Assembly: GCA_965541585.1 (NCBI GenBank)
Contig: CBEUCH010000007.1
Location: 32,001-96,000, forward strand
Origin: an uncultured bacterium
Lineage (GTDB): Bacteria > Zixibacteria > MSB-5A5 > UBA10806
Direction of reading: 5' to 3'
Length of the DNA: 64,000 nucleotides
The notes under the pieces are model-generated. The model was given only the letters and a program-made list of their open reading frames with translations. It had not been told where the DNA came from and searched no databases. Shown piece by piece: positions 1 through 64,000 of the stretch. Both the position numbers and the translations under genes were made by a program. Within the stretch, counting starts at the first letter, position 1. Each line of letters begins with the position of its first letter.

Positions 1-2
1 TG

Positions 3-224
3 CTCTGCTACGGCTTCGTTCAGCCTCTGGCCACCAATATGGAAAACGTGAACCTTGAAAATACACAGTGTTACCAGATAGTCAAGTATGCGCTCATCGG
101 ATTTCACAAGGGGATGGCTCCATCCATAGCAGTTGAGCTTGGCCGCAGATCGATCGCGTCGGATATCAGGCCGGGATTTATAGAGCTTGAAGAAGCCTGC
201 AGGCAAAGCCGGGAGAAAAAGTAA
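3..224 (+). CDS. motA: Flagellar stator protein MotA, C-terminal part (truncated by window edge)
   Basis: Frame open from the window start: LCYGFVQPLA...APSIAVELGRRSI...RPGFIELEE, directly upstream of motB. Confidence 0.9.
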   Translation, partial: LCYGFVQPLATNMENVNLENTQCYQIVKYALIGFHKGMAPSIAVELGRRSIASDIRPGFIELEEACRQSREKK

Positions 225-227
225 ACG

Positions 228-1100
228 ATGAGTGTCGAAGAGCAACAACCTATAATAATCGTCAAGAAAAAAGGCGGACATGGCGGCCACCATGGCGGAG
301 CCTGGAAGGTTGCCTATGCCGATTTTGTCACTGCCATGATGGCCTTTTTTCTTGTGATGTGGCTGGTAAGCCAGGACGAGGTCGTAAAGTACAATGTTGC
401 CGGATATTTCAATGATCCTGCCAGCTGGGGGAAGGAGGGGAAGAATTCTATCCTGGAAGGTGGAGCATCCATACTTCCCAGTTCACATGCGCCACTTCCC
501 CGGCAGCAAAGGGAAATAGAGGCCGCCAGGAAGACATTGGAGAAAACCGGCAATACCATAAGAGAGGCTCTACAGGGCATACCCGATTTCGAGTCGATCA
601 ATGAGCACCTGAAAATAGAGATGACTCCGGAAGGGTTGCGAATACAGTTGATAGAGGCCGCCAGCACCAGCGACGATTCCTCGTATTTCTTCGATCTGGG
701 AAGTCCCTATCTCTCTGAAAAAGGGGCGGCCATACTATCGGTTATCGCAGCCAACCTGGGAAAACTCGAACACCGGATCGTGATCGAAGGGCACACAGAC
801 AGCAGAAGATATACCTACAATCAGAAATATTCGAACTGGGAGTTGTCGGCCGATCGCGCCAACAGCTCCAGGAAACTCATGGAGGAGAAGGGGCTTTACG
901 AAGACCAGGTTTTTGAGATCCGCGGCTACGCGGCCAACAGGCCGATGATTAAGGAAAATCCTCTGGATGCCAGAAACAGGCGAATCGCAATACTTATGCT
1001 GGTCGATGATCCCTCGAAAGTAGATTTATCAGGAATCAAACCGATCTCAATGGAATTGCCATCCCCGGATGCTGCAAGCAGATCCGATTCTCGATATTGA
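228..1100 (+). CDS. motB: Flagellar stator protein MotB
   Basis: HGGAWKVAYADFVTAMMAFFLVMW plug/TM motif and OmpA-like domain (GHTD, NWELSADRA, NRRI). Confidence 0.95.
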   Translation: MSVEEQQPIIIVKKKGGHGGHHGGAWKVAYADFVTAMMAFFLVMWLVSQDEVVKYNVAGYFNDPASWGKEGKNSILEGGASILPSSHAPLPRQQREIEAARKTLEKTGNTIREALQGIPDFESINEHLKIEMTPEGLRIQLIEAASTSDDSSYFFDLGSPYLSEKGAAILSVIAANLGKLEHRIVIEGHTDSRRYTYNQKYSNWELSADRANSSRKLMEEKGLYEDQVFEIRGYAANRPMIKENPLDARNRRIAILMLVDDPSKVDLSGIKPISMELPSPDAASRSDSRY

Positions 1101-1218
1101 TTCTAAACTTCTAAATCTAACCATAACGATAATGTGTATACTGCAAACATCGGGATAAAAACGGTCCTCGAGCGCTGAGCAACACATAGATGTCCTCATT
1201 CGGCGAAATTCATAAGAA

Positions 1219-1262
1219 TTGACCACCGCTATTAGTTGATATACATTTCGTCATATGGCGAA
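1219..1262 (+). promoter_or_regulatory. Sigma70-type promoter of acr3 with overlapping palindromic operator (ArsR-like)
   Basis: TTGACC-17 nt-TACATT (1219-1247) followed by near-perfect palindrome TTCGTCAT/ATGGCGAA (1247-1262). Confidence 0.6.
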
Positions 1263-1289
1263 CAAAAGTGAATATCTAAAAGGATAGAA

Positions 1290-2342
1290 GTGATGGCATC
1301 ACCTGCACGTAGAAGGCTATCGTTTCTGGATCGGTATTTGACGTTATGGATTTTCCTGGCTATGGCGGTGGGCATTGGAGGGGGATACCTTCTTCCTGAA
1401 ACTCAGGAGTTTATTGGCGTTTTCCAGATAGGCACGACTAATATCCTGATCGCAATCGGTCTGATACTCATGATGTATCCGCCGCTGGCTAGTGTAAAAT
1501 ACGAAGAGCTGGGGAAGGTATTTCGCAACTGGCGGATACTGCTTCTGTCTCTTTTGCAGAACTGGGTGATCGGGCCGATATTGATGTTTTTCCTGGCCAT
1601 CATCTTTCTTGGAGGCCATCCCGATTATATGGCGGGGCTTATCCTGATCGGCCTGGCTCGCTGCATAGCCATGGTGATTGTCTGGAACCAGCTGGCCGAC
1701 GGCGATTCCGAGTATGCGGCCGGTCTGGTAGCGTTAAACAGCATATTCCAGGTGTTTTTCTACAGCATCTACGCCTGGGTGTTTATCACCATACTTCCCG
1801 GCTGGTTCGGGCTCGAGGGGGCCATAGTGGAGATCACTATCGGGCAGATAGCAAAAAGCGTATTCATATATCTGGGGATTCCCTTCCTGGCCGGCATGAT
1901 CACCCGGTTTTCGCTGATCCGTCTCATGGGGAAGGACTGGTATCAAACGAAATTCGTGCCGAAGATAAATCCCATTACGCTGGTGGCCCTGCTTTTCACG
2001 ATCGTGGTCATGTTCAGCTTGAAGGGTAATGTTATTATAAGCATTCCGTTCGACGTCATCCGGATCGCCATACCTCTTCTGATCTATTTTGTACTTATGT
2101 TTTTCATAAGCTTCTTCTTAAGCAAGAAGGCCGGCGCCGATTATCCGAAATCGGCATCGCTATCGTTCACCGCCGCCTCCAACAATTTCGAGCTGGCCAT
2201 AGCGGTGGCGGTGGCGGTCTTCGGTATCGACAGCGGACAGGCCTTCGCGGCCGTGATCGGCCCGCTGGTGGAGGTGCCGGTGTTGATAGGGCTGGTCAAC
2301 GTCTCCCTGCGGTTAAGAGCCAGGTATTTCCAGAACGGCTGA
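1290..2342 (+). CDS. acr3: ACR3-family arsenite efflux transporter
   Basis: [44 protein letters not shown] motifs. Confidence 0.95.
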
Positions 2343-2430
2343 TTTCAATCAAAATGATTCCAATAATGAATTTTTTTTCTGGTTATACTTTAGCAAGAAC
2401 CGGCGGGGATGAGGCGCCAGCATAAGCCTT

Positions 2431-2453
2431 GTCCGGTGCATGCGTTGATAGGC
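2431..2453 (-). repeat. Degenerate left half of an attC-like site
   Basis: Minus strand GCCTATC-AACGCATGCACCGGAC 3 nt after the stop codon at 2457; resembles R''+L'' (GCCTAAC...TGCACCGGAC); no right half seen. Confidence 0.4.
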
Positions 2454-2456
2454 ATT

Positions 2457-3218
2457 CTATGGCGTTGGGGGCAAAGGCCAGTTTTTCATGAAGGCTTCGA
2501 CAACAATATCATCGAGTTGTTCTTTAGTTATTCCATATTGCTTAGTAATCTCTTTATCGTACTTCTCTGTCAACGAATCGCGAACTTTCGCATAATTCTC
2601 TATATATGCCCTGGCCTTATCTTTCGAGTAGCTCCTTATAGGGGTCTGAGGATAGGAGAGTGGGTACATTTGCTCCGCTTCCTCATTGGCACGGTCTTCA
2701 GCCATAACGGATGCCCTGAATATCTCTTTACGTATGGATTCCGTAAGGCCGTGCTTGATTTCCGGCTTCGCGCCGAGTTGCGAGATCAGTTCCGTCCTTA
2801 CTTCCATGGCAAGCGGTTCCCCTTTTTCATTCAAATGACTTAAATCCACCTTACTCAACCTGGCAATCCACTGCCCCGCGCCTGATTCGAAGTGTTCCTG
2901 AGACGTGAAGAGAAAAATGAACACATGGGTTGGCTTGCCTCCATGATGCTTGAAGTTGCCCGCAGCGTTGCCTTCATCGTATAGCTTCATGAGAAGTCGC
3001 TTGAGGCCAGGTTCTGTGATCGTACCCGAGACAACCACACCGAGTTCTAAAAGAGTCTTGATTTTCGAATCGTGTGTATCACGATGGATTTCAACGTACG
3101 CAGGTATGGGAACATCGGGCTGTTCTGTTGACTTCTGCTCTGTTTTCTTATCCGAGTCACCGCATCCTGCCAGGATAAGGGCCAGAATTACGGCTATGTA
3201 TCTGAATTGTATTTTCAT
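2457..3218 (-). CDS. Hypothetical lipoprotein (cassette-like)
   Basis: ATG at 3218 after AAGGA; signal peptide MKIQFRYIAVILALILAG-C lipobox. Confidence 0.75.
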   Translation of the reverse strand: MKIQFRYIAVILALILAGCGDSDKKTEQKSTEQPDVPIPAYVEIHRDTHDSKIKTLLELGVVVSGTITEPGLKRLLMKLYDEGNAAGNFKHHGGKPTHVFIFLFTSQEHFESGAGQWIARLSKVDLSHLNEKGEPLAMEVRTELISQLGAKPEIKHGLTESIRKEIFRASVMAEDRANEEAEQMYPLSYPQTPIRSYSKDKARAYIENYAKVRDSLTEKYDKEITKQYGITKEQLDDIVVEAFMKNWPLPPTP

Positions 3219-3296
3219 TGGATATTCCTTTCTTGTCTCTGCATTAAGCGTTCTAATTCTTCTACTCTTCATTTATCGTCTAAACTTATCGGTAAG
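3160..3296. repeat. Direct repeat E, copy 1 (leader + RBS + lipoprotein signal peptide)
   Basis: Colinear match to 3823-3960. Confidence 0.9.
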
Positions 3297-3317
3297 GATG
3301 GAGCGCAGAGGCCTTTT

Positions 3318-3344
3318 AGTCGGTTGCATTTACGTTGTTAGCCC
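3318..3344 (-). repeat. Left half of an attC-like site
   Basis: Minus strand GGCTAAC-AACGTAAATGCAACCGAC downstream of the 3405 stop. Confidence 0.45.
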
Positions 3345-3404
3345 TTAATTTTTATGTGATAAAAAACGCCTTGAAAGATAGGTGGTTTCAGCCTGTCTGA
3401 ATTG

Positions 3405-3881
3405 TTACTCTTGCCAGTCCATCAGGATCATACAGATGGCTGCCATAGAAGCAACCTCTTGATTCGTATATATCCTACTATTAAGCAATGAATCAGGTTC
3501 GGCTTTCGTCGCCTCATCTAAGCAATCAACTAGTTCTTGAGCATATGGTTTCAGCGATTCCACAGACGTAATTGAGGATTGTATTTGTGGCTTAAATTTT
3601 TCGGCCATCCATATATTAGAAACGAAGTCGGCACAGGTAGCCAACTTATTTGCACTTGAAGCACCTTGCCAATCTATAGCTGATTTGTCGTGTAGCGAGC
3701 CACCTGAATACCACGCAGAATCGTCGCTTTCCCTGAGTTTGGATTCCGGAAGCTCTGGCTTGATTTCCGACTTTGCGTTAGGCTCTGTTTTCTTGTTTGA
3801 AGAATCTTGCTGTTGCGAGCCCCCGCATCCTGCCAGGATAAGGGCCAGAATTACGGCTGCGTATCTGAATTGTTTTTTCAT
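3405..3881 (-). CDS. Hypothetical lipoprotein (cassette-like)
   Basis: MKKQFRYAAVILALILAG-C lipobox; body contains WYSGGSLH...ANKLATCADF. Confidence 0.75.
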   Translation of the reverse strand: MKKQFRYAAVILALILAGCGGSQQQDSSNKKTEPNAKSEIKPELPESKLRESDDSAWYSGGSLHDKSAIDWQGASSANKLATCADFVSNIWMAEKFKPQIQSSITSVESLKPYAQELVDCLDEATKAEPDSLLNSRIYTNQEVASMAAICMILMDWQE

Positions 3882-3960
3882 TGGATATTTCTTTCTTGTC
3901 TCTGCGATAAGCATTTTAATTCTCCTACTCTTTAATTATTGTCTAAAATTATAGGTTAAG
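3823..3960. repeat. Direct repeat E, copy 2
   Basis: Colinear match to 3160-3296. Confidence 0.9.
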
Positions 3961-3983
3961 CGGCTCTATCCTGTATCAAATGG

Positions 3984-4190
3984 TTATCTTGTATGACATT
4001 CGGGACAGCACCAAAAACATCCATCAACATTTGAATAAATAGTTTTTGCCTTCTTGGCTGCATCTTTGCAATCTGAATGCATCCCCAAAGACGTTTTGCT
4101 CTTAATTAGCGGAAGATGACTGCAGCTCTTTTTGTGCACTTCATGCTCTCCGGTGTCCTGTGCTCTGTCATTTACGTAATAACGTTTCAT
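3984..4190 (-). CDS. Small Cys/His-rich hypothetical protein (probable metal binding)
   Basis: GAGGAG RBS; YYVN..AQ..GEHEVH...C and DGCFWCCPECH motifs. Confidence 0.8.
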   Translation of the reverse strand: MKRYYVNDRAQDTGEHEVHKKSCSHLPLIKSKTSLGMHSDCKDAAKKAKTIYSNVDGCFWCCPECHTR

Positions 4191-4231
4191 CTTTCACTCC
4201 TCTCGATTGTGTGTAGTTTTCAGGCAATTAC

Positions 4232-4300
4232 TCACAACATACCATAATATATCCATTTTATTTTCTACCTTATTATAATCTACCCAAGAGTCTATGTCAA
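4232..4300 (-). promoter_or_regulatory. Module C' : consensus sigma70 promoter leading to a GTT core-like site
   Basis: TTGACA(4300-4295)-17 nt-TATAAT(4277-4272); GTTGTGA at 4238-4232; similar to modules at 5027-5090 and 9141-9204. Confidence 0.8.
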
Positions 4301-4385
4301 CAGCATTAAGAACAGATTGCAGGCCATTCCGCAGGCTAGCATCTGGTTTTGAAATTTATTATATCTACCTAGGCAAGAGTTGTGA

Positions 4386-4445
4386 GCCTAACGGACTGCC
4401 TTGAGCCGCCGCGTTTACACGGTAGGCTCAAAGGCTTTGTTCGCC
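4386..4445 (-). repeat. attC site (60 bp)
   Basis: Minus strand GGCGAAC...TTGAGCCTACCG / CGGCGGCTCAA...GTTAGGC: inverse core, inverted repeat with extrahelical base, GTTRRRY core; 6 nt after the 4452 stop. Confidence 0.85.
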
Positions 4446-4451
4446 GTTCCA

Positions 4452-4913
4452 TTAGTGTGTGTCAAAGTCATTGTATTTCGCCCCGGAAACAACAGCGACA
4501 TAGATTTCGAGAAGTGCTTGTTTCAACGGGTCTGACTCACCAACGAACCGAACTTCCATTCTTCGGATTCGGTCCTTTGCTGATTCATACGCTTGCCGAA
4601 ACTCTGGTCGAGACAGAAGGTCCCTTCGAGATCCCTCTTTCTTGTACGTGGCCTTCTTGATGCCTGTTGTTTCTCGTGCAAGGCGCCATGCAAACGGACA
4701 ATCCTCGGCTGTGCTAACATGCCCCTTCAACCTCTCCTTTATCTTCCTCTTCGTTCTGCCCGCATAAAGATGAGTACCGTTCTCGCTGAAGAGGTACACT
4801 CCGCCAACGGGGCATTCATTCGGAGTTGTGTCGATGGTAACAGGAGACATGGCCATGAGGTCCTCATATCTTCTGTGTAATCCGTCGATCAGATCCTTAA
4901 ATTTCTGGTCCAT
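4452..4913 (-). CDS. GIY-YIG superfamily nuclease (gene cassette)
   Basis: GVYLF...LYAGRT...KERLKGH and C-terminal LLE motif. Confidence 0.75.
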   Translation of the reverse strand: MDQKFKDLIDGLHRRYEDLMAMSPVTIDTTPNECPVGGVYLFSENGTHLYAGRTKRKIKERLKGHVSTAEDCPFAWRLARETTGIKKATYKKEGSRRDLLSRPEFRQAYESAKDRIRRMEVRFVGESDPLKQALLEIYVAVVSGAKYNDFDTH

Positions 4914-4948
4914 TATCTCTTCCGGCGTACAATGTTTATGCGGATCCG

Positions 4949-5097
4949 CATGTCAGACCTCCTCCTCGGGAATGCGGCTTCAAAGACTGATGGCCACTAT
5001 TCCTGCTATATTTAACAACTGGTGACACCTAACACCGCATCACTTACCATATTTTCACAATAGTATAGCCTACCCAATAATTAATGTCAACAAGAAT
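4949..5097 (-). repeat. Module C copy 1: promoter, GTTAGGT core, strong RBS and ATG
   Basis: Colinear with 9063-9211; TTGACA(5090-5085)-17-TATACT(5067-5062); GTTAGGT at 5033-5027; GAGGAGG RBS. Confidence 0.85.
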
Positions 5098-5135
5098 CCG
5101 GGAAAACCGCAAAGATAAGCTTGCGATTTCCCCGG
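5098..5135. terminator. Hairpin, possible terminator
   Basis: Inverted repeat CCGGGAAAACCGCAA / TTGCGATTTCCCCGG. Confidence 0.4.
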
Positions 5136-5148
5136 AGCCCCCGTGCGG

Positions 5149-5276
5149 TTTTGTCCGGGTTGAAATGAATGTCAGGCATTCGTTTGTATTGGGTCGCGAA
5201 CCGACTCTACTTTGACTGTGGAACGAGATCGAGCTGTTTATTCAGACTTAATAGATCCGGAATAAGCCACTGCTCC
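5149..5276 (-). pseudogene. 3' fragment of a paralog of the SnoaL-like gene plus downstream sequence (repeat D)
   Basis: Colinear with 6169-6296; encodes EQWLIPDLLSLNKQLDLVPQSK* versus EQWLLPDLLSSNQQLGLISESK*. Confidence 0.85.
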
Positions 5277-5297
5277 GTCTGCAGCGCCGTGTTAGGC
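5274..5297 (-). repeat. Left half of an attC site fused to the SnoaL fragment
   Basis: Minus strand GCCTAAC-ACGGCGCTGCAGACGGA downstream of the 5346 stop. Confidence 0.6.
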
Positions 5298-5345
5298 AGA
5301 TAGCTTCACTCTTTAAGTTTAATGTCAAGACACGACCGTTCTTAA

Positions 5346-5852
5346 CTACTTATTATAAAATTCATTTAGAGCGTTCGAAATCAAGGCCCCCAGCCTTTTG
5401 CTCTCTTTCTCTAAGGTATCCTTTTTTGGTCCTTTGGGTGCCTTATAATGTTTATCGTTTACTATTTTGAGACGTTTCTCAAGATTTGGTTTAATGAATT
5501 TATGAAAAACGTTCTCCTTTTCTCCAGTGGTCTTGGCATCATTGATTTTCTTAATCGTATCTTGGATTCCCTCTTTCTCCTTCTTTAAACTCTCGATTTT
5601 GACAAGGAAGTGTGCGAGTAATTCTGCGATTCTCTCCGGGGGATTACCCATGTCTTTTAGTTTTTGTTCGAGGTCATTTTTCTTCTTTGTCGAGTCAATC
5701 TGCGCCTTATCCAACGCATTCGATTCTGCCTTCAACATTTTCAGTTTCTCAACCTTGGCCTTCTCGTATGCGCTTAATGTTTCAGGTTCCTCGCATCCAA
5801 TCACGACAGATGCAAGTACCACTGCTGATATAAGAACCACCATCTTTTTCAT
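5346..5852 (-). CDS. Hypothetical coiled-coil lipoprotein
   Basis: GGGAGG RBS before ATG 5852; MKKMVVLISAVVLASVVIG-C lipobox; Lys/Glu-rich body. Confidence 0.75.
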   Translation of the reverse strand: MKKMVVLISAVVLASVVIGCEEPETLSAYEKAKVEKLKMLKAESNALDKAQIDSTKKKNDLEQKLKDMGNPPERIAELLAHFLVKIESLKKEKEGIQDTIKKINDAKTTGEKENVFHKFIKPNLEKRLKIVNDKHYKAPKGPKKDTLEKESKRLGALISNALNEFYNK

Positions 5853-5950
5853 TGTCAACCTCCCGGTATGATATTCGCCTTAGATGTTAGTTTTTTAAGA
5901 TATCCATAGCTTCTCCCTTTTTTACTTCACCTCCTCTTTAACAGATTATA

Positions 5951-6162
5951 GGCTGACTATGAATATATGGACCCCGTATAAGAACCCTACCAACGCTGAT
6001 TCTGTAGTATAAAACATTCGTAACCGTTCACAAATATTCTTAAGGTATCAGGCAATGAACACAACATCAAATGCCCGTCTCTTAAATTTGCAATACAGCT
6101 TATAACACATTCATGGTTGCAATGCAAGTGGAAAACACTTTTTTTTCAAGCGGAGGCCCGCG
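5951..6162 (-). repeat. Module B copy 1: promoter plus attI-like end (GTCAGCC)
   Basis: Colinear with 11859-12071; TTGCAT(6127-6122)-17-TATAAG(6104-6099); similarity ends at the core-like heptamer 5957-5951. Confidence 0.85.
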
Positions 6163-6226
6163 CTTGCTTTTTGTCCGGGTTGAAATAAATGTCAGGTATT
6201 CGTATGTAGTAGTTTGCGAATCCGCT

Positions 6227-6736
6227 CTACTTTGACTCTGAAATAAGACCGAGCTGTTGATTTGAACTTAATAGATCCGGAAGGAGCCACTGTTCCACAA
6301 TCTTACCCTCAACAATTCGATAGATCGTCATCTCATTTACATGAATCTGCTTCCCGGTGGGTGGGTTACCAAGGAAGCTGCCTTCATTTGTTCCGGTGGA
6401 TATAAAATGAATCGCAACAAAATCTCCTTCGGCAACTATCAGCTTAATTTCTTCCGCCCAGTCCGGAAAAGCCTTGCGGTGGCTACGTACGTGATTTCGT
6501 AATTCTTCAAGACTTGTCGTTTTGGAACCATCAGGTAGGAAATGCCAGACGACATCAGCTGAGAACAGTTCGTCCATTATCTCGTGATTACCCTTGTTCC
6601 AAACTTCTTCGGTCATACGGCGAACGAGTTCCTTGTTACGCTCCTCCAATGTGGCCTCCCGGGTCGATTCGCACCCTGTGATGATTAGGGATGCTGCGAA
6701 TAACATTCCCACCAACATTTGAATTCTTTTTACCAT
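6227..6736 (-). CDS. SnoaL-like ester cyclase / NTF2-fold lipoprotein
   Basis: Lipobox IITG-C; NKELVRR...AFPD...AEGDFV...GTNEGSFLGNPPTGKQI...GKIVEQW. Confidence 0.85.
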   Translation of the reverse strand: MVKRIQMLVGMLFAASLIITGCESTREATLEERNKELVRRMTEEVWNKGNHEIMDELFSADVVWHFLPDGSKTTSLEELRNHVRSHRKAFPDWAEEIKLIVAEGDFVAIHFISTGTNEGSFLGNPPTGKQIHVNEMTIYRIVEGKIVEQWLLPDLLSSNQQLGLISESK

Positions 6737-6752
6737 TGCTTCCTCCTGATCT

Positions 6753-6816
6753 GCCTGACGACCAAGCTGAGCGGCGCGGCTTGTCCGCGTCGGCTGCGAA
6801 TTGTTTCTTGTGATTG
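6753..6816 (-). repeat. Degenerate attC site
   Basis: Minus strand GCAGCCGACGCGG-ACAAG-CCGCGCCGCTCAGCTTGGTC-GTCAGGC; core GTT mutated to GTC. Confidence 0.65.
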
Positions 6817-6829
6817 CTCATTTGACCGT

Positions 6830-7693
6830 CTATGCAGCAATGATCCAACCACGCTTTTCCGACCGATTCCGGATAACACAATTGAAACCACTGGATTCCA
6901 GGTGGGAAATCAGATCAGCTTCTGTATTGTCGCTCCATAAATCACAATGATACAGGACTAAAATGGTGCCGATGCGCTGGAGAACATATTTCGGGGTGCT
7001 CAGCAAAATAGGGAATTCAGCTCCTTCGCAATTCAGTTTCATGAAATGACATTCGTTAATCTGATTTCTTTCCAAGAAAGCGGACAAGGTGCAAGATTTT
7101 ACGGTTTCACTGGACCTGGAACGTATTCTAACAGTAGAGTGCCCCCAGTTGCCGGTATCGGAATGGTAAAGTGTGCACGTACCTTCTTTGTCTGCTATGG
7201 CTAAATGATGAACTGTAATGTTGGCACATTGATTTAAAGCGACATTAATTCGTAAGAGGTTGAAGGAATCTTCACTGGCTTCAATCGCATGCACCCTGCC
7301 ACGTCCTACTTTAGACGATGATAGAAGGGAGAATGTGCCGATGTCAGCCCCGATATCGATGATCACGTGGCCCTCGTCGGGTCGGTACTCCGGAACTCCT
7401 GAGAAAAAAATGTCATTATCAAAACTGCACCCAATAACTGCTTCATCTGCAGTATCCTTTCGATACGCGATTTCAAATCCGCCAAATGAACCAATAGTTA
7501 TCATCGACGGCCCATCAAGAGCTCGTCCTGCAAATGTTCGGAGTATCATTTGATAAAACGGTCGGATAATGGTTTTTAGCTTTTCCGGAAGAAAGCGTGC
7601 AATTCTCTTCTTTACGTTTATCACGTTTTGTCTCACATCAGTGGTGCCGTCTTTATCGGACGGATCGGCATAGAATCTCCTTGATAACCTCAC
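6830..7693 (-). CDS. FkbM-family SAM-dependent methyltransferase (start uncertain)
   Basis: IIDIGADIGTFS, VHAIEA, FMKLNCEGAE motifs. Confidence 0.85.
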   Translation of the reverse strand: MRLSRRFYADPSDKDGTTDVRQNVINVKKRIARFLPEKLKTIIRPFYQMILRTFAGRALDGPSMITIGSFGGFEIAYRKDTADEAVIGCSFDNDIFFSGVPEYRPDEGHVIIDIGADIGTFSLLSSSKVGRGRVHAIEASEDSFNLLRINVALNQCANITVHHLAIADKEGTCTLYHSDTGNWGHSTVRIRSRSSETVKSCTLSAFLERNQINECHFMKLNCEGAEFPILLSTPKYVLQRIGTILVLYHCDLWSDNTEADLISHLESSGFNCVIRNRSEKRGWIIAA

Positions 7694-7697
7694 GACC

Positions 7698-7763
7698 CGT
7701 CAACGGGGCTACGAGGCAGCCGCGCCCGCTTTTTTGGCGTCAGCTCAATTTGTCTTGTTAGCA
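7698..7763 (-). repeat. attC site overlapping the 3' end of the upstream gene
   Basis: Minus strand TGCTAAC...GAGCTGACGCC / GGCGCGGCTG...GTTGACG. Confidence 0.65.
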
Positions 7764-8281
7764 TTCTTCAAATGGAGGAGCCAATAAGTCACAATTAACG
7801 GTATTAAACCTAAGACAATGCAAGTGAAAACCAGAATACAACGTTGGTTACTAAGGAAAATGAGAACTATCCAAGCGATAACGAACACAAATGCTATAAA
7901 GCTGGGTAGGACAGATGACGAACGGGCTGGCCAATGAGGTTTCATGCCAAATGACACTACTGGTTTGTCTTTGTTCAGGTCTTCAGCCAGTGTATTGGAC
8001 AAAGACGTCCACAGATAGTGCATCCTGCCTGCTGCACATGTACCTATAAAAGACGAAAGTGCAATAAGAAAGCCTGCGCAAGTAACAATTGCTCTCAACC
8101 ACAGCAAGTCATCGACTCTTGAGTCATGGTACTGTTCAATAATAAACGCTAATGCCGCAAACAAAACTCCCTGTGGTACAAAAAGCCAGTTCAGGCGTGA
8201 ATGCATCCAGTCTTTTTCTTTGTTGGCTGCATCTGCATATCGTTCCCAACGCTTAATCGGATCAGTTAGATCATCGCACAT
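7745..8281 (-). CDS. Hypothetical multi-pass membrane protein (gene cassette)
   Basis: About 4 hydrophobic segments; RLNWLFVPQGVLFAA motif; bounded by attC sites. Confidence 0.7.
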   Translation of the reverse strand: MCDDLTDPIKRWERYADAANKEKDWMHSRLNWLFVPQGVLFAALAFIIEQYHDSRVDDLLWLRAIVTCAGFLIALSSFIGTCAAGRMHYLWTSLSNTLAEDLNKDKPVVSFGMKPHWPARSSSVLPSFIAFVFVIAWIVLIFLSNQRCILVFTCIVLGLIPLIVTYWLLHLKNANKTN

Positions 8282-8320
8282 TTTGCTTTTCTCCAATTTA
8301 CTTTTATGCACTCCTCAGCC

Positions 8321-8378
8321 AGCTAACGATGCCCTTAAGCGGCGGCGGAATGCCGTTTGCTGGAGTGACTTGTTATGC
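8321..8378 (-). repeat. attC site (58 bp)
   Basis: Minus strand GCATAAC-AAGTCACTCCAGCAAACGGC-ATTCC-GCCGCCGCTTAAGGGCATC-GTTAGCT. Confidence 0.8.
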
Positions 8379-8402
8379 AGCGTGCCCTGGATGCAACATC
8401 GA

Positions 8403-8882
8403 CTATCCATCATCGTCGAACAGAATCGAGCACGGCCATTTCGATGCCAGCTGCGATATCCATTCCTCAACGGGGGTAGCGCGGTCTGGTTCCCCGGTCC
8501 TGAATAGAACACCGGCTGCAAGCGCTCCCGACCGCATGTGATCAAGGACCTTTTCATGGCTACAGTTATCTCCCGCGCCGCACTCGGTGCATTCCCGGAA
8601 GCCCTTATCTGAAGCGCAGGCCCTGATCTCGCAGTTCTCTCTGCCTCCGCCCTTCAGGCAACCGGGACATGAAGGCATAGTCTGAATAGACTGGAGGCCT
8701 TTCGCGAACTCGGCGTAGTCGAAGTCCCCGGGCCCCCACTCCCGCAGACCATAGGCATTGATTATCTCCTGATACCTCCTGGTCAGCTCCTTGAGCACTC
8801 CGTTGCCGACGACGCAGCTGCCGCACCAAGCGCCGCAGGAGCCGATCTGATTCCTAACGTTCTCGAAATCTTCATGATCCAC
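8403..8882 (-). CDS. DUF3795-like Cys-rich protein
   Basis: CGAWCGSC, CPGC, CEIRACA, CTEC motifs. Confidence 0.8.
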   Translation of the reverse strand: MDHEDFENVRNQIGSCGAWCGSCVVGNGVLKELTRRYQEIINAYGLREWGPGDFDYAEFAKGLQSIQTMPSCPGCLKGGGRENCEIRACASDKGFRECTECGAGDNCSHEKVLDHMRSGALAAGVLFRTGEPDRATPVEEWISQLASKWPCSILFDDDG

Positions 8883-8888
8883 GTGGCC

Positions 8889-9065
8889 TTACTCGTCTCG
8901 CATAACAGTACGGACTTTCTCGACCACTTCCGGCGGGACCTCCTGGATGCCATGGACTTCTTTCGCGTGTTCGGCGACCAGCTTCAGCGCTTTCTCTTCA
9001 GTATCAGCGCGGATCACACCATCGCAGTCAAATCCAACATCCCTGCATTTCACTACTTTCGTCAT
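8889..9065 (-). CDS. DUF1059-like small metal-binding protein (58 aa, absent from ORF track)
   Basis: Manual translation MTKVVKCRDVGFDCDGVIRADTEEKALKLVAEHAKEVHGIQEVPPEVVEKVRTVMRDE; GAGGAGG RBS. Confidence 0.9.
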   Translation of the reverse strand: MTKVVKCRDVGFDCDGVIRADTEEKALKLVAEHAKEVHGIQEVPPEVVEKVRTVMRDE

Positions 9066-9211
9066 GTTGAACCTCCTCCTCGGGAATGCGGCTTCAAAGT
9101 CTGTTAGCCACTATTCCCGCTATATTTAACGACTGGTGATACCTAACACCGTATCACATACCACATTTTCATAATCGTATAGCCTGCCCAGCTATCAATG
9201 TCAACAAGAAT
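9063..9211 (-). repeat. Module C copy 2: promoter, GTTAGGT core, RBS
   Basis: TTGACA(9204-9199)-17-TATACG(9181-9176); GTTAGGT at 9147-9141; colinear with 4949-5097. Confidence 0.85.
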
Positions 9212-9225
9212 GAAGGAAAACAAAT

Positions 9226-9275
9226 AAGATTCTCACCGCGTGCCGGCATTTTCTCTTTAAATAGAAAAAAGATCT
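9226..9275. repeat. Direct repeat A, copy 1
   Basis: 43 of 50 positions identical to 12120-12169 (manual count). Confidence 0.85.
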
Positions 9276-9279
9276 TTTA

Positions 9280-9381
9280 TTAACTGAAATCCTTGCCCAG
9301 GATTATTACGGCAAGAATAACCGCTATAATCGCTATAGGCGCCGTAAATTTCAAAAAGAACCGGAAAAATTTAATTGTCAT
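9280..9381 (-). pseudogene. 33-codon hydrophobic ORF resembling the C-terminal helix of an NSS transporter
   Basis: MTIKFFRFFLKFTAPIAIIAVILAVIILGKDFS; followed by the same repeat A that follows the intact NSS locus. Confidence 0.45.
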
Positions 9382-9418
9382 TGTCGCGTTGCCGACGTCG
9401 TCGATACGCGGGAACAGG

Positions 9419-9548
9419 GGCTAACGCTATCATCACCCGCAAAAGGGCATGATTGCATTTAGCTTAGAGTCTCCAAATGAGCTTTGAGAGAACACCCAAC
9501 GAACCCGAAACACTGCTGCCCATTCGTCGGATGAATAAATTGCCAGCA
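9419..9548 (-). repeat. Long attC-like site (about 130 bp) with degenerate inverse core
   Basis: Minus strand CATCCGACGAATGGGCA ... TGCCCTTTTGCGGGTGATGATAGC-GTTAGCC downstream of the 9594 stop. Confidence 0.65.
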
Positions 9549-9593
9549 GGCTTCAAACTTCGCAGCCTCGGATCAGGGTCTGGCAGGCGTTCA

Positions 9594-11828
9594 TTACAAC
9601 TCGACGCCCAGGGTAATTCCTCCTCCGATCCGTATGTCTTGCCCTGTCAGCGGTAGGAGCACGAAGCCCTCAGCTCCCACGCGGATGGTTTGCCAGGCGC
9701 GAATACCGACACCAACGAAGGGCGACACATCAAGGCGGCCAGTGCCATCTGCTAGGGCCTTTGTGCCCACAAACCGTAGGCCACCGCTGGCGTAGATATA
9801 GGGCTCTTGATACTCCGCGGCGATACCAATACTTGCTCCCAGCGTGTCTGGATTCTTGACCGGAGAGCCCAAGAGTTGGCCCTCCAGCAGGAATTGACCC
9901 TTCGCATAAGGCTCAGTCCGGCCCAGGACCCGAGTGTAGCGGACGGCAATAGTCTTGTCATCGGCCCCTTTGGTGAAGTAGAGTCCCACGCCGAGGACGT
10001 TCCTGCTGGCCCCCTGTTTGGCCTGAGCCTGGCTTCGGTATTTCGCTACGTAGCGGCGGGCAGCGGCGGCATCCCACTCTTTGGTGAACCCTTTACTTGC
10101 TTCTTTGACATCTTCCCTTTCATCCTTGTCTCTCGCTTGCCAGCCGATGAGGTCCAAGCGGCCACGGAAGTAAGCCAAACGCATACTTTCTTCTATCGCC
10201 GCACCGCCGACCTTGGCGAATCGAAACGGTCCTTTCATCGCATCGCGCACGCTGATGGCCTTATTATACTGCTTCTTATAAGAGGGATCGACGCCGACGA
10301 CGACCTGTTGAGTGAAATACTCAGTGAAACCCTCATTGATGTTGCGCTCGTCGTGGAACGCGGCATGAAATGCCGGGTGCGCCAACGCGTGGATCAATTC
10401 GTGCACCGCCGTGTGGTAGAACTTTTCGCGTGGTCTGGGGATTAGGCGTGCCCTCGACTCAAGGTGACTGTAAGACCCGGGGACGCGCGCCGATGCCACT
10501 CGTCGCAATAGTTCGCCGCGGTCTTTGAGAGCGGCTAGGACCAGGGCGTCGATGACGGCCTTTCTTGAAGCAGTATCGAGCCCAGCCAGTTTGGCTACAC
10601 ACTTCTTGCAGTTCGTCGCCGTGATGGCGGTGCTCGCCAGATCGCGAGTGACAGTAGGAGAGGGTTGAAAGACGACGAGCACCTGATCGGCTTTCTTCCG
10701 CGATAACCGGGTCGTGGTTTTGTCCTTGGTCAAGTTGATGCGACGGGTGGCATACCTGCCGAAGCGCTTGAGGATCTCCTTTCTGGCTTGCTGGGCGACG
10801 CCGAACGCGTCGGCCTCGTTGAGCACATTGCCGCTTGATTTAGGTGGGCCGGTGTCCAAGCTGTCGAGGGCTCTGAAGTAAGGTTCTATCAGGTCCTCTA
10901 CGAGTGCCTCTCTCTCCTTTGCGTCCAGCGAGCGCGCCGTTTCTTCGGCGGGCTCACCGGGGGCGGCTGGCGGAGTTGCTTCTGTTTTCCCGAGTTCTCG
11001 GGACATGGCCTTCTCGATCTCGCGCTGTTCATCCTCAGTGGGATAGTGAGGCTCGATTGCCGCTTGCCGGAACAGTTGCGGTTGCCGGTGCTCCCTCTGC
11101 GCGACGTGAGCCAACTCGTGGGCCAAGAGCGTGCGGCCCGGCTGCGTGTGAGGGGCGAACTCGCCCCGGCGGAATACGACGTCAGCACCGACCGTGAATG
11201 CACGTGCATTCACTGCCTGCGCCGCCGCATCCCCGCGCGTGTCGGCATGCACCCGCACCTGACTAAAGTCATGACCGAATCGTGACCCAAAGAAGCCAAT
11301 TGTGGATTTAGGCAAAGGCTTACCAGCACCTTTCAAAGACGGGAACTCACCCGGCAGGTGAGATGAATCTAAGGATGTAGGACTTGTCCGGGAGTGCTCT
11401 TTTTCCCCGTGGCCTTTGGGTTTGGACCTACAACGCGGACAACCGCCGTCACATGCACAGGCTTGATATCGTCGTGGTTCAGACATACGCATCACCTGAT
11501 TGGCCACACGGTCAGCCTCCTGTTCATATGTGTCTCCAGGAGTACTGACCATCAGTTTCGGTTGAATCTTCGTACGTGCTTGCGGATGCAACGGTATTTG
11601 GCTGAAATCATGCGCCAAGCAAGCTTTTGCACTCGTACCGGAACCCACTTCAGGATTTTCAGCATTTACGTGCATCAAACGCTGCACTGCTTGATTTCCA
11701 ATCGTGCGTTGCAGGTGAAGAATGGCCTTTACCTCATGGCTTTGTCCAGACAATGCCCCACCGGCCCTTGCAGAGCTTGTAGATTTGGCCTCTTGAGTTG
11801 GGTTCTGTTTATGGGCAAATGTCCGCAT
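9594..11828 (-). CDS. DUF4157 (eCIS core) domain protein with a second zinc-metallopeptidase motif
   Basis: LQRTIGNQAV, YEQEADRVA, FGHDFSQVRVH, ARAFTVG, LLAHELAHVAQ; second HELIHALAH...NEGFTEYFT. Confidence 0.85.
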   Translation of the reverse strand: MRTFAHKQNPTQEAKSTSSARAGGALSGQSHEVKAILHLQRTIGNQAVQRLMHVNAENPEVGSGTSAKACLAHDFSQIPLHPQARTKIQPKLMVSTPGDTYEQEADRVANQVMRMSEPRRYQACACDGGCPRCRSKPKGHGEKEHSRTSPTSLDSSHLPGEFPSLKGAGKPLPKSTIGFFGSRFGHDFSQVRVHADTRGDAAAQAVNARAFTVGADVVFRRGEFAPHTQPGRTLLAHELAHVAQREHRQPQLFRQAAIEPHYPTEDEQREIEKAMSRELGKTEATPPAAPGEPAEETARSLDAKEREALVEDLIEPYFRALDSLDTGPPKSSGNVLNEADAFGVAQQARKEILKRFGRYATRRINLTKDKTTTRLSRKKADQVLVVFQPSPTVTRDLASTAITATNCKKCVAKLAGLDTASRKAVIDALVLAALKDRGELLRRVASARVPGSYSHLESRARLIPRPREKFYHTAVHELIHALAHPAFHAAFHDERNINEGFTEYFTQQVVVGVDPSYKKQYNKAISVRDAMKGPFRFAKVGGAAIEESMRLAYFRGRLDLIGWQARDKDEREDVKEASKGFTKEWDAAAARRYVAKYRSQAQAKQGASRNVLGVGLYFTKGADDKTIAVRYTRVLGRTEPYAKGQFLLEGQLLGSPVKNPDTLGASIGIAAEYQEPYIYASGGLRFVGTKALADGTGRLDVSPFVGVGIRAWQTIRVGAEGFVLLPLTGQDIRIGGGITLGVEL

Positions 11829-11858
11829 TGTTCTTTTTCCTCTCGTCTAGGTGATGAC

Positions 11859-12071
11859 GCCTAACTATGTATATATGGTTTCCGTATAAGAACCCAAACA
11901 GCGCTGATTCTGCAGTATAAAACATTCGTAACCGTCCTCAGGTACTTTTAAAGTATCGAGCAATGCACCCAACATCAAATATCCATCTCTTAAATTTGCA
12001 ATTCAGTTTATAACACATTCAAGGTTGCAATGCAAGTGGAAAATATCTTTTTTTTCAAGCGGAGGCCCGCG
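11859..12071 (-). repeat. Module B copy 2: promoter plus attI-like end (GTTAGGC)
   Basis: TTGCAT(12035-12030)-17-TATAAA(12012-12007); GTTAGGC at 11865-11859; colinear with 5951-6162. Confidence 0.85.
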
Positions 12072-12119
12072 TTCGCCCGCACTACCATCACATCCTGCGC
12101 GGAAAAAAATGTTGAGTAA

Positions 12120-12169
12120 AAGATCCTCACCGCCTACCGGCGTTTTCTCTTTAAGTAGAAAGAAGGTCT
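12120..12169. repeat. Direct repeat A, copy 2
   Basis: Matches 9226-9275. Confidence 0.85.
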
Positions 12170-12181
12170 ATCGAAGCTATT

Positions 12182-12274
12182 TTATTTTTTTACGGTTCTG
12201 AAGGCGCAGAATAATAATCCTCCGAGGAGGATCCCGCCGCATATGAATAACATTATCCAGGCTGATGCCGGCAT
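12182..12274 (-). CDS. MetS-like NSS transporter small subunit (30 aa, absent from ORF track)
   Basis: MPASAWIMLFICGGILLGGLLFCAFRTVKK, starts 2 nt after the NSS stop. Confidence 0.75.
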   Translation of the reverse strand: MPASAWIMLFICGGILLGGLLFCAFRTVKK

Positions 12275-12276
12275 AA

Positions 12277-13749
12277 TTAATCCCTTCCTTTTGATTTATA
12301 CATAAAGTACGCCGCAGTGGCGATCAATACCAGAATCAGCCATCCCGCCAGGAATTCCGGGAGTCTTCCGTAATTCTCATAGGAGCCCTTGATTCGGCTG
12401 ATGAATTCGGTCCCGATGAGTATTACCAGAAGAATGGGCGTGAAATATTTTATGCTTATTTCCCACCATTTTCCGACACGGAATTCCGAGATGGAGTTTG
12501 CATATTCTTTTATTTTCCCCGCGCCGTACATCCAGCCTATGAATATACATGAGCCTAGCACCGAAATCCCCAGGGCTATATAATTCATGAAATGGTCGAG
12601 AATGTCCAGCCAGAACAACCCTGCGCCGGTACAGAAGACCAGACCGATTGTAAACGCTATGGATGATACAGTGAGGTTAGCTTTGAGATGGGAGAATTTC
12701 CATTTATCTATAATACTGGCTGTTAGACCTTCCACCATTGAGAACGCGGAATCGATGGCCAGAGTGAGCAGCATCAGGAAGAACAGGACGCCAAAGAATG
12801 GGGCCAGAGGCAGGTTTGCAATGATTGCAGGATATGTAACGAAGGCCAGCCCCGGCCCGGCGATATCGCCTAACTCACTCACGGATTTTCCGAGAACATG
12901 CGCATGGTATCCCAGCCCTCCGAATACCGCCAATCCTCCAACGAATGCGGTCAGAGCATCGGCGAAACCTACTATAAAAGCGTTGTTGACCAGATCTGTC
13001 TTGCGGGGGAGGAAACTGGAATAGGCGATCATGATCCCGAAGCCCACCGACAGGGAGAAGAATATCTGCGTATAGGCGGCGAGCCATACCCCCGGGTTGA
13101 GCAATTTTGAAAAATCGGGAGTCAGATAGTAAGCCAGGCCATCCATCGCGCCGGGCAGCGTGATCCCGCGGACAACGAATACGATCAGCAGGAGCCATGG
13201 TATGAGCACGGTGAAGTAGACTACCTTGCTAACTGTCTTAGCTCCCTTCCAGACCGAAAAAACGATCCAGATCCATGAGATGAAAAGTCCCAACGCCAGC
13301 ACTATGAATTGCTTTGTGAATCCTCCGAAGTCAAACGGGCCCGAGGTTATTCCCAGGGTTTCATTGAAAAAGTAGCCGGCGGGGTCCTGGGCGTAGGCCT
13401 GTGTTATGGAGGCGATTCCGTATTTTATACAGTAGGCCATTATAACGGAATAATAAGTAACGATCATAAAGCCTATAAGCACAGGTACCCAGCCGAACCA
13501 TTCCAGTTTCTTGCTGATCTTACTGAATGATAAAGGGGAAGCTCCCTCCATCTTGTGCCCCAGGCCGAATTCCAATATGAGCAATGGGATCCCCGTGGTC
13601 AGGAGAGCCACTATATACGCGATCAGGAATGCGCCGCCCCCGTTTTGATAGCATACGAAAGGAAATCTCCAGATATTGCCCAAACCGATAGCGGAGCCTA
13701 TGGCCGCAAGTATGAATGCCATCCTGTTGTCCCAGTGCTCTCTTACCAT
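12277..13749 (-). CDS. Sodium-dependent transporter, NSS/SNF family
   Basis: REHW...GSAIGLGNIWRFP...NGGGAFL, QIFFSLS, GPGLAFV. Confidence 0.95.
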   Translation of the reverse strand: MVREHWDNRMAFILAAIGSAIGLGNIWRFPFVCYQNGGGAFLIAYIVALLTTGIPLLILEFGLGHKMEGASPLSFSKISKKLEWFGWVPVLIGFMIVTYYSVIMAYCIKYGIASITQAYAQDPAGYFFNETLGITSGPFDFGGFTKQFIVLALGLFISWIWIVFSVWKGAKTVSKVVYFTVLIPWLLLIVFVVRGITLPGAMDGLAYYLTPDFSKLLNPGVWLAAYTQIFFSLSVGFGIMIAYSSFLPRKTDLVNNAFIVGFADALTAFVGGLAVFGGLGYHAHVLGKSVSELGDIAGPGLAFVTYPAIIANLPLAPFFGVLFFLMLLTLAIDSAFSMVEGLTASIIDKWKFSHLKANLTVSSIAFTIGLVFCTGAGLFWLDILDHFMNYIALGISVLGSCIFIGWMYGAGKIKEYANSISEFRVGKWWEISIKYFTPILLVILIGTEFISRIKGSYENYGRLPEFLAGWLILVLIATAAYFMYKSKGRD

Positions 13750-13913
13750 TATTTCCTCCCGAATGAATTTACATACATCGATATGAGATCATTACAAGCT
13801 CAAGAAAAACAGCGCGGAGTTAATTTTTGAAAGATCGCTACAAACTGCTGACCATTATAAAAATAGTTATCCAATAGCGTCAAGTTCTTTTGGAGATATT
13901 TTCAATTGTTGAT

Positions 13914-15044
13914 CTAATTTTCGGATAATACCAGAACCTCGCTGGCTGTAATCTGTCGCATAAGATCGTTTTCTTCTTTGCGCCAGATTAAGAATGTCAG
14001 ATCTTCACGTGGGATTTTTGATAAGTCCAGGTCTCCGATATGCCGCCATTCGCGTTCCGTGCTCCAATCGATGTCTCTTTGTCCTCGACTCTGAAAATAT
14101 GGTTTATCAGGATCCGGAAGGAGTTCGTAATCGTCCGGGTATCCATATATGACCGGCTTGATCCCGATCTCGGATGCTGCCCTCTTGCGGATAGCGATCC
14201 CGTAAGGCTCGAAGTTCCAGTTGACTTTTTTGGGAAGCCAGCGCATCTGACTGAGGACTTCCCGGGGAGTAGATTCCGTGAATCCCACTACCTCCAGACC
14301 ATCGCGTATTTTTTTTGACGAGGCTCTTACCATTCCCTCCTCAGCGATATTTGTGAGAACATTGAAGGCGCTGTTCGGATATATATTTTCTGATTTAATC
14401 AATTGTTTGTAAAAATCCCGCTTTGTCTGACCCGGCCAGGGGCCGTGATGAGTCCTTGTCCAGTGGGTAATATAATCCCAGCCTTCAAAATTGGACGATA
14501 TGGATTTATCCTTATAACCCGGCGGTCTGACGATTGGCTTCTTGTATTCTATTTGATATTTCGATAGGATTCCCTGCTCATCGCCTAACGTTTTCAAAAG
14601 GTTCTCGAGTCTACCTTCGGGTCGAATGGAAACGGGCACCAGAAGGTTCGCCAGCGTTATAGCGGCTTTGTCACGCTTTAGCCAGGTTGCCTTCGGCTTT
14701 CGCGAGTCCGGTTCAGGAGCGACGAAAACCATGGCAGTTCTGTCAATATCAAGGCCAAAGTCATGGATCGTTTTCTGGAAGATGATCTTGCCGTTCTCGT
14801 TATCGTTGTAAGGACTTACGATTATCTGATCGCCGTCATTTTCCGAAACCAGATAAGCGGCTAATTCCCACGTCGTAAGTCCTATGCTGGTTATGATTGT
14901 ATAGCCGGATCTAACGAGATCTGCTATTGCTATCGATGTGGCGGCGACCCAGGAATCGTTACCGCAGGGCGTCTTCGACTGGCTGCTGTTTAGGATTACT
15001 GCCAGTTTGCCTGTCAACAAATCCCTGTTTCCCTGGACTATCAT
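13914..15044 (-). CDS. Hypothetical two-domain protein: SLOG/DprA-like N-terminus plus AbiGi/ART-like C-terminus
   Basis: C-terminal THWTR, VGFTE, EPYGIAI, PVIYG, EREWR motifs; N-terminal Rossmann-like pattern. Confidence 0.5.
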   Translation of the reverse strand: MIVQGNRDLLTGKLAVILNSSQSKTPCGNDSWVAATSIAIADLVRSGYTIITSIGLTTWELAAYLVSENDGDQIIVSPYNDNENGKIIFQKTIHDFGLDIDRTAMVFVAPEPDSRKPKATWLKRDKAAITLANLLVPVSIRPEGRLENLLKTLGDEQGILSKYQIEYKKPIVRPPGYKDKSISSNFEGWDYITHWTRTHHGPWPGQTKRDFYKQLIKSENIYPNSAFNVLTNIAEEGMVRASSKKIRDGLEVVGFTESTPREVLSQMRWLPKKVNWNFEPYGIAIRKRAASEIGIKPVIYGYPDDYELLPDPDKPYFQSRGQRDIDWSTEREWRHIGDLDLSKIPREDLTFLIWRKEENDLMRQITASEVLVLSEN

Positions 15045-15125
15045 AGAGCTAAATCCTGCTCACAATGACGTTTTGAATTCTAATCACCACTTGCCCTGAC
15101 ACTGGACGGCCAGAAAGCAGTCATA

Positions 15126-16223
15126 TCATACCACGGTTTTCTCACGCAGCATAGTATCATCGCGTCTCATTTGACGATCCGTAAACTTAATCCTTATAAG
15201 GGAGAATATTAGAGATCCCACGCCTATGGGCAGGTAGAATGTGATGAAGCGCCATACCGATGTAGCGATAGGGATTATTGCGGAAGGTATCAGGCCATTG
15301 TGAATCAGCGCAAAAGATACCTCGGCTCCGCCTATTGCCCCGGGAGTCGGGATCATCGTCATGGTCGTAAAAACCACCCATTGCAGCAGGAAGAACAATA
15401 CCGGATCAACTGGATACCCCAGGCCGAAAATCAAGGCTGAGATCGCCCCATACCGGCCGCACCATCCAATTCCGGCAATGAGCACGCAGGCCGCAAAAGC
15501 GCCTTTTCCTCTGCGCAGAGCAAATCCAGCCGCAGAGAGAAAATCAGATTGGAACCGTCCGAGCCGAGCAATTATTCGCGGGACTAACCCTTCAGGGAGC
15601 CCTTTACTGGATTCGAGGCTGCTCCTGTTGAGTGTCAGGTTTAACTTCTTGATGATAAGCAGAATTGTTAAGAGTAGCGCTATCGCGATCAAAGCCGCTT
15701 CCCAGTTTGAGATGAGGCCTCTCCAGGCACGTACCACATACGGATTTTCCCAGGCGCGGCTCCAGTATAGGGATATCGGAAGAGCGATGGCGAAAAATAC
15801 TCCATCGACAAGGGTCCCCAGAAATGTTACAAGGGTCGCTTCGGCGAAACTAAAACCGTATCCGGTTAGAAAACCCAGCTTGGCATAGCCGCCGCCCAGA
15901 ATGGTGGGCGTGATCGCGGCCCCTATCTCCGCGGCAAGCACAGTCTGGAACGCCTGCCCGGGCCTTAAATTCCTTTTGAATACCTTCCCCCAGATCATTA
16001 TTCTCAATGATTGGGCTAACCATGGAAGAAACACCAGAGCGACCGCAAGTGCAAGATACCATCCATTGACATTATTAAGATGCTTCAGGATTCCGGGCTC
16101 CGTGGCGATGATAACGTATACGATGTTGCCGGCCACCGCAAGGGGGACGATCACCAGCAGGATTTTCAAGAATCGCCTTAAATTTGTGGCGTTGAATTCA
16201 TAATCGTGCGAGAAATTGGTCAT
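15126..16223 (-). CDS. Lysylphosphatidylglycerol synthase TM-domain / flippase-like protein
   Basis: AAITP..GG, PTPGAIGGAE, WRFITFYL motifs; multi-TM. Confidence 0.85.
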   Translation of the reverse strand: MTNFSHDYEFNATNLRRFLKILLVIVPLAVAGNIVYVIIATEPGILKHLNNVNGWYLALAVALVFLPWLAQSLRIMIWGKVFKRNLRPGQAFQTVLAAEIGAAITPTILGGGYAKLGFLTGYGFSFAEATLVTFLGTLVDGVFFAIALPISLYWSRAWENPYVVRAWRGLISNWEAALIAIALLLTILLIIKKLNLTLNRSSLESSKGLPEGLVPRIIARLGRFQSDFLSAAGFALRRGKGAFAACVLIAGIGWCGRYGAISALIFGLGYPVDPVLFFLLQWVVFTTMTMIPTPGAIGGAEVSFALIHNGLIPSAIIPIATSVWRFITFYLPIGVGSLIFSLIRIKFTDRQMRRDDTMLREKTVV

Positions 16224-16268
16224 CAGGTAGTTTCAGGCTTAAGTGTTTTTCGAGGATTTCGTTCCTCG

Positions 16269-17432
16269 TCAGGAGTCTCCAATCAAGAGATCATTGAAAA
16301 TCTTTTCATACTTGTCATGAACGATAGATGATGAGAAATGTGCCTTGGTATATTGCATAGCCTTAGAACGTAGCGAGGAGAGTCTCTCGGGATCATCCAG
16401 GAGAGCTTTGATTATTTTAACCATGGCCGCCACGTCTCCTTCCGGTACACAATAGCCGTTATGGCCATGAATAACCGCGTCCGTAACGCCCTCTATGCCG
16501 GTGGCCACCACGGGGATTCCTCTGACGGCAGCCTCGAGCGCAACGATGCCGAATCCCTCCATATCGCCGGGGACGGTCCGGTTGGGCATGATGAAGAGAT
16601 CGCTGGTTGCAAATAAAAGCCCTCTCATTTCCTCGTCCACGCCGTTTAAATAGAATACTCGGGGATGGCTGCTCAAGTTTTTCAGTTCGTCATGAACAGT
16701 CTGCGCACCGGATGCCAGGAGGAACAGATCACGATATTTCTTTCCGAGAAGCGGTCCGGCTAAATTCAGCCAGCGAGGGGATTTCGGCTCGGGTCCGGCT
16801 GCTATATAGACGCAGTTTTCGGGCAGGTGCGGGAAAACCTCTCTAATGAAATAGTCGAATCCCTTTCTCTTTAGCGGGCGGCCGAGACTGAATAACACTC
16901 TCTTATCTCGAAGGTCGATTCTGGTTTTCTTTTCTATTTCCCGATATAGATCTTCGCTCTTCTTTGGATGATTCTTGACCTCCTCGGCTGCATTAGGGAT
17001 GATCTCTATCTTCTCATCCGGCAAACCGCGCGACCTCACCTGGATTGCGGTAGCCTCGCTTACGCATACGATTTTGTCCAGATGCCAAAGCGCCCTCTGT
17101 AGTCTACGCTGATACCAGGGAATGGGCAGAACGATATCGAGGCCGTGAACAGTCGCCACGGCTTTTTTCCTTGAATTGCGGCGTACCTGAGCGCCGACCA
17201 GGGCGGTGACAGCATCATCACAGTGTAACAGGGAGGCGCCGTTTCTTATGCATTTATAATAAAAATAGGGAAAGTAGGCAGGGACTCCCCATTCCGGACC
17301 TTTCCATTGGATATTCTCTACTTCGAAAGAATCTTTCATGCCTTCAATCAACCGCGCGCTATGCCTCTGGACACCGCCGATTGAATCCGGGTGCTTTCGG
17401 GTCAGGAAGATTATATGATCCCTCTGCCTCAT
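16269..17432 (-). CDS. Glycosyltransferase family 4
   Basis: GRPLKRKG, DLFIMPN...DMEGFGIVALEAA. Confidence 0.9.
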   Translation of the reverse strand: MRQRDHIIFLTRKHPDSIGGVQRHSARLIEGMKDSFEVENIQWKGPEWGVPAYFPYFYYKCIRNGASLLHCDDAVTALVGAQVRRNSRKKAVATVHGLDIVLPIPWYQRRLQRALWHLDKIVCVSEATAIQVRSRGLPDEKIEIIPNAAEEVKNHPKKSEDLYREIEKKTRIDLRDKRVLFSLGRPLKRKGFDYFIREVFPHLPENCVYIAAGPEPKSPRWLNLAGPLLGKKYRDLFLLASGAQTVHDELKNLSSHPRVFYLNGVDEEMRGLLFATSDLFIMPNRTVPGDMEGFGIVALEAAVRGIPVVATGIEGVTDAVIHGHNGYCVPEGDVAAMVKIIKALLDDPERLSSLRSKAMQYTKAHFSSSIVHDKYEKIFNDLLIGDS

Positions 17433-17569
17433 ACGCCTCCGTACAAAGGACTGCTCTGAGAGCGGTTTGATAGCAATAGTGATTCTCCGATGCTATTTCC
17501 AGATGGCTGTGCCGATCTTGAATAACGTGATGATAACGATTTTCGAGTATTTTTTTTGAATCGTCTCAT
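17429..17569 (-). CDS. Possible 46-aa Ser/Arg-rich upstream ORF
   Basis: GAGGTGAGG RBS; stop overlaps the GT4 start (ATGA). Confidence 0.3.
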   Translation of the reverse strand: MRRFKKNTRKSLSSRYSRSAQPSGNSIGESLLLSNRSQSSPLYGGV

Positions 17570-17663
17570 GAATCCTCACCTCGGCTAACTGCCATATATA
17601 AAGGATGTAAATTGAAAATTCAACCGATTATAAGAACTCATTTGTTATAATTGCCACAAGGGC

Positions 17664-18845
17664 TCAGCTTGAGGGCCCTGAAATTATATCGGGGATATGA
17701 CGACTTTTTTGCAATACTCTTTCAGTTTTGCGCTCTTCTATAAGCATCTCATAGCCTTGAAATAACCCGTGGTTGATCCGGTTCCAGTTTTTTTGCGATG
17801 CGAACTCCAGGGCTCCGGCAGCCATTGAATTTCTCAGAGATTCGTTGGTAAGGAGTGCCTCCATCTTTTGCGCGAAATCTTCAGGATCGTTAGGTGCGGT
17901 TAAAAAGCCGGTTTCGCCGTCACGAATCAGGTCTCCGACTCCTCCCTCCGAAGCGCCTACGACCGGCAGTCCGGAGGCGGCGGCCTCCAGGACGACGTTA
18001 CCGAAAGATTCAGTTGTCGATGGGAATGCGAATATATCGGCCGAGGCGTATGCCCGGGAAAGCTGATCGCCCTGAAGATGACCGGCTAGAAAGGCATCAG
18101 GGGCTTCCTTCTCGATCTGCTTTCGCATCGGTCCGTCGCCGACAAAGACAAGCTTGTAAGCGACTTTTCTCTGAAGCAGGATCCGGTGCGCCTTCAGAAG
18201 AGTCTCAACATCCTTCTCCTTTACAAGCCGTCCGGTAAAAAGCGCCACCGGATCACCCTCCGGGGACCAGTGGTTTTTCAGGTCGCGATCGGCGAAAGAT
18301 GGGGAGAAGCGGTCCGGATCTATCCCGCGTTCCCAGAGTTTTAGGTTTGCGAATCCTCTGGATTTAAGTTCTCCTATGGTGGCCTCGGATGGGACAAAAC
18401 AGTTATCGCCCATATTATAGAACCACCTCAAGAATCTCCAGCCATACGGTTCGAACCAGCCAAACCCGTAATATTTGAGATAGGATACGAATCTCGTATG
18501 AAATGAATTAACGGCAGGTATACCGGCCTCAGCGGCATACCGGTAGGCGAAAAATCCGAGGAAGAAAGGACTGCATATATGAACTATATCAGGAGCAAAC
18601 TGCCTCAATGAGTATCTCAGATCGTGGAAAGCCGGCAAGGAAACCTTATATTTGGTGTATAACGGAAAGGGGACCGAAAGAACATGCACAACTTTGCCGG
18701 CCCAAGCCTCATCCGTTGGCAAAAAAGGAGAAAAGAACATATAATCGACTCCCTCCGCTTCCAGAGATTTCTGGAGATAGGAAAGGGTGTGGCTTACACC
18801 GTCCACCAGCGGGGGAAGTGATTCTGTGAAGTAGGCAACCTTCAT
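17664..18845 (-). CDS. Glycosyltransferase family 4 (glycolipid synthase-like)
   Basis: FTESLPPLVDGV, GRLVKEK, AYASADIFAFPSTTESFGNVVLEAAASGLPVV. Confidence 0.9.
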   Translation of the reverse strand: MKVAYFTESLPPLVDGVSHTLSYLQKSLEAEGVDYMFFSPFLPTDEAWAGKVVHVLSVPFPLYTKYKVSLPAFHDLRYSLRQFAPDIVHICSPFFLGFFAYRYAAEAGIPAVNSFHTRFVSYLKYYGFGWFEPYGWRFLRWFYNMGDNCFVPSEATIGELKSRGFANLKLWERGIDPDRFSPSFADRDLKNHWSPEGDPVALFTGRLVKEKDVETLLKAHRILLQRKVAYKLVFVGDGPMRKQIEKEAPDAFLAGHLQGDQLSRAYASADIFAFPSTTESFGNVVLEAAASGLPVVGASEGGVGDLIRDGETGFLTAPNDPEDFAQKMEALLTNESLRNSMAAGALEFASQKNWNRINHGLFQGYEMLIEERKTERVLQKSRHIPDIISGPSS

Positions 18846-18881
18846 CGCTATTTTTGATCATCCCGGCGACAGGGTCATCGA

Positions 18882-19970
18882 TTAATTCTTCAATCTCTCC
18901 ATTCTTTGAATAACTCCCTTAATCAGGAAAGGCAAGACGATAGTGGCATCGGCCTTAACCTCTGCATAAGAGCCGCCCTCCGATTCGGGGAGGAATTTTG
19001 CCCAGGAAACGCCCTCCTTATACGAGCATCCGGAAAGCCCGCCCCAGTGATCCGGCTCCGGGCAAATCCGCACACCGCGGGAGTAGAATTTTGATGTTAC
19101 CGGCATATTTTCAATGTGCATGAGATCGAAAAAGGGCGTGATTTGTTGAGCCCAATTGCGTGGAACTCCGCCACCAACCGTGAAAATGCTCAACGTTCCG
19201 TCGTGATTGTGAACTCTCCGGGCAAAATCATAAAGGTCCGCGAATGGGTTGAACGGCAGCGTAATCGTCTCATCGAAAGGACGGTTCTGGAAGCTCTCAC
19301 TCGCCGCTAACATCCTCGTGAGTAGATCCAGACAGAGTTCGCTATCGGTAAATGCGGGAACGTAAATGGGTATATCTGATTCAAAGGCCGCAGCCAGAAT
19401 GCTGCGCTCATCGGGATATTTCTCCCGTATAATCCGGCCGAGGCGCCGGTGAAAATCCGCCGATCCGGCTGGTGGAGTTTTCTCGTCAAGCGAGGGTATC
19501 AGCCGTTCGAAATTCTCGTTAATCATCTTCTGAAGATGATCGAATGAGGTCTCAAGTTCTATGGTATCATAAACACGGCACATCCCCTTGACGTACATTT
19601 CATCATCTGGCATATCAGGCGCTTTGTAATGGCTTTTCTCCATGCCCTCAATCAGGCCGTGAGTGATTAACGCGCCCGTACTGATCACTATATCGACGAG
19701 TTTTCTTTCAATCAATTCGCAGATGATCAGCCCTTGCTTGGCGACGGTAAGTGCTCCGCTTAGAGTCAGGATAGTGAGATCTCCCGGATCGCTGAACGTT
19801 TCGGTGAGAATCTCTGCCGCCTTGCCAAGCTGTCTTCCGCCAAAGGACGTTTTCTCCATAGCGGCCAGGGCCCGGTCGAAATCCTCTATTCCGGAGATAT
19901 CAACAGGTTCCAACGCCTCCAAGTTTTCCCCGCTGACAAAATCTTTTTTGCTTCTATTTTTCTTTTTCAT
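18882..19970 (-). CDS. Deoxyhypusine synthase-like protein
   Basis: STGALITH, PAFTDSE, GGGVPRNWAQQ, GGLSGCSYKEGVSWAK, DATIVLP. Confidence 0.9.
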   Translation of the reverse strand: MKKKNRSKKDFVSGENLEALEPVDISGIEDFDRALAAMEKTSFGGRQLGKAAEILTETFSDPGDLTILTLSGALTVAKQGLIICELIERKLVDIVISTGALITHGLIEGMEKSHYKAPDMPDDEMYVKGMCRVYDTIELETSFDHLQKMINENFERLIPSLDEKTPPAGSADFHRRLGRIIREKYPDERSILAAAFESDIPIYVPAFTDSELCLDLLTRMLAASESFQNRPFDETITLPFNPFADLYDFARRVHNHDGTLSIFTVGGGVPRNWAQQITPFFDLMHIENMPVTSKFYSRGVRICPEPDHWGGLSGCSYKEGVSWAKFLPESEGGSYAEVKADATIVLPFLIKGVIQRMERLKN

Positions 19971-20269
19971 TGTTCACGAAAAAACAATCGAGATTAATTT
20001 TATCGATTAACTGCAAGATAGTCCAACGGCTATGATCTTCACGGGGCGCAATAAAAGCCATTATCGAGGTTGAATCAAGAAAAAACAATCCTCTCCTCCA
20101 GAGACTTCGCATAGCCTCCATCGCGGGGGGGGGTAAAAAATATCGAATCGGGAAAATATTCATGGGCTGTTTGATCCGTTATGGTGTTTCCGGATGATCC
20201 GTACGGCTCGCCCCGCATGATTCCCTCCAAAAGAATTGACTGTGCCGGATATCTATCCTACTTTACAGC

Positions 20270-22534
20270 ATGAACAGAGGGCTCTCTTACATTGTCTTCG
20301 GATGTTTCCTGATTAACGCCGGTATGGTGCGGAGCGAGGGTGATCTCAGATGGCCCATGAAACTCCGGCCCGAACTGACATCGAGATTCTGTGACTATCG
20401 TGCGGGCCATTTCCATGCCGGCCTGGATATCCGCACAAAAGGGAAAACAGGTTATCGCGTCTATGCCGCAGGCGACGGCTATATCTACCGTATTACTACG
20501 TCGTTAAAGGGTTACGGCAGGGGGCTCTATCTAAAACTGGGGGATGGACGCATAGCTGTATACGGCCATCTTTTGAAGTTCGAAGATAAACTTAACGAAG
20601 AGGTTCGTAAATTGCAGATGAGCGAACGGCGCTATAATCAGAATCTCTTTTTCAAGCCCGACGAATATCCTGTCAGGAAAGGCCAGGTAATTGGATATTC
20701 CGGTTCATCCGGCGCAAAAGCACCGCATCTTCATTTCGAAATTCGATCCGCCGGCAATAATCCATTGAATCCCTTGAAATACGGTTTTCCAATTGAGGAT
20801 AACCGGTCGCCGGTATTCGAAAAGTTGGCCGTTCGCCATTACAAAGCGGGATTTGTCCCCGGCAATCCCAGCGATATTGAAATAATTAATGTTGCCAGGG
20901 GAAGCGGCCCCGATGAGTATGTGATAGCGGACACCGTGGTCAGCGCCGAATATGTGGCGCTGGCTGTGTCTGGAGGAGATCGGATTGATGGCAAAAAATT
21001 CCAATACGGGTTCTACAGCCTGAAGCTTCTGGTGGATGACGATGTCTTATTCTCGATGATCTCCGACAGCATCACCTATGAGACTACCGGTCAGCTTGAA
21101 TATATCCGCGACATGGATTTGACCGGAATAGTCGGCCATAAAAAAGATAAAGATAACGATGAGAACATCTTCTTTAAGCTTTATGTCCCGCCTAACAGTC
21201 GGCAGTATTTCTGGAGTGATCTCGGTTCCGGAGCCGGTGTCATACCTGCAGGCGACTCACCCGGCCGGATCAGGCATGTGCGGATTGTCGCCTCAGACGA
21301 GGCCGGTAATGAAGCGAATTTGCGATTCGTTCTGAAGACGCCTGAGTTAGCTCCACCGGGGCCGGAATTTGTTTCATATTATCGATTTGGCGATACCGTT
21401 ATGGTGGATTTTATGACATTCGCCCGGGCAGATAACGCAAGGATGGAATACAGAAACTCAAACAGCGATCAGTATAAGGATATAAATTGCTCTGTTTCTA
21501 CCGGAACATTGAACAGTGGAAACGAAATCGCCTTTTTAAATACCCTGGTCGCGATTTCCCCGTATAGAAGCCGAGAATATCGTTTCGGCTTTTCCGACGT
21601 CGAGGGAAGCGTTTCGCCCTGGATATATTTTATCGACGGCGCCGGTAGAAAGAGGCTAAATCTGGAAGGATCACCCGACCACCTCAAAATAGAATATTTC
21701 CCTGATTCGATATATGCCGATTTATCAATTCTATTGGTAAATCAGTCGAAGACCTGGACCATGAAGATGAACCAGGCGGGGCTTCAAGCGTATAGCGTTG
21801 ACCTTAAAGGATATGACCTCTCAGGGCTAACAGACTTTGTCATACGGGGGGGCCAATCGTATCTCGTTGACTCGCTGATCGGATTAAATCCTGCGTATCC
21901 GGGGCGGAGGCTCAGTGCTTTTTCACCGGATTCAACCTTGACCGTTTCTTTTGATAAGAATTCATCATTTTTCCCGGCTTATATTTTTCCATCCAATGGT
22001 TCCCGGGTGAACATATTCGGAGGCGAAGCAATAGGCTATGAAATCGCACCCGCAAATTTGATCTCAGATTCTCCGATTAGATATACTTTCAATCTCGAAC
22101 TTCTTGGCCTCACTGGAAAGAAAATCGGCGCCTACGGTTATGCCGCTCATAATGATGCCTGGGGATTTATCGGCAGAGGGGATGGCTCGAGGATCGAAGT
22201 GCAGGGAGGTGGGCTCGGGAGGGTGGCGCTGATAGAGGACAACGATCCTCCTTCCATAAGTTATATCAGGCCGAAAGGCAAAATTAAGGCTCGCAGGCCT
22301 ATGCTATCATGCAAGATCAACGACAGTATCTCGGGGGTGGAATTAGATGGTGGATTGAGCATGAAAATAGATGGTATCTGGGTACCCGCGGATTTTGATT
22401 TAGGTACAAAAAAGTTCGCCTATAAGGTAAGAAACAATCTGAGGCCGGGTCGACACAAACTTGAGATCGTGGCGTATGACAGGCAGGGCAACCGAAAGGT
22501 CGTGACTAAATATTTCACCATCCTGAGGAATTGA
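20270..22534 (+). CDS. M23-family metallopeptidase with long C-terminal extension
   Basis: HFHAGLD, YGHL, GYSGSSG..APHLHFEIR. Confidence 0.9.
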   Translation: MNRGLSYIVFGCFLINAGMVRSEGDLRWPMKLRPELTSRFCDYRAGHFHAGLDIRTKGKTGYRVYAAGDGYIYRITTSLKGYGRGLYLKLGDGRIAVYGHLLKFEDKLNEEVRKLQMSERRYNQNLFFKPDEYPVRKGQVIGYSGSSGAKAPHLHFEIRSAGNNPLNPLKYGFPIEDNRSPVFEKLAVRHYKAGFVPGNPSDIEIINVARGSGPDEYVIADTVVSAEYVALAVSGGDRIDGKKFQYGFYSLKLLVDDDVLFSMISDSITYETTGQLEYIRDMDLTGIVGHKKDKDNDENIFFKLYVPPNSRQYFWSDLGSGAGVIPAGDSPGRIRHVRIVASDEAGNEANLRFVLKTPELAPPGPEFVSYYRFGDTVMVDFMTFARADNARMEYRNSNSDQYKDINCSVSTGTLNSGNEIAFLNTLVAISPYRSREYRFGFSDVEGSVSPWIYFIDGAGRKRLNLEGSPDHLKIEYFPDSIYADLSILLVNQSKTWTMKMNQAGLQAYSVDLKGYDLSGLTDFVIRGGQSYLVDSLIGLNPAYPGRRLSAFSPDSTLTVSFDKNSSFFPAYIFPSNGSRVNIFGGEAIGYEIAPANLISDSPIRYTFNLELLGLTGKKIGAYGYAAHNDAWGFIGRGDGSRIEVQGGGLGRVALIEDNDPPSISYIRPKGKIKARRPMLSCKINDSISGVELDGGLSMKIDGIWVPADFDLGTKKFAYKVRNNLRPGRHKLEIVAYDRQGNRKVVTKYFTILRN

Positions 22535-22537
22535 CGA

Positions 22538-23230
22538 ATGCTCCCGCTTAAAGATAACATCCCCACATCGAGGTTCCCTTTGGTCACGGTGGGCCTGATA
22601 GCGATCAACGTGATCATTTTTATTATAATCTATATCTTCGGCTTCGGGGGGAAAGAGCTGTTTCTCCGGTATGGCTTTGTTCCGTATAATGTTATCACTG
22701 CCGGAGGATGGAGCGGCGAGGGTCCTTTGATTGCGGGATTTAGCATCCTCAGCTCGCAGTTTCTGCATGGCGGATTGTTTCATATTGCGGGAAATATGCT
22801 CTTTTTATGGATATTCGGTAACAATATAGAGGATAGAATGGGAAGGATGAGATTTATCGCCTTCTATCTGCTCTGCGGAGTTGTCGGGGGAATCGCGCAG
22901 ATTATTCCCGATCCCCGCTCCCTGGTTCCAGTGATCGGAGCGTCGGGAGCGGTGGCCGGCGTGATGGGGGCGTATCTGCTCGAATTCCCCAGGGCCAGGG
23001 TATTAACACTTATCTGGATACTGTTTTTTATTCGCCTGATATGGCTTCCGGCCTTTCTTATTATCTTATATTGGATAGCACTCCAGGTTTTCTTTCAACT
23101 CAGTTCCGGCGGCCAGAACGGTGGAATAGCCTATATGGCTCATATCGGAGGCTTTGCGGCCGGGCTTGTTTTTTTCCGGTTATTCCTTCTTTTTGGCGGG
23201 AGGAAGGCTACCCTCTGGCGCGAAAAATGA
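22538..23230 (+). CDS. Rhomboid intramembrane serine protease
   Basis: FLHGG..HIAGNM, IGASGA, AHIGGF. Confidence 0.95.
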   Translation: MLPLKDNIPTSRFPLVTVGLIAINVIIFIIIYIFGFGGKELFLRYGFVPYNVITAGGWSGEGPLIAGFSILSSQFLHGGLFHIAGNMLFLWIFGNNIEDRMGRMRFIAFYLLCGVVGGIAQIIPDPRSLVPVIGASGAVAGVMGAYLLEFPRARVLTLIWILFFIRLIWLPAFLIILYWIALQVFFQLSSGGQNGGIAYMAHIGGFAAGLVFFRLFLLFGGRKATLWREK

Positions 23231-23271
23231 AATTGTCTTGATTGTCTCAAGGCGATTGATCTTATTAAGCC

Positions 23272-23556
23272 ATGAGCGATGAGCGTAAAAAGAGATGCGC
23301 AAAGTGCGGCAAGCGAATCAAAAAAGGCGGAGCGGCATATTGGCTGAAGGCAGAGCTTGTCTCTGCATTCGATGGTCATATCAATTTTGACGAAAAGACG
23401 GATCTTAAGGATTATATCGATAAGGTAAAAGTTGAGCTCGAGGGTCAATCGCCTGAGGAAATCGAAGAGCAGATCTATAAGAAATTCGAATACCTGGTTT
23501 GCGTTAAATGCCGGGATGAACTTGATAGACTTTTATATGTAGAGGAAAACCGATGA
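23272..23556 (+). CDS. Small hypothetical zinc-finger-like protein
   Basis: CAKCG and CVKCR pairs; stop overlaps the dnaE start. Confidence 0.7.
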   Translation: MSDERKKRCAKCGKRIKKGGAAYWLKAELVSAFDGHINFDEKTDLKDYIDKVKVELEGQSPEEIEEQIYKKFEYLVCVKCRDELDRLLYVEENR

Positions 23557-26500
23557 GCCTGGCGCAATTCGTTCATCTTCATAATCACACCCAGTATTCG
23601 CTGTTAGACGGTGCCTGCAGGATCGATGATATGCTGGAAACGGCGGCCAGGATGAAAATGCCGGCTTTAGCCATCACCGATCACGGCAATCTCTTCGGGG
23701 CCATTGAATTCTATATAAAAGCCAAGAAACACAGGGTCAAACCGATTATCGGCATCGAGGCTTATGTGGCTCCCGGGAGCCGGTTCGAGCGTTCAGGCAT
23801 GAAAGGATTTACCGAATCGGGATTTCATCTGGTGCTTCTGGCGAAAAACCTGACCGGATACAATAATCTCATAAAACTGAGCACGGCCAGCTATCTGGAA
23901 GGTTTTTATCGTAAGCCACGAATGGATAAGGAAATTCTCAAAGAACATGGCGACGGTCTCATAGCGCTGTCAGCCTGCCTGCAGGGAGAGGTGGCGCGTA
24001 ATATTTATAACGATAGATACGATGAAGCCGAAAGAACTGTGAGGGAATATCTCGATATATTCGGCATGGATAATTACTTTCTGGAACTTCAGAATCACGA
24101 TCTTCCGGAAGAGGCCAAGACAGCCGCCGCTGTAAAGGAGATAGCATCGAAATTAGGTGTGGGATTGGTCGCCACCAATGATTGCCATTATATGAAGCGG
24201 GAGCACAGTGCAGCCCACGATGCTCTCCTGTGCATTCAGACGGGTAAACTGCTCTCCGACACTGACCGCATGAAATATACTACAGACCAGATATATTTCA
24301 AATCGGCAGAGGAGATGGCACAGTTATTTTCGGATACCCCGGAGGCGATAGACAATACTCTGAGGATAGCAGAAGGTTGCAGCCTGGATATCGAATTGTA
24401 CAAAAACAAAGTTCCCACGTTTCCTCTGCCGGAAGGATTCGAATCGCCTGAGAAATATCTGAGATATCTCTGTGAAATAGGCCTTCAGAAGAGATACCCT
24501 AAGGTAACATCGAGTCTCCAGGAGCGTCTCGACTACGAAATCGGGGTCATCAACAAAATGGGATACGCCGGCTATTTCCTGATAGTGCGCGATTTTGTAG
24601 AATTTGCCCGCAATCGCGGTATAAGGGTTGGACCGGGTCGAGGTTCTGCCGCGGGATCGATCGTCAGTTATTGTCTTAGCATCACCAACCTCGATCCCAT
24701 GGAATACGGTTTGCTTTTCGAGCGATTCTTGAATCCTGAGAGGATCAGCATGCCCGATATCGATATCGACTTCGCCGATCGCGGGCGCGACGAGGTGATC
24801 GATTACGTTACGAACAAATACGGTCGAGAAAGCGTCGCCCAGATAATTACGTTCGGCAGTATGGCGGCTCGGGCTGTGGTCAGGGACGTCGGCCGGGTGA
24901 TGTCGATGCCATATGCCGAGGTCGACGCTATCGCCAAAATGATCCCCTTTGAAGTGGATATGACTCTCGAAAAGGCATTGAACAGAAAGGATTCCGAACT
25001 TGGCCGCCGCTATAAAGATGAAGAGGACATCAAGACTTTGATAGAATACTCTCGTGTGCTGGAGGGTCTCTCGCGGCATGCCTCGACTCACGCGGCAGGA
25101 GTTGTGATCGCGCCCGGCCCCATAACCGATTATGCTCCTCTTTATAAATCAAGCAAAGATGAGATCACTACCCAGTATGATATGAGGTGGATAGAGGCCA
25201 TCGGGCTCTTAAAGATGGATTTTCTGGGGCTCCGAACATTGACGGTGATCGACGATTGCCTGAAACTGTTGAAAAAACGCGATATTAAAATCGATATAGA
25301 CAAGATTACTCTTACCGACCCGGAGGTCTATAAGCTATTCGCCAAGGCGGAGACGATCGGCATATTCCAGTTTGAATCGGGGGGAATGCGGGATTACCTC
25401 AAAAAGTTAAAGCCAACCAGGCTCGAGGATCTCACCGCCATGAACGCACTGTATCGCCCGGGGCCGCTGGATGCCAGAATGATAGATACTTATATCGAGT
25501 GCAAGTATGGAGAAAAAGAGATTAAATATGCGCATCCACTCCTGGAAACGATCTTGAAGCAAACTTACGGTGTTATCGTTTTTCAGGAACAGGTTCTGAA
25601 GATCGCACGGGAATTGGCAGGGTATACTCTCGGCGAGGCCGACATTCTTCGCAAGGCCATGGGGAAGAAACAAGCGGACGTCATGGCCGAACAAAAAGGC
25701 AAATTCATCAAGGGTGCGAAGGAAAGAGGTATTAAAGAGTCTGTGGCCGGGAAAATCTTCGATCAAATTGAAACCTTCGGGCGATACGGTTTTGTAAAAG
25801 CCCATTCGGCCAGCTACGCTTATATCGCCTTTCAGACCGCGCACCTGAAGGTCCACTATCCGGTTGAGTTCATGGCAGCCCTGATGACATCTGAAATGTC
25901 CGATACCTCCAGAATCATGGAATTGAGAAATGAGTGCCAGCGGATGGGGATGGAAATGAAGACCCCCGATATCAATCGTGGCGAGGGAGCGTTTTCTGTC
26001 GATGGCGAAACTATATTATTCGGATTGACGGCGGTTAAGAACGTGGGCGCCGGGGCCGTTTCGTCTATAGTTAAAGGCCGCGAGGAGGGGGGCGATTTCG
26101 AGGATCTTTTCGATTTCTGCACCCGCGTCGATCTGCGGCTGGTAAACAAAAAGACCATTGAGAATCTGGTCATGTCGGGTGCCATGGACAACCTGGGGCA
26201 AAACAGGGCAACATTGATGGGAGGTGTGGAAATGGCCATCTCTCACGGATCAGCAATTCAGAGAGAAATAGAGAGTGGACAATCCACTTTATTCGGAGAA
26301 ATGGACACTTCGTCCGCACCAAAGCATAAACTTCCGGATGCTCAACCCTGGTCGGAAGCGGAGATCCTGGCCAGGGAAAAGGAATCCCTGGGATACTGGA
26401 TATCAGGGCATCCTATCGACCCTCATAGACATATTTATGAATGTTTTGTCGACTTGAGCCTGGCAGATCTCGCCAAAGCCACAGACGGTCGCAAGGCCAC

Positions 26501-26999
26501 CGTGGGTGGGGTATTGACGAAGGTGAAAATCCAGACCAGCAGCAGAGGAAACCTCTTTGCAATTCTAACCCTGGAAGATTATTCCGGACCGGGGGGGGAG
26601 GTTCTGATTTTCTCAGATATTGTTGAGAAGAGAAGAATGATCCTGACCGAAGGCAACACTGTAATAGTCTTTGGCACTGTAACAGTTCGTGAGGGAGAAA
26701 AACCGAAAATAAGGGGCGATGATCTGACTCTCATGTCGGCGGCACCCCGGGAATATGCCACTGCACTTGAGGTTACCCTGGCCGATGATATTGAAGAGAA
26801 TATTCCGGAAGTTATTGAAAAACACTTCTCCCAGAATGCCGGAAACAGCGAGATCCATATCCATTATACCGGGAACAGCCGTAAGGTCGTTTTCAAATCA
26901 ACCAGATACAGGGTTAACCCGTCATCCCAACTTCTTGAAAGGCTCAAGGGAATTCTAGGCCTGGATAGAGTCAGGCTTATCAGATTGAGGGGCAGATAG
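23553..26999 (+). CDS. dnaE: DNA polymerase III alpha subunit
   Basis: FVHLHNHTQYSLLDG PHP domain, GPGRGSAAGS, SMPDIDIDF, KMDFLGL. Confidence 0.98.
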   Translation: MSLAQFVHLHNHTQYSLLDGACRIDDMLETAARMKMPALAITDHGNLFGAIEFYIKAKKHRVKPIIGIEAYVAPGSRFERSGMKGFTESGFHLVLLAKNLTGYNNLIKLSTASYLEGFYRKPRMDKEILKEHGDGLIALSACLQGEVARNIYNDRYDEAERTVREYLDIFGMDNYFLELQNHDLPEEAKTAAAVKEIASKLGVGLVATNDCHYMKREHSAAHDALLCIQTGKLLSDTDRMKYTTDQIYFKSAEEMAQLFSDTPEAIDNTLRIAEGCSLDIELYKNKVPTFPLPEGFESPEKYLRYLCEIGLQKRYPKVTSSLQERLDYEIGVINKMGYAGYFLIVRDFVEFARNRGIRVGPGRGSAAGSIVSYCLSITNLDPMEYGLLFERFLNPERISMPDIDIDFADRGRDEVIDYVTNKYGRESVAQIITFGSMAARAVVRDVGRVMSMPYAEVDAIAKMIPFEVDMTLEKALNRKDSELGRRYKDEEDIKTLIEYSRVLEGLSRHASTHAAGVVIAPGPITDYAPLYKSSKDEITTQYDMRWIEAIGLLKMDFLGLRTLTVIDDCLKLLKKRDIKIDIDKITLTDPEVYKLFAKAETIGIFQFESGGMRDYLKKLKPTRLEDLTAMNALYRPGPLDARMIDTYIECKYGEKEIKYAHPLLETILKQTYGVIVFQEQVLKIARELAGYTLGEADILRKAMGKKQADVMAEQKGKFIKGAKERGIKESVAGKIFDQIETFGRYGFVKAHSASYAYIAFQTAHLKVHYPVEFMAALMTSEMSDTSRIMELRNECQRMGMEMKTPDINRGEGAFSVDGETILFGLTAVKNVGAGAVSSIVKGREEGGDFEDLFDFCTRVDLRLVNKKTIENLVMSGAMDNLGQNRATLMGGVEMAISHGSAIQREIESGQSTLFGEMDTSSAPKHKLPDAQPWSEAEILAREKESLGYWISGHPIDPHRHIYECFVDLSLADLAKATDGRKATVGGVLTKVKIQTSSRGNLFAILTLEDYSGPGGEVLIFSDIVEKRRMILTEGNTVIVFGTVTVREGEKPKIRGDDLTLMSAAPREYATALEVTLADDIEENIPEVIEKHFSQNAGNSEIHIHYTGNSRKVVFKSTRYRVNPSSQLLERLKGILGLDRVRLIRLRGR

Positions 27000-27324
27000 T
27001 CCACTTTTGATCTGACGCCGGGTTTACATAATCTATAAGTACATCACCTTGAAAGATCTTTCTTACCGGTCATGATCTGCAGGAAACAAAGATCGGTGAA
27101 TTGTGGTTTCTTTTAACAACATGTATGCACGTATGAAGGACAGAAAGAAAGGATTGCTTTTCGCCGGGCTTGTATTATCTTGATTCTTGAATTGGCGTTG
27201 ATGCGTTTAAGTCTTCGACAGAAGCTTCGATTCAGCCCTTGGAATTCGAGCCGATAAGGAACTAAATGGCTCAATCCCGGCGTATAATTTAAGAAAGTGG
27301 AATTTGGCAACCGAGGAGCAAACA

Positions 27325-27864
27325 ATGTGGATTAGGCGATTAATAGCAATAGCAGCACTGCTGGCCGTAGGATTAGTATTCTCAACCGTCTCCGGTGTCA
27401 CGGATCCGTCTAAATCAACAGATAAGCCGGAAGGCAAAAAGGAATTTAACTGGCTGAAATTTGATGAAGGGCTGCAGCAGGCATCGAAAAATGACAAAAT
27501 GATTTTCGTCGACGTCTACACAAATTGGTGTGGATTTTGTAAGAAGATGGATAGGGAGACGTTTTCTGATAAGATGATCATGAATTATCTTGACGAGCAT
27601 TTTGTGCTGGTGAAATTGAACGCCGAGTCAAAAAAGAAAATGGTTTTACCTGACGGTTCTCTCAGCGGGAGACAAATATCGAGGTCTTTTGCAGTCAGGG
27701 GATACCCGACATACGTGTTTCTGAATTCGAATGGCAAGAAATTGTATTCCAGATCGGGTTATCAACCGCCAAACAGCTTTATTTATCTTCTTCGATACGT
27801 GGCGGAGGGTCACTATGAGTCGAAATCTTTGCGGGAGTACATAACTGAAGTTTCCACCAACTGA
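27325..27864 (+). CDS. Exported thioredoxin-fold protein (SoxW/DUF255-like)
   Basis: Signal peptide, WCGFCKKM, VRGYPT; GAGGAG before ATG 27325. Confidence 0.85.
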   Translation: MWIRRLIAIAALLAVGLVFSTVSGVTDPSKSTDKPEGKKEFNWLKFDEGLQQASKNDKMIFVDVYTNWCGFCKKMDRETFSDKMIMNYLDEHFVLVKLNAESKKKMVLPDGSLSGRQISRSFAVRGYPTYVFLNSNGKKLYSRSGYQPPNSFIYLLRYVAEGHYESKSLREYITEVSTN

Positions 27865-28120
27865 GATGATCAGTGGATAGCTTTTCAATTTTATCCCCGG
27901 CAGCCGCTTCCGGCCTCCGGGGAATTTTGTCAGCAGATCAAAAAAACACAGCTCTTTGATAGCGAACAGGAACGAATTCTCGACAAGAACGTATATCGAT
28001 TATGCGTTCAGGGATCGTCGCATTTGTATAAAGCTAGCACTTTCCGGGTGATGATATTTCAATTGTCTGGGGAACAATGACGATGACTAAAGTGGTTGAA
28101 TTTTAGGGCGGAATAATATA

Positions 28121-29065
28121 ATGGTAATGATGATGCGAATAATGCCTCTTTTAATTGCGGTCGCCATTGGCGCTCCTGCCTTTGGCGCTAAGTACTCGGG
28201 AGAATTTTTATATCTCGGTGTCGGGGGCAGGCCTCTCTCTCTGGGAGGAGCCTATGCAGCTGAAAGCGGTGATGTCCTTTCGGGCTACTATAATCCCGCA
28301 GGGCTATCCCGGATAAGCCGTCCGGAGGCGGTATTTATGCATTCAGAGACCTTCGGATCACTTCTTAACCATGATTTTCTGGCCTATGCTCGCCCATTGA
28401 GTTCGGGTAGCACACGGGCCGCTTTCGGGATTTCCTTATACAGGCTTGGCGGCGGTGGGATAATCGTAACGGAAGTGGATCAGAACGGCCGCTTCCGGAT
28501 GATTAGTGAGGAGTCGCATGCCGATTATGTGGGGTATTTTTCCTACGGCCGCATGTTCGGCAAACGTCTGAGCGCCGGTATTTCCGCAAAATTGTTATAC
28601 CGGGATATCGTGGACGAATCTGCGGTCGGCATGGGGCTCGATTTTGGGACCATTTATGCCGTGACGGATTGGGTGGATCTGGGATTGAATCTTCAGGACG
28701 TTCCCAGTACGCTCATATCGTATTCAACCGGCATGAAGGAAAGAGTTAATCCGACAGCGAAAACCGGGGCCAAGCTTCATGGGAAGCGCGGTAGGTTTAA
28801 GATGTTAATATTGGCCGATACCGATATACGTTTCGAGGGCCGGGATTTTTCCGCGCAGGCCTCTGCCGGCCCTGTCTCGTTCGATTTCCATTTCGGATTC
28901 GAGGTCCGGTACATGGAGAGGCTTTCTGCACGACTCGGCTCCGATATTGGCAATCTCTCACTGGGTGCGGGCCTGCGCTTCAACAGGTTCATAATCGATA
29001 TCGCCATGCGGGATCATTCCGATCTCGATCACTCGTACCTGGTATCCTTGATATTTCAGATGTAG
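28121..29065 (+). CDS. PorV/PorQ-like outer membrane beta-barrel protein
   Basis: FLYLGVGGRPLSLGGAY...YYNPAGL N-terminal signature. Confidence 0.75.
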   Translation: MVMMMRIMPLLIAVAIGAPAFGAKYSGEFLYLGVGGRPLSLGGAYAAESGDVLSGYYNPAGLSRISRPEAVFMHSETFGSLLNHDFLAYARPLSSGSTRAAFGISLYRLGGGGIIVTEVDQNGRFRMISEESHADYVGYFSYGRMFGKRLSAGISAKLLYRDIVDESAVGMGLDFGTIYAVTDWVDLGLNLQDVPSTLISYSTGMKERVNPTAKTGAKLHGKRGRFKMLILADTDIRFEGRDFSAQASAGPVSFDFHFGFEVRYMERLSARLGSDIGNLSLGAGLRFNRFIIDIAMRDHSDLDHSYLVSLIFQM

Positions 29066-29302
29066 CCAGCGATTGATTCTATCAATATATTGCGGCTATC
29101 AGGCTGCTGTTAAAGGGTTTTACAGTATTTATCGCGCGATTGCATCGTCGACCGGCATTTTAGACGGATGAAGACTTATTTTGACGTCTCAATGATCGGG
29201 GACAAGCACCCGGGAGAGTTTTATTCCAAAGGGTATTGACAGAGGGAGCGGCTTTTTATAATATTCGGGGCCTGATAGGGAAACATATAAAGCGAGGTAA
29301 AA

Positions 29303-31066
29303 ATGAGAAGGATCTTATTAGCGCTCTTACCGTTAGTTTCGATTGCCTGCCTTTTTGGATCGTCAAACCTGATCAACCCCGATGCTCGGATAGCCACTGT
29401 GGACGGGCGGTTCATATTATTTGCCAGTCTCGATTCTACAATAAGGGAATTAAAAACAAACTCCGATTTTGAAATGTCGAGCGATAGCCTGAAAACATAT
29501 GCTCTGGATAGTCTGATAGCCAGGGAATTGACTGAGATCCGCATTGATTCGACGATGCGCGATATGGAAAAGGAACTGGAATTCCGTCAGAAAAAAAGGG
29601 ATAATATCGCAGAGACGGCCAAGAAGGTTCTATATCAGAAAGGGGTAGCAGAGCGCATACAGATAGATTCGGCGACGGTGGTCGAGCATTATGAATCTTA
29701 CAGTGATGATTTCGTTGAGCGCGAGCAGGTCAAGGCGAGGCACATACTTTTTCGAAGGCTGGATCCTGATACAGCAGGGGTGAAATCGGAAGGAGAAAAG
29801 CTAAAGCTAATAGACGAAATAGATGATTATGCCAGAGAGAGGGCCGAATACGTACTGAATAAAGCTCTGGCTGGAGAGAGCTGGGATTCTCTTGCCGCGG
29901 AGTACTCGGATGATCAATCCAATGCTTCCAAGGGAGGCAGCCTCGGATATTTTTATCGTGGCCGGATGGTACCTGAATTCGATTCGGTGGCGTTTACCAC
30001 ACCCCCGGGCGAGATAGTGGGGCCGGTATCTACCCAGTTTGGTTACCATATCATAAGAGTGGATGACTATAGACCTGATCGACGGAAGCCACTCGATGAA
30101 GACCTCGAAAACGAGATTCGGAGCCTTCTTAAACGCGAAAAAGAGAAGGATTATGCCAACGCCTTCGTGGATTCTCTAAAGGCGGCGGCGGTTTACGTAT
30201 ATAACGAGGAGGCACTGGCTGTCGATGATAGTCTTTCGCCGGACACCTGGATGATGGCTGTAAACTCCAGAGATACGTTGTTCTATAACAGGTATGCGGA
30301 GGCTCTTCCGCGATATCTGAAATTTAAACAAATAGAAAATGCGACCGTTGAGGATAAAAAGGAAATGCTCAACCTTCTCGCGATCAATCTATTGCTGCTG
30401 GACGCCGCCAGGATGGCGGGATATCTGGAAGGTGCGGAGGTCACCGAAGCCTCGTACAATTATAGCCATAGAGAGGCCAAGAGACGAGTTATGAATCTGC
30501 TCAAGGATCCGCAGTACCAGCCAACGGAGGAGGAGATCGAGGCTTATTTCAATGCCCATATCGATGACTACAGATATGAACGCCCGCTTCTGGTTCATCA
30601 TATAATCTTTGAGGATTCATCGCTCGCCGAAACCGTCAGGGACTCGATTCTCGAAGGCGCCGATTTTGTTGAGATGGCCAGGCGTTATTATCCCGGAGAG
30701 CCTGAAATTCGAGAGGTGGCATACAACCTTGATTATATAGGGCCTGAGGATATGGGATCGACCTTCTACGAAGCCGCGGCTGGATTGAAGATCGGCCAGA
30801 TCAGCCATCCGGTTAAGACCGACTGGGGTTATCATATCATAAAGCTCGTAAGCAGGAAAGAGGACAAGACCTTGAAGCAGGTGAAACCCGGGATCAAGCA
30901 TAAGCTCAGGCAACGTCGCAATGCCGAGATCGTGGCCCGGTATATAGAGGAGTGGAAGGCCGCTGCCGAGATAATTGTCGATGAAGAGTTGCTGAAAAAA
31001 TTCCAGCCGTCCGGGCGCCAAAAAGTGACAACAATAATGCCGGAAATCGAGCAGGCAGGCGGATGA
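29303..31066 (+). CDS. Peptidyl-prolyl isomerase with two parvulin domains
   Basis: ARHIL, GGSLGYF, TQFGYHII and TDWGYHII. Confidence 0.9.
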   Translation: MRRILLALLPLVSIACLFGSSNLINPDARIATVDGRFILFASLDSTIRELKTNSDFEMSSDSLKTYALDSLIARELTEIRIDSTMRDMEKELEFRQKKRDNIAETAKKVLYQKGVAERIQIDSATVVEHYESYSDDFVEREQVKARHILFRRLDPDTAGVKSEGEKLKLIDEIDDYARERAEYVLNKALAGESWDSLAAEYSDDQSNASKGGSLGYFYRGRMVPEFDSVAFTTPPGEIVGPVSTQFGYHIIRVDDYRPDRRKPLDEDLENEIRSLLKREKEKDYANAFVDSLKAAAVYVYNEEALAVDDSLSPDTWMMAVNSRDTLFYNRYAEALPRYLKFKQIENATVEDKKEMLNLLAINLLLLDAARMAGYLEGAEVTEASYNYSHREAKRRVMNLLKDPQYQPTEEEIEAYFNAHIDDYRYERPLLVHHIIFEDSSLAETVRDSILEGADFVEMARRYYPGEPEIREVAYNLDYIGPEDMGSTFYEAAAGLKIGQISHPVKTDWGYHIIKLVSRKEDKTLKQVKPGIKHKLRQRRNAEIVARYIEEWKAAAEIIVDEELLKKFQPSGRQKVTTIMPEIEQAGG

Positions 31067-31076
31067 GAGAACCATA

Positions 31077-31733
31077 CTGCAGCAAAAAGATCAAATAAGC
31101 GGGCAGCCTGAAGGATCGGTATCCTCGGCCGATAAACGGCAAGATATCTCCATTACAGGGGAGATATTAAGAAAGCTTACTCATACCAGTGCGATCTCTA
31201 TACCAATCGTCTATTACTTTACCGGCCGGCAACTGGCTCTGACGCTTCTGGCTGTGGGACTTGTTTTATTTTTAACCATCGATTTATTGCGATTTTTCGG
31301 CCATAGCCGAACCAGAGGTTTCATTTATAATTATTTTGGCCTGATGATAAGGCCTCATGAAAAAGCGAATTTGACGGGCGCCACCTATATTCTGGCGAGT
31401 TCCATCCTGACCATTCTGATCTTTGATAAGCCGATCGCCATTCTGGCGATTGCATTTATCGTGATAGGCGATTCCGTAGGGGCCATAGTTGGCCGACTCT
31501 GGGGCCGAATCAGATACTTCAATAAGACCCTTGAGGGATCGGCGAGTTTCTTTATTGCCTGTTGTATAGTTGCCCTGCCGGTCCCTGGAATCCCCTGGTG
31601 GCTGAAAATCGCGGGCGCTCTTGTTGCCACCGTTACGGAGGCATTTAGCTTCTACGTTGACGACAACCTGACCGTCCCACTTATTTCCGGAGCCTTTATG
31701 CAACTCATTGTTAGCCAATCGGTTGTATTATAA
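31077..31733 (+). CDS. Phytol/dolichol kinase-like (cytidylyltransferase family) membrane protein; start uncertain, upstream of ORF-track call
   Basis: EILRKLTH motif upstream of 31254 in frame; GDSVGAIVG, KTLEGS, DDNLTVP. Confidence 0.8.
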   Translation: MQQKDQISGQPEGSVSSADKRQDISITGEILRKLTHTSAISIPIVYYFTGRQLALTLLAVGLVLFLTIDLLRFFGHSRTRGFIYNYFGLMIRPHEKANLTGATYILASSILTILIFDKPIAILAIAFIVIGDSVGAIVGRLWGRIRYFNKTLEGSASFFIACCIVALPVPGIPWWLKIAGALVATVTEAFSFYVDDNLTVPLISGAFMQLIVSQSVVL

Positions 31734-31742
31734 CAAATTCGC

Positions 31743-31771
31743 TTGACTTGGGCAATTATGGTACATATATT
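31743..31771 (+). promoter_or_regulatory. Sigma70-type promoter of the cold-shock gene
   Basis: TTGACT-17 nt-TATATT. Confidence 0.6.
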
Positions 31772-31803
31772 GAAAAAAAGGTCTATCCTTAAATGGAGGG
31801 TCC

Positions 31804-32010
31804 ATGACGAAAGGTAAGGTTAAGTGGTTTAATGATTTGAAAGGATATGGATTCATAACATCAGTAGATGATTTTCAGGACGTTTACGTTCATCACTCCG
31901 ACATTATGGCCGATGGCTATAAGACGCTCAAAGAGGGTGAAGCGGTGGAATACGAAGTAACTCGTTCGCCTGAGGGCCTCAAAGCCAAAAATGTTGTAGT
32001 GGTAAAATAG
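31804..32010 (+). CDS. Cold-shock protein
   Basis: GKVKWFN..KGYGFI, DVYVHHS, GYKTL.EG. Confidence 0.95.
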   Translation: MTKGKVKWFNDLKGYGFITSVDDFQDVYVHHSDIMADGYKTLKEGEAVEYEVTRSPEGLKAKNVVVVK

Positions 32011-32015
32011 CTTCT

Positions 32016-32043
32016 GGCCCGGCCTTTCAGGTCGGGTTTTTTT
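32016..32043 (+). terminator. Intrinsic terminator after csp
   Basis: GGCCCGGCC/GGTCGGGTT stem followed by T tract. Confidence 0.7.
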
Positions 32044-33093
32044 ATGAGGGTTATAGATCTCAGGTCGGATACTGTTACCAGGCCGTCTCCCGCTATGCGT
32101 CGGGCTATAGCGGAGGCAGAGGTCGGTGATGACGTTTTCGGTGACGATCCAACCGTTCAGCATCTCGAGGAGAAGACGGCAGCGCTTCTGGGGCATGAGG
32201 CGGCTCTATATGTGCCATCGGGTACCATGGCCAATCAGGTGTCGTTACGAATGCTTACCAGCCCCGGAGATGAAGTTCTCTGCGAGGTTGGCTCACATGT
32301 GGTAAACTACGAGGTCGCCGCCGCATCCGCCCTCTCAGGAATCCAGTTGTCTCCAATCGAGGCTCCCGATGGAATATTGACCCCGGAGCTGTTGGGGCCC
32401 AGAATCCGCCCCGAGAATATTCATCATCCTAATACAGCTCTTATTGCCTTGGAAAATACGCACAACCGCGCCGGCGGTAAGGTCTACCCGATGGAAATAA
32501 TCCCGGAAATAAGGGCTCTTGCCGACGAGCACAATCTCAAGTTCTATCTCGATGGCGCCCGGCTATGGAATGCGGCCTCTTATCATAAGGTTAAACCGTC
32601 GGTGATAGCCTCTCAATTCGATGCTGTATCCGTCTGTTTCTCCAAAGGACTGGGCGCGCCTGTCGGATCTGCGGTAGTGTCATCGAAGGAGATGATCGCC
32701 GGAGCACGGCGAATCAGGAAGATGTTCGGCGGCGGGATGAGGCAGGTGGGCATCATTGCCGCCGGTGCGCTGTACGCCATTGAGCATAACCTGGATAGAA
32801 TTGCCGATGATCACGTTCGGGCGAGGAAACTGGCATCCAATCTGCAACGATCGCCTCATCTCGATATAAATCCTGACAATGTTCAGACAAATATCGTTAT
32901 AATTGGTTTGAAACAGCCGCTATCGCAGGACTCTTTCTGCGGGAGGCTTAAGTCGGAGGGTGTTCTTCTCGTGCCTTTTGGCCATGCGAGGGTCCGCGCC
33001 GTGGCACACCTGGATGTAAATGACGAAGATATTGAACAGGCGTCGGAAATAATTATTGAAACCGCCAGATCTATTTCAAAGAGCTCCTCTTAA
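32044..33093 (+). CDS. ltaE: Low-specificity L-threonine aldolase
   Basis: IDLRSDTVT, PSGTMANQ, LDGARLWNA, CFSKGLGAPVGS, GGGMRQ. Confidence 0.95.
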   Translation: MRVIDLRSDTVTRPSPAMRRAIAEAEVGDDVFGDDPTVQHLEEKTAALLGHEAALYVPSGTMANQVSLRMLTSPGDEVLCEVGSHVVNYEVAAASALSGIQLSPIEAPDGILTPELLGPRIRPENIHHPNTALIALENTHNRAGGKVYPMEIIPEIRALADEHNLKFYLDGARLWNAASYHKVKPSVIASQFDAVSVCFSKGLGAPVGSAVVSSKEMIAGARRIRKMFGGGMRQVGIIAAGALYAIEHNLDRIADDHVRARKLASNLQRSPHLDINPDNVQTNIVIIGLKQPLSQDSFCGRLKSEGVLLVPFGHARVRAVAHLDVNDEDIEQASEIIIETARSISKSSS

Positions 33094-33135
33094 TCGTCAT
33101 TCTTTTTTCGCCGATATTATTTAGAAGGGGAATAT

Positions 33136-34626
33136 ATGCTGAGATTTTTTGGAAAAGGTATCGGTTCAGGCGTTTCAATATTTGCATCCGTGGCCCTCTG
33201 GGCAGTATCCATGATCCTGGTTTTCGACGAAAATTACGCCACATCAGGGTCGGCCGATCTCAGCGACATTTCCATTGGTAAATCCGGAGTAGACGAATTT
33301 CAGACCTGGATGAACATTACCATGGGATCAGATAAAATCGGATACAGCATGCAATCATTAACCGACTCACCTCTCGGGTATATTCTAAAAGACTATTCCC
33401 TGATAAAACTTCCTATGGGTGGAACCGTAAGAGAGGTATATCTCGATTCCTACTCCGTTCTAAAGCTCGACTACTCGCTTAAGAATTTTACGTTCGGACT
33501 GGTGTCTGGCGATTACACCACAGATATTTTCGGAGAGGTGAGAGACGACAAACTGATAGTCAGGATACGTTCCAGGAACAGCGAATCTGTAGCATCTTTC
33601 GATGCCGGCAAGGGCATATACCTGCCTGCCGTGGTGCCGCTTCTCGCCCGGGCCCGTGGGTTTCCCGAGGGTGAATTCAGCCTTCCGACTTTCGATCCTT
33701 TCTCGCTTATAACCGATGATCTGGATATTCTTATCGGGCAGGCAGAGAATGTCAAAACAGAACTTGGCGACGGCCGGGGATACAGGATAACAGTGGGATT
33801 TTCGGGCGTCACGAGCTTCATGTGGGTTGATGATGAAGGTCGCGTTCTCAGACAGGAGGAGACCGGCGGCATGGCGATGGTACTGACGGATAAAGAGCAT
33901 GCCCTGGATATGCCTACAGTTTCCGGAACCGGCAAAGATCTGCTGGATGAGCTGGCCGTACCCTGTAACGGGATCATACCGGACCCCCGGCATTTGAAAT
34001 ATCTCAAGGTTGAGATTGAGGGAATCGAGCCGGAGTTTTTCGACCTGGAGGATGATTTTCAGACCGTCGTCTCCCGCGACCCCCTGGTATTGGAGATTCA
34101 TCCCCAGCGATTAAATCCCTCCGTGCTGGAGGATTCAGCGAACTTCTTGTCGCCACAACTCTTTTTGCAGGTTGATGACCCGAGAATTGTCACGGCCGCG
34201 GAGAAAATAGTCGGGGATGTCAACGATCCATCCGAAAAGGCCGACCTTGTGGGTCGATGGGTATATGAGAACGTTGTTAAGGATTTGACTGTCTCGATGC
34301 CATCGGCTGTGGATGTCCTCGAAGTCAGAAAAGGAGATTGCAACGAGCATACGTCGCTATACACCGCCCTGGCCAGGGCCATCGGGCTACCAACAAAAGT
34401 CTGCATCGGGATCGTATATAAAGACGGCTATTTTTACTACCATGCCTGGCCGGCAGTCTTTCTGGGAAGCTGGCTCCCCATAGATCCCACCTTCGGACAA
34501 AAGGTTGCCGATGCCGCCCATATAAAGTTGCTTGAGGGAGGTTTCGAAAGGCAAACCGATCTTATGAGGGTTGTAGGCAAAATTTCTGTTACGGTCCTGG
34601 ATTTTTCCGGCGGAGAACCGCTATAA
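33136..34626 (+). CDS. Transglutaminase-like domain protein
   Basis: GDCNEH...YHAW...IDPT catalytic triad. Confidence 0.9.
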   Translation: MLRFFGKGIGSGVSIFASVALWAVSMILVFDENYATSGSADLSDISIGKSGVDEFQTWMNITMGSDKIGYSMQSLTDSPLGYILKDYSLIKLPMGGTVREVYLDSYSVLKLDYSLKNFTFGLVSGDYTTDIFGEVRDDKLIVRIRSRNSESVASFDAGKGIYLPAVVPLLARARGFPEGEFSLPTFDPFSLITDDLDILIGQAENVKTELGDGRGYRITVGFSGVTSFMWVDDEGRVLRQEETGGMAMVLTDKEHALDMPTVSGTGKDLLDELAVPCNGIIPDPRHLKYLKVEIEGIEPEFFDLEDDFQTVVSRDPLVLEIHPQRLNPSVLEDSANFLSPQLFLQVDDPRIVTAAEKIVGDVNDPSEKADLVGRWVYENVVKDLTVSMPSAVDVLEVRKGDCNEHTSLYTALARAIGLPTKVCIGIVYKDGYFYYHAWPAVFLGSWLPIDPTFGQKVADAAHIKLLEGGFERQTDLMRVVGKISVTVLDFSGGEPL

Positions 34627-34632
34627 AGAGAT

Positions 34633-35394
34633 ATGATCGATATTTTAAAAGTCACCAAGAGATTTGGCAATAAGACTGCGGTCGACGATTTATCTCTTCA
34701 TGTAAAAGCAGGTGAGTGTTTCGGCTTTCTGGGACCTAATGGGGCCGGCAAGACCACTACCATAAAGCTGATGACAGGTCTTCTAAGGCCGGAGAGCGGT
34801 ACAATCAGGATATGCGGAACCGATATCATCAAGGATCCGGAATCGGCCAAAATGAAGACCGGCTATGTCCCCGACTCTCCCTACGTTTATGAGAAACTCA
34901 CCGCCCGGGAGTATCTTGAGTTTACGGGGGGGCTTTATGATATGTCCCCGGAGAGGATCAAGTCGCAGACGGAATGGCTGTTTGACCTTTTCGGGATGGA
35001 TGGCTGGGCCGATCATAGATGCGAAGAATATTCGCATGGTATGCGACAGAAGGTGGTCTTCTGCTCGGCGTTTCTTCACAATCCCGAGGTGCTGATAGTC
35101 GATGAGCCCATGGTTGGCCTGGACCCGCAGTCTATGAGACTGGTTAAAGATCTTCTGAAGCTTTATTTATCCAAAGGGACTGCCATTTTCATGTCCACCC
35201 ATACATTAACCGTAGCCGAAGAGATGTGCGATAGAATAGGGATTGTCCGCGACGGCAGGCTAATAGGATTGGGAACACTTGATGAACTCGGGTCTATGGC
35301 GGCCGCCGAAGGCGAGAATCTGGAGAGCCTGTTCTTGAAGATGACCGGCGGTTCCAGACAGGCGAATCTTGCCGCCGGAGCCGATCTTGAATAA
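34633..35394 (+). CDS. ABC transporter ATP-binding protein
   Basis: GPNGAGKTT, YSHGMRQK, IVDEP. Confidence 0.95.
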   Translation: MIDILKVTKRFGNKTAVDDLSLHVKAGECFGFLGPNGAGKTTTIKLMTGLLRPESGTIRICGTDIIKDPESAKMKTGYVPDSPYVYEKLTAREYLEFTGGLYDMSPERIKSQTEWLFDLFGMDGWADHRCEEYSHGMRQKVVFCSAFLHNPEVLIVDEPMVGLDPQSMRLVKDLLKLYLSKGTAIFMSTHTLTVAEEMCDRIGIVRDGRLIGLGTLDELGSMAAAEGENLESLFLKMTGGSRQANLAAGADLE

Positions 35395-37084
35395 GAGTAT
35401 TCATATAATGCATTATAAAACGGTCTCCGCCAGATCGTTTCTGCGTCATCTCGATTTTGAGACTGTAATGAAAATCCTGGTGGGGTTGTTCGTTGTCTCG
35501 TGCTTTTTTACAGGGGGTCTGTTCTTCTTTTATAGAATCTTTAGCTACCTCGGCGGTCTTCGAGACATAGGATTTCTCTTGATGAACAAGCTGGTCTCAT
35601 TGGGATTCCTGGCAATATTCATGATGCTTGTTATCTCCAATATTGTAACATCGATTTCCACGTTGTACCGTTCGCGGGAAACCGCATTTCTGTTGTCGAC
35701 GCCGACAGCGTATCAGAAGGTTTTCACGGTGAAGTTTATAGATAATATATTCTTCTCTACCTGGGCGGTGTTGCTCCTGGGGCTGCCCTTGATTCTGGCT
35801 TATGGAATGGTTCGAGAATTCGTGCTCTGGGAGTATCTATTCGAGATATTCTGTGTATTAATTCCATTCGTGATCATACCGGCCTGTTTAGGCGTCTCGC
35901 TTTCGCTGCTGATGTTTCTGGCCTCGAAATACCTGAGCCCGCGCCATATGACAATTATGTTGGGTTCTCTGATCGTTGTCGGAATAGTCGTATATTTTAA
36001 GATAGGGCAGCCGTCATCACTGGCATTCAACGTTATCTCTGACTGGAGAGTATTGAACCGTTACCTCAGCTCTATGGGAGCGACTTCTTTTGCCTTTTTA
36101 CCCAGCTTCTGGGTATCGGAGACATTGAGAACCATCGCCTCCGGAAGCAGGCATTCACTTCTCGTCTATATGCTGGCATTGATCTCGACGACCCTTTTGT
36201 TTTTGAATGCCACTTTTAAGTTTGCCGGTAAATATTATTACGAAAGCTGGCTTGCATCTGCGGGGCATACCGGCAAACATTCCGACGTGAAACAAGTAAC
36301 AAAACGTGTGTCCAGGTTTTTCCGCCTCCCGAACTGGCTGCCGTCTGATTTTAAAGCCGTCCTCTCTAAGGATCTGAAGTTGTTTGTCCGCGAGCCGGCT
36401 CAATGGGCTCAATTTACAGTCCTGCTGGTCCTGCTGGTTATTTATCTGGTAAATCTTAAATATTTTCCTACCGATGTCGAGGATTCCTACTGGAAAACGT
36501 TAATAGGATTTGGCAATTTCGCTTTTTCGGGTTTCATCCTGGCCACCCTTTCGGTCCGATTCGTTTTCCCCAATATAAGCCTCGAGGGGAAATCGTTCTG
36601 GGCCATAACATCGTCGCCCATGCGTCTGAGGAGAGTTTTCTGGGTGAAGTTCTGGGCCGCCTTTTCGATATTTCTCCTGATCTCGGAAGTGCTGGCATTC
36701 GCTTCCAATCTCATGCTCGGTTTGCGCGGAATGCTCATGGCGCTGACGTTTTTCTCCGTACTGCTTATGTCCGTATCATTAACCAGTCTATCAGTCGGCC
36801 TGGGTGCGATTTTCCCCAGATTCGAGGAGCGGAACCCGGGGAAGATTGCCTCTTCCATGGGAGGCATGCTGGCCACTATCATAAGCCTGGCATATGTGGG
36901 CGTGATGGTTGTTTTCGCGGCGCTTCCGGTAAGCAAATACACTTTGCATAAAATGAATCCCGTTATACCTTTTCCCACGTTTGAGGTAACGCTCTCGGTT
37001 GTGCTGATATTGATTTTAAATTTGACAGCCATCACCGTGCCGCTTAAATTAGGGCTTTCGTCCATGAGAAAGCGGGACTATTAG
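35369..37084 (+). CDS. Putative ABC exporter permease (start uncertain)
   Basis: Multi-TM; KDLKLFVR, RFVFPNISLEG; follows ABC ATPase. Confidence 0.8.
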   Translation: MPPEPILNKSIHIMHYKTVSARSFLRHLDFETVMKILVGLFVVSCFFTGGLFFFYRIFSYLGGLRDIGFLLMNKLVSLGFLAIFMMLVISNIVTSISTLYRSRETAFLLSTPTAYQKVFTVKFIDNIFFSTWAVLLLGLPLILAYGMVREFVLWEYLFEIFCVLIPFVIIPACLGVSLSLLMFLASKYLSPRHMTIMLGSLIVVGIVVYFKIGQPSSLAFNVISDWRVLNRYLSSMGATSFAFLPSFWVSETLRTIASGSRHSLLVYMLALISTTLLFLNATFKFAGKYYYESWLASAGHTGKHSDVKQVTKRVSRFFRLPNWLPSDFKAVLSKDLKLFVREPAQWAQFTVLLVLLVIYLVNLKYFPTDVEDSYWKTLIGFGNFAFSGFILATLSVRFVFPNISLEGKSFWAITSSPMRLRRVFWVKFWAAFSIFLLISEVLAFASNLMLGLRGMLMALTFFSVLLMSVSLTSLSVGLGAIFPRFEERNPGKIASSMGGMLATIISLAYVGVMVVFAALPVSKYTLHKMNPVIPFPTFEVTLSVVLILILNLTAITVPLKLGLSSMRKRDY

Positions 37085-37106
37085 AGGAAGTCCCCGGGAG
37101 AATGGA

Positions 37107-38030
37107 ATGAAGATTCTGGTTACGGGGGGCGCGGGTTTTATAGGCTCTAATCTTGCCTCGGCCCTGGTTGACGCCGATCATAATGTGGTTATTATCGATG
37201 ATCTTTCCACAGGTAAACCCGAAAACGTACCGCCGAAAGCCGGGTTTCATGAAATGGATATATCCTCTCCTGTTGTGGATAAGATTTTTGAGAGGGAGAA
37301 ATTCGATGTCGTCTTTCATCTGGCCGCGCAGATGGATGTTCGAAGATCGGTGGAAAATCCCGGGAATGATGCCGAGATCAATATCCTGGGAGGGATAAAC
37401 CTTCTTCAATCGTCGGTGAGGCACGAGATCAAAAAGTTCATATTCTCCTCCACGGGCGGCGCTATATATGGAGAGCAGGATTACTTTCCCGCCGATGAGA
37501 AGCACCCCCTAAATCCCGTCAGCCCTTACGGTATTTCAAAGCTGGCTTTCGAGAAATACCTTTATTTTTACAACATCCAGCATGGATTACCCTATGTGGC
37601 CCTGCGGTACGCCAACGTTTACGGCCCCAGGCAGAACAGCCACGGCGAAGCCGGGGTTGTGGCTATATTTTGCGAAAGGCTCTTAAGAGGTAATAAAGCA
37701 GTCGTTTATGGCGACGGTCTCCAGACACGGGATTTTGTCTACGTCGCAGATGTGGTCAAGGCAAATCTTTTGGCGTTGGATTACGACCGATCCGATCTGT
37801 TCAACGTCGGCGCGGGAACCGAGATCGATATAAATACCATATTCGAGAAAATCAAGGCCGCCACCGGCTCAGATCAGGAGAGGATCAATGAGGCGGCCAT
37901 GCCGGGCGAGCAGAGACGAAGCTGTATCGCCTATGAGAAGATCGACGGGCAAATGGGATGGTCGCCGGGCGTCGGGCTCGATGACGGCATCGAAAAAACG
38001 GTTGCCTTCTTCAGATCGAAGCTCAAGTGA
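37107..38030 (+). CDS. NAD-dependent epimerase (UDP-glucose 4-epimerase-like)
   Basis: TGGAGFIG, SPYGISK, LRYANVYGPRQ, RDFVYV. Confidence 0.9.
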   Translation: MKILVTGGAGFIGSNLASALVDADHNVVIIDDLSTGKPENVPPKAGFHEMDISSPVVDKIFEREKFDVVFHLAAQMDVRRSVENPGNDAEINILGGINLLQSSVRHEIKKFIFSSTGGAIYGEQDYFPADEKHPLNPVSPYGISKLAFEKYLYFYNIQHGLPYVALRYANVYGPRQNSHGEAGVVAIFCERLLRGNKAVVYGDGLQTRDFVYVADVVKANLLALDYDRSDLFNVGAGTEIDINTIFEKIKAATGSDQERINEAAMPGEQRRSCIAYEKIDGQMGWSPGVGLDDGIEKTVAFFRSKLK

Positions 38031-38079
38031 AGTTGCGAGTAGTATGGTTGGTTCCCGATGCCTTTAGCATTCTATAAAT

Positions 38080-38973
38080 TCAATTGTATTTTCCGATTTT
38101 AATTACTGGGTGTGGCGTCTCAGGGATTATAAGACTATCGCTAAAGAACATGATTTCTTTGCCTGAGTAGCGCGCCTGTGCACTATAACTTAAGCGATAA
38201 CAGAGTTCGCGCCTGTCCTTGTATAAAGAAGTTACTTCCGGAACGGCATCATACGAAACGATCCATGGCTGGCAAATCTGTTGTTGAATCGTTAGCGCCA
38301 AATTTCCATGATCACTATGCGTGAAATGGTTCTGATATAATTCTTTACCTTTAGCATAATATGGTGGGTCCATATAAATTAGAGTTTTCAGCGGTAGCTT
38401 GGGTAAAACCTTCCTTATGAAATCCCTACCGTCCATACAATATACGGAAATGCGGCTTTTGAATCGTGCAATGCGTTGAATTCTTTTTATTAAGTCCCTT
38501 TTATTAAATCTTGCATCAAGTTTCCACTTCCCAGCCTGGCCTTTGCCGCCAATCACACCTCCAGATATTATGCCTGATCTATTTGTACGATTAAGAAAAA
38601 ATGTACTGAACCCAAGTTCAAGGGCAGTGTGCCCATTTGGATTGTTTTGAATAGCTTTTTGTCTATGCCACTGTGCAATAGTGACTTTAGTATCTTGGAT
38701 AAGGCGGCATAGATGGTCAGTATTCTCTAATAAGGAAACCCAGAAGCTATATATGGATCTATCAAGGTCGTTGATATGAATTTGCCGAACATATTCTCCA
38801 AAAAGCATTGACCATGCTATACTAGCTCCGCCTGCAAAGGCCTCAACATAATGACCATCGTGCAAATCGTTTTCAGAAATGACAGTTTTTATAAACTTTA
38901 CTAAGGCGCCCTTTCCTCCGGGGTAGCGCAAAGGACTCGTAAATGGATGGTTTTGAGCTTTTGGTATGTCCAT
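38080..38973 (-). CDS. DNA adenine methyltransferase (D12 class)
   Basis: SPLRYPGGK, EAFAGGA, FFLNRTNRSG, YMDPPYY. Confidence 0.92.
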   Translation of the reverse strand: MDIPKAQNHPFTSPLRYPGGKGALVKFIKTVISENDLHDGHYVEAFAGGASIAWSMLFGEYVRQIHINDLDRSIYSFWVSLLENTDHLCRLIQDTKVTIAQWHRQKAIQNNPNGHTALELGFSTFFLNRTNRSGIISGGVIGGKGQAGKWKLDARFNKRDLIKRIQRIARFKSRISVYCMDGRDFIRKVLPKLPLKTLIYMDPPYYAKGKELYQNHFTHSDHGNLALTIQQQICQPWIVSYDAVPEVTSLYKDRRELCYRLSYSAQARYSGKEIMFFSDSLIIPETPHPVIKIGKYN

Positions 38974-38977
38974 CCGA

Positions 38978-40339
38978 TTAGGCCCATACCTTCTGGAAAA
39001 AGGGCTGGATGTTATCCCATATCCTTATTAGGTCGCTAGCGATCGGATTATAGTGCTGATTATGGACATATTCCTGCCAATTGCTAATCGAAAAAATAGT
39101 ATCTCTAGAGCTAACTAGAGTGCGAATGCCGTGGAGTTCTCTTTTGGAAGAAGCATCTTTATCTACTAAATAATCAACAATACGTGCTACCTTCTTTTTA
39201 AGTGGCAAATCTCTTTGGGTTTTCTTGCCGTCCTTGTCCGTTCGTACCTCTCTTAGGCTTATCCTTTTTATTCTTGCGAATTCATTTACACTCATTTCCA
39301 TAAATACGCGAAGAAGCACGGCAGATGAGTTTTCGAAGTCGTTTACCTTGAGCCGCTTAAGCTCGTCAAAGATTCTAGTCATTCTTGGCTGGGCAATATT
39401 CAGTCTCAATGATTTTGGAATAAGCGTTTTACGGCTTGCACCATTTCCCTTTTTCTTTTTTGTCCGCTCCTTTGCAGGCGTCACTTGCCCGGTTAGGTCT
39501 GTTGGGGCGATCTTCTTTCCTGGGGTCGGTAAATCTCTCGCCGCTACGGCAGTTGCATAACCTACACGTTGATCCTTAGTGTCGAGTTGAGTGACTTTAA
39601 TATGCTTGTTTGCTATATCGTTAACTACAATTGCCATTCGACCTACTGCATCGGTTTTTTCATCCGGATTGAGGAAAATAAGTTGCTTATTAATTATGTC
39701 CATTCCAATTATATGCCTCGCATCCGGAGTATTAATTAATCTTTGCAGGTTTGTAATAGGAATTCTGGCCAGTTTGTCGCGAGTTTCATCATCTAAAAAA
39801 TCACTATCTTTCACAATTTCAAGTAGCTGAGACTCCGGGGATTCTCCCCGGAATCGCGATGCGGCTATACCGTTCCAACTAATTATTCCAACACCGGCAT
39901 TCTCTCCTGTATGGCGAAGCTCAATCCACATTCTCGCCTTTTTACGGCTGGGTGCTACTGTACAATGAAGATTTACCGGGAGACTTGAACCATACTCTTG
40001 GTTTAGCGATTTTAGACGTCTTGCAATACTCGTCGGCAGCTTTAGGGAATCTACCAGTTTTGGCTCGGAGCATAATTTGATGGCAGCGACCCGCCTATTA
40101 CCCTCTAATACAGTATAATATCCCTTATCACTCGAATTTATAACGATCGGCATTTCTGATGGATTAGTGTCGTTTTGAGCTATGTGCTCCGCTAATTTAA
40201 CGAGCTTTTGTCCTTGTTCGATGGCTATTGTCCTAAGTGCTTCGCGTTGGTTATGTTGGGTTTCGAATCTAGGATTTTTGATGTCAAGTAACAGGTTTAC
40301 CAAGTCGATATCTTCATACTCATACTTCTCTTTAGACAT
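38978..40339 (-). CDS. ParB/Srx-like N-terminal domain protein with HEPN-like C-terminus
   Basis: LLLDIKNPRF, VLEGNRRVAA; C-terminal AVLLRVFMEMS...EYVHN. Confidence 0.65.
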   Translation of the reverse strand: MSKEKYEYEDIDLVNLLLDIKNPRFETQHNQREALRTIAIEQGQKLVKLAEHIAQNDTNPSEMPIVINSSDKGYYTVLEGNRRVAAIKLCSEPKLVDSLKLPTSIARRLKSLNQEYGSSLPVNLHCTVAPSRKKARMWIELRHTGENAGVGIISWNGIAASRFRGESPESQLLEIVKDSDFLDDETRDKLARIPITNLQRLINTPDARHIIGMDIINKQLIFLNPDEKTDAVGRMAIVVNDIANKHIKVTQLDTKDQRVGYATAVAARDLPTPGKKIAPTDLTGQVTPAKERTKKKKGNGASRKTLIPKSLRLNIAQPRMTRIFDELKRLKVNDFENSSAVLLRVFMEMSVNEFARIKRISLREVRTDKDGKKTQRDLPLKKKVARIVDYLVDKDASSKRELHGIRTLVSSRDTIFSISNWQEYVHNQHYNPIASDLIRIWDNIQPFFQKVWA

Positions 40340-40412
40340 CAATGAACTCCCTTCATTAATATTTCAAAAATCCAAGTTAGATTTCTATTCGGTTTTAAAC
40401 TCACGTATATAA

Positions 40413-40441
40413 AATATATTAATCCGTGATGTTTTTGGCAA
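40413..40441 (-). promoter_or_regulatory. Sigma70-type promoter of the ParB-like/methylase pair
   Basis: TTGCCA-17 nt-TATATT on minus strand. Confidence 0.5.
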
Positions 40442-40516
40442 GATAATATTATGAGAATTTCAGAGCAATCGCTTTCCCTTAAGGTATTGCTACTTATATA
40501 TTAGAGTAACTAGCAT

Positions 40517-41428
40517 TTATACCTTGTCCGCTCCCTTTCCCCCCTTCACCCCAATCGTCAAATCCTCATCCTGCCTTATATATACCGTTTGATGCGGGAA
40601 GGGGATCTCTATCCCCAGCCTGTCGAATTCGTTTTTCACGCGGCGGCGGAATTCTCTGGCCACCTCCCATTGCTTGAGCGGCGCCGTCTTGATGATCATT
40701 TTTATTATAACCGCTGAGTCATCCAGTGAATTGACGCCCAGGATGGTCGGCTTCTCCAGGATGACATTTTTGTATTTCTCATCCTCATGCATTTTCCGGC
40801 CGAGATCCTCCAGTACCTTCATCACCTTATCAACATCCTCTTTGTATGCGACACCGATATCGAGATTGGCGCGCGACCAGCCGTAGGTCATATTGCTGAG
40901 TATCTCGATCACACCGTTGGGAATAGTATGAACTATGCCGTCCAGATCCCGGAGAACTACGGTTCGCAACGTAATCTTCTCCACCAGTCCGGCGGTGCTG
41001 CCGATCCTGACCACGTCCCCGACCCTGATCTGGTTTTCCATTATCAGAAGAAATCCGCTTACCAGGTCCTTGACCAGCGCCTGGGAGCCGAAACCGATGG
41101 CCAATCCCAGGATACCGGCGCCGGCCAGTATCGGCCCTATATCGATCCCGAGTTCCTTTATGATAGTCATGCCACCTATGACTATTATAAGCATCCTGGC
41201 AGCGAAGGTGATAATCTGTACCAGCGTCGCAACCCGGCGCTCTCTTTCGTTTTCGGATGTGGGGTCGTCGTCTGCTGTCACGCGTATTATTCGCTCACCT
41301 ATCTTCTTGGATAACTTTGTGGCGATCCACATTCCGATTAATATGAGTACTATCTTTAAACCGTGAGTCAGCAGCCATCCCACGACAACATCGATTATTC
41401 TCGATGCGTTCTCAGGCAGGATATCCAT
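40517..41428 (-). CDS. Small-conductance mechanosensitive channel (MscS/YbiO-like)
   Basis: GLAIGFGSQ, RVGDVV, IPNG, GIEIPFP. Confidence 0.92.
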   Translation of the reverse strand: MDILPENASRIIDVVVGWLLTHGLKIVLILIGMWIATKLSKKIGERIIRVTADDDPTSENERERRVATLVQIITFAARMLIIVIGGMTIIKELGIDIGPILAGAGILGLAIGFGSQALVKDLVSGFLLIMENQIRVGDVVRIGSTAGLVEKITLRTVVLRDLDGIVHTIPNGVIEILSNMTYGWSRANLDIGVAYKEDVDKVMKVLEDLGRKMHEDEKYKNVILEKPTILGVNSLDDSAVIIKMIIKTAPLKQWEVAREFRRRVKNEFDRLGIEIPFPHQTVYIRQDEDLTIGVKGGKGADKV

Positions 41429-41647
41429 GTCTTTATACCTCCAGGATCATTGGCACATTATCCATATCTCTCTAAGACGTTTTTTGAATAAGGAATCATC
41501 AGTCGAATATCAAGAGATTTATCGAGGCATATCCCGGATCGGCGATGACAATTGCCCCACATGATGATCCGGGGGACGTTTTAGAGTCTCCTGGAGTATT
41601 TGAAAGTCAGGTTTGATTTTCTCTGGCGTTAACGTTATATTGGCGTT

Positions 41648-43183
41648 GTGTTAGCCACCATAACCTCATCGGCTGTTTTCGGGATAGACTCCTACCTGGT
41701 TCAGGTCGAGGTCGATGTGTCGTCTCAATTACCGGCATTTACCACGGTCGGCCTGCCGGAGGCGGCAGTCAAGGAATCCAAAGAGAGAGTCACGGCGGCG
41801 GTTAAGAATTCCGGTTTTATGTTTCCCAGCCGCAGAGTGACGGTCAATCTGGCGCCGGCGGATGTCCGAAAAACCGGGACGGCATTCGATCTGCCTATGG
41901 CGGTGGGGATTCTGGCTGCCACCGGCCAGATCGCCAGGAAAGAGTTCGATGATATAGTCATTCTCGGTGAACTTTCTCTTGACGGTTCCGTTCGGCCGGT
42001 TCCCGGAGTGCTGTCCATGGCGGTTGGCGTGGGCAAGGGTGAGATCCGATCCATGCTGGTGCCTGTTGAGAACGCCTCGGAGGCTGCCATCGCCGATAAG
42101 GCCGAAATAATCCCGATTAAGAATCTCAGCGAGGCAGTCGACTTTCTGGAGAAAGGCGATACGATAATCCCCCATAAGGTCGACGCCCCGGAGTTTTTCA
42201 AGTCGCATCGCAGATTCGAAATAGATTTTGCCGACGTCAAGGGGCAGGAGCATACCAAGCGCGCCCTGGAGGTAGCCGCCGCCGGAGGGCACAATATAGT
42301 GATGATAGGACCGCCGGGGTCGGGCAAGACCATGCTCGCCAAACGTATTCCCACCATCCTCCCGGATCTGACATTGGCCGAGGCTCTGGAAACCACCAAG
42401 ATCTATTCGGTTGGGGGGCATCTTATGCCGAACCAGGCCTTGGTGGGGACCCGGCCGTTTCGCGCACCGCACCACACAATCTCGGAGGTCGGCCTGACCG
42501 GGGGGACGGGACTTCTCCTGCCGGGGGAGGTCAGCCTTTCACATAATGGAGTCTTATTCTTAGACGAGCTTCCGGAGTTCAATAAATCTGCGCTGGAAAC
42601 CCTGAGACAGCCACTCGAAAACGGCTGGGTGACGATAACGAGGGCATCGGGCTCGGTAACCTATCCGGCCTATTTTATGCTGGCGGCGGCTCTGAACCCC
42701 TGCCCCTGCGGCTATTTCGGCGATCCGCATCATTCCTGCAATTGCTCGCCGGGACACATCCAGCGCTATGTCTCCAAAATCTCCGGGCCGCTTTTAGACA
42801 GGATCGATATTCATATCGAGGTGCCCGCGGTCAAATTCACAGAGCTTTCAAGCGATTCTACCGGTGAACCATCGGAGGAGATCAGAAAGCGGGTAAACCG
42901 AGCCCGGCGGTTGCAGCTTGAGAGATTTCAAAAGCTCGAGGGTATGTACTGCAATGCTAAGATGGAGACCAAATTGATCCGCAAAATATGCAAAATCGAT
43001 AATAATTCTCTGGCCTTGCTCAAAACTGCCATCACGAGACTGGGCCTCTCGGCGCGAGCTTACGACCGTATTTTAAAGGTGTCCCGGACGATTGCCGATC
43101 TGGAGGGCGCCGATGATATATCCTCGGCCCATATCTCCGAGGCGATTGGGTATCGGAACCTGGACAGGAATTACTGGCAGTAA
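41648..43183 (+). CDS. comM: YifB/ComM Mg-chelatase-like AAA ATPase
   Basis: VNLAPAD, GPPGSGKTM, PFRAPHHT, FLDELPEF, NPCPCG, SGPLLDRID. Confidence 0.95.
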   Translation: MLATITSSAVFGIDSYLVQVEVDVSSQLPAFTTVGLPEAAVKESKERVTAAVKNSGFMFPSRRVTVNLAPADVRKTGTAFDLPMAVGILAATGQIARKEFDDIVILGELSLDGSVRPVPGVLSMAVGVGKGEIRSMLVPVENASEAAIADKAEIIPIKNLSEAVDFLEKGDTIIPHKVDAPEFFKSHRRFEIDFADVKGQEHTKRALEVAAAGGHNIVMIGPPGSGKTMLAKRIPTILPDLTLAEALETTKIYSVGGHLMPNQALVGTRPFRAPHHTISEVGLTGGTGLLLPGEVSLSHNGVLFLDELPEFNKSALETLRQPLENGWVTITRASGSVTYPAYFMLAAALNPCPCGYFGDPHHSCNCSPGHIQRYVSKISGPLLDRIDIHIEVPAVKFTELSSDSTGEPSEEIRKRVNRARRLQLERFQKLEGMYCNAKMETKLIRKICKIDNNSLALLKTAITRLGLSARAYDRILKVSRTIADLEGADDISSAHISEAIGYRNLDRNYWQ

Positions 43184-43245
43184 GGAGATTCAATTGGCCG
43201 AATTGCGCTTGACTTTCGCTCAGAATCCCGCCTTTTTTTAAAATT

Positions 43246-43932
43246 ATGGATTTTTCGCCCACTCAGGTCACCTCAATCGCTCTTGTAGTGATAGCCGGAA
43301 CGGCGATCAGTATTCTCTCGTGCGTCGATAAGGCCACCGATGGTCACGGCGTATTCGACGTCTACGGCCGGGTGGTATATCGTCCGCCATTGTACGCCTC
43401 ATCGGCGGAATTCCATATTTATAGCAACGGTGAAGCTGTAACCGGCGCAATTATAACGGTTGAGGAAGATGTTATCCCGGTGGTGGATACGGCATTCGGG
43501 TATTACAGTCTTCCGCTGGAGATACAAATCGGTGATACTCTGGAATATTCGGTCAGCTCGGAATTTGGCTCGCTCTTCGGCAGCGTCATAATCCCCGACA
43601 CGGCGCAGATTATCCAACCCCTCGAGGGCGATACTCTAATATTCGGTCTGGCTTTCACTGCAAGCTGGCAAAGGGTCTCCGAGGCCGATGGTTACTATTC
43701 TTATCTTGAGAACCAGGCGGGATTCGTGGCGGCGGTCACCGAGATCTATTTTGATACCACCGCTATCCTGCCCGGAGAGTATTTTTTCGAATCCGGTTTC
43801 GACAATTTCTGGCTCGAGACCCTGACCGGGAATATCGTTAGAGGGTCCACGCCGGATGGCAGGATCCTCCCGCGCGGCGTTGTGGGTTCTGCCGGCAGTT
43901 ATAGAGAGGTATATATAGATTTTGCAGACTAA
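43246..43932 (+). CDS. Hypothetical lipoprotein
   Basis: Hydrophobic N-terminus ending ILS-C; acidic beta-rich body. Confidence 0.6.
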   Translation: MDFSPTQVTSIALVVIAGTAISILSCVDKATDGHGVFDVYGRVVYRPPLYASSAEFHIYSNGEAVTGAIITVEEDVIPVVDTAFGYYSLPLEIQIGDTLEYSVSSEFGSLFGSVIIPDTAQIIQPLEGDTLIFGLAFTASWQRVSEADGYYSYLENQAGFVAAVTEIYFDTTAILPGEYFFESGFDNFWLETLTGNIVRGSTPDGRILPRGVVGSAGSYREVYIDFAD

Positions 43933-43978
43933 AGATCAGCTTGTTTCCAATGGAAATAAGAAAAAAAGCGAGTAGCAA

Positions 43979-45382
43979 ATGACCGATATGCAAAAAACGA
44001 TCAGAAAGCCAGCCTCGTTTTCCGGGATTGGCCTTCACACCGGCGTTGAGACAACGATAACCTTCAGGCCGGCGCCTATCAATCACGGAATAACGTTTAT
44101 ACGGACCGACCTGGAGGACTGCCCGGAGATTCCCGCCGACGTCGATCATGTAGTCGACCTTAAGCGTGGCACGACTCTCGGTTTTAACGGCATCAAGGTT
44201 CACACGGTGGAGCATGTGCTGGCGGCGATTGCGGGATTGCAGGTAGACAACCTGAAGGTGGAGTTGTCGAATTCGGAGCCGCCGGTGGGGGATGGTTCCG
44301 CCTGGCATTTTGTGGAAGCGATAACAGAGGCAGGGATAGTCGAACAGGACGCTCCCAGGGAATATCTCCAGATTGATGAGCATATAACGTATACCGAAAG
44401 AGAACGCGGTGTTGATCTGGTAGTCGTGCCATCGGATAGATTGCGCATAACATTTATGGTTGATTATAAAAATCCCGCCCTGGGAACTCAATACACCACG
44501 CTGGTCGATTTAGATAAGGAATTCATCGAGGATTTTTCCAAAGCTCGAACCTTCTGCTTCCTGACCGAAGTGGAACAGTTGCTTGAGGCGGACCTGATCA
44601 AGGGCGGCAGCCTGGACAATGCCATAGTCATTATAGATGAAAACCTTACGGATAAGAGAGCAAAGAACCTCGGTGAGAAGTTTAAAGAAAAGCGAAAAAT
44701 ATTCGCCGGGAAAAGCGGGATATTAAATGATACTCCCTTGAGATACTACAATGAACCTGTCAGGCACAAGGCGCTCGATCTTCTGGGAGATCTGTTCCTT
44801 ATAGGAGTCCCGTTGAAAGCTCATATCCTGGCAGCGCGCTCGGGACACGCCGCCAATGTTGCACTGGCCCGTAAGATTCGAACCATCTACCAGAAGCAGC
44901 TTCTGTCGGCCAAATATCAAAAGGGGAAAACGGAGGGCAAATTTCTGCTCGATATCAATGCCATTTTAAAGATTATGCCGCACCGTTATCCATTTCTGAT
45001 GATTGATAGAGTTCTGGATATGGAGGGTTCGTCCAGGATCGTGGCCATTAAAAATGTAACCGTAAACGAACCGTATTTCTCCGGCCATTTTCCGGGAAAG
45101 CCGGTCATGCCGGGGGTGATGATCGTGGAGGCCATGGCGCAGACCGGAGGGCTTCTGCTTCTGAATGCCATTGACGATCCGGACAATAAGCTGGCGTATT
45201 TCATGGGCATCGATGGCGTGAAATTCAGAAAACCGGTAACACCCGGCGATCAGCTCAGGATGGAGATCGAGATGTTGAGTTTCAAGCGGTCGACCATCAA
45301 GATTGCCGGCAAGGCATTCGTCGATGGGAAAGTTGTCGCCGAAGGCACATTTCTGGCGGTAGTAGTTGATAAAGATGGGTGA
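43979..45382 (+). CDS. lpxC: Bifunctional LpxC-FabZ
   Basis: GIGLHTG, TVEH, ARTF, RHKALD; C-terminal PHRYPF, GHFPG.PVMPGV. Confidence 0.97.
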   Translation: MTDMQKTIRKPASFSGIGLHTGVETTITFRPAPINHGITFIRTDLEDCPEIPADVDHVVDLKRGTTLGFNGIKVHTVEHVLAAIAGLQVDNLKVELSNSEPPVGDGSAWHFVEAITEAGIVEQDAPREYLQIDEHITYTERERGVDLVVVPSDRLRITFMVDYKNPALGTQYTTLVDLDKEFIEDFSKARTFCFLTEVEQLLEADLIKGGSLDNAIVIIDENLTDKRAKNLGEKFKEKRKIFAGKSGILNDTPLRYYNEPVRHKALDLLGDLFLIGVPLKAHILAARSGHAANVALARKIRTIYQKQLLSAKYQKGKTEGKFLLDINAILKIMPHRYPFLMIDRVLDMEGSSRIVAIKNVTVNEPYFSGHFPGKPVMPGVMIVEAMAQTGGLLLLNAIDDPDNKLAYFMGIDGVKFRKPVTPGDQLRMEIEMLSFKRSTIKIAGKAFVDGKVVAEGTFLAVVVDKDG

Positions 45383-46163
45383 GGAGATATCCGTGAAGCG
45401 GCATCCCACGGCGATAATCTCGTCAAAAGCTGAAATAGGCAAGGATGTTGCAATTGGGCCATACTCCACAATCGAGGACGATGTCGTTATTGGCGATGGC
45501 TGTTTTATCGATTCGGGCGTTTCAGTGAAATCCGGCGCCAGAATCGGCAATAACGTAAAAGCATATCATGGCGCGGCAATCGCCGGCCCACCACAAGACC
45601 TGAAATTCGCAGGAGAGAAATCGGAGTTGATCGTTGGCGATAACACCATTATCAGAGAATTTGTCACGCTCAATAGGGGCACCAGGGCCTACGGGAAAAC
45701 AGAGATCGGGAAGAACTGCCTGTTTATGGCTTACTCGCATGCCGCCCATGACTGCATTATAGGTGATAATGTAATTCTGGCCAATTCCGTTCAGATGGGG
45801 GGGCATGTGGAAATCGGCGACTGGGTCATAATCGGCGGAGGCACTGTGATACACCAGTTTTCGTTGATCGGGGAGCACGCCATGATCGGGGGAGGGTTCA
45901 GGATTACCCAGGATATTCTGCCTTACTGCATAGTTGCGGGCTATCCATTGCGGTGCCTGGGGGTCAACTCCACAGGTTTGAAGCGGCGGGATTTTTCGGA
46001 GGAGAAAATCGCGACGTTGAAAAAGCTTTTCCGGTATCTGATGTCTAAGAAAATGAATACCAGGCAGACCCTCGAGAAAATCGAACAAGAAATAGAAAAG
46101 ACCCCCGAGGTAGTGAATGTTCTTGAATTTATGAGTAAGAGCGAACGCGGGGTGATAAAATAG
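45375..46163 (+). CDS. lpxA: UDP-N-acetylglucosamine acyltransferase
   Basis: HPTAII, hexapeptide repeats, PQDLKF, IREFVT, HAAHDC, IHQF. Confidence 0.95.
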   Translation: MGEEISVKRHPTAIISSKAEIGKDVAIGPYSTIEDDVVIGDGCFIDSGVSVKSGARIGNNVKAYHGAAIAGPPQDLKFAGEKSELIVGDNTIIREFVTLNRGTRAYGKTEIGKNCLFMAYSHAAHDCIIGDNVILANSVQMGGHVEIGDWVIIGGGTVIHQFSLIGEHAMIGGGFRITQDILPYCIVAGYPLRCLGVNSTGLKRRDFSEEKIATLKKLFRYLMSKKMNTRQTLEKIEQEIEKTPEVVNVLEFMSKSERGVIK

Positions 46164-47152
46164 ATTCCGGAATCCGGGTCGGTCTTGTTGGATGCGGTCA
46201 TATGGGTCGCTTTCATGCCACCAGGTTGGTCGAGCAAAGCTCGATTGAATTCGTGGGCTGCCACGATATAGACGCCTCCAGGTCTGCTTCTTTTGCTAAA
46301 GAATATAGGATTAAGTGCTTCGACAGTATAGAATCGATTGTCGGTGAGATAGACGCTGTCAGCATAGCAGTGCCCACTATCAGCCACTATGAAGTGGCAT
46401 CGAAGTTTCTCGAGGCTGGTGTGGCCGTTCTCCTCGAGAAACCGATTGCCCACGATCTCGAATCCGCAGAAAGACTGGCATCGCTTTCAGAGGAGAAGGA
46501 TGTCGTTCTGCAAATCGGCCATTCAGAACGATTCAATCCGGCGTTTATGGCCGTGGAGAGCGGGATTTCCGACCCGAAATTCATCGAGACTCATCGCTTA
46601 GCGCCGTTTAAGGGTCGAGGGGATGATGTTGCAGTTATTCTCGACCTCATGATTCATGATCTTGACCTGATTCTTGCCATGACCGGGACAATGCCCTATA
46701 AAATAGATGCCGCCGGGGTTGCGGTGCTGACCGACACGGTGGATATCGCCAACGCGCGTCTCTCGTTTCAGGGTGGCTGTGTGGCGAACATAACAGCCAG
46801 CCGGATCTCCATCAAAGAGATGAGAAAACTCCGGGTTTTTCAAAAATCAGGATATACGTCAATAGACATGGCGGCTCGTGAGGCCGAGCAGTATCGGGTG
46901 GTCAATAGCGATGATGAGGCATATAAGAAGGCCTCGATTTTAGCCAGATTCAATCTCCCTGATGGCCGAGCAGTAGTGCGCAATTCAGTAGAGATACCGC
47001 CGGGGGATAATCTGAAATATGAGATATCATCGTTTGTCGAAGCCGTCAAAGGCGAGCATCAGCCCGTGGTTTCCGGTCGAGACGGCCTCAATGTCCTGCG
47101 AGTAGCCACTCAAATCGAGAGTCTCTGCCGGGATTACCTCAGAAGCCTTTGA
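46160..47152 (+). CDS. Gfo/Idh/MocA oxidoreductase (GnnA-like); probable non-ATG start
   Basis: IRVGLVGCGHMG upstream of ATG 46202, LLEKP, GHSERFNP, DLMIHDLD; between lpxA and lpxB. Confidence 0.85.
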   Translation: MDSGIRVGLVGCGHMGRFHATRLVEQSSIEFVGCHDIDASRSASFAKEYRIKCFDSIESIVGEIDAVSIAVPTISHYEVASKFLEAGVAVLLEKPIAHDLESAERLASLSEEKDVVLQIGHSERFNPAFMAVESGISDPKFIETHRLAPFKGRGDDVAVILDLMIHDLDLILAMTGTMPYKIDAAGVAVLTDTVDIANARLSFQGGCVANITASRISIKEMRKLRVFQKSGYTSIDMAAREAEQYRVVNSDDEAYKKASILARFNLPDGRAVVRNSVEIPPGDNLKYEISSFVEAVKGEHQPVVSGRDGLNVLRVATQIESLCRDYLRSL

Positions 47153-48282
47153 AAGATTCCATTCTAATAATTGCCGGTGAGGTCTCGGGCGACAATGTCG
47201 GGGGCCTGCTGGCGGCGGAGCTAAAACTCCTTCGACCAGACATTGAACTGTTCGGGCTCGGGGGCGACCGGATGGATGTTTCGGGAGTTGATATTAGATA
47301 TCATGTAAATCAGCTTTCCTTTCTCGGTTTCTGGGAAGTTCTAAAACATATCCCGTTTATCAAAAAAGTGGAAAGAGATTTATCGGGCCAGATCATGGAA
47401 CGGAAACCCTCCCTGGCGGTCCTTATAGATTACCCCGGTTTCAATCTAAGGCTGGCCAGGAAACTCAAAGCGCTGAATATCCCTGTCATGTATTATGTCA
47501 GCCCCCAGGTCTGGGCGTGGGGACGGGGGCGTATCGCGAAAATCAAAAAGCTGGTGAATAAGATGGTGGTCGTTTTTCATTTTGAAAAAGAGATGTATTC
47601 TAAAGAAGGGATGGAAGTTGAATGGCATGGTCATCCGCTTATGGAAATTGTCAGATCTCGCTATGAGCGCGCTGAGTTTATGGGAAAGCTGGGAGTTGAG
47701 TCCGGCCTGAAATATATTAGCATCCTTCCCGGATCGAGAAAGCAGGAAATAGAGAAAATATTACCGGTAATGAAAAAGGCCCTTGAGATATCGTCGTCAG
47801 CGGGTCGCGGTTTGCGTGGGATCGTCGGATGCGCTCCCGGAATTGATATTGATTTCTATCGGAATATCTGCGGCCATGACATGCTATATGTTCAAGGTTT
47901 TATATACGATCTTATGAAATATGCAGAATTGAACCTGGTGGCATCGGGAACTGCGACCCTCGAATGCGCCATACTTGAGAAACCTCTTTTCATATTGTAT
48001 AAGACCTCTGCAGTAACGTACATGATCGCCAAAAGGCTGGTGAAGATTCCCTACGTCGGCCTGGTGAACGTTGTGGCCGGGGAAAAGATCGTGCCGGAAT
48101 TTATCCAGAAGGATTGCAGGAGTGATCTTATCGCCGGGGAGATCGAGTTGTTTTTCGCGGACGGCGATTACAGGCACCGGATGTTGAAACGTCTATCATC
48201 AGTGAAGGATAAGCTGGGCGCAGCGGGCGCATCAAAGAAGGTCGCCGAGACGGCCCTGGGAATGATGGCCTCGCCCCGGTGA
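47149..48282 (+). CDS. lpxB: Lipid A disaccharide synthase
   Basis: AGEVSGD, IDYPGFN, SPQVWAW, PGSR, SGTATLE. Confidence 0.96.
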   Translation: MKDSILIIAGEVSGDNVGGLLAAELKLLRPDIELFGLGGDRMDVSGVDIRYHVNQLSFLGFWEVLKHIPFIKKVERDLSGQIMERKPSLAVLIDYPGFNLRLARKLKALNIPVMYYVSPQVWAWGRGRIAKIKKLVNKMVVVFHFEKEMYSKEGMEVEWHGHPLMEIVRSRYERAEFMGKLGVESGLKYISILPGSRKQEIEKILPVMKKALEISSSAGRGLRGIVGCAPGIDIDFYRNICGHDMLYVQGFIYDLMKYAELNLVASGTATLECAILEKPLFILYKTSAVTYMIAKRLVKIPYVGLVNVVAGEKIVPEFIQKDCRSDLIAGEIELFFADGDYRHRMLKRLSSVKDKLGAAGASKKVAETALGMMASPR

Positions 48283-48317
48283 TTGACATCCTTGATGATT
48301 TGAAATAATTTTGGGTC

Positions 48318-48953
48318 ATGGATTTGAATTATTCACTCGGTCAGAGGATAAAGCTAATATTGGCGTCTATCCTGGGGCCGTTTCTGATCTTGCTGTACGG
48401 CTGGACGTGGCGGCTGCGATGGGACGGAGTTGAGAATCTCCAGGATGCGCGCCGGGTTTCGGATAAGGTCATATTGGCGACCTGGCATTCAAGGCTGCTG
48501 GGGTTAACCTATGCTCATCGATTCCGTAATATCGGAATAATGGTTTCCAAATCGTTCGATGGTGAGTGGATCGCCAGAATAGTGGCACGTCTCGGTTACC
48601 GTGTCTTCAGAGGTTCCACAGGCAAAGACGGTGTGACCGCACTTTTGCAAATGCTTAGAAGCGAAAACGGCGATCTTGCGCTGACGGTGGATGGGCCGCG
48701 AGGCCCGGCAGAAAAGGTGAAACAGGGCGCAATATCTCTGGCATCGAACGGCAAACTACCGATTGTTCCGATTACCTTTTTGGCCGGCAGTGCCTGGAGG
48801 TTGAGATCGTGGGATCGCTTTATGATCCCCAGGCCGTTCAGCGTCGTCACCGCTGTCTACGGCAGGCATATAATTGTCCCGGAAGATCTGGATAAAAAGA
48901 TTATAAAAAAGTTGTCTTTGGACGTTGAGATGGAGCTAAAGAGAATAGGATAA
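48318..48953 (+). CDS. DUF374 lysophospholipid acyltransferase-like protein (LpxJ-like)
   Basis: WH, S.DGE, RGS, DGPRGP, SWDRF.IP.PF. Confidence 0.85.
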   Translation: MDLNYSLGQRIKLILASILGPFLILLYGWTWRLRWDGVENLQDARRVSDKVILATWHSRLLGLTYAHRFRNIGIMVSKSFDGEWIARIVARLGYRVFRGSTGKDGVTALLQMLRSENGDLALTVDGPRGPAEKVKQGAISLASNGKLPIVPITFLAGSAWRLRSWDRFMIPRPFSVVTAVYGRHIIVPEDLDKKIIKKLSLDVEMELKRIG

Positions 48954-48955
48954 CC

Positions 48956-50203
48956 TTGTTACTTTTGTATCGCATTCTATCTGCAGTTGCCCTGATTCTC
49001 GGGTCGCCTTTTCTATTGGTCAAAGCGATCGTGGGGAGGCATGGTATCCGGGAAAGATTCGGGTATATCAAGAAAAGGGAATCGTCCGGCAAGCTTTTCT
49101 GGTTTCATGCGGCATCGGTCGGGGAGTTGAAGATTATATCATCCGTGATGCCGCAGATCGGTAAGCTAAACAGCGATATTGATTTTGCCGTTTCGACTAC
49201 AACTGCAAGCGGCAAAAGAAGAGCAAAAGAGCTTTTCGGGAATAGAGCATTCATATTTTTACAACCATTAGAATTAGCATCGGCTATTAAAAGAGTACTG
49301 AGCGCCTTAAATCCGGATAAACTGATAATTGTGGAAACTGAAATCTGGCCTCTGCTGGTAACCGTCGCCCGCGACTCCGGCGTGGATCTGTATCTAATAA
49401 ATGCCAGAATGAGGGAGAATTCATTTAAGGCCTATAGAATAATCAAACCTCTCATCGGACCCGTTCTTGCGAAATTTATGCATATTCTATCGCAGACCGA
49501 GGCCGATACAGGCCGATTCAAGGCCTTGGGAGCGGAAAATGCGGAGACTGTCGGCAACCTGAAGTACGATCAGGTTCTCAGTAACGCCGATTCGCCACGG
49601 GCGACATTGGAAATTGCAGCAGATGATCGTTTGATATTCGTTGCCGGTTCCATCAGAAAAGGCGAGTTTGAAATCTTCGCTGATCTGATTGTGAAATCGC
49701 GGGAGCGAGAACTGAAAGTGGGTTTCGTACTTGTGCCCCGGCATATGAAGGATATTGACTTTACATGCCAGGTTTTATCGAGCCGAAAAATCCCTTTTCG
49801 TCTATGGTCCGAGATGACTGAAGCCGATGTTGATTTCGAGACGGTATTGCTGGTCAACACCATGGGGCAGTTACGCGATTTTTACCGGATCAGCGATCTG
49901 GCATTTGTGGGCGGTTCTCTGGTGCCGATCGGCGGCCATGATCCGGTGGAACCGGCGGCGCTGGGGAAACCGGTGATTTTCGGGCCGCATATGGATAATG
50001 CCGGGGAAGCCGCCGTTCTGCTTTTGAGATCGGGAGGGGCGGAAGAGGTTACAGGCGTCGATGATCTCTTAGAAGTACTTATTGATTCGATTCAAAATAA
50101 AGAGTCTCTTGCTCAAAGGGGTGAAAAAAGCAGGAATGCAGTTATCTCTATGACCGGGGCATCCAGGAGAACCGCTCATATACTCCTGGGAGATTCAAGT
50201 TGA
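48956..50203 (+). CDS. waaA: Kdo transferase
   Basis: WFHAASVGE, ETEIWP, GNLKYD, PRH, FVGGSL...GGH...EPA. Confidence 0.95.
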   Translation: MLLLYRILSAVALILGSPFLLVKAIVGRHGIRERFGYIKKRESSGKLFWFHAASVGELKIISSVMPQIGKLNSDIDFAVSTTTASGKRRAKELFGNRAFIFLQPLELASAIKRVLSALNPDKLIIVETEIWPLLVTVARDSGVDLYLINARMRENSFKAYRIIKPLIGPVLAKFMHILSQTEADTGRFKALGAENAETVGNLKYDQVLSNADSPRATLEIAADDRLIFVAGSIRKGEFEIFADLIVKSRERELKVGFVLVPRHMKDIDFTCQVLSSRKIPFRLWSEMTEADVDFETVLLVNTMGQLRDFYRISDLAFVGGSLVPIGGHDPVEPAALGKPVIFGPHMDNAGEAAVLLLRSGGAEEVTGVDDLLEVLIDSIQNKESLAQRGEKSRNAVISMTGASRRTAHILLGDSS

Positions 50204-51177
50204 AAGCAATACTTCTTCTACCGTTTACTTTCATTTATCGTATCATCATATTCTTCTGGGATTTTTATTGGAGGAGTAAAAAACCTGTTGCACTGCCGAC
50301 CCGTGTTATATCGGTCGGCGGCATCACTATTGGTGGTGCCGGTAAGACATCGGTTGCCGGATATATAGCGCAAAACCTGCTCTCCGGAGGCAAAGACGCC
50401 GTCGTTGTGGCGCGCGGATATAAAAGGCTGAAGACAGAGCCCGTGATTCTGACTGCCGAAAATTATTCCTCCTGGGAAGCCTGCGGCGATGAACCGGCCG
50501 CATTGGTAAAATCGGTTCCAGGGCTAACGGTATATATTGATTCGGATAAAACTGCCGCAGCGAGAAAGGCATCGGAGGTTGGTCGGGAAATAATCATTAT
50601 TGATGACGGCTTCCAGCATCGGAAGCTTAAACGCGATGTAGATATTGTGTGCCTCGATGGTATGGATCCGTTCGGAAATGGTTTCCTAATGCCATCGGGG
50701 AGACTGAGAGAGCCAAAAAAATCATTGAGCAGAGCGGATATCATAATAGTTATCGATGGGCCATCGGACAACTCGGATTACATGATGGATCTGCCTCAAG
50801 GAATACCTGTTTTCAGAGGCAAAAAGAATGTTAACTCCGTGGTGTCTCTTCAGGGAGATACAATAAACTTGAAGGGATCGAAGGTGCTGGCTTTTTGCGG
50901 TCTGGGTAATCCCCGGTCATTCCGTGAGAGCCTTCTGGAAACAGGCTGTGATATCGTTGAGCTTTTTGAATTTGGAGATCATCATAGGTACAAATCCGCC
51001 GATCTGGAGAAATTGATAAGAAGTGACAAACAGAATAACGCTGATCATATAGTAACGACGTTAAAAGATGCCGTCAAACTGGATAAAATATGGGCCCAAA
51101 ACCAGCCTCTTTATTACGTTGAGATTGAGATTGAGCTTGATAGAAAGGATGATTTTTTTAGATTGGTTGGCGTATGA
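50200..51177 (+). CDS. lpxK: Tetraacyldisaccharide 4'-kinase
   Basis: GGAGKT, RGY, GDEP, DDGFQH, GRLRE, DHH. Confidence 0.95.
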   Translation: MKAILLLPFTFIYRIIIFFWDFYWRSKKPVALPTRVISVGGITIGGAGKTSVAGYIAQNLLSGGKDAVVVARGYKRLKTEPVILTAENYSSWEACGDEPAALVKSVPGLTVYIDSDKTAAARKASEVGREIIIIDDGFQHRKLKRDVDIVCLDGMDPFGNGFLMPSGRLREPKKSLSRADIIIVIDGPSDNSDYMMDLPQGIPVFRGKKNVNSVVSLQGDTINLKGSKVLAFCGLGNPRSFRESLLETGCDIVELFEFGDHHRYKSADLEKLIRSDKQNNADHIVTTLKDAVKLDKIWAQNQPLYYVEIEIELDRKDDFFRLVGV

Positions 51178-52781
51178 TCTACGATTGTGACATACTGGTG
51201 ATAGGTTCCGGGATAGGAGGCTTATATTTCGCGCTTGGCGCCGCCCGGTTCGGAAAGGTCGCCGTGGTTACGAAAAAGGCCAAGTGGGATGCCGCCACCA
51301 ATCTGGCCCAGGGGGGGATCGCCTCCGTGATGTCGACAAAAGACAGTTTCGAGAAACATATCGGCGATACGCTGAAGGTGGGGGCAGGCCTGTGCCATAA
51401 AAACATAGTCGAGAAAGTAGTAAGAGCCGGTCCCGACTCGATAAATGACCTCTATCAGATGGGAGTAGAATTCTCCAGGCTTTCAGGAAAGGATAGTTTC
51501 GATTTGGGCAGCGAAGGCGGACATTCTCAGAAGCGGGTGGTGCATGCGGCAGATTTCACCGGCCGGGCTATCGAACATGCTCTTGTGAGCGCCGCCAGGA
51601 ATCATGACAATATAGAAATATTCGAGCATCATTACGCCATCGACCTTATAACACCGCATCATATTTCACCCGATGCAGCGATAAAGGATACCCCGGTTTG
51701 CTACGGGGCCTATGTTCTCGATATTGAAAAGCGCCTGGTGGAGAGATTCCGGGCTAAAGTCACCATGCTGGCCAGCGGCGGCGGAGGCAGAATTTATCTT
51801 CACAATACCAATCCCGATATCGCCACGGCCGATGGTGTCGCCATGGCCTACCTGGCGGGCGCCAGAATTGGGAATCTGGAGTTCGTTCAATTCCATCCGA
51901 CCGCCTTATATCACTCCCATGCATCATCCTTTTTGATCTCCGAGGCTGTGAGAGGCGAGGGCGGGCGGCTCATATTGAAATCCGGCGAGCAATTCATGAA
52001 AAAATATCATGCTAAGGCCGAACTGGCTCCCCGGGATATCGTAGCCCGCGCCATCGATTCGGAGTTGAAGCGGACAGGGAATCACTGCGTATACCTGGAC
52101 GTTACTCATCTGGGCAGAGATTTCTTAAAGAAAAGATTCCCGACGATATATGAAAAGTGCGTTAGCCTCGGTATCGATATTGCGACCACGCCGATCCCGG
52201 TCGTGCCATCGGCTCACTATTTCTGCGGCGGTGTCGTGACCGATGAGTCAGGCAGAACAGATATCAAAAACCTGTATGCCTGCGGAGAGGTGGCCATGAC
52301 CGGCATGCACGGCGCCAACAGGCTGGCATCCAATTCCCTGTTAGAGGCGGTTGCATTCGCCAGTTTCGCCTGTGAAAACCTCGAGTCCGAATATCCCGCA
52401 ATACCGCCTCCGCCTGATATTCCGCCCTGGGACGAATCAGGCGTATTCGATTCCGAGGAGTGGGTTATCGTCTCGCACGACAGAAGTACAATTACCCGCC
52501 TGATGTGGGATTATGTGGGGATAGTGCGTTCCAACAACCGGCTCAAAAAAGCTGACGTTCGATGCCTAATTATGAGTAAGGACATAATCGATTTTTACCG
52601 CAAGAATCCGGTCCGCTCGGAAGTCATTGAACTTCGCAATATGGCCATAACGGCCGGGCTCTTGATAAAAAGCGCCAGGATGAGAAAGGAATCGAGGGGA
52701 CTGCACTATAACATAGATCACCCTGAAAAAGACGATGAGAATTTCTTGCACGATACGATATTAAAGCAGGAGGAGATTTGA
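51174..52781 (+). CDS. nadB: L-aspartate oxidase
   Basis: AQGGIA, EGGHS, QFHPT, LAPRDIVARAI, HGANRLASNSLLE, ESRGLH. Confidence 0.96.
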   Translation: MIYDCDILVIGSGIGGLYFALGAARFGKVAVVTKKAKWDAATNLAQGGIASVMSTKDSFEKHIGDTLKVGAGLCHKNIVEKVVRAGPDSINDLYQMGVEFSRLSGKDSFDLGSEGGHSQKRVVHAADFTGRAIEHALVSAARNHDNIEIFEHHYAIDLITPHHISPDAAIKDTPVCYGAYVLDIEKRLVERFRAKVTMLASGGGGRIYLHNTNPDIATADGVAMAYLAGARIGNLEFVQFHPTALYHSHASSFLISEAVRGEGGRLILKSGEQFMKKYHAKAELAPRDIVARAIDSELKRTGNHCVYLDVTHLGRDFLKKRFPTIYEKCVSLGIDIATTPIPVVPSAHYFCGGVVTDESGRTDIKNLYACGEVAMTGMHGANRLASNSLLEAVAFASFACENLESEYPAIPPPPDIPPWDESGVFDSEEWVIVSHDRSTITRLMWDYVGIVRSNNRLKKADVRCLIMSKDIIDFYRKNPVRSEVIELRNMAITAGLLIKSARMRKESRGLHYNIDHPEKDDENFLHDTILKQEEI

Positions 52782-54316
52782 GCGGCGCCGGAAAAATACT
52801 GATCGTCGACTATGGCTCGCAATATACCCAGCTTATCGCACGAAGAATAAGGGAATCAAAGGTATATTCGGAGATAGTCAGCTGTAATCACAGTCTCGAC
52901 CATTATGACTTTTCCGACGTTGCCGGCATCATCCTTTCAGGCGGGCCGTCATCGGTGTTCGATAAAGGTGCGCCTAAGCTCGATAAGCGGCTATTGTATG
53001 TGGGTCGGCCCGTGCTGGGGATTTGCTACGGGCTTATGCTGATGGCTATGAATATAGGCGGTGGAATCGGCATTTCCAGGCGACGGGAATACGGACGCGC
53101 CATGATGATCCGGACCGGCAGATCCGATCTTTTGAAGAAACTGCCCTCCAGATGCCAGGTCTGGATGAGCCATGGTGATCATGTCGAAAAACTTCCGCTG
53201 GGATTTAAGGGGATTGGATCTACCGAGGCCCTGGGATTTGCCGCCATAGCCAATCAGAAGCGCAGGCTGTACGGGGTGCAGTTTCACCCGGAGGTGGCGC
53301 ATTCCGAGTACGGCAAACAGATTCTGCATAATTTCCTTTTCGATATCTGCAAATGCAAGCCGACCTGGTCGCCTGCATCGTTTATCAATAGTTCTGTAAA
53401 CGAGATCAAGAAAACGGTTGGCCCGGGAAAAGTGATCTGCGCCCTGTCCGGCGGCGTAGATTCGGCGGTGGTGGCGATGCTGTTGAATAAGGCTGTCGGC
53501 AAGCGGGCGGTATCGGTTTTTATCGATAACGGGCTGTTGCGCCTGAACGAAGCCGAACAGGTGAAGGCCGCCTTCAAGAAATTCGGGCTGAATCTCAAGA
53601 CGGTGGACGCCTCGGCGATGTTTCTCAGGCGGCTGAAAGGTGTAGCCGATCCGGAGATGAAACGCAAAAAAATCGGCCGGGCCTTTATCGAGGTTTTCAC
53701 GAAGGAAGCGGCGAGGATCGGCAAGGTCGATTTCCTGGCGCAGGGGACATTGTATCCCGATCTGATCGAATCGGTCTCCTTCAAAGGGCCGTCGGCGACA
53801 ATAAAGACGCATCATAACGTCGGCGGGCTGCCGAGGCGGATGCGACTGAGGCTGATCGAACCGTTAAGAGAGCTTTTCAAAGACGAGGTCCGGGCAGTTG
53901 GCCGAAGGCTCGGCCTGCCGAAAGATTTCATAGGTCGTCACCCGTTCCCCGGGCCGGGGCTGGCGGTGCGGATCCTTGGGGCCGTAACGCCGGAACGATT
54001 GACGATACTGCGCGAAGCCGACTATATATTCATCTCTGAGCTCCGCAAATGGAAGCTGTATGATGATACCTGGCAGGCGCTGGCCGTGCTTTTGCCGGTC
54101 CGGTCGGTGGGTGTCATGGGGGATGAGCGCACCTACGAGAACGTCGTCGCGCTGCGCGCCGTGACCTCCCTGGATGCCATGACCGCCGACTGGGCTCACC
54201 TGCCCGACGATTTCCTCTCCCATGTCTCCAACCGCATCATAAGAGAGGTCAAGGGGATAAACCGAGTGGTCTATGACGTCTCCTCCAAACCCCCCGCGAC
54301 GATTGAGTGGGAGTGA
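52778..54316 (+). CDS. guaA: GMP synthase (glutamine-hydrolysing)
   Basis: GSQYTQLIARR, QFHPEV, LSGGVDS, IKTHHNVGG, KPPATIEWE. Confidence 0.98.
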   Translation: MSGAGKILIVDYGSQYTQLIARRIRESKVYSEIVSCNHSLDHYDFSDVAGIILSGGPSSVFDKGAPKLDKRLLYVGRPVLGICYGLMLMAMNIGGGIGISRRREYGRAMMIRTGRSDLLKKLPSRCQVWMSHGDHVEKLPLGFKGIGSTEALGFAAIANQKRRLYGVQFHPEVAHSEYGKQILHNFLFDICKCKPTWSPASFINSSVNEIKKTVGPGKVICALSGGVDSAVVAMLLNKAVGKRAVSVFIDNGLLRLNEAEQVKAAFKKFGLNLKTVDASAMFLRRLKGVADPEMKRKKIGRAFIEVFTKEAARIGKVDFLAQGTLYPDLIESVSFKGPSATIKTHHNVGGLPRRMRLRLIEPLRELFKDEVRAVGRRLGLPKDFIGRHPFPGPGLAVRILGAVTPERLTILREADYIFISELRKWKLYDDTWQALAVLLPVRSVGVMGDERTYENVVALRAVTSLDAMTADWAHLPDDFLSHVSNRIIREVKGINRVVYDVSSKPPATIEWE

Positions 54317-54329
54317 AGGAAGAGAAGAA

Positions 54330-55391
54330 ATGAATAATCTGAAAATAGTCTTGATTAAAGATGAAACGATTCTTGATGTATCAGCAAGTAAATATCAAAC
54401 AGAGAACTACAGCGGAGAGGGGATTGTTTTAGACATTAGATCTCGCGATGGATATAGAGAAACTGTTGGATGTGTTATTTCATCAATATTGGCAGCAATC
54501 GAAGGAAAAAACCTGTCTGGCAAATCGAGCAGGTTAACAGAATATGAGAAAGTTGTCTTGTCGGTTCGAGCTTATTGTAATCGAAATTTCCACCCAGATG
54601 ACAAAAATGAGATCCTAATTATCACGGATAACTACAATAATCTTATAAATAGAAAAGGCGATATTTCTAAGGTCAAAGACGAAATAAGAAGAAAATTGTT
54701 TGTATTCTTCAACAGTAGGGCAAGAGAATATATCAATGGTCTGAGCCTTTATTGTTCTATGTATTATGATATTTCCATTATAAGGGACTCATTGTCATTA
54801 TTAAAGGAAATAGGGGATATTAAACCTATGAATCGGGCAGGCACTTGGGATGCTTACAGTATTGATCACTGGCATGAGCAATATAGGCTTATGCCTGAAA
54901 TCTATAAAGAGATGGAGACAGAAATTCATCAAAAACAGTCTATAATATTGAATAATAATAATTCATCGGCTACCAAGATCGAGAAATTTGATTTTTTCAT
55001 ATGCCATGCTAGCGAAGATAAAGATCTATATGTAAGGGAATTAGCCAATAAGCTTAAAGATGAGCCATTTGATATTTGGTATGATGAGTTTTCGCTTTCT
55101 TGGGGCGATAGTCTAAGGCAAAGTATAGAAAAAGGATTAAAAGAATCAAAGCATGGAATAGTCGTATTAAGTGATAATTTTTTCGCAAAAGATTGGCCTC
55201 AGAGGGAATTAGACGGTCTTTTTGAGCTGGAAAGTCAGAATAAAAAAATACTACCGATTTGGCTTAGGATAGACAGAGATGGTATCGCGAAGTATTCACC
55301 AATACTTGCTGGCCGTCTGGCATTAAAGGCCAAAGATGGGTTTGATAAGATAATTAATGAAGCCAAAAAGCTACTCGGAAGAAATCAATAG
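54330..55391 (+). CDS. TIR-domain protein (C-terminal TIR, unknown N-terminus)
   Basis: DFFICHASEDK...WYDEF...GDSL...GIVVLS.NFF...WPQREL; AT-rich; ATG at 54330. Confidence 0.9.
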   Translation: MNNLKIVLIKDETILDVSASKYQTENYSGEGIVLDIRSRDGYRETVGCVISSILAAIEGKNLSGKSSRLTEYEKVVLSVRAYCNRNFHPDDKNEILIITDNYNNLINRKGDISKVKDEIRRKLFVFFNSRAREYINGLSLYCSMYYDISIIRDSLSLLKEIGDIKPMNRAGTWDAYSIDHWHEQYRLMPEIYKEMETEIHQKQSIILNNNNSSATKIEKFDFFICHASEDKDLYVRELANKLKDEPFDIWYDEFSLSWGDSLRQSIEKGLKESKHGIVVLSDNFFAKDWPQRELDGLFELESQNKKILPIWLRIDRDGIAKYSPILAGRLALKAKDGFDKIINEAKKLLGRNQ

Positions 55392-55393
55392 CC

Positions 55394-55476
55394 GTAGGTC
55401 AGGAGCCCAACGGGCTCCTGACGAATGAATGAAAATGCTGTATGAAAACGTCAGGAGCTTTCAGCTTCTGACCTGC
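55394..55476. repeat. GTAG-type REP doublet
   Basis: GTAGGTCAGGAGC-N7-GCTCCTGAC and inverted copy GTCAGGAGC-N5-GCTTCTGACCTGC. Confidence 0.8.
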
Positions 55477-55487
55477 CACCAAAGTAT

Positions 55488-55727
55488 ATGAAAGAAAAAA
55501 TTGGTCAAGCTTTATTCGCCATTGTGGCAATCATCCAGACTATTCTGCACTATCTCGGGTTATTGGGTATTATATTGGGCATTATAGCTTTGATATTTAA
55601 AAACACGGGACGGGGAATCGAACTTTTAATTGGCGGAGCTTCTTTTATAGTAATGAAATATCTTATTGGAATTATTTTTCATTTAGTTATTCGTATATTT
55701 AAATTATCTAATGAAAGAGAGCAGTAG
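55488..55727 (+). CDS. Small hypothetical membrane protein
   Basis: 79 aa, two hydrophobic segments, AT-rich. Confidence 0.6.
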   Translation: MKEKIGQALFAIVAIIQTILHYLGLLGIILGIIALIFKNTGRGIELLIGGASFIVMKYLIGIIFHLVIRIFKLSNEREQ

Positions 55728-55816
55728 GTCGGATTAACTGCGCTGTCAGGAACCTCATACGAGCCGTATGGCCTTTCCTGACAGGCAGCGTAATCGTCGG
55801 GAAGGGATTCCCGACG
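55724..55816. repeat. REP-like nested palindromes
   Basis: GTAGGTCGGATTA...CTGTCAGGAA...TTCCTGACAG...TAATC and CGTCGGGAA/TTCCCGACG. Confidence 0.65.
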
Positions 55817-55916
55817 CCGCTGGGAAAACTTGCTATAACTCTGAATAAAGCCTCAGCGGACAAAATATCTTGACATCGCAAGCGTCACTTATTCATTAGA
55901 CCACGAGGAGTCGATA

Positions 55917-56099
55917 TTGCTGAGAATAGTCTTAATAATACTGGCCGCACTAATTCTGTACAGACTATTATCATCCCTGTTCAGACTTACGGCGAGGAAA
56001 CCTCCGCGGGAAATGCCGAAGAGAAAGCGGCCGGGAAAAGAGGTCGGCGAGGGCTGGATCGTGGATGAGAAAACTGACGAGGAGGCGAAGGACGAGTAG
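55917..56099 (+). CDS. Small single-TM hypothetical protein
   Basis: GAGGAG RBS, TTG start, N-terminal TM, charged tail. Confidence 0.55.
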   Translation: MLRIVLIILAALILYRLLSSLFRLTARKPPREMPKRKRPGKEVGEGWIVDEKTDEEAKDE

Positions 56100-56132
56100 G
56101 TCAAAATCACCGTGGTTTTGACATCCCGGCTC

Positions 56133-56888
56133 ATGTTGAGTTTTTCAGATAAGATCGTATTAATAACCGGCGGGTCGCGAGGTATCGGCGCGGCCACTGC
56201 CAGGTTATTCGCCGAACTGGGTGCCGATGTTGCAATCAACTATTATGCGAATAAGCCGGAGGCCGAAAAGGTCAAAGCGGACATTGATAAAATGGGGCGG
56301 AAATGCCTGATCGTGGAAGCCGACGTCGGCAAAAGGGCTGATTGCGAGAACCTGGTCAAAGCCACTATCGCTAAATTCGGCAGACTCGATATCCTCGTAA
56401 ACAATGCCGGTATCTGGACCGAGGCCGCCATCGAGGATATGACCGATGAGATCCTCGACCGCACCATAGATGTCAATCTCAAGGGCTGTTTCTACACCAC
56501 CTCGGCGGCTGTTCCTTATATGAAAAAGCAGAAATCCGGCAATATAATCTTTGTTTCCTCCACCGCCGCCCAGCGTGGCGAGGCCCGGCACTCTCATTAT
56601 GCGGCAACCAAAGGCGCCCTGATATCGCTGACAAAATCGCTCTGCCCGGAACTGGCTACCTGTGGAATAAGAGTCAACTGCGTGGCCCCCGGATGGGTTG
56701 ATACCGATATGAGTCATGATGCGCTAACCGGTTCCGACGGCCCCCAATATGTCTCGCTCATACCATTGGCCCGCGGAGCTGCAGCTGAGGAGCTTGCAGG
56801 GCCTATCGTTTTTCTGGCATCCGATTGGGCAAGCTTCATTACCGGCGAGGTTCTCAATGTCAATGGCGGCGCGGTACTTGCGGGATAG
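56133..56888 (+). CDS. SDR-family oxidoreductase (FabG-like)
   Basis: TGGSRGIG, NNAG, YAATK, PGWVDTDM. Confidence 0.92.
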   Translation: MLSFSDKIVLITGGSRGIGAATARLFAELGADVAINYYANKPEAEKVKADIDKMGRKCLIVEADVGKRADCENLVKATIAKFGRLDILVNNAGIWTEAAIEDMTDEILDRTIDVNLKGCFYTTSAAVPYMKKQKSGNIIFVSSTAAQRGEARHSHYAATKGALISLTKSLCPELATCGIRVNCVAPGWVDTDMSHDALTGSDGPQYVSLIPLARGAAAEELAGPIVFLASDWASFITGEVLNVNGGAVLAG

Positions 56889-56933
56889 CTATAGGCCGAT
56901 ATGTTCGCCGACCACCTTTTTGAACCTTTATAG

Positions 56934-56962
56934 TTGACATCCAATATCGCAAAAGATATTAT
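56934..56962 (+). promoter_or_regulatory. Sigma70-type promoter
   Basis: TTGACA-17 nt-TATTAT. Confidence 0.6.
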
Positions 56963-57002
56963 GGCGGATACGGATAATTGTAACGTGGGAAATTAGTTTT
57001 TT

Positions 57003-57977
57003 GTGGACGTTCTAATGGATTTTTCCAGCGTATTCGCCCCGATCTCCAACCAGTTAAAGGAATTCGAGTCGGAATTAAAGAGAGCTCTTGAAACGGATTC
57101 TCCTATAATTGGTCGCATAACAGACCATCTTTATGGCTCGTCCGGAAAACGTTTGCGCCCGGCGCTTTTGTTTCTCGCCTCGGGAGAGAAGAACCAATCA
57201 TCCCTTTACGCAGCCCTCGCGATCGAGTTGATTCATACTGCTACTTTGCTTCATGATGACGTGATAGACGAATCCATCACGAGGCGAAGCATCGAAACCG
57301 TCAACCATAAATGGAACAATCTTGTTTCGGTATTGATGGGGGATTACTTCTTTGCCAAAGCGTTCGGTATGCTGGTGAAATCCGACTCTCCCGGGCTTAT
57401 GGAGACATTTGCCGAGGCTACGGAACGAGTCTCCATCGGGGAACTCACCCAGGAGTCTTATACCGGCAATTTCGATATCGCCGAAGAGACATACTTAAGC
57501 ATAATAGGCGATAAGACAGCGTCGCTATTCGCCTGCTCGGCGGAGGCCGGCGCCATCTGTTCCGGGCAAAACGGTGATTTACGACGGGAATTGAGAAGCT
57601 ACGGCGAGAATATCGGGCTGGCATTCCAGATTACCGATGATATTCTCGATTTGATAGGCGAAACCAAGAAAACCGGTAAATCGCTGGGATCGGATATACG
57701 CGAGGGCTGGGTTACTCTGCCACTGATAAAGGCTCTGAAAAATGATAATGGGAATTCCCGTGAGAGATTCAAAAAGATCCTGGGCGCTGATGTCGGCCAG
57801 GCGGACATCGCCGAGGTGGTGAATTTCGTAAGGGAAAATGGCGGAATTGAATATGCGGAACAAAAGGCAAGACATTACGTTGAAAGGGCGGTGGATATTC
57901 TCGGCGGCCTTGATGGCCTGCCAATGAAACCGGCGCTGGAGGATCTTGCCACTCTGGCCGCCATAAGGGATAGATAG
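57003..57977 (+). CDS. Polyprenyl diphosphate synthase
   Basis: GKRLRP, LLHDDVID, KTASLF, FQITDDILD. Confidence 0.95.
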   Translation: MDVLMDFSSVFAPISNQLKEFESELKRALETDSPIIGRITDHLYGSSGKRLRPALLFLASGEKNQSSLYAALAIELIHTATLLHDDVIDESITRRSIETVNHKWNNLVSVLMGDYFFAKAFGMLVKSDSPGLMETFAEATERVSIGELTQESYTGNFDIAEETYLSIIGDKTASLFACSAEAGAICSGQNGDLRRELRSYGENIGLAFQITDDILDLIGETKKTGKSLGSDIREGWVTLPLIKALKNDNGNSRERFKKILGADVGQADIAEVVNFVRENGGIEYAEQKARHYVERAVDILGGLDGLPMKPALEDLATLAAIRDR

Positions 57978-58004
57978 ACTTTAGACGTTGACGGGTAAGT
58001 CCTG

Positions 58005-58037
58005 GCCACTCTGTTCGATAGTATGAGTGGCTTTTTT
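58005..58037 (+). terminator. Possible intrinsic terminator
   Basis: GCCACTC...GAGTGGC followed by T6. Confidence 0.45.
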
Positions 58038-58061
58038 GTCGGATAAAGGTCGGTAACTTTT

Positions 58062-60206
58062 ATGGAAATAGCAGTATTATCAAGTCATTGGTTCTGGTAT
58101 TCGATTTTTACATTAGCAGGGATCATAGTCGGTGTAGCATCATATCACAGAAGTTTTCCTCCATTGAGCCGGTTCTGGAGGATTTTTCTGGCCATCCTCA
58201 GGGGAGCCATGATTCTTCTTCTGGGGCTTTTCTTGATTGAACCTGTCCTGAATCTCTATTCGTCGAAACTGGTGCAACCCGTGCTGGCGGTTCTGGTGGA
58301 CCATTCCAGGAGTATGGGCGTTACTCTTGAAGATGGATCAAGAATCGATCTGGCCGATAGTCTCAGTCGACAGATGCTGTCGGATCTTGAAAGCGACTAT
58401 AAGCTCTTTTCGTTTTCGGACAGCATGTTTCAAATAGAGGATTTTCCGCCGACCTCAGATCTCCGCGGCGATGCCACATCGATCGTGCGCGCATTTCAGG
58501 ATCTCGGCTCCAGGAAGGATTTCGACAGGTTCGGCGCGATTCTTCTGGCAACGGATGGCCGACAGAATCTCGGAGGCGACCCGGTTAAAGCTGCAATGAG
58601 ACTTAATATTCCGGTCCATACCCTGACAGTCGGGGAGAAAATCGGAGAATCCAATCTCGCGGTTGACGAGGTAATATCGCCTTCGGTTGTCTATAGCGGC
58701 GATGATTTCAGAATAGAAACACGCATAGGCGCCGAGGGGATCGAGGCTCAAAGATCAAGGGTCTATCTTAAGATCGGTAATAAGGTAATTACCGAAAGGC
58801 CTTTCGATATACCTCGTGAAGGGCGCAAGACGAAAATCGAGTTTGATATAAAAGCACCGGAGCCGAGCGATTATGAGTATGCTATTTCAACCCCCGTATT
58901 GGATCGGGAAGGAGAAAGTGCAGACAATGAGAGAATTTTCGCCGTCAAGGTGCTGAAGAATAAAATCAGAATATTTCTCGGGTCGGCATCTTTGGACTGG
59001 GAATATAAATTTATCAACCGATCGCTATCAAGATTCGAGGAATTCGAGGTGGATGAGGTTTTTCCGGAAAGCAGCGGTAAATTTTCATCGCCCGGTGTTC
59101 CCAGAAGTTTAGAAGATCTCAAAAAATACGATCTGATATTGCTTGTTAACAGCTCGCCCGGGAAGCTGAGGATGATCGTATCCGATTTGAAAAAGTACGT
59201 AGAGGACGGCGGTTCGCTCATATATATGGCAGGCGCAGGTTGTCTTTCGGATATAGGCTCCTTTGACGATTTACTTCCGTTAGATCTGCGGAAACCTGAA
59301 ATAACGGATGGCGAATTTTTCTTCGAGACCACACCAACTCGAAAGCATCATGCTGCGATCCTGCTTGACGATGATCCGGAAACGAGCCGCAGGCTGTGGA
59401 ATTCGCTGCCACCGTTTGGCCGTCTTATCTCGGGTATTCGCCCGACCGGCGATCTGCTACTCGAAGCCAGACTCAGCCAGCGGGGCGATCCCGCGATCCC
59501 GGTGCTGACAGTGGGTAAGTACGGTCATGGCCTGGTGGCTGCGGTTACCGGATTCCCGATCTGGCGCAGCCATTTCGGGTCGGCAAAGGACGATAGACTT
59601 GCAAAGGCAATTCCAGGATTCTGGAAAAACCTCGCCAGATGGGCGACCGCCGGCGAGCGATCCGAAAACTTCCGGATAATGACTAACCGCAAGGTGTATC
59701 GTCTCGGCGAACCGGTGCCTATGACCGGATACCTGTACGACGAGGCCAACCGCGCAAGAAACGGTGCCCTGGTCCTGGTTTCAATCATCCCTGAGGGTGA
59801 CGATGCCCCGATCAAGGACGCCGTTTTGACCCAATCAGGCAGCGGCATCTACACCGGAGAGATATCATCGCTTCCAGCGGGAAACTATGTTTTCAATGCC
59901 GTGGCATCATCCTACGGAGATACAGTAGGTTCGACGTCGGGGGAATTCACGATAGAGAAATCCAGCCTGGAGATGGCGTCACGTTCTCCCGATTACAACC
60001 TGACCCGCAGGATCGCGGAAGCGACGGGAGCAATCGCATATACAAAAGACGATTTCGAAAAGTTCTCCGGCGATCTGCAATTGACCCCCTATACCGAAGA
60101 GACTCACGCCCGGATAAGGCCGTTCGGCATGCCGCTGTTTTTGATTATTCTCTTGGCCGGCCTGACAATCGAGTGGGGTTTGAGGAAGAGATTCAGGCTG
60201 CCGTAG
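58062..60206 (+). CDS. Membrane-anchored vWA plus glutamine-amidotransferase-like domain protein
   Basis: VDHSRSM MIDAS-like, TDGRQN, C-terminal EWGLRKR. Confidence 0.75.
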   Translation: MEIAVLSSHWFWYSIFTLAGIIVGVASYHRSFPPLSRFWRIFLAILRGAMILLLGLFLIEPVLNLYSSKLVQPVLAVLVDHSRSMGVTLEDGSRIDLADSLSRQMLSDLESDYKLFSFSDSMFQIEDFPPTSDLRGDATSIVRAFQDLGSRKDFDRFGAILLATDGRQNLGGDPVKAAMRLNIPVHTLTVGEKIGESNLAVDEVISPSVVYSGDDFRIETRIGAEGIEAQRSRVYLKIGNKVITERPFDIPREGRKTKIEFDIKAPEPSDYEYAISTPVLDREGESADNERIFAVKVLKNKIRIFLGSASLDWEYKFINRSLSRFEEFEVDEVFPESSGKFSSPGVPRSLEDLKKYDLILLVNSSPGKLRMIVSDLKKYVEDGGSLIYMAGAGCLSDIGSFDDLLPLDLRKPEITDGEFFFETTPTRKHHAAILLDDDPETSRRLWNSLPPFGRLISGIRPTGDLLLEARLSQRGDPAIPVLTVGKYGHGLVAAVTGFPIWRSHFGSAKDDRLAKAIPGFWKNLARWATAGERSENFRIMTNRKVYRLGEPVPMTGYLYDEANRARNGALVLVSIIPEGDDAPIKDAVLTQSGSGIYTGEISSLPAGNYVFNAVASSYGDTVGSTSGEFTIEKSSLEMASRSPDYNLTRRIAEATGAIAYTKDDFEKFSGDLQLTPYTEETHARIRPFGMPLFLIILLAGLTIEWGLRKRFRLP

Positions 60207-60215
60207 CTTGGATTT

Positions 60216-60251
60216 GTAGGTCGGGTTCAGAGCGAAGCGAGAAACCCGACA
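60216..60251. repeat. GTAG-type REP
   Basis: GTAGGTCGGGTT...CGAAGCGAGAAACCCGACA; same family as 63016-63068. Confidence 0.8.
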
Positions 60252-60337
60252 GGACGGTTGCCGAAACGGAAAGACAGTCTGAAAACCTCCCGGAGAAGTT
60301 CCCGACGGCATATAGATCTAATCCAAAAAAAGATTGA

Positions 60338-61696
<1,359 letters not shown>

Positions 61697-61701
61697 GTGA
61701 T

Positions 61702-62079
61702 ATGGCCAGGTATCCGAAAGTATCAAAAAAGTTCAAAAGCCGCCTGAAGAAATCGAAAATCAGGTCGCGACTCTTGATGTTCGGGATTATAACGGCCGCA
61801 GTATTTGTTATCCTCTCATTTTTCTGGGGTGAGTTCGGCTTTTTTAGAATATGGATTCTTTCAAAAAGGATTGAGAGGCTGGAAAGGGAGATAGCAACTT
61901 TACAGGTCGAACAGCAGGATCTGCTCTGGGAAATGGATAAGATGAAAAACGATCCCGACTATATTAAGCGCTACGCTGTTGAAGAGTATGGTTATGCCCG
62001 GCCTTACCAGAATGTTATACAGTTCGTACCGGTCGATTCGACAGACACCGACGCCCCCGGGAAATCTCCCGATAAGTGA
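61702..62079 (+). CDS. ftsB: Septum formation initiator (FtsB/DivIC-like)
   Basis: TM segment plus coiled coil, directly after eno. Confidence 0.8.
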   Translation: MARYPKVSKKFKSRLKKSKIRSRLLMFGIITAAVFVILSFFWGEFGFFRIWILSKRIERLEREIATLQVEQQDLLWEMDKMKNDPDYIKRYAVEEYGYARPYQNVIQFVPVDSTDTDAPGKSPDK

Positions 62080-62091
62080 TCCTCGATCTCG

Positions 62092-62856
62092 ATGAGCCGT
62101 TTCAAAATCGAAGCCTTTGTTATTCGCACCACCCGGATGGCGGAATCGTCACGGGTCGTAACACTGTATTCCCGGGAGGTCGGAAAGGTCAAGGCGGTGG
62201 CCAAAGGAGTCGGCAGGCCGAAATCGAAGATGTCCGGCTCAATCGGGCTGTTCAATCTCATCGAGGGCGTGTTGTATAAAAAGGAAACCAGCGATCTGGG
62301 GACCTTAGGTTCGGCATCGGTTCTGCAAGATTTCAAGGAGATTGCGGCCGATCCGCGCAAATTCGGCTTTGCATCGGCCTGGTGTGAGATTCTCGATAAA
62401 ACATCTCATGCCGAGGAGTCGCAGCCGAAAACCTTCACGCTGACGCTTGACTATCTCGAAACGTTGAATCAATCGAATCCCGAAGCATGCGGCCTGCTCT
62501 TCTGGAGCGGCGTTGTCAAGCTCCTGGAAATCGAAGGATACGCGCCCCGGCTGGATAAATGCGTATCATGCCGCATGGATAAAGTCAGTGGAAGACTCAT
62601 GGTATCTTTGAGTCGCGGCGGGCTGGTCTGTGCTAAATGCGCGGACGCGGATGAACTCATAATCGATCTATCTGATAATGTCCTTGCCCTGTTAAGGCGG
62701 ATGGAATCAGAACCGCTCTCGAAAATATCTCAAATGTCCCATGATAAGAGAACAGGAAAAAAGGCGGCGGAGGTGATCATGGCATTCGCAACCTATCATC
62801 TTGGCTTGCCACGCAACCTGAAATCGTTTAAATTCCTCGAAAGCCTTGGCGACTGA
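62092..62856 (+). CDS. recO: DNA repair protein RecO
   Basis: GKVKAVAKG, CVSC...GGLVCAKC zinc finger, LKSFKFL. Confidence 0.93.
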   Translation: MSRFKIEAFVIRTTRMAESSRVVTLYSREVGKVKAVAKGVGRPKSKMSGSIGLFNLIEGVLYKKETSDLGTLGSASVLQDFKEIAADPRKFGFASAWCEILDKTSHAEESQPKTFTLTLDYLETLNQSNPEACGLLFWSGVVKLLEIEGYAPRLDKCVSCRMDKVSGRLMVSLSRGGLVCAKCADADELIIDLSDNVLALLRRMESEPLSKISQMSHDKRTGKKAAEVIMAFATYHLGLPRNLKSFKFLESLGD

Positions 62857-62902
62857 TTTCGGCAGGCAATGCTGATGATGCGAGACAATTCGAAAAATAT
62901 TC

Positions 62903-63176
<274 letters not shown>

Positions 63177-63198
63177 CGGGAGATTAGAGTGGTGAACT

Positions 63199-63900
63199 AT
63201 GGATAATTGCCGATTATGTAGGAAAGAACGCGAACTATGTGATTCACATATAATTCCCGAATTTATGTATTCATCGCTTTATGATGAAAATCATAAGTTT
63301 AATCAACTTACAAAGGATCGAATTATTCCTAGGCCTTTAGGGATATATGAAAAAATGTTATGTGAAGTCTGTGAAGGAAAACTCAACTTCTATGAGACTT
63401 ATGTAAAAGAAGTATTGTATGGTGGAACCGAATTAGTTATTCGAGAATATAAAAGCCATACGTCTTTTCTAAATATTGATTATAATAGGCTTAAGTTATT
63501 CCATATGAGTATATTGTGGAGGGCCGGAGTGACCGGGCGAGAGGAATTTTCGGATGTTGAGTTAGGGCAAAAGCATGAGGAAAAACTCAGAGCGATGATC
63601 AATAATGATAATCCGGGTAAGCCATATGAATATCCTTGTATAATCATGTATAATATAAACAGCACTCCTGAGATAAATCAAGGTTTAGTCACAAATCTCC
63701 ATAAATCGCTCAGGTACGAGGGTCATATGGCATATAAAGTCTTTATGGCTGGTTGTATTTGGGGTTTCCTTGTGTCCTCACATACAAATAGAATTGATAA
63801 CACAAGACACCTGTGGTTAGACAATAGGGGTTTAATAATACACAAAATCTCGGTAAGCCAAGAAAAGTTTCTACAAAATTTAATAAGTAAATTGGAATAA
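63199..63900 (+). CDS. Hypothetical protein with HNH-like zinc-binding N-terminus
   Basis: CRLC...SHIIP...LCEVCE; SILWRA; AT-rich. Confidence 0.65.
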   Translation: MDNCRLCRKERELCDSHIIPEFMYSSLYDENHKFNQLTKDRIIPRPLGIYEKMLCEVCEGKLNFYETYVKEVLYGGTELVIREYKSHTSFLNIDYNRLKLFHMSILWRAGVTGREEFSDVELGQKHEEKLRAMINNDNPGKPYEYPCIIMYNINSTPEINQGLVTNLHKSLRYEGHMAYKVFMAGCIWGFLVSSHTNRIDNTRHLWLDNRGLIIHKISVSQEKFLQNLISKLE

Positions 63901-63912
63901 GGGAGAATACAC

Positions 63913-64000
63913 GTGGCCAAAAAAAAATCGATAGACCCTCTAATGGATAAGCTGGTATCGCTCTGCAAGCGGCGGGGATTCGTATTTCAATCATCGGAGA
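63913..64000 (+). CDS. glyQS: Glycine-tRNA ligase (homodimeric type), 5' end
   Basis: GTG start after GGGAG; MDKLVSLCKRRGFVFQSSE. Confidence 0.9.
   Translation, partial: MAKKKSIDPLMDKLVSLCKRRGFVFQSSE

Follow-up and report, generated by a model that had tools for sequence, protein, structure and literature searches.

The 64,000-nt stretch of genome G000 that was analysed, referred to here as the window, contains, in a variable part of the chromosome, an array of cassette-like genes with five predicted promoters and no integrase gene nearby. Its native left flank is a sodium:neurotransmitter symporter gene (12277..13749, minus strand; Pfam SNF, E 7e-128), a flank also present in G002, G007, G001, G005, and G011, followed by a 30-codon ORF (~12182-12274). 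Everything beyond it lies on the minus strand apart from two features marked as plus. The first copy of a 50-nt non-coding element, E (12120..12169), which also stands before module C in G002, in G013, and at genome position C2:194229, is overlapped at its end by a frameshifted scrap of the 3' end of a planctomycete-type uvrC (12062..12130, plus strand), which aligns to the uvrC ends of L039, L059, and L060 (scores 90-101) and differs in sequence from the genome's own UvrC. Module B2 (11859..12071; -35 at 12035) has a hairpin-type leader and an attI core at 11889-11865 with the crossover, G|TT, at 11865/11864, and it is followed by an eCIS-core cassette (9425..11864) with the gene for a 744-aa DUF4157 protein (11828-9594; Pfam PF13699) and a degenerate attC at ~9470-9419 (fold z -2.1). 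Next is the 3' tail of an NSS-type transporter pseudogene (9276..9424; 80% across 160 nt to DNA beside acr3 in G002), with related tails in G010, G013, and G008. In relatives this tail is the native right flank beside acr3, and in the window it is stranded mid-array; sequencing run X1 contains a joint 2331->9376.

The second copy of E (9226..9275; 86% to the first) precedes module C2 (9063..9221; -35 at 9204), where GTTAGGT at 9147-9141 is followed by an 80-nt leader shared with C1. Genes for DUF1059 and DUF3795 proteins end in an attC at 8378-8321 (8321..9065; R''/R' boxes by eye, fold z 0.03), and 8xMP, FkbM methyltransferase, and SnoaL cassette-like genes with degenerate attC sites occupy 6191..8320, as assigned by Pfam, inspection, and folding; one 2385-nt contig of run X1 spans the gene order 6622-8985. 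The SnoaL gene retains the left attC arm alone (R'' at 6197-6191), to which module B1 (5951..6162; -35 at 6127) is fused, a collapsed B form like B2 with a decayed core and G|TC at 5957/5956. Behind it lie a lipoprotein-like gene of 170 aa (5291..5858; no Pfam match, R'' alone at 5297-5291) and a second SnoaL 3' tail with its left attC arm (5149..5276; 83% to 6169-6296), which runs into module C1 (4949..5107; -35 at 5090, GTTAGGT at 5033-5027). This tail-to-C junction is also found in G007, and one contig of run X2 spans 4279-5276. A 153-aa gene with an attC at 4445-4386 (4386..4913; no Pfam or NCBIfam match), which we take to be GIY-YIG-like from its motif, is followed by module C0 (4232..4310; -35 at 4300), a perfect sigma-70 consensus without a GTT core at +28, and by a Cys/His ORF of 68 aa and two lipoprotein paralogues with remnants of broken attC (2400..4190). 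The native right flank is a convergent acr3-like transporter gene (1290..2342, plus strand; Pfam SBF).

The attC sites of the window were called by eye and by folding, as home-made attC scanners missed known sites, matched the reversed sequence as often (22 vs 21 and 10 vs 6), and were discarded. Hence, the calls depend on inspection and folding, and most of the sites are degenerate or half sites with weak fold z-scores (-2.1 to +1.3). Two of them, at 8378-8321 and 4445-4386, have R''/R' boxes and a hairpin, and with two or more attC sites and no intI nearby the locus is a CALIN by definition and not a complete integron, in which intI adjoins the array. Indeed, no intact intI was found in the window genome (98% complete; TIGR02249 above cut-off at 0 places), where the best match is an 85-aa 3' stub on contig C24, nor in any of 13 same-family genomes or three planctomycete genomes carrying B. 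A search of 121 planctomycete relatives found full IntI in 1 genome, with no B seen in its flanks among the matches listed. An Rfam scan of 2300-12400 gave one chance match and nothing more.

As originally predicted, two module families recur within the array, B with 86.7% identity over 211 nt (5953-6162 vs 11861-12071, E 1e-67) and C with 86.2% over 159 nt (4949-5107 vs 9063-9221, E 1e-48). The description of B also stands, with a TTGCAT-17-TATAA(A/G) promoter and homology that stops at GTTAGGC (11865-11859) and GTCAGCC (5957-5951) before unlike genes. The original prediction did not include the lack of an intact intI, the reverse-type cognate integron, the chimeric nature of B, or the presence of C at five further loci. 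The 27-nt B core lies 145-146 nt downstream of full-length intI in the related genomes G168 and G255 and also behind full intI in phage contig L197. Judged by its sequence, module B ends in the attI of a reverse-orientation integron clade, the position behind intI being that of the B sequence family and not of the window copies. The B-core pattern matched 24/285 phylum genomes with 0 control matches, and the modal base frequency at the junction falls from 0.89 before to 0.37 after (n=31), the search pattern inflating the upstream value. The junction is the reverse complement of the R'' of the first gene at 4/4 positions in 10/30 cases (permutation mean 2.1; 0/20000 reached 10), with related genomes in the pattern and junction counts not independent of one another. 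A strict attC-dependent junction test, with few calls, gave 9/32 for B (p 0.02) and 3/26 for C (p 0.17). Downstream of a shared promoter-attI fusion, seven B modules have seven different sequences, and contigs break off at 11858-11863 in three runs (9, 19, and 21 contigs) with tails that agree at ~50%. In run X1, one contig joins the B2 core to DNA behind the eCIS cassette (9426->11859, short side 29 nt), and B occurs with a B1-type upstream flank (12045->6139). B2 is the best-preserved site in the stack. The B1 core departs from the family motif, and the pattern with 1 mismatch misses it and finds 1 copy in G000; both B1 and C0 have probably lost their function in recombination, though they could still transcribe the genes behind them.

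The promoter half of B corresponds to a planctomycete promoter-leader that exists in many copies and stands at many places in G285-G287. B2 is 93.9% identical to planctomycete copy L039, and its core is identical to the planctomycete copies. Because of this leader and of the planctomycete uvrC scrap carried by B2, B, a chimera of a planctomycete promoter and an attI, was likely imported, probably from a planctomycete donor. Elsewhere, 13 of 28 B-type sites lie behind 3' stubs of intI and 2/28 behind full intI, and five loci of relatives (L092, L093, L094, L098, and L104) contain P(intI)-attI fusions left by deletion of intI; a strict promoter regex applied upstream of B-type sites misses 16-nt spacers and was left out of the counts. 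Other identities were considered for B and rejected: an eroded intI end for its promoter half gave no profile match, and a single giant attC lacks L''/L' pairing on inspection. In addition, the promoters of B and C have no match in intI flanks and so were not taken to be P(intI), and the 3' end of C has the wrong spacing for a dif site.

For C, the predicted promoter TTGACA-17-TATA(AT/CT/CG) was found in all three copies (TATACG in C2, TATACT in C1, and TATAAT in C0), and the GTT expected about 30 nt downstream is present in C1 and C2, where GTTAGGT follows 28 nt after the -10, but not at the core position of C0, which reads GGTATGT with the first GTT at +33. Thus, the five promoter-plus-core modules that were proposed hold as five promoter modules, with four cores at most and that of B1 decayed. 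Homology ends at G/TT for B, as anticipated, whereas C1 and C2 remain similar for ~80 nt further, up to the ATG, and C0 does not follow the rule, which for these copies counts against the original prediction on its own terms. Likewise, the B core does lie beside intI elsewhere, and C does not: no C profile match was found in intI loci and no intI or stub match in 18 C loci. G000 contains 8 copies of C, including five loci outside the window array, and three of these five lead into one gene with a full attC. The C pattern set, which was independent of pattern building, has GTTR 27-29 nt after the -10 in 7/18 matches, and the junction agrees with R'' at 4/4 in 3/25 cases vs 0.36 expected (p 0.003), all three having been seen by eye before the test and +/-1 nt being allowed; the summed junction score gave p 0.03. 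In metagenomes the search pattern yielded 9 loci, from which 5 were dropped as unrelated promoters. The leader of C1 and C2 folds with z -1.2 and -1.6, and in 284 other genomes it has weak partial matches in 3, none behind another head. C is a separate promoter family that probably ends in a second type of attI.

The tandem arrangement is found again in the same-family genome G007, which has a similar stack at the same locus, and single-headed alleles are found in G002 and in runs X1, X3, and X5. Cover of 9440-11200 was almost nil in four runs. Because other strains have single-headed versions, variants of the locus likely fused to give the stack, which would then not be a designed system. What was predicted to be a set of tandem promoter/attI heads with different cassettes is borne out for B and probably for C, and the notion of an organised multi-entry system is not, as the junctions are irregular (gene tails and half attC sites) and the stack has the look of locus variants that accreted. 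All five promoters may be active, as inferred from sequence; the number of promoter-consensus sites (17 vs 11.7 +/- 3.8 in shuffles) is barely over chance, with C0 (12/12) and C1 (11/12) ranked first.

We propose, with moderate confidence, that the locus is a cassette array without an intact intI in the assembly, in which B ends in the attI sequence known from directly behind reverse-orientation intI genes and C likely in a second type of attI, with a predicted promoter before each, that an integrase from elsewhere likely put the cassettes into these stand-alone sites, and that the stack of heads likely formed as alternative forms of the locus fused. Specifically, as two promoters end in an attI known behind intI and two more likely in a second type of docking site, cassettes were likely captured at many stand-alone sites and not at one per integron. 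In this reading, intI would be lost from the heads, B would come from a planctomycete donor, and a trans-acting integrase (a phage-borne one, for instance, like that of L197) would load cassettes after the loss. The heads would stack by recombination, unequal or illegitimate, between homologous flanks such as E and the gene tails. Against a role for an integrase, homologous recombination within a common attI could swap downstream arrays without one.

Other readings compete with this one. It is somewhat unlikely that B is the sole attI and that C is simply a host promoter, mobile or reused, with a downstream GTT that acts as a secondary attG-type target. That C never adjoins intI, that its conservation is moderate (0.60 before the junction vs 0.40 after), and that 2/5 of the remote copies have no attC and C0 and several relatives no GTT all fit such a promoter, but in different genera its core lies equally far from the -10, behind a conserved 28-nt spacer, the non-canonical junction GTCGGAG in L107 matches the R'' of its own gene, and attG targets are reported, in the available text, to have just GWT in common (bioRxiv 10.1101/2022.09.11.507474). 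It is unlikely that all the sites are inert relics, with cassettes captured while intI adjoined and blocks moved since then by homologous or illegitimate recombination only, so that no site is now used by an integrase. The absence of an intact intI from G000, the many stubs compared with only two full genes among B-type sites, the decayed B1 core, the half attC sites, and the irregular left junctions agree with this, yet the B fusion has no space for intI and is followed by seven different sequences that break at the same G|TT, the X1 contig joins the B2 core to the DNA behind the eCIS cassette with a short side of 29 nt, and the B2 core has not diverged from the planctomycete copies.

That the modules are themselves mobilised units, delta-attI-type or promoter cassettes inserted by IntI to give an organised multi-entry, multi-promoter array, appears improbable. 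At B1 and C1 the module does stand in place of an attC right arm, C0 follows a complete attC at a distance of 90 nt, and delta-attI cassettes are described as IntI1 substrates (PMC12901181), but left boundaries differ between copies and bear scraps of uvrC, NSS, and SnoaL, no module has its own attC, and the B1 junction is ~29 nt past R'' and not at it. That assembly merged strain variants of a single locus into a chimera, as suggested by the single-headed alleles of other runs and by the absence of a contig across the whole stack in the runs compared, is very improbable, as no exact repeat in 2300-12400 is longer than 36 nt, G007 shows a stack like this one at the locus, the single-contig genome G013 contains repeated tail-E units, and the internal junctions (4279-5276, 6622-8985, and 12045->6139) are found again in other runs.

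In a standard integron there is one attI and one Pc, and distal cassettes are silent. Integrase-less arrays are more numerous than complete integrons, and their origin is still a question because only a minority of integrons have a known attI and searches pass the site over. This question becomes testable with the B attI family, which seldom occurs with intI, likely passes between Planctomycetota and Zixibacteria as a fusion to a host promoter, and stands at the head of sub-arrays; the sequence of the cognate IntI is in hand. Promoter-plus-attI heads are also a possible expression route for each captured gene without a mobile promoter of its own. More tentatively, and with less conviction than for the locus itself, we suggest that the integron platform of sediment bacteria may have come apart, with attI sites that move about without intI, pick up strong host promoters even across phyla, multiply chromosome-wide, and stack in tandem. 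Together they would make up an expression array, distributed and with many entry points, that takes up cassettes whenever a compatible integrase arrives on a phage or another mobile element. If so, many CALINs and SALINs would be live promoter-plus-attI platforms rather than remnants or insertions at random attG sites.

Gene-less promoter cassettes of Vibrio superintegrons carry their own attC. Modules B and C resemble them as promoters internal to a long array (bioRxiv 10.1101/2023.11.21.568050) but have no attC on inspection and end in an attI-type core. Putative mobile promoters, similar promoters before unrelated genes across phyla (PMC3575422), fit C and the 5' half of B, and similar upstream sequence before unrelated genes is what we find for the B leader in G285-G287 and for C at 8 places in G000; that concept, in the available part of the paper, comes without a recombination site or cassette capture. 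Class 2 Pc promoters lie inside attI2 (PMC5559693). In delta-attI-type cassettes of class 1 and 2 integrons, such as delta-attI2-238 and attI1-ORF-attI1, an attI fragment within the array replaces part of attC, as at B1, and the fragments are described as 14-244 nt of the integron's own attI, in integrons with intI (PMC12901181). Here, in contrast, there are whole promoter-plus-attI heads without intI, in two families that are unrelated and of which one likely came from another phylum, and B1, with its foreign promoter and its offset from R'', is not such a fragment. CALINs and SALINs are likewise attC cassettes without nearby intI, found at several loci alone or in small clusters, and the available texts explain them by loss of intI, splitting of arrays, or attG insertion, and describe IntegronFinder as seeking exact class 1-3 attI only (PMC4889954; bioRxiv 10.1101/2022.09.11.507474); the clusters here differ in that each is headed by a conserved promoter-plus-attI-type module. 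An attI does head an integrase-less array in Shewanella prophage M16-3, which as reported is a single case beside a complete integron and not multi-copy, dispersed, or stacked (PMC9892861). We found no description of stacked integrase-less promoter-plus-attI heads in the literature searched and, judging by titles, no paper on integrons in Zixibacteria. The B core in G168, G255, and L197 has the position of the attI in the reverse integrons of Treponema, where intI is transcribed towards attI and where the accessible text has one attI only per integron (PMC3607928); unlike those, the attI here stands without intI, behind a foreign promoter, and more than once.

The array locus in the window is a real, strain-variable and possibly still active cassette hotspot without an integrase. 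Its genes are short, unlike one another (GC 39-58%) and all on the minus strand, bordered by an SNF transporter gene on one side and a convergent acr3-like gene on the other. Two of its attC sites are clear from R boxes and hairpin, the remaining ones being degenerate or represented by the left arm only, and the genome (G000) has six tyrosine-recombinase matches and no integron integrase above the cut-off, the best match being an 85-aa 3' stub on a different contig. Both repeat pairs of the original prediction were borne out (86-87% identity, E 1e-48 or better), and the promoter hexamers of modules B and C are present as it gave them. As it stated, similarity between the B pair stops at the core (B2, 11859-12071; B1, 5951-6162; minus strand, as are all the modules). 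C2 (9063-9221) and C1 (4949-5107) stay alike for ~80 nt past the core, up to the ATG; C0 (4232-4310), credited with a GTT core, has none at the equivalent position. The heads would comprise one well-preserved attI (B2), one decayed attI (B1), two probable ones (C1 and C2) and one core-less promoter (C0). Two lipoprotein genes in the window are alike in 5' region and signal peptide (3144-3293 and 3807-3956; 87%) and not in the remainder, and the array of the same-family genome G007 terminates in a relative of one of them.

A pattern for the last 27 nt of B, its attI core, matched 28 sites in 24 of the 285 phylum genomes and none in the controls. At two of these sites (G168 and G255) a full intI of like orientation precedes the core by 145-146 nt; 13 sites follow an intI 3' stub and one a marginal stub match, 11, including window B2, have no stub, and one is at a contig end. 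On a phage contig (L197) the core likewise follows a full-length IntI, which shares 81% identity with the one in G255. At five loci the G255 intI promoter and leader are joined to the stub or directly to the core, so intI deletion repeatedly gives a promoter-plus-attI head. Sequence conservation falls away past the G/TT crossover point at B-type sites, and at 10 of the 30 sites with a complete first gene the four bases after TT are the reverse complement of that gene's terminal inverse core (2.1 expected by permutation; 10 reached in 0/20000), a match that is the signature of cassette insertion. In the public sequencing runs X1, X3 and X5, 9, 19 and 21 contigs, respectively, stop matching at 11858-11863 and go on into tails that disagree with one another, although these contigs, aligned at 85% likeness, may belong to other organisms; among the matches listed, no X2 contig breaks there. 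The L197 contig, from IMG/VR, carries a complete reverse integron (1355-2970) that comprises a full IntI, an attI of the B type and an SMR cassette of the Qac family and is a candidate for a mobile supply of integrase; we take the contig to be phage-like from nearby tape-measure and tail genes, recognized by motif.

By pattern scan, B occurs in 4/9 metagenome loci and in three Planctomycetota records and one Zixibacteria record. At full length B contains two repeat units at a spacing of 123 nt, and both window copies are of the collapsed form. Its promoter and hairpin-forming leader are multi-copy without attI in three planctomycete genomes, where parts of B match 8, 7 and 28 times, and G000 has the two window copies only. 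B2 is 93.9% identical to the copy in locus L039, which has a single gene and then a complete attC behind it, and 79-82% identical to those in G007. Ahead of B2 lies a remnant of uvrC of the planctomycete type, and uvrC also flanks B in L039, L059 and L060. Taken together, the closeness to L039, the uvrC scrap and the multi-copy leader suggest that B is a promoter-attI fusion formed in a planctomycete and brought in from there. No IntI exceeded the cut-off in the three B-bearing planctomycete genomes; a single planctomycete-related genome (G346; L165, L167-L169) has four full-length integron integrases. The planctomycete leader (window 11985-11930 and 6077-6020; L150-L161), with a predicted long hairpin, terminates at a conserved GGTTAC ahead of many unrelated genes, and its window copies have no Rfam match. 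The B promoter has two dyads (12035-11995), TTGCA-N-TGCAA over the -35 and another right after the -10, that may serve as operators. In L060, B is split by a MITE-like insertion (~180 nt) that has long inverted repeats at its termini and a short duplication beside it.

By profile, G000 has eight copies of module C: the three window copies plus five at other places, of which one lies behind a tRNA and three precede a single gene and full attC. A promoter-only pattern matched 17/285 genomes and gave one match in the controls. Among 18 matches outside the pattern-building set, several of them probably generic promoters, GTTR lies 27-29 nt past the -10 in seven and occurs 11 times across the other 47 offsets, six of these at one conserved internal position. 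Junctions match R'', the inverse core at the left arm of attC, in 3/25 cases vs 0.36 expected, all three having been noticed ahead of the test, and no intI is near any C copy examined. C appears to act like a promoter plus attI and is a putative member of that class; the rival reading, that it is a dispersed promoter alone, stands. The 80-nt leader common to C2 and C1 (9146-9063 and 5032-4949) contains an R''-like box as well as a conserved hairpin directly ahead of the ribosome site. G007 also has a third type of module (L020:2320-2480 and 5694-5830), which combines an E-like head with a short promoter and is similar to the 3' part of C0.

How the heads came to be stacked is suggested by simpler alleles containing E, a 50-nt non-coding flank element (window copies 12120-12169 and 9226-9275). 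The same-genus genome G002 has the order SNF-E-C-cassette, and in X1, X3 and X5 SNF-E is joined straight to a C module. The NSS tail (9276-9424) is the native acr3 neighbour in G002 and further relatives, and putative X1 joints, 9426->11859 and 2331->9376 (short sides 27-29 nt), are as expected of a B-headed allele that lacks the eCIS cassette. On these arrangements we read the array as stacked alleles, in which a B-headed allele through to its right flank would come first, then a second copy of E with a C-headed allele, and additional heads would be attached at half attC sites and at the duplicated SnoaL tail, which G007 shares; this mechanism of joining is our inference. G007 has a stack at the same locus, made up of two B, two C-type and two further modules; two B copies also occur at the syntenic locus of a record titled Candidatus Zixiibacteriota, and G013 repeats tail-E units on a single contig. 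The stack could instead be an assembly chimera, and no contig spans it whole; however, its longest exact repeat is just 36 nt and its internal junctions recur in other runs, which makes a chimera unlikely. Elsewhere in G000 (C24:24730-25100) and in G013 (L031:10660-10965), one promoter-like leader is joined to an intI 3' stub (81% over 306 nt); in G000 an attC-like end and then a large gene come after it, and in G013 it adjoins acr3.

A literature search that covered main texts, few of them from subscription journals, found no published description of dispersed or stacked integrase-less promoter-plus-attI heads. Reverse integrons, CALIN/SALIN, attG insertion, delta-attI cassettes, promoter cassettes and mobile promoters each account for part of the arrangement only.
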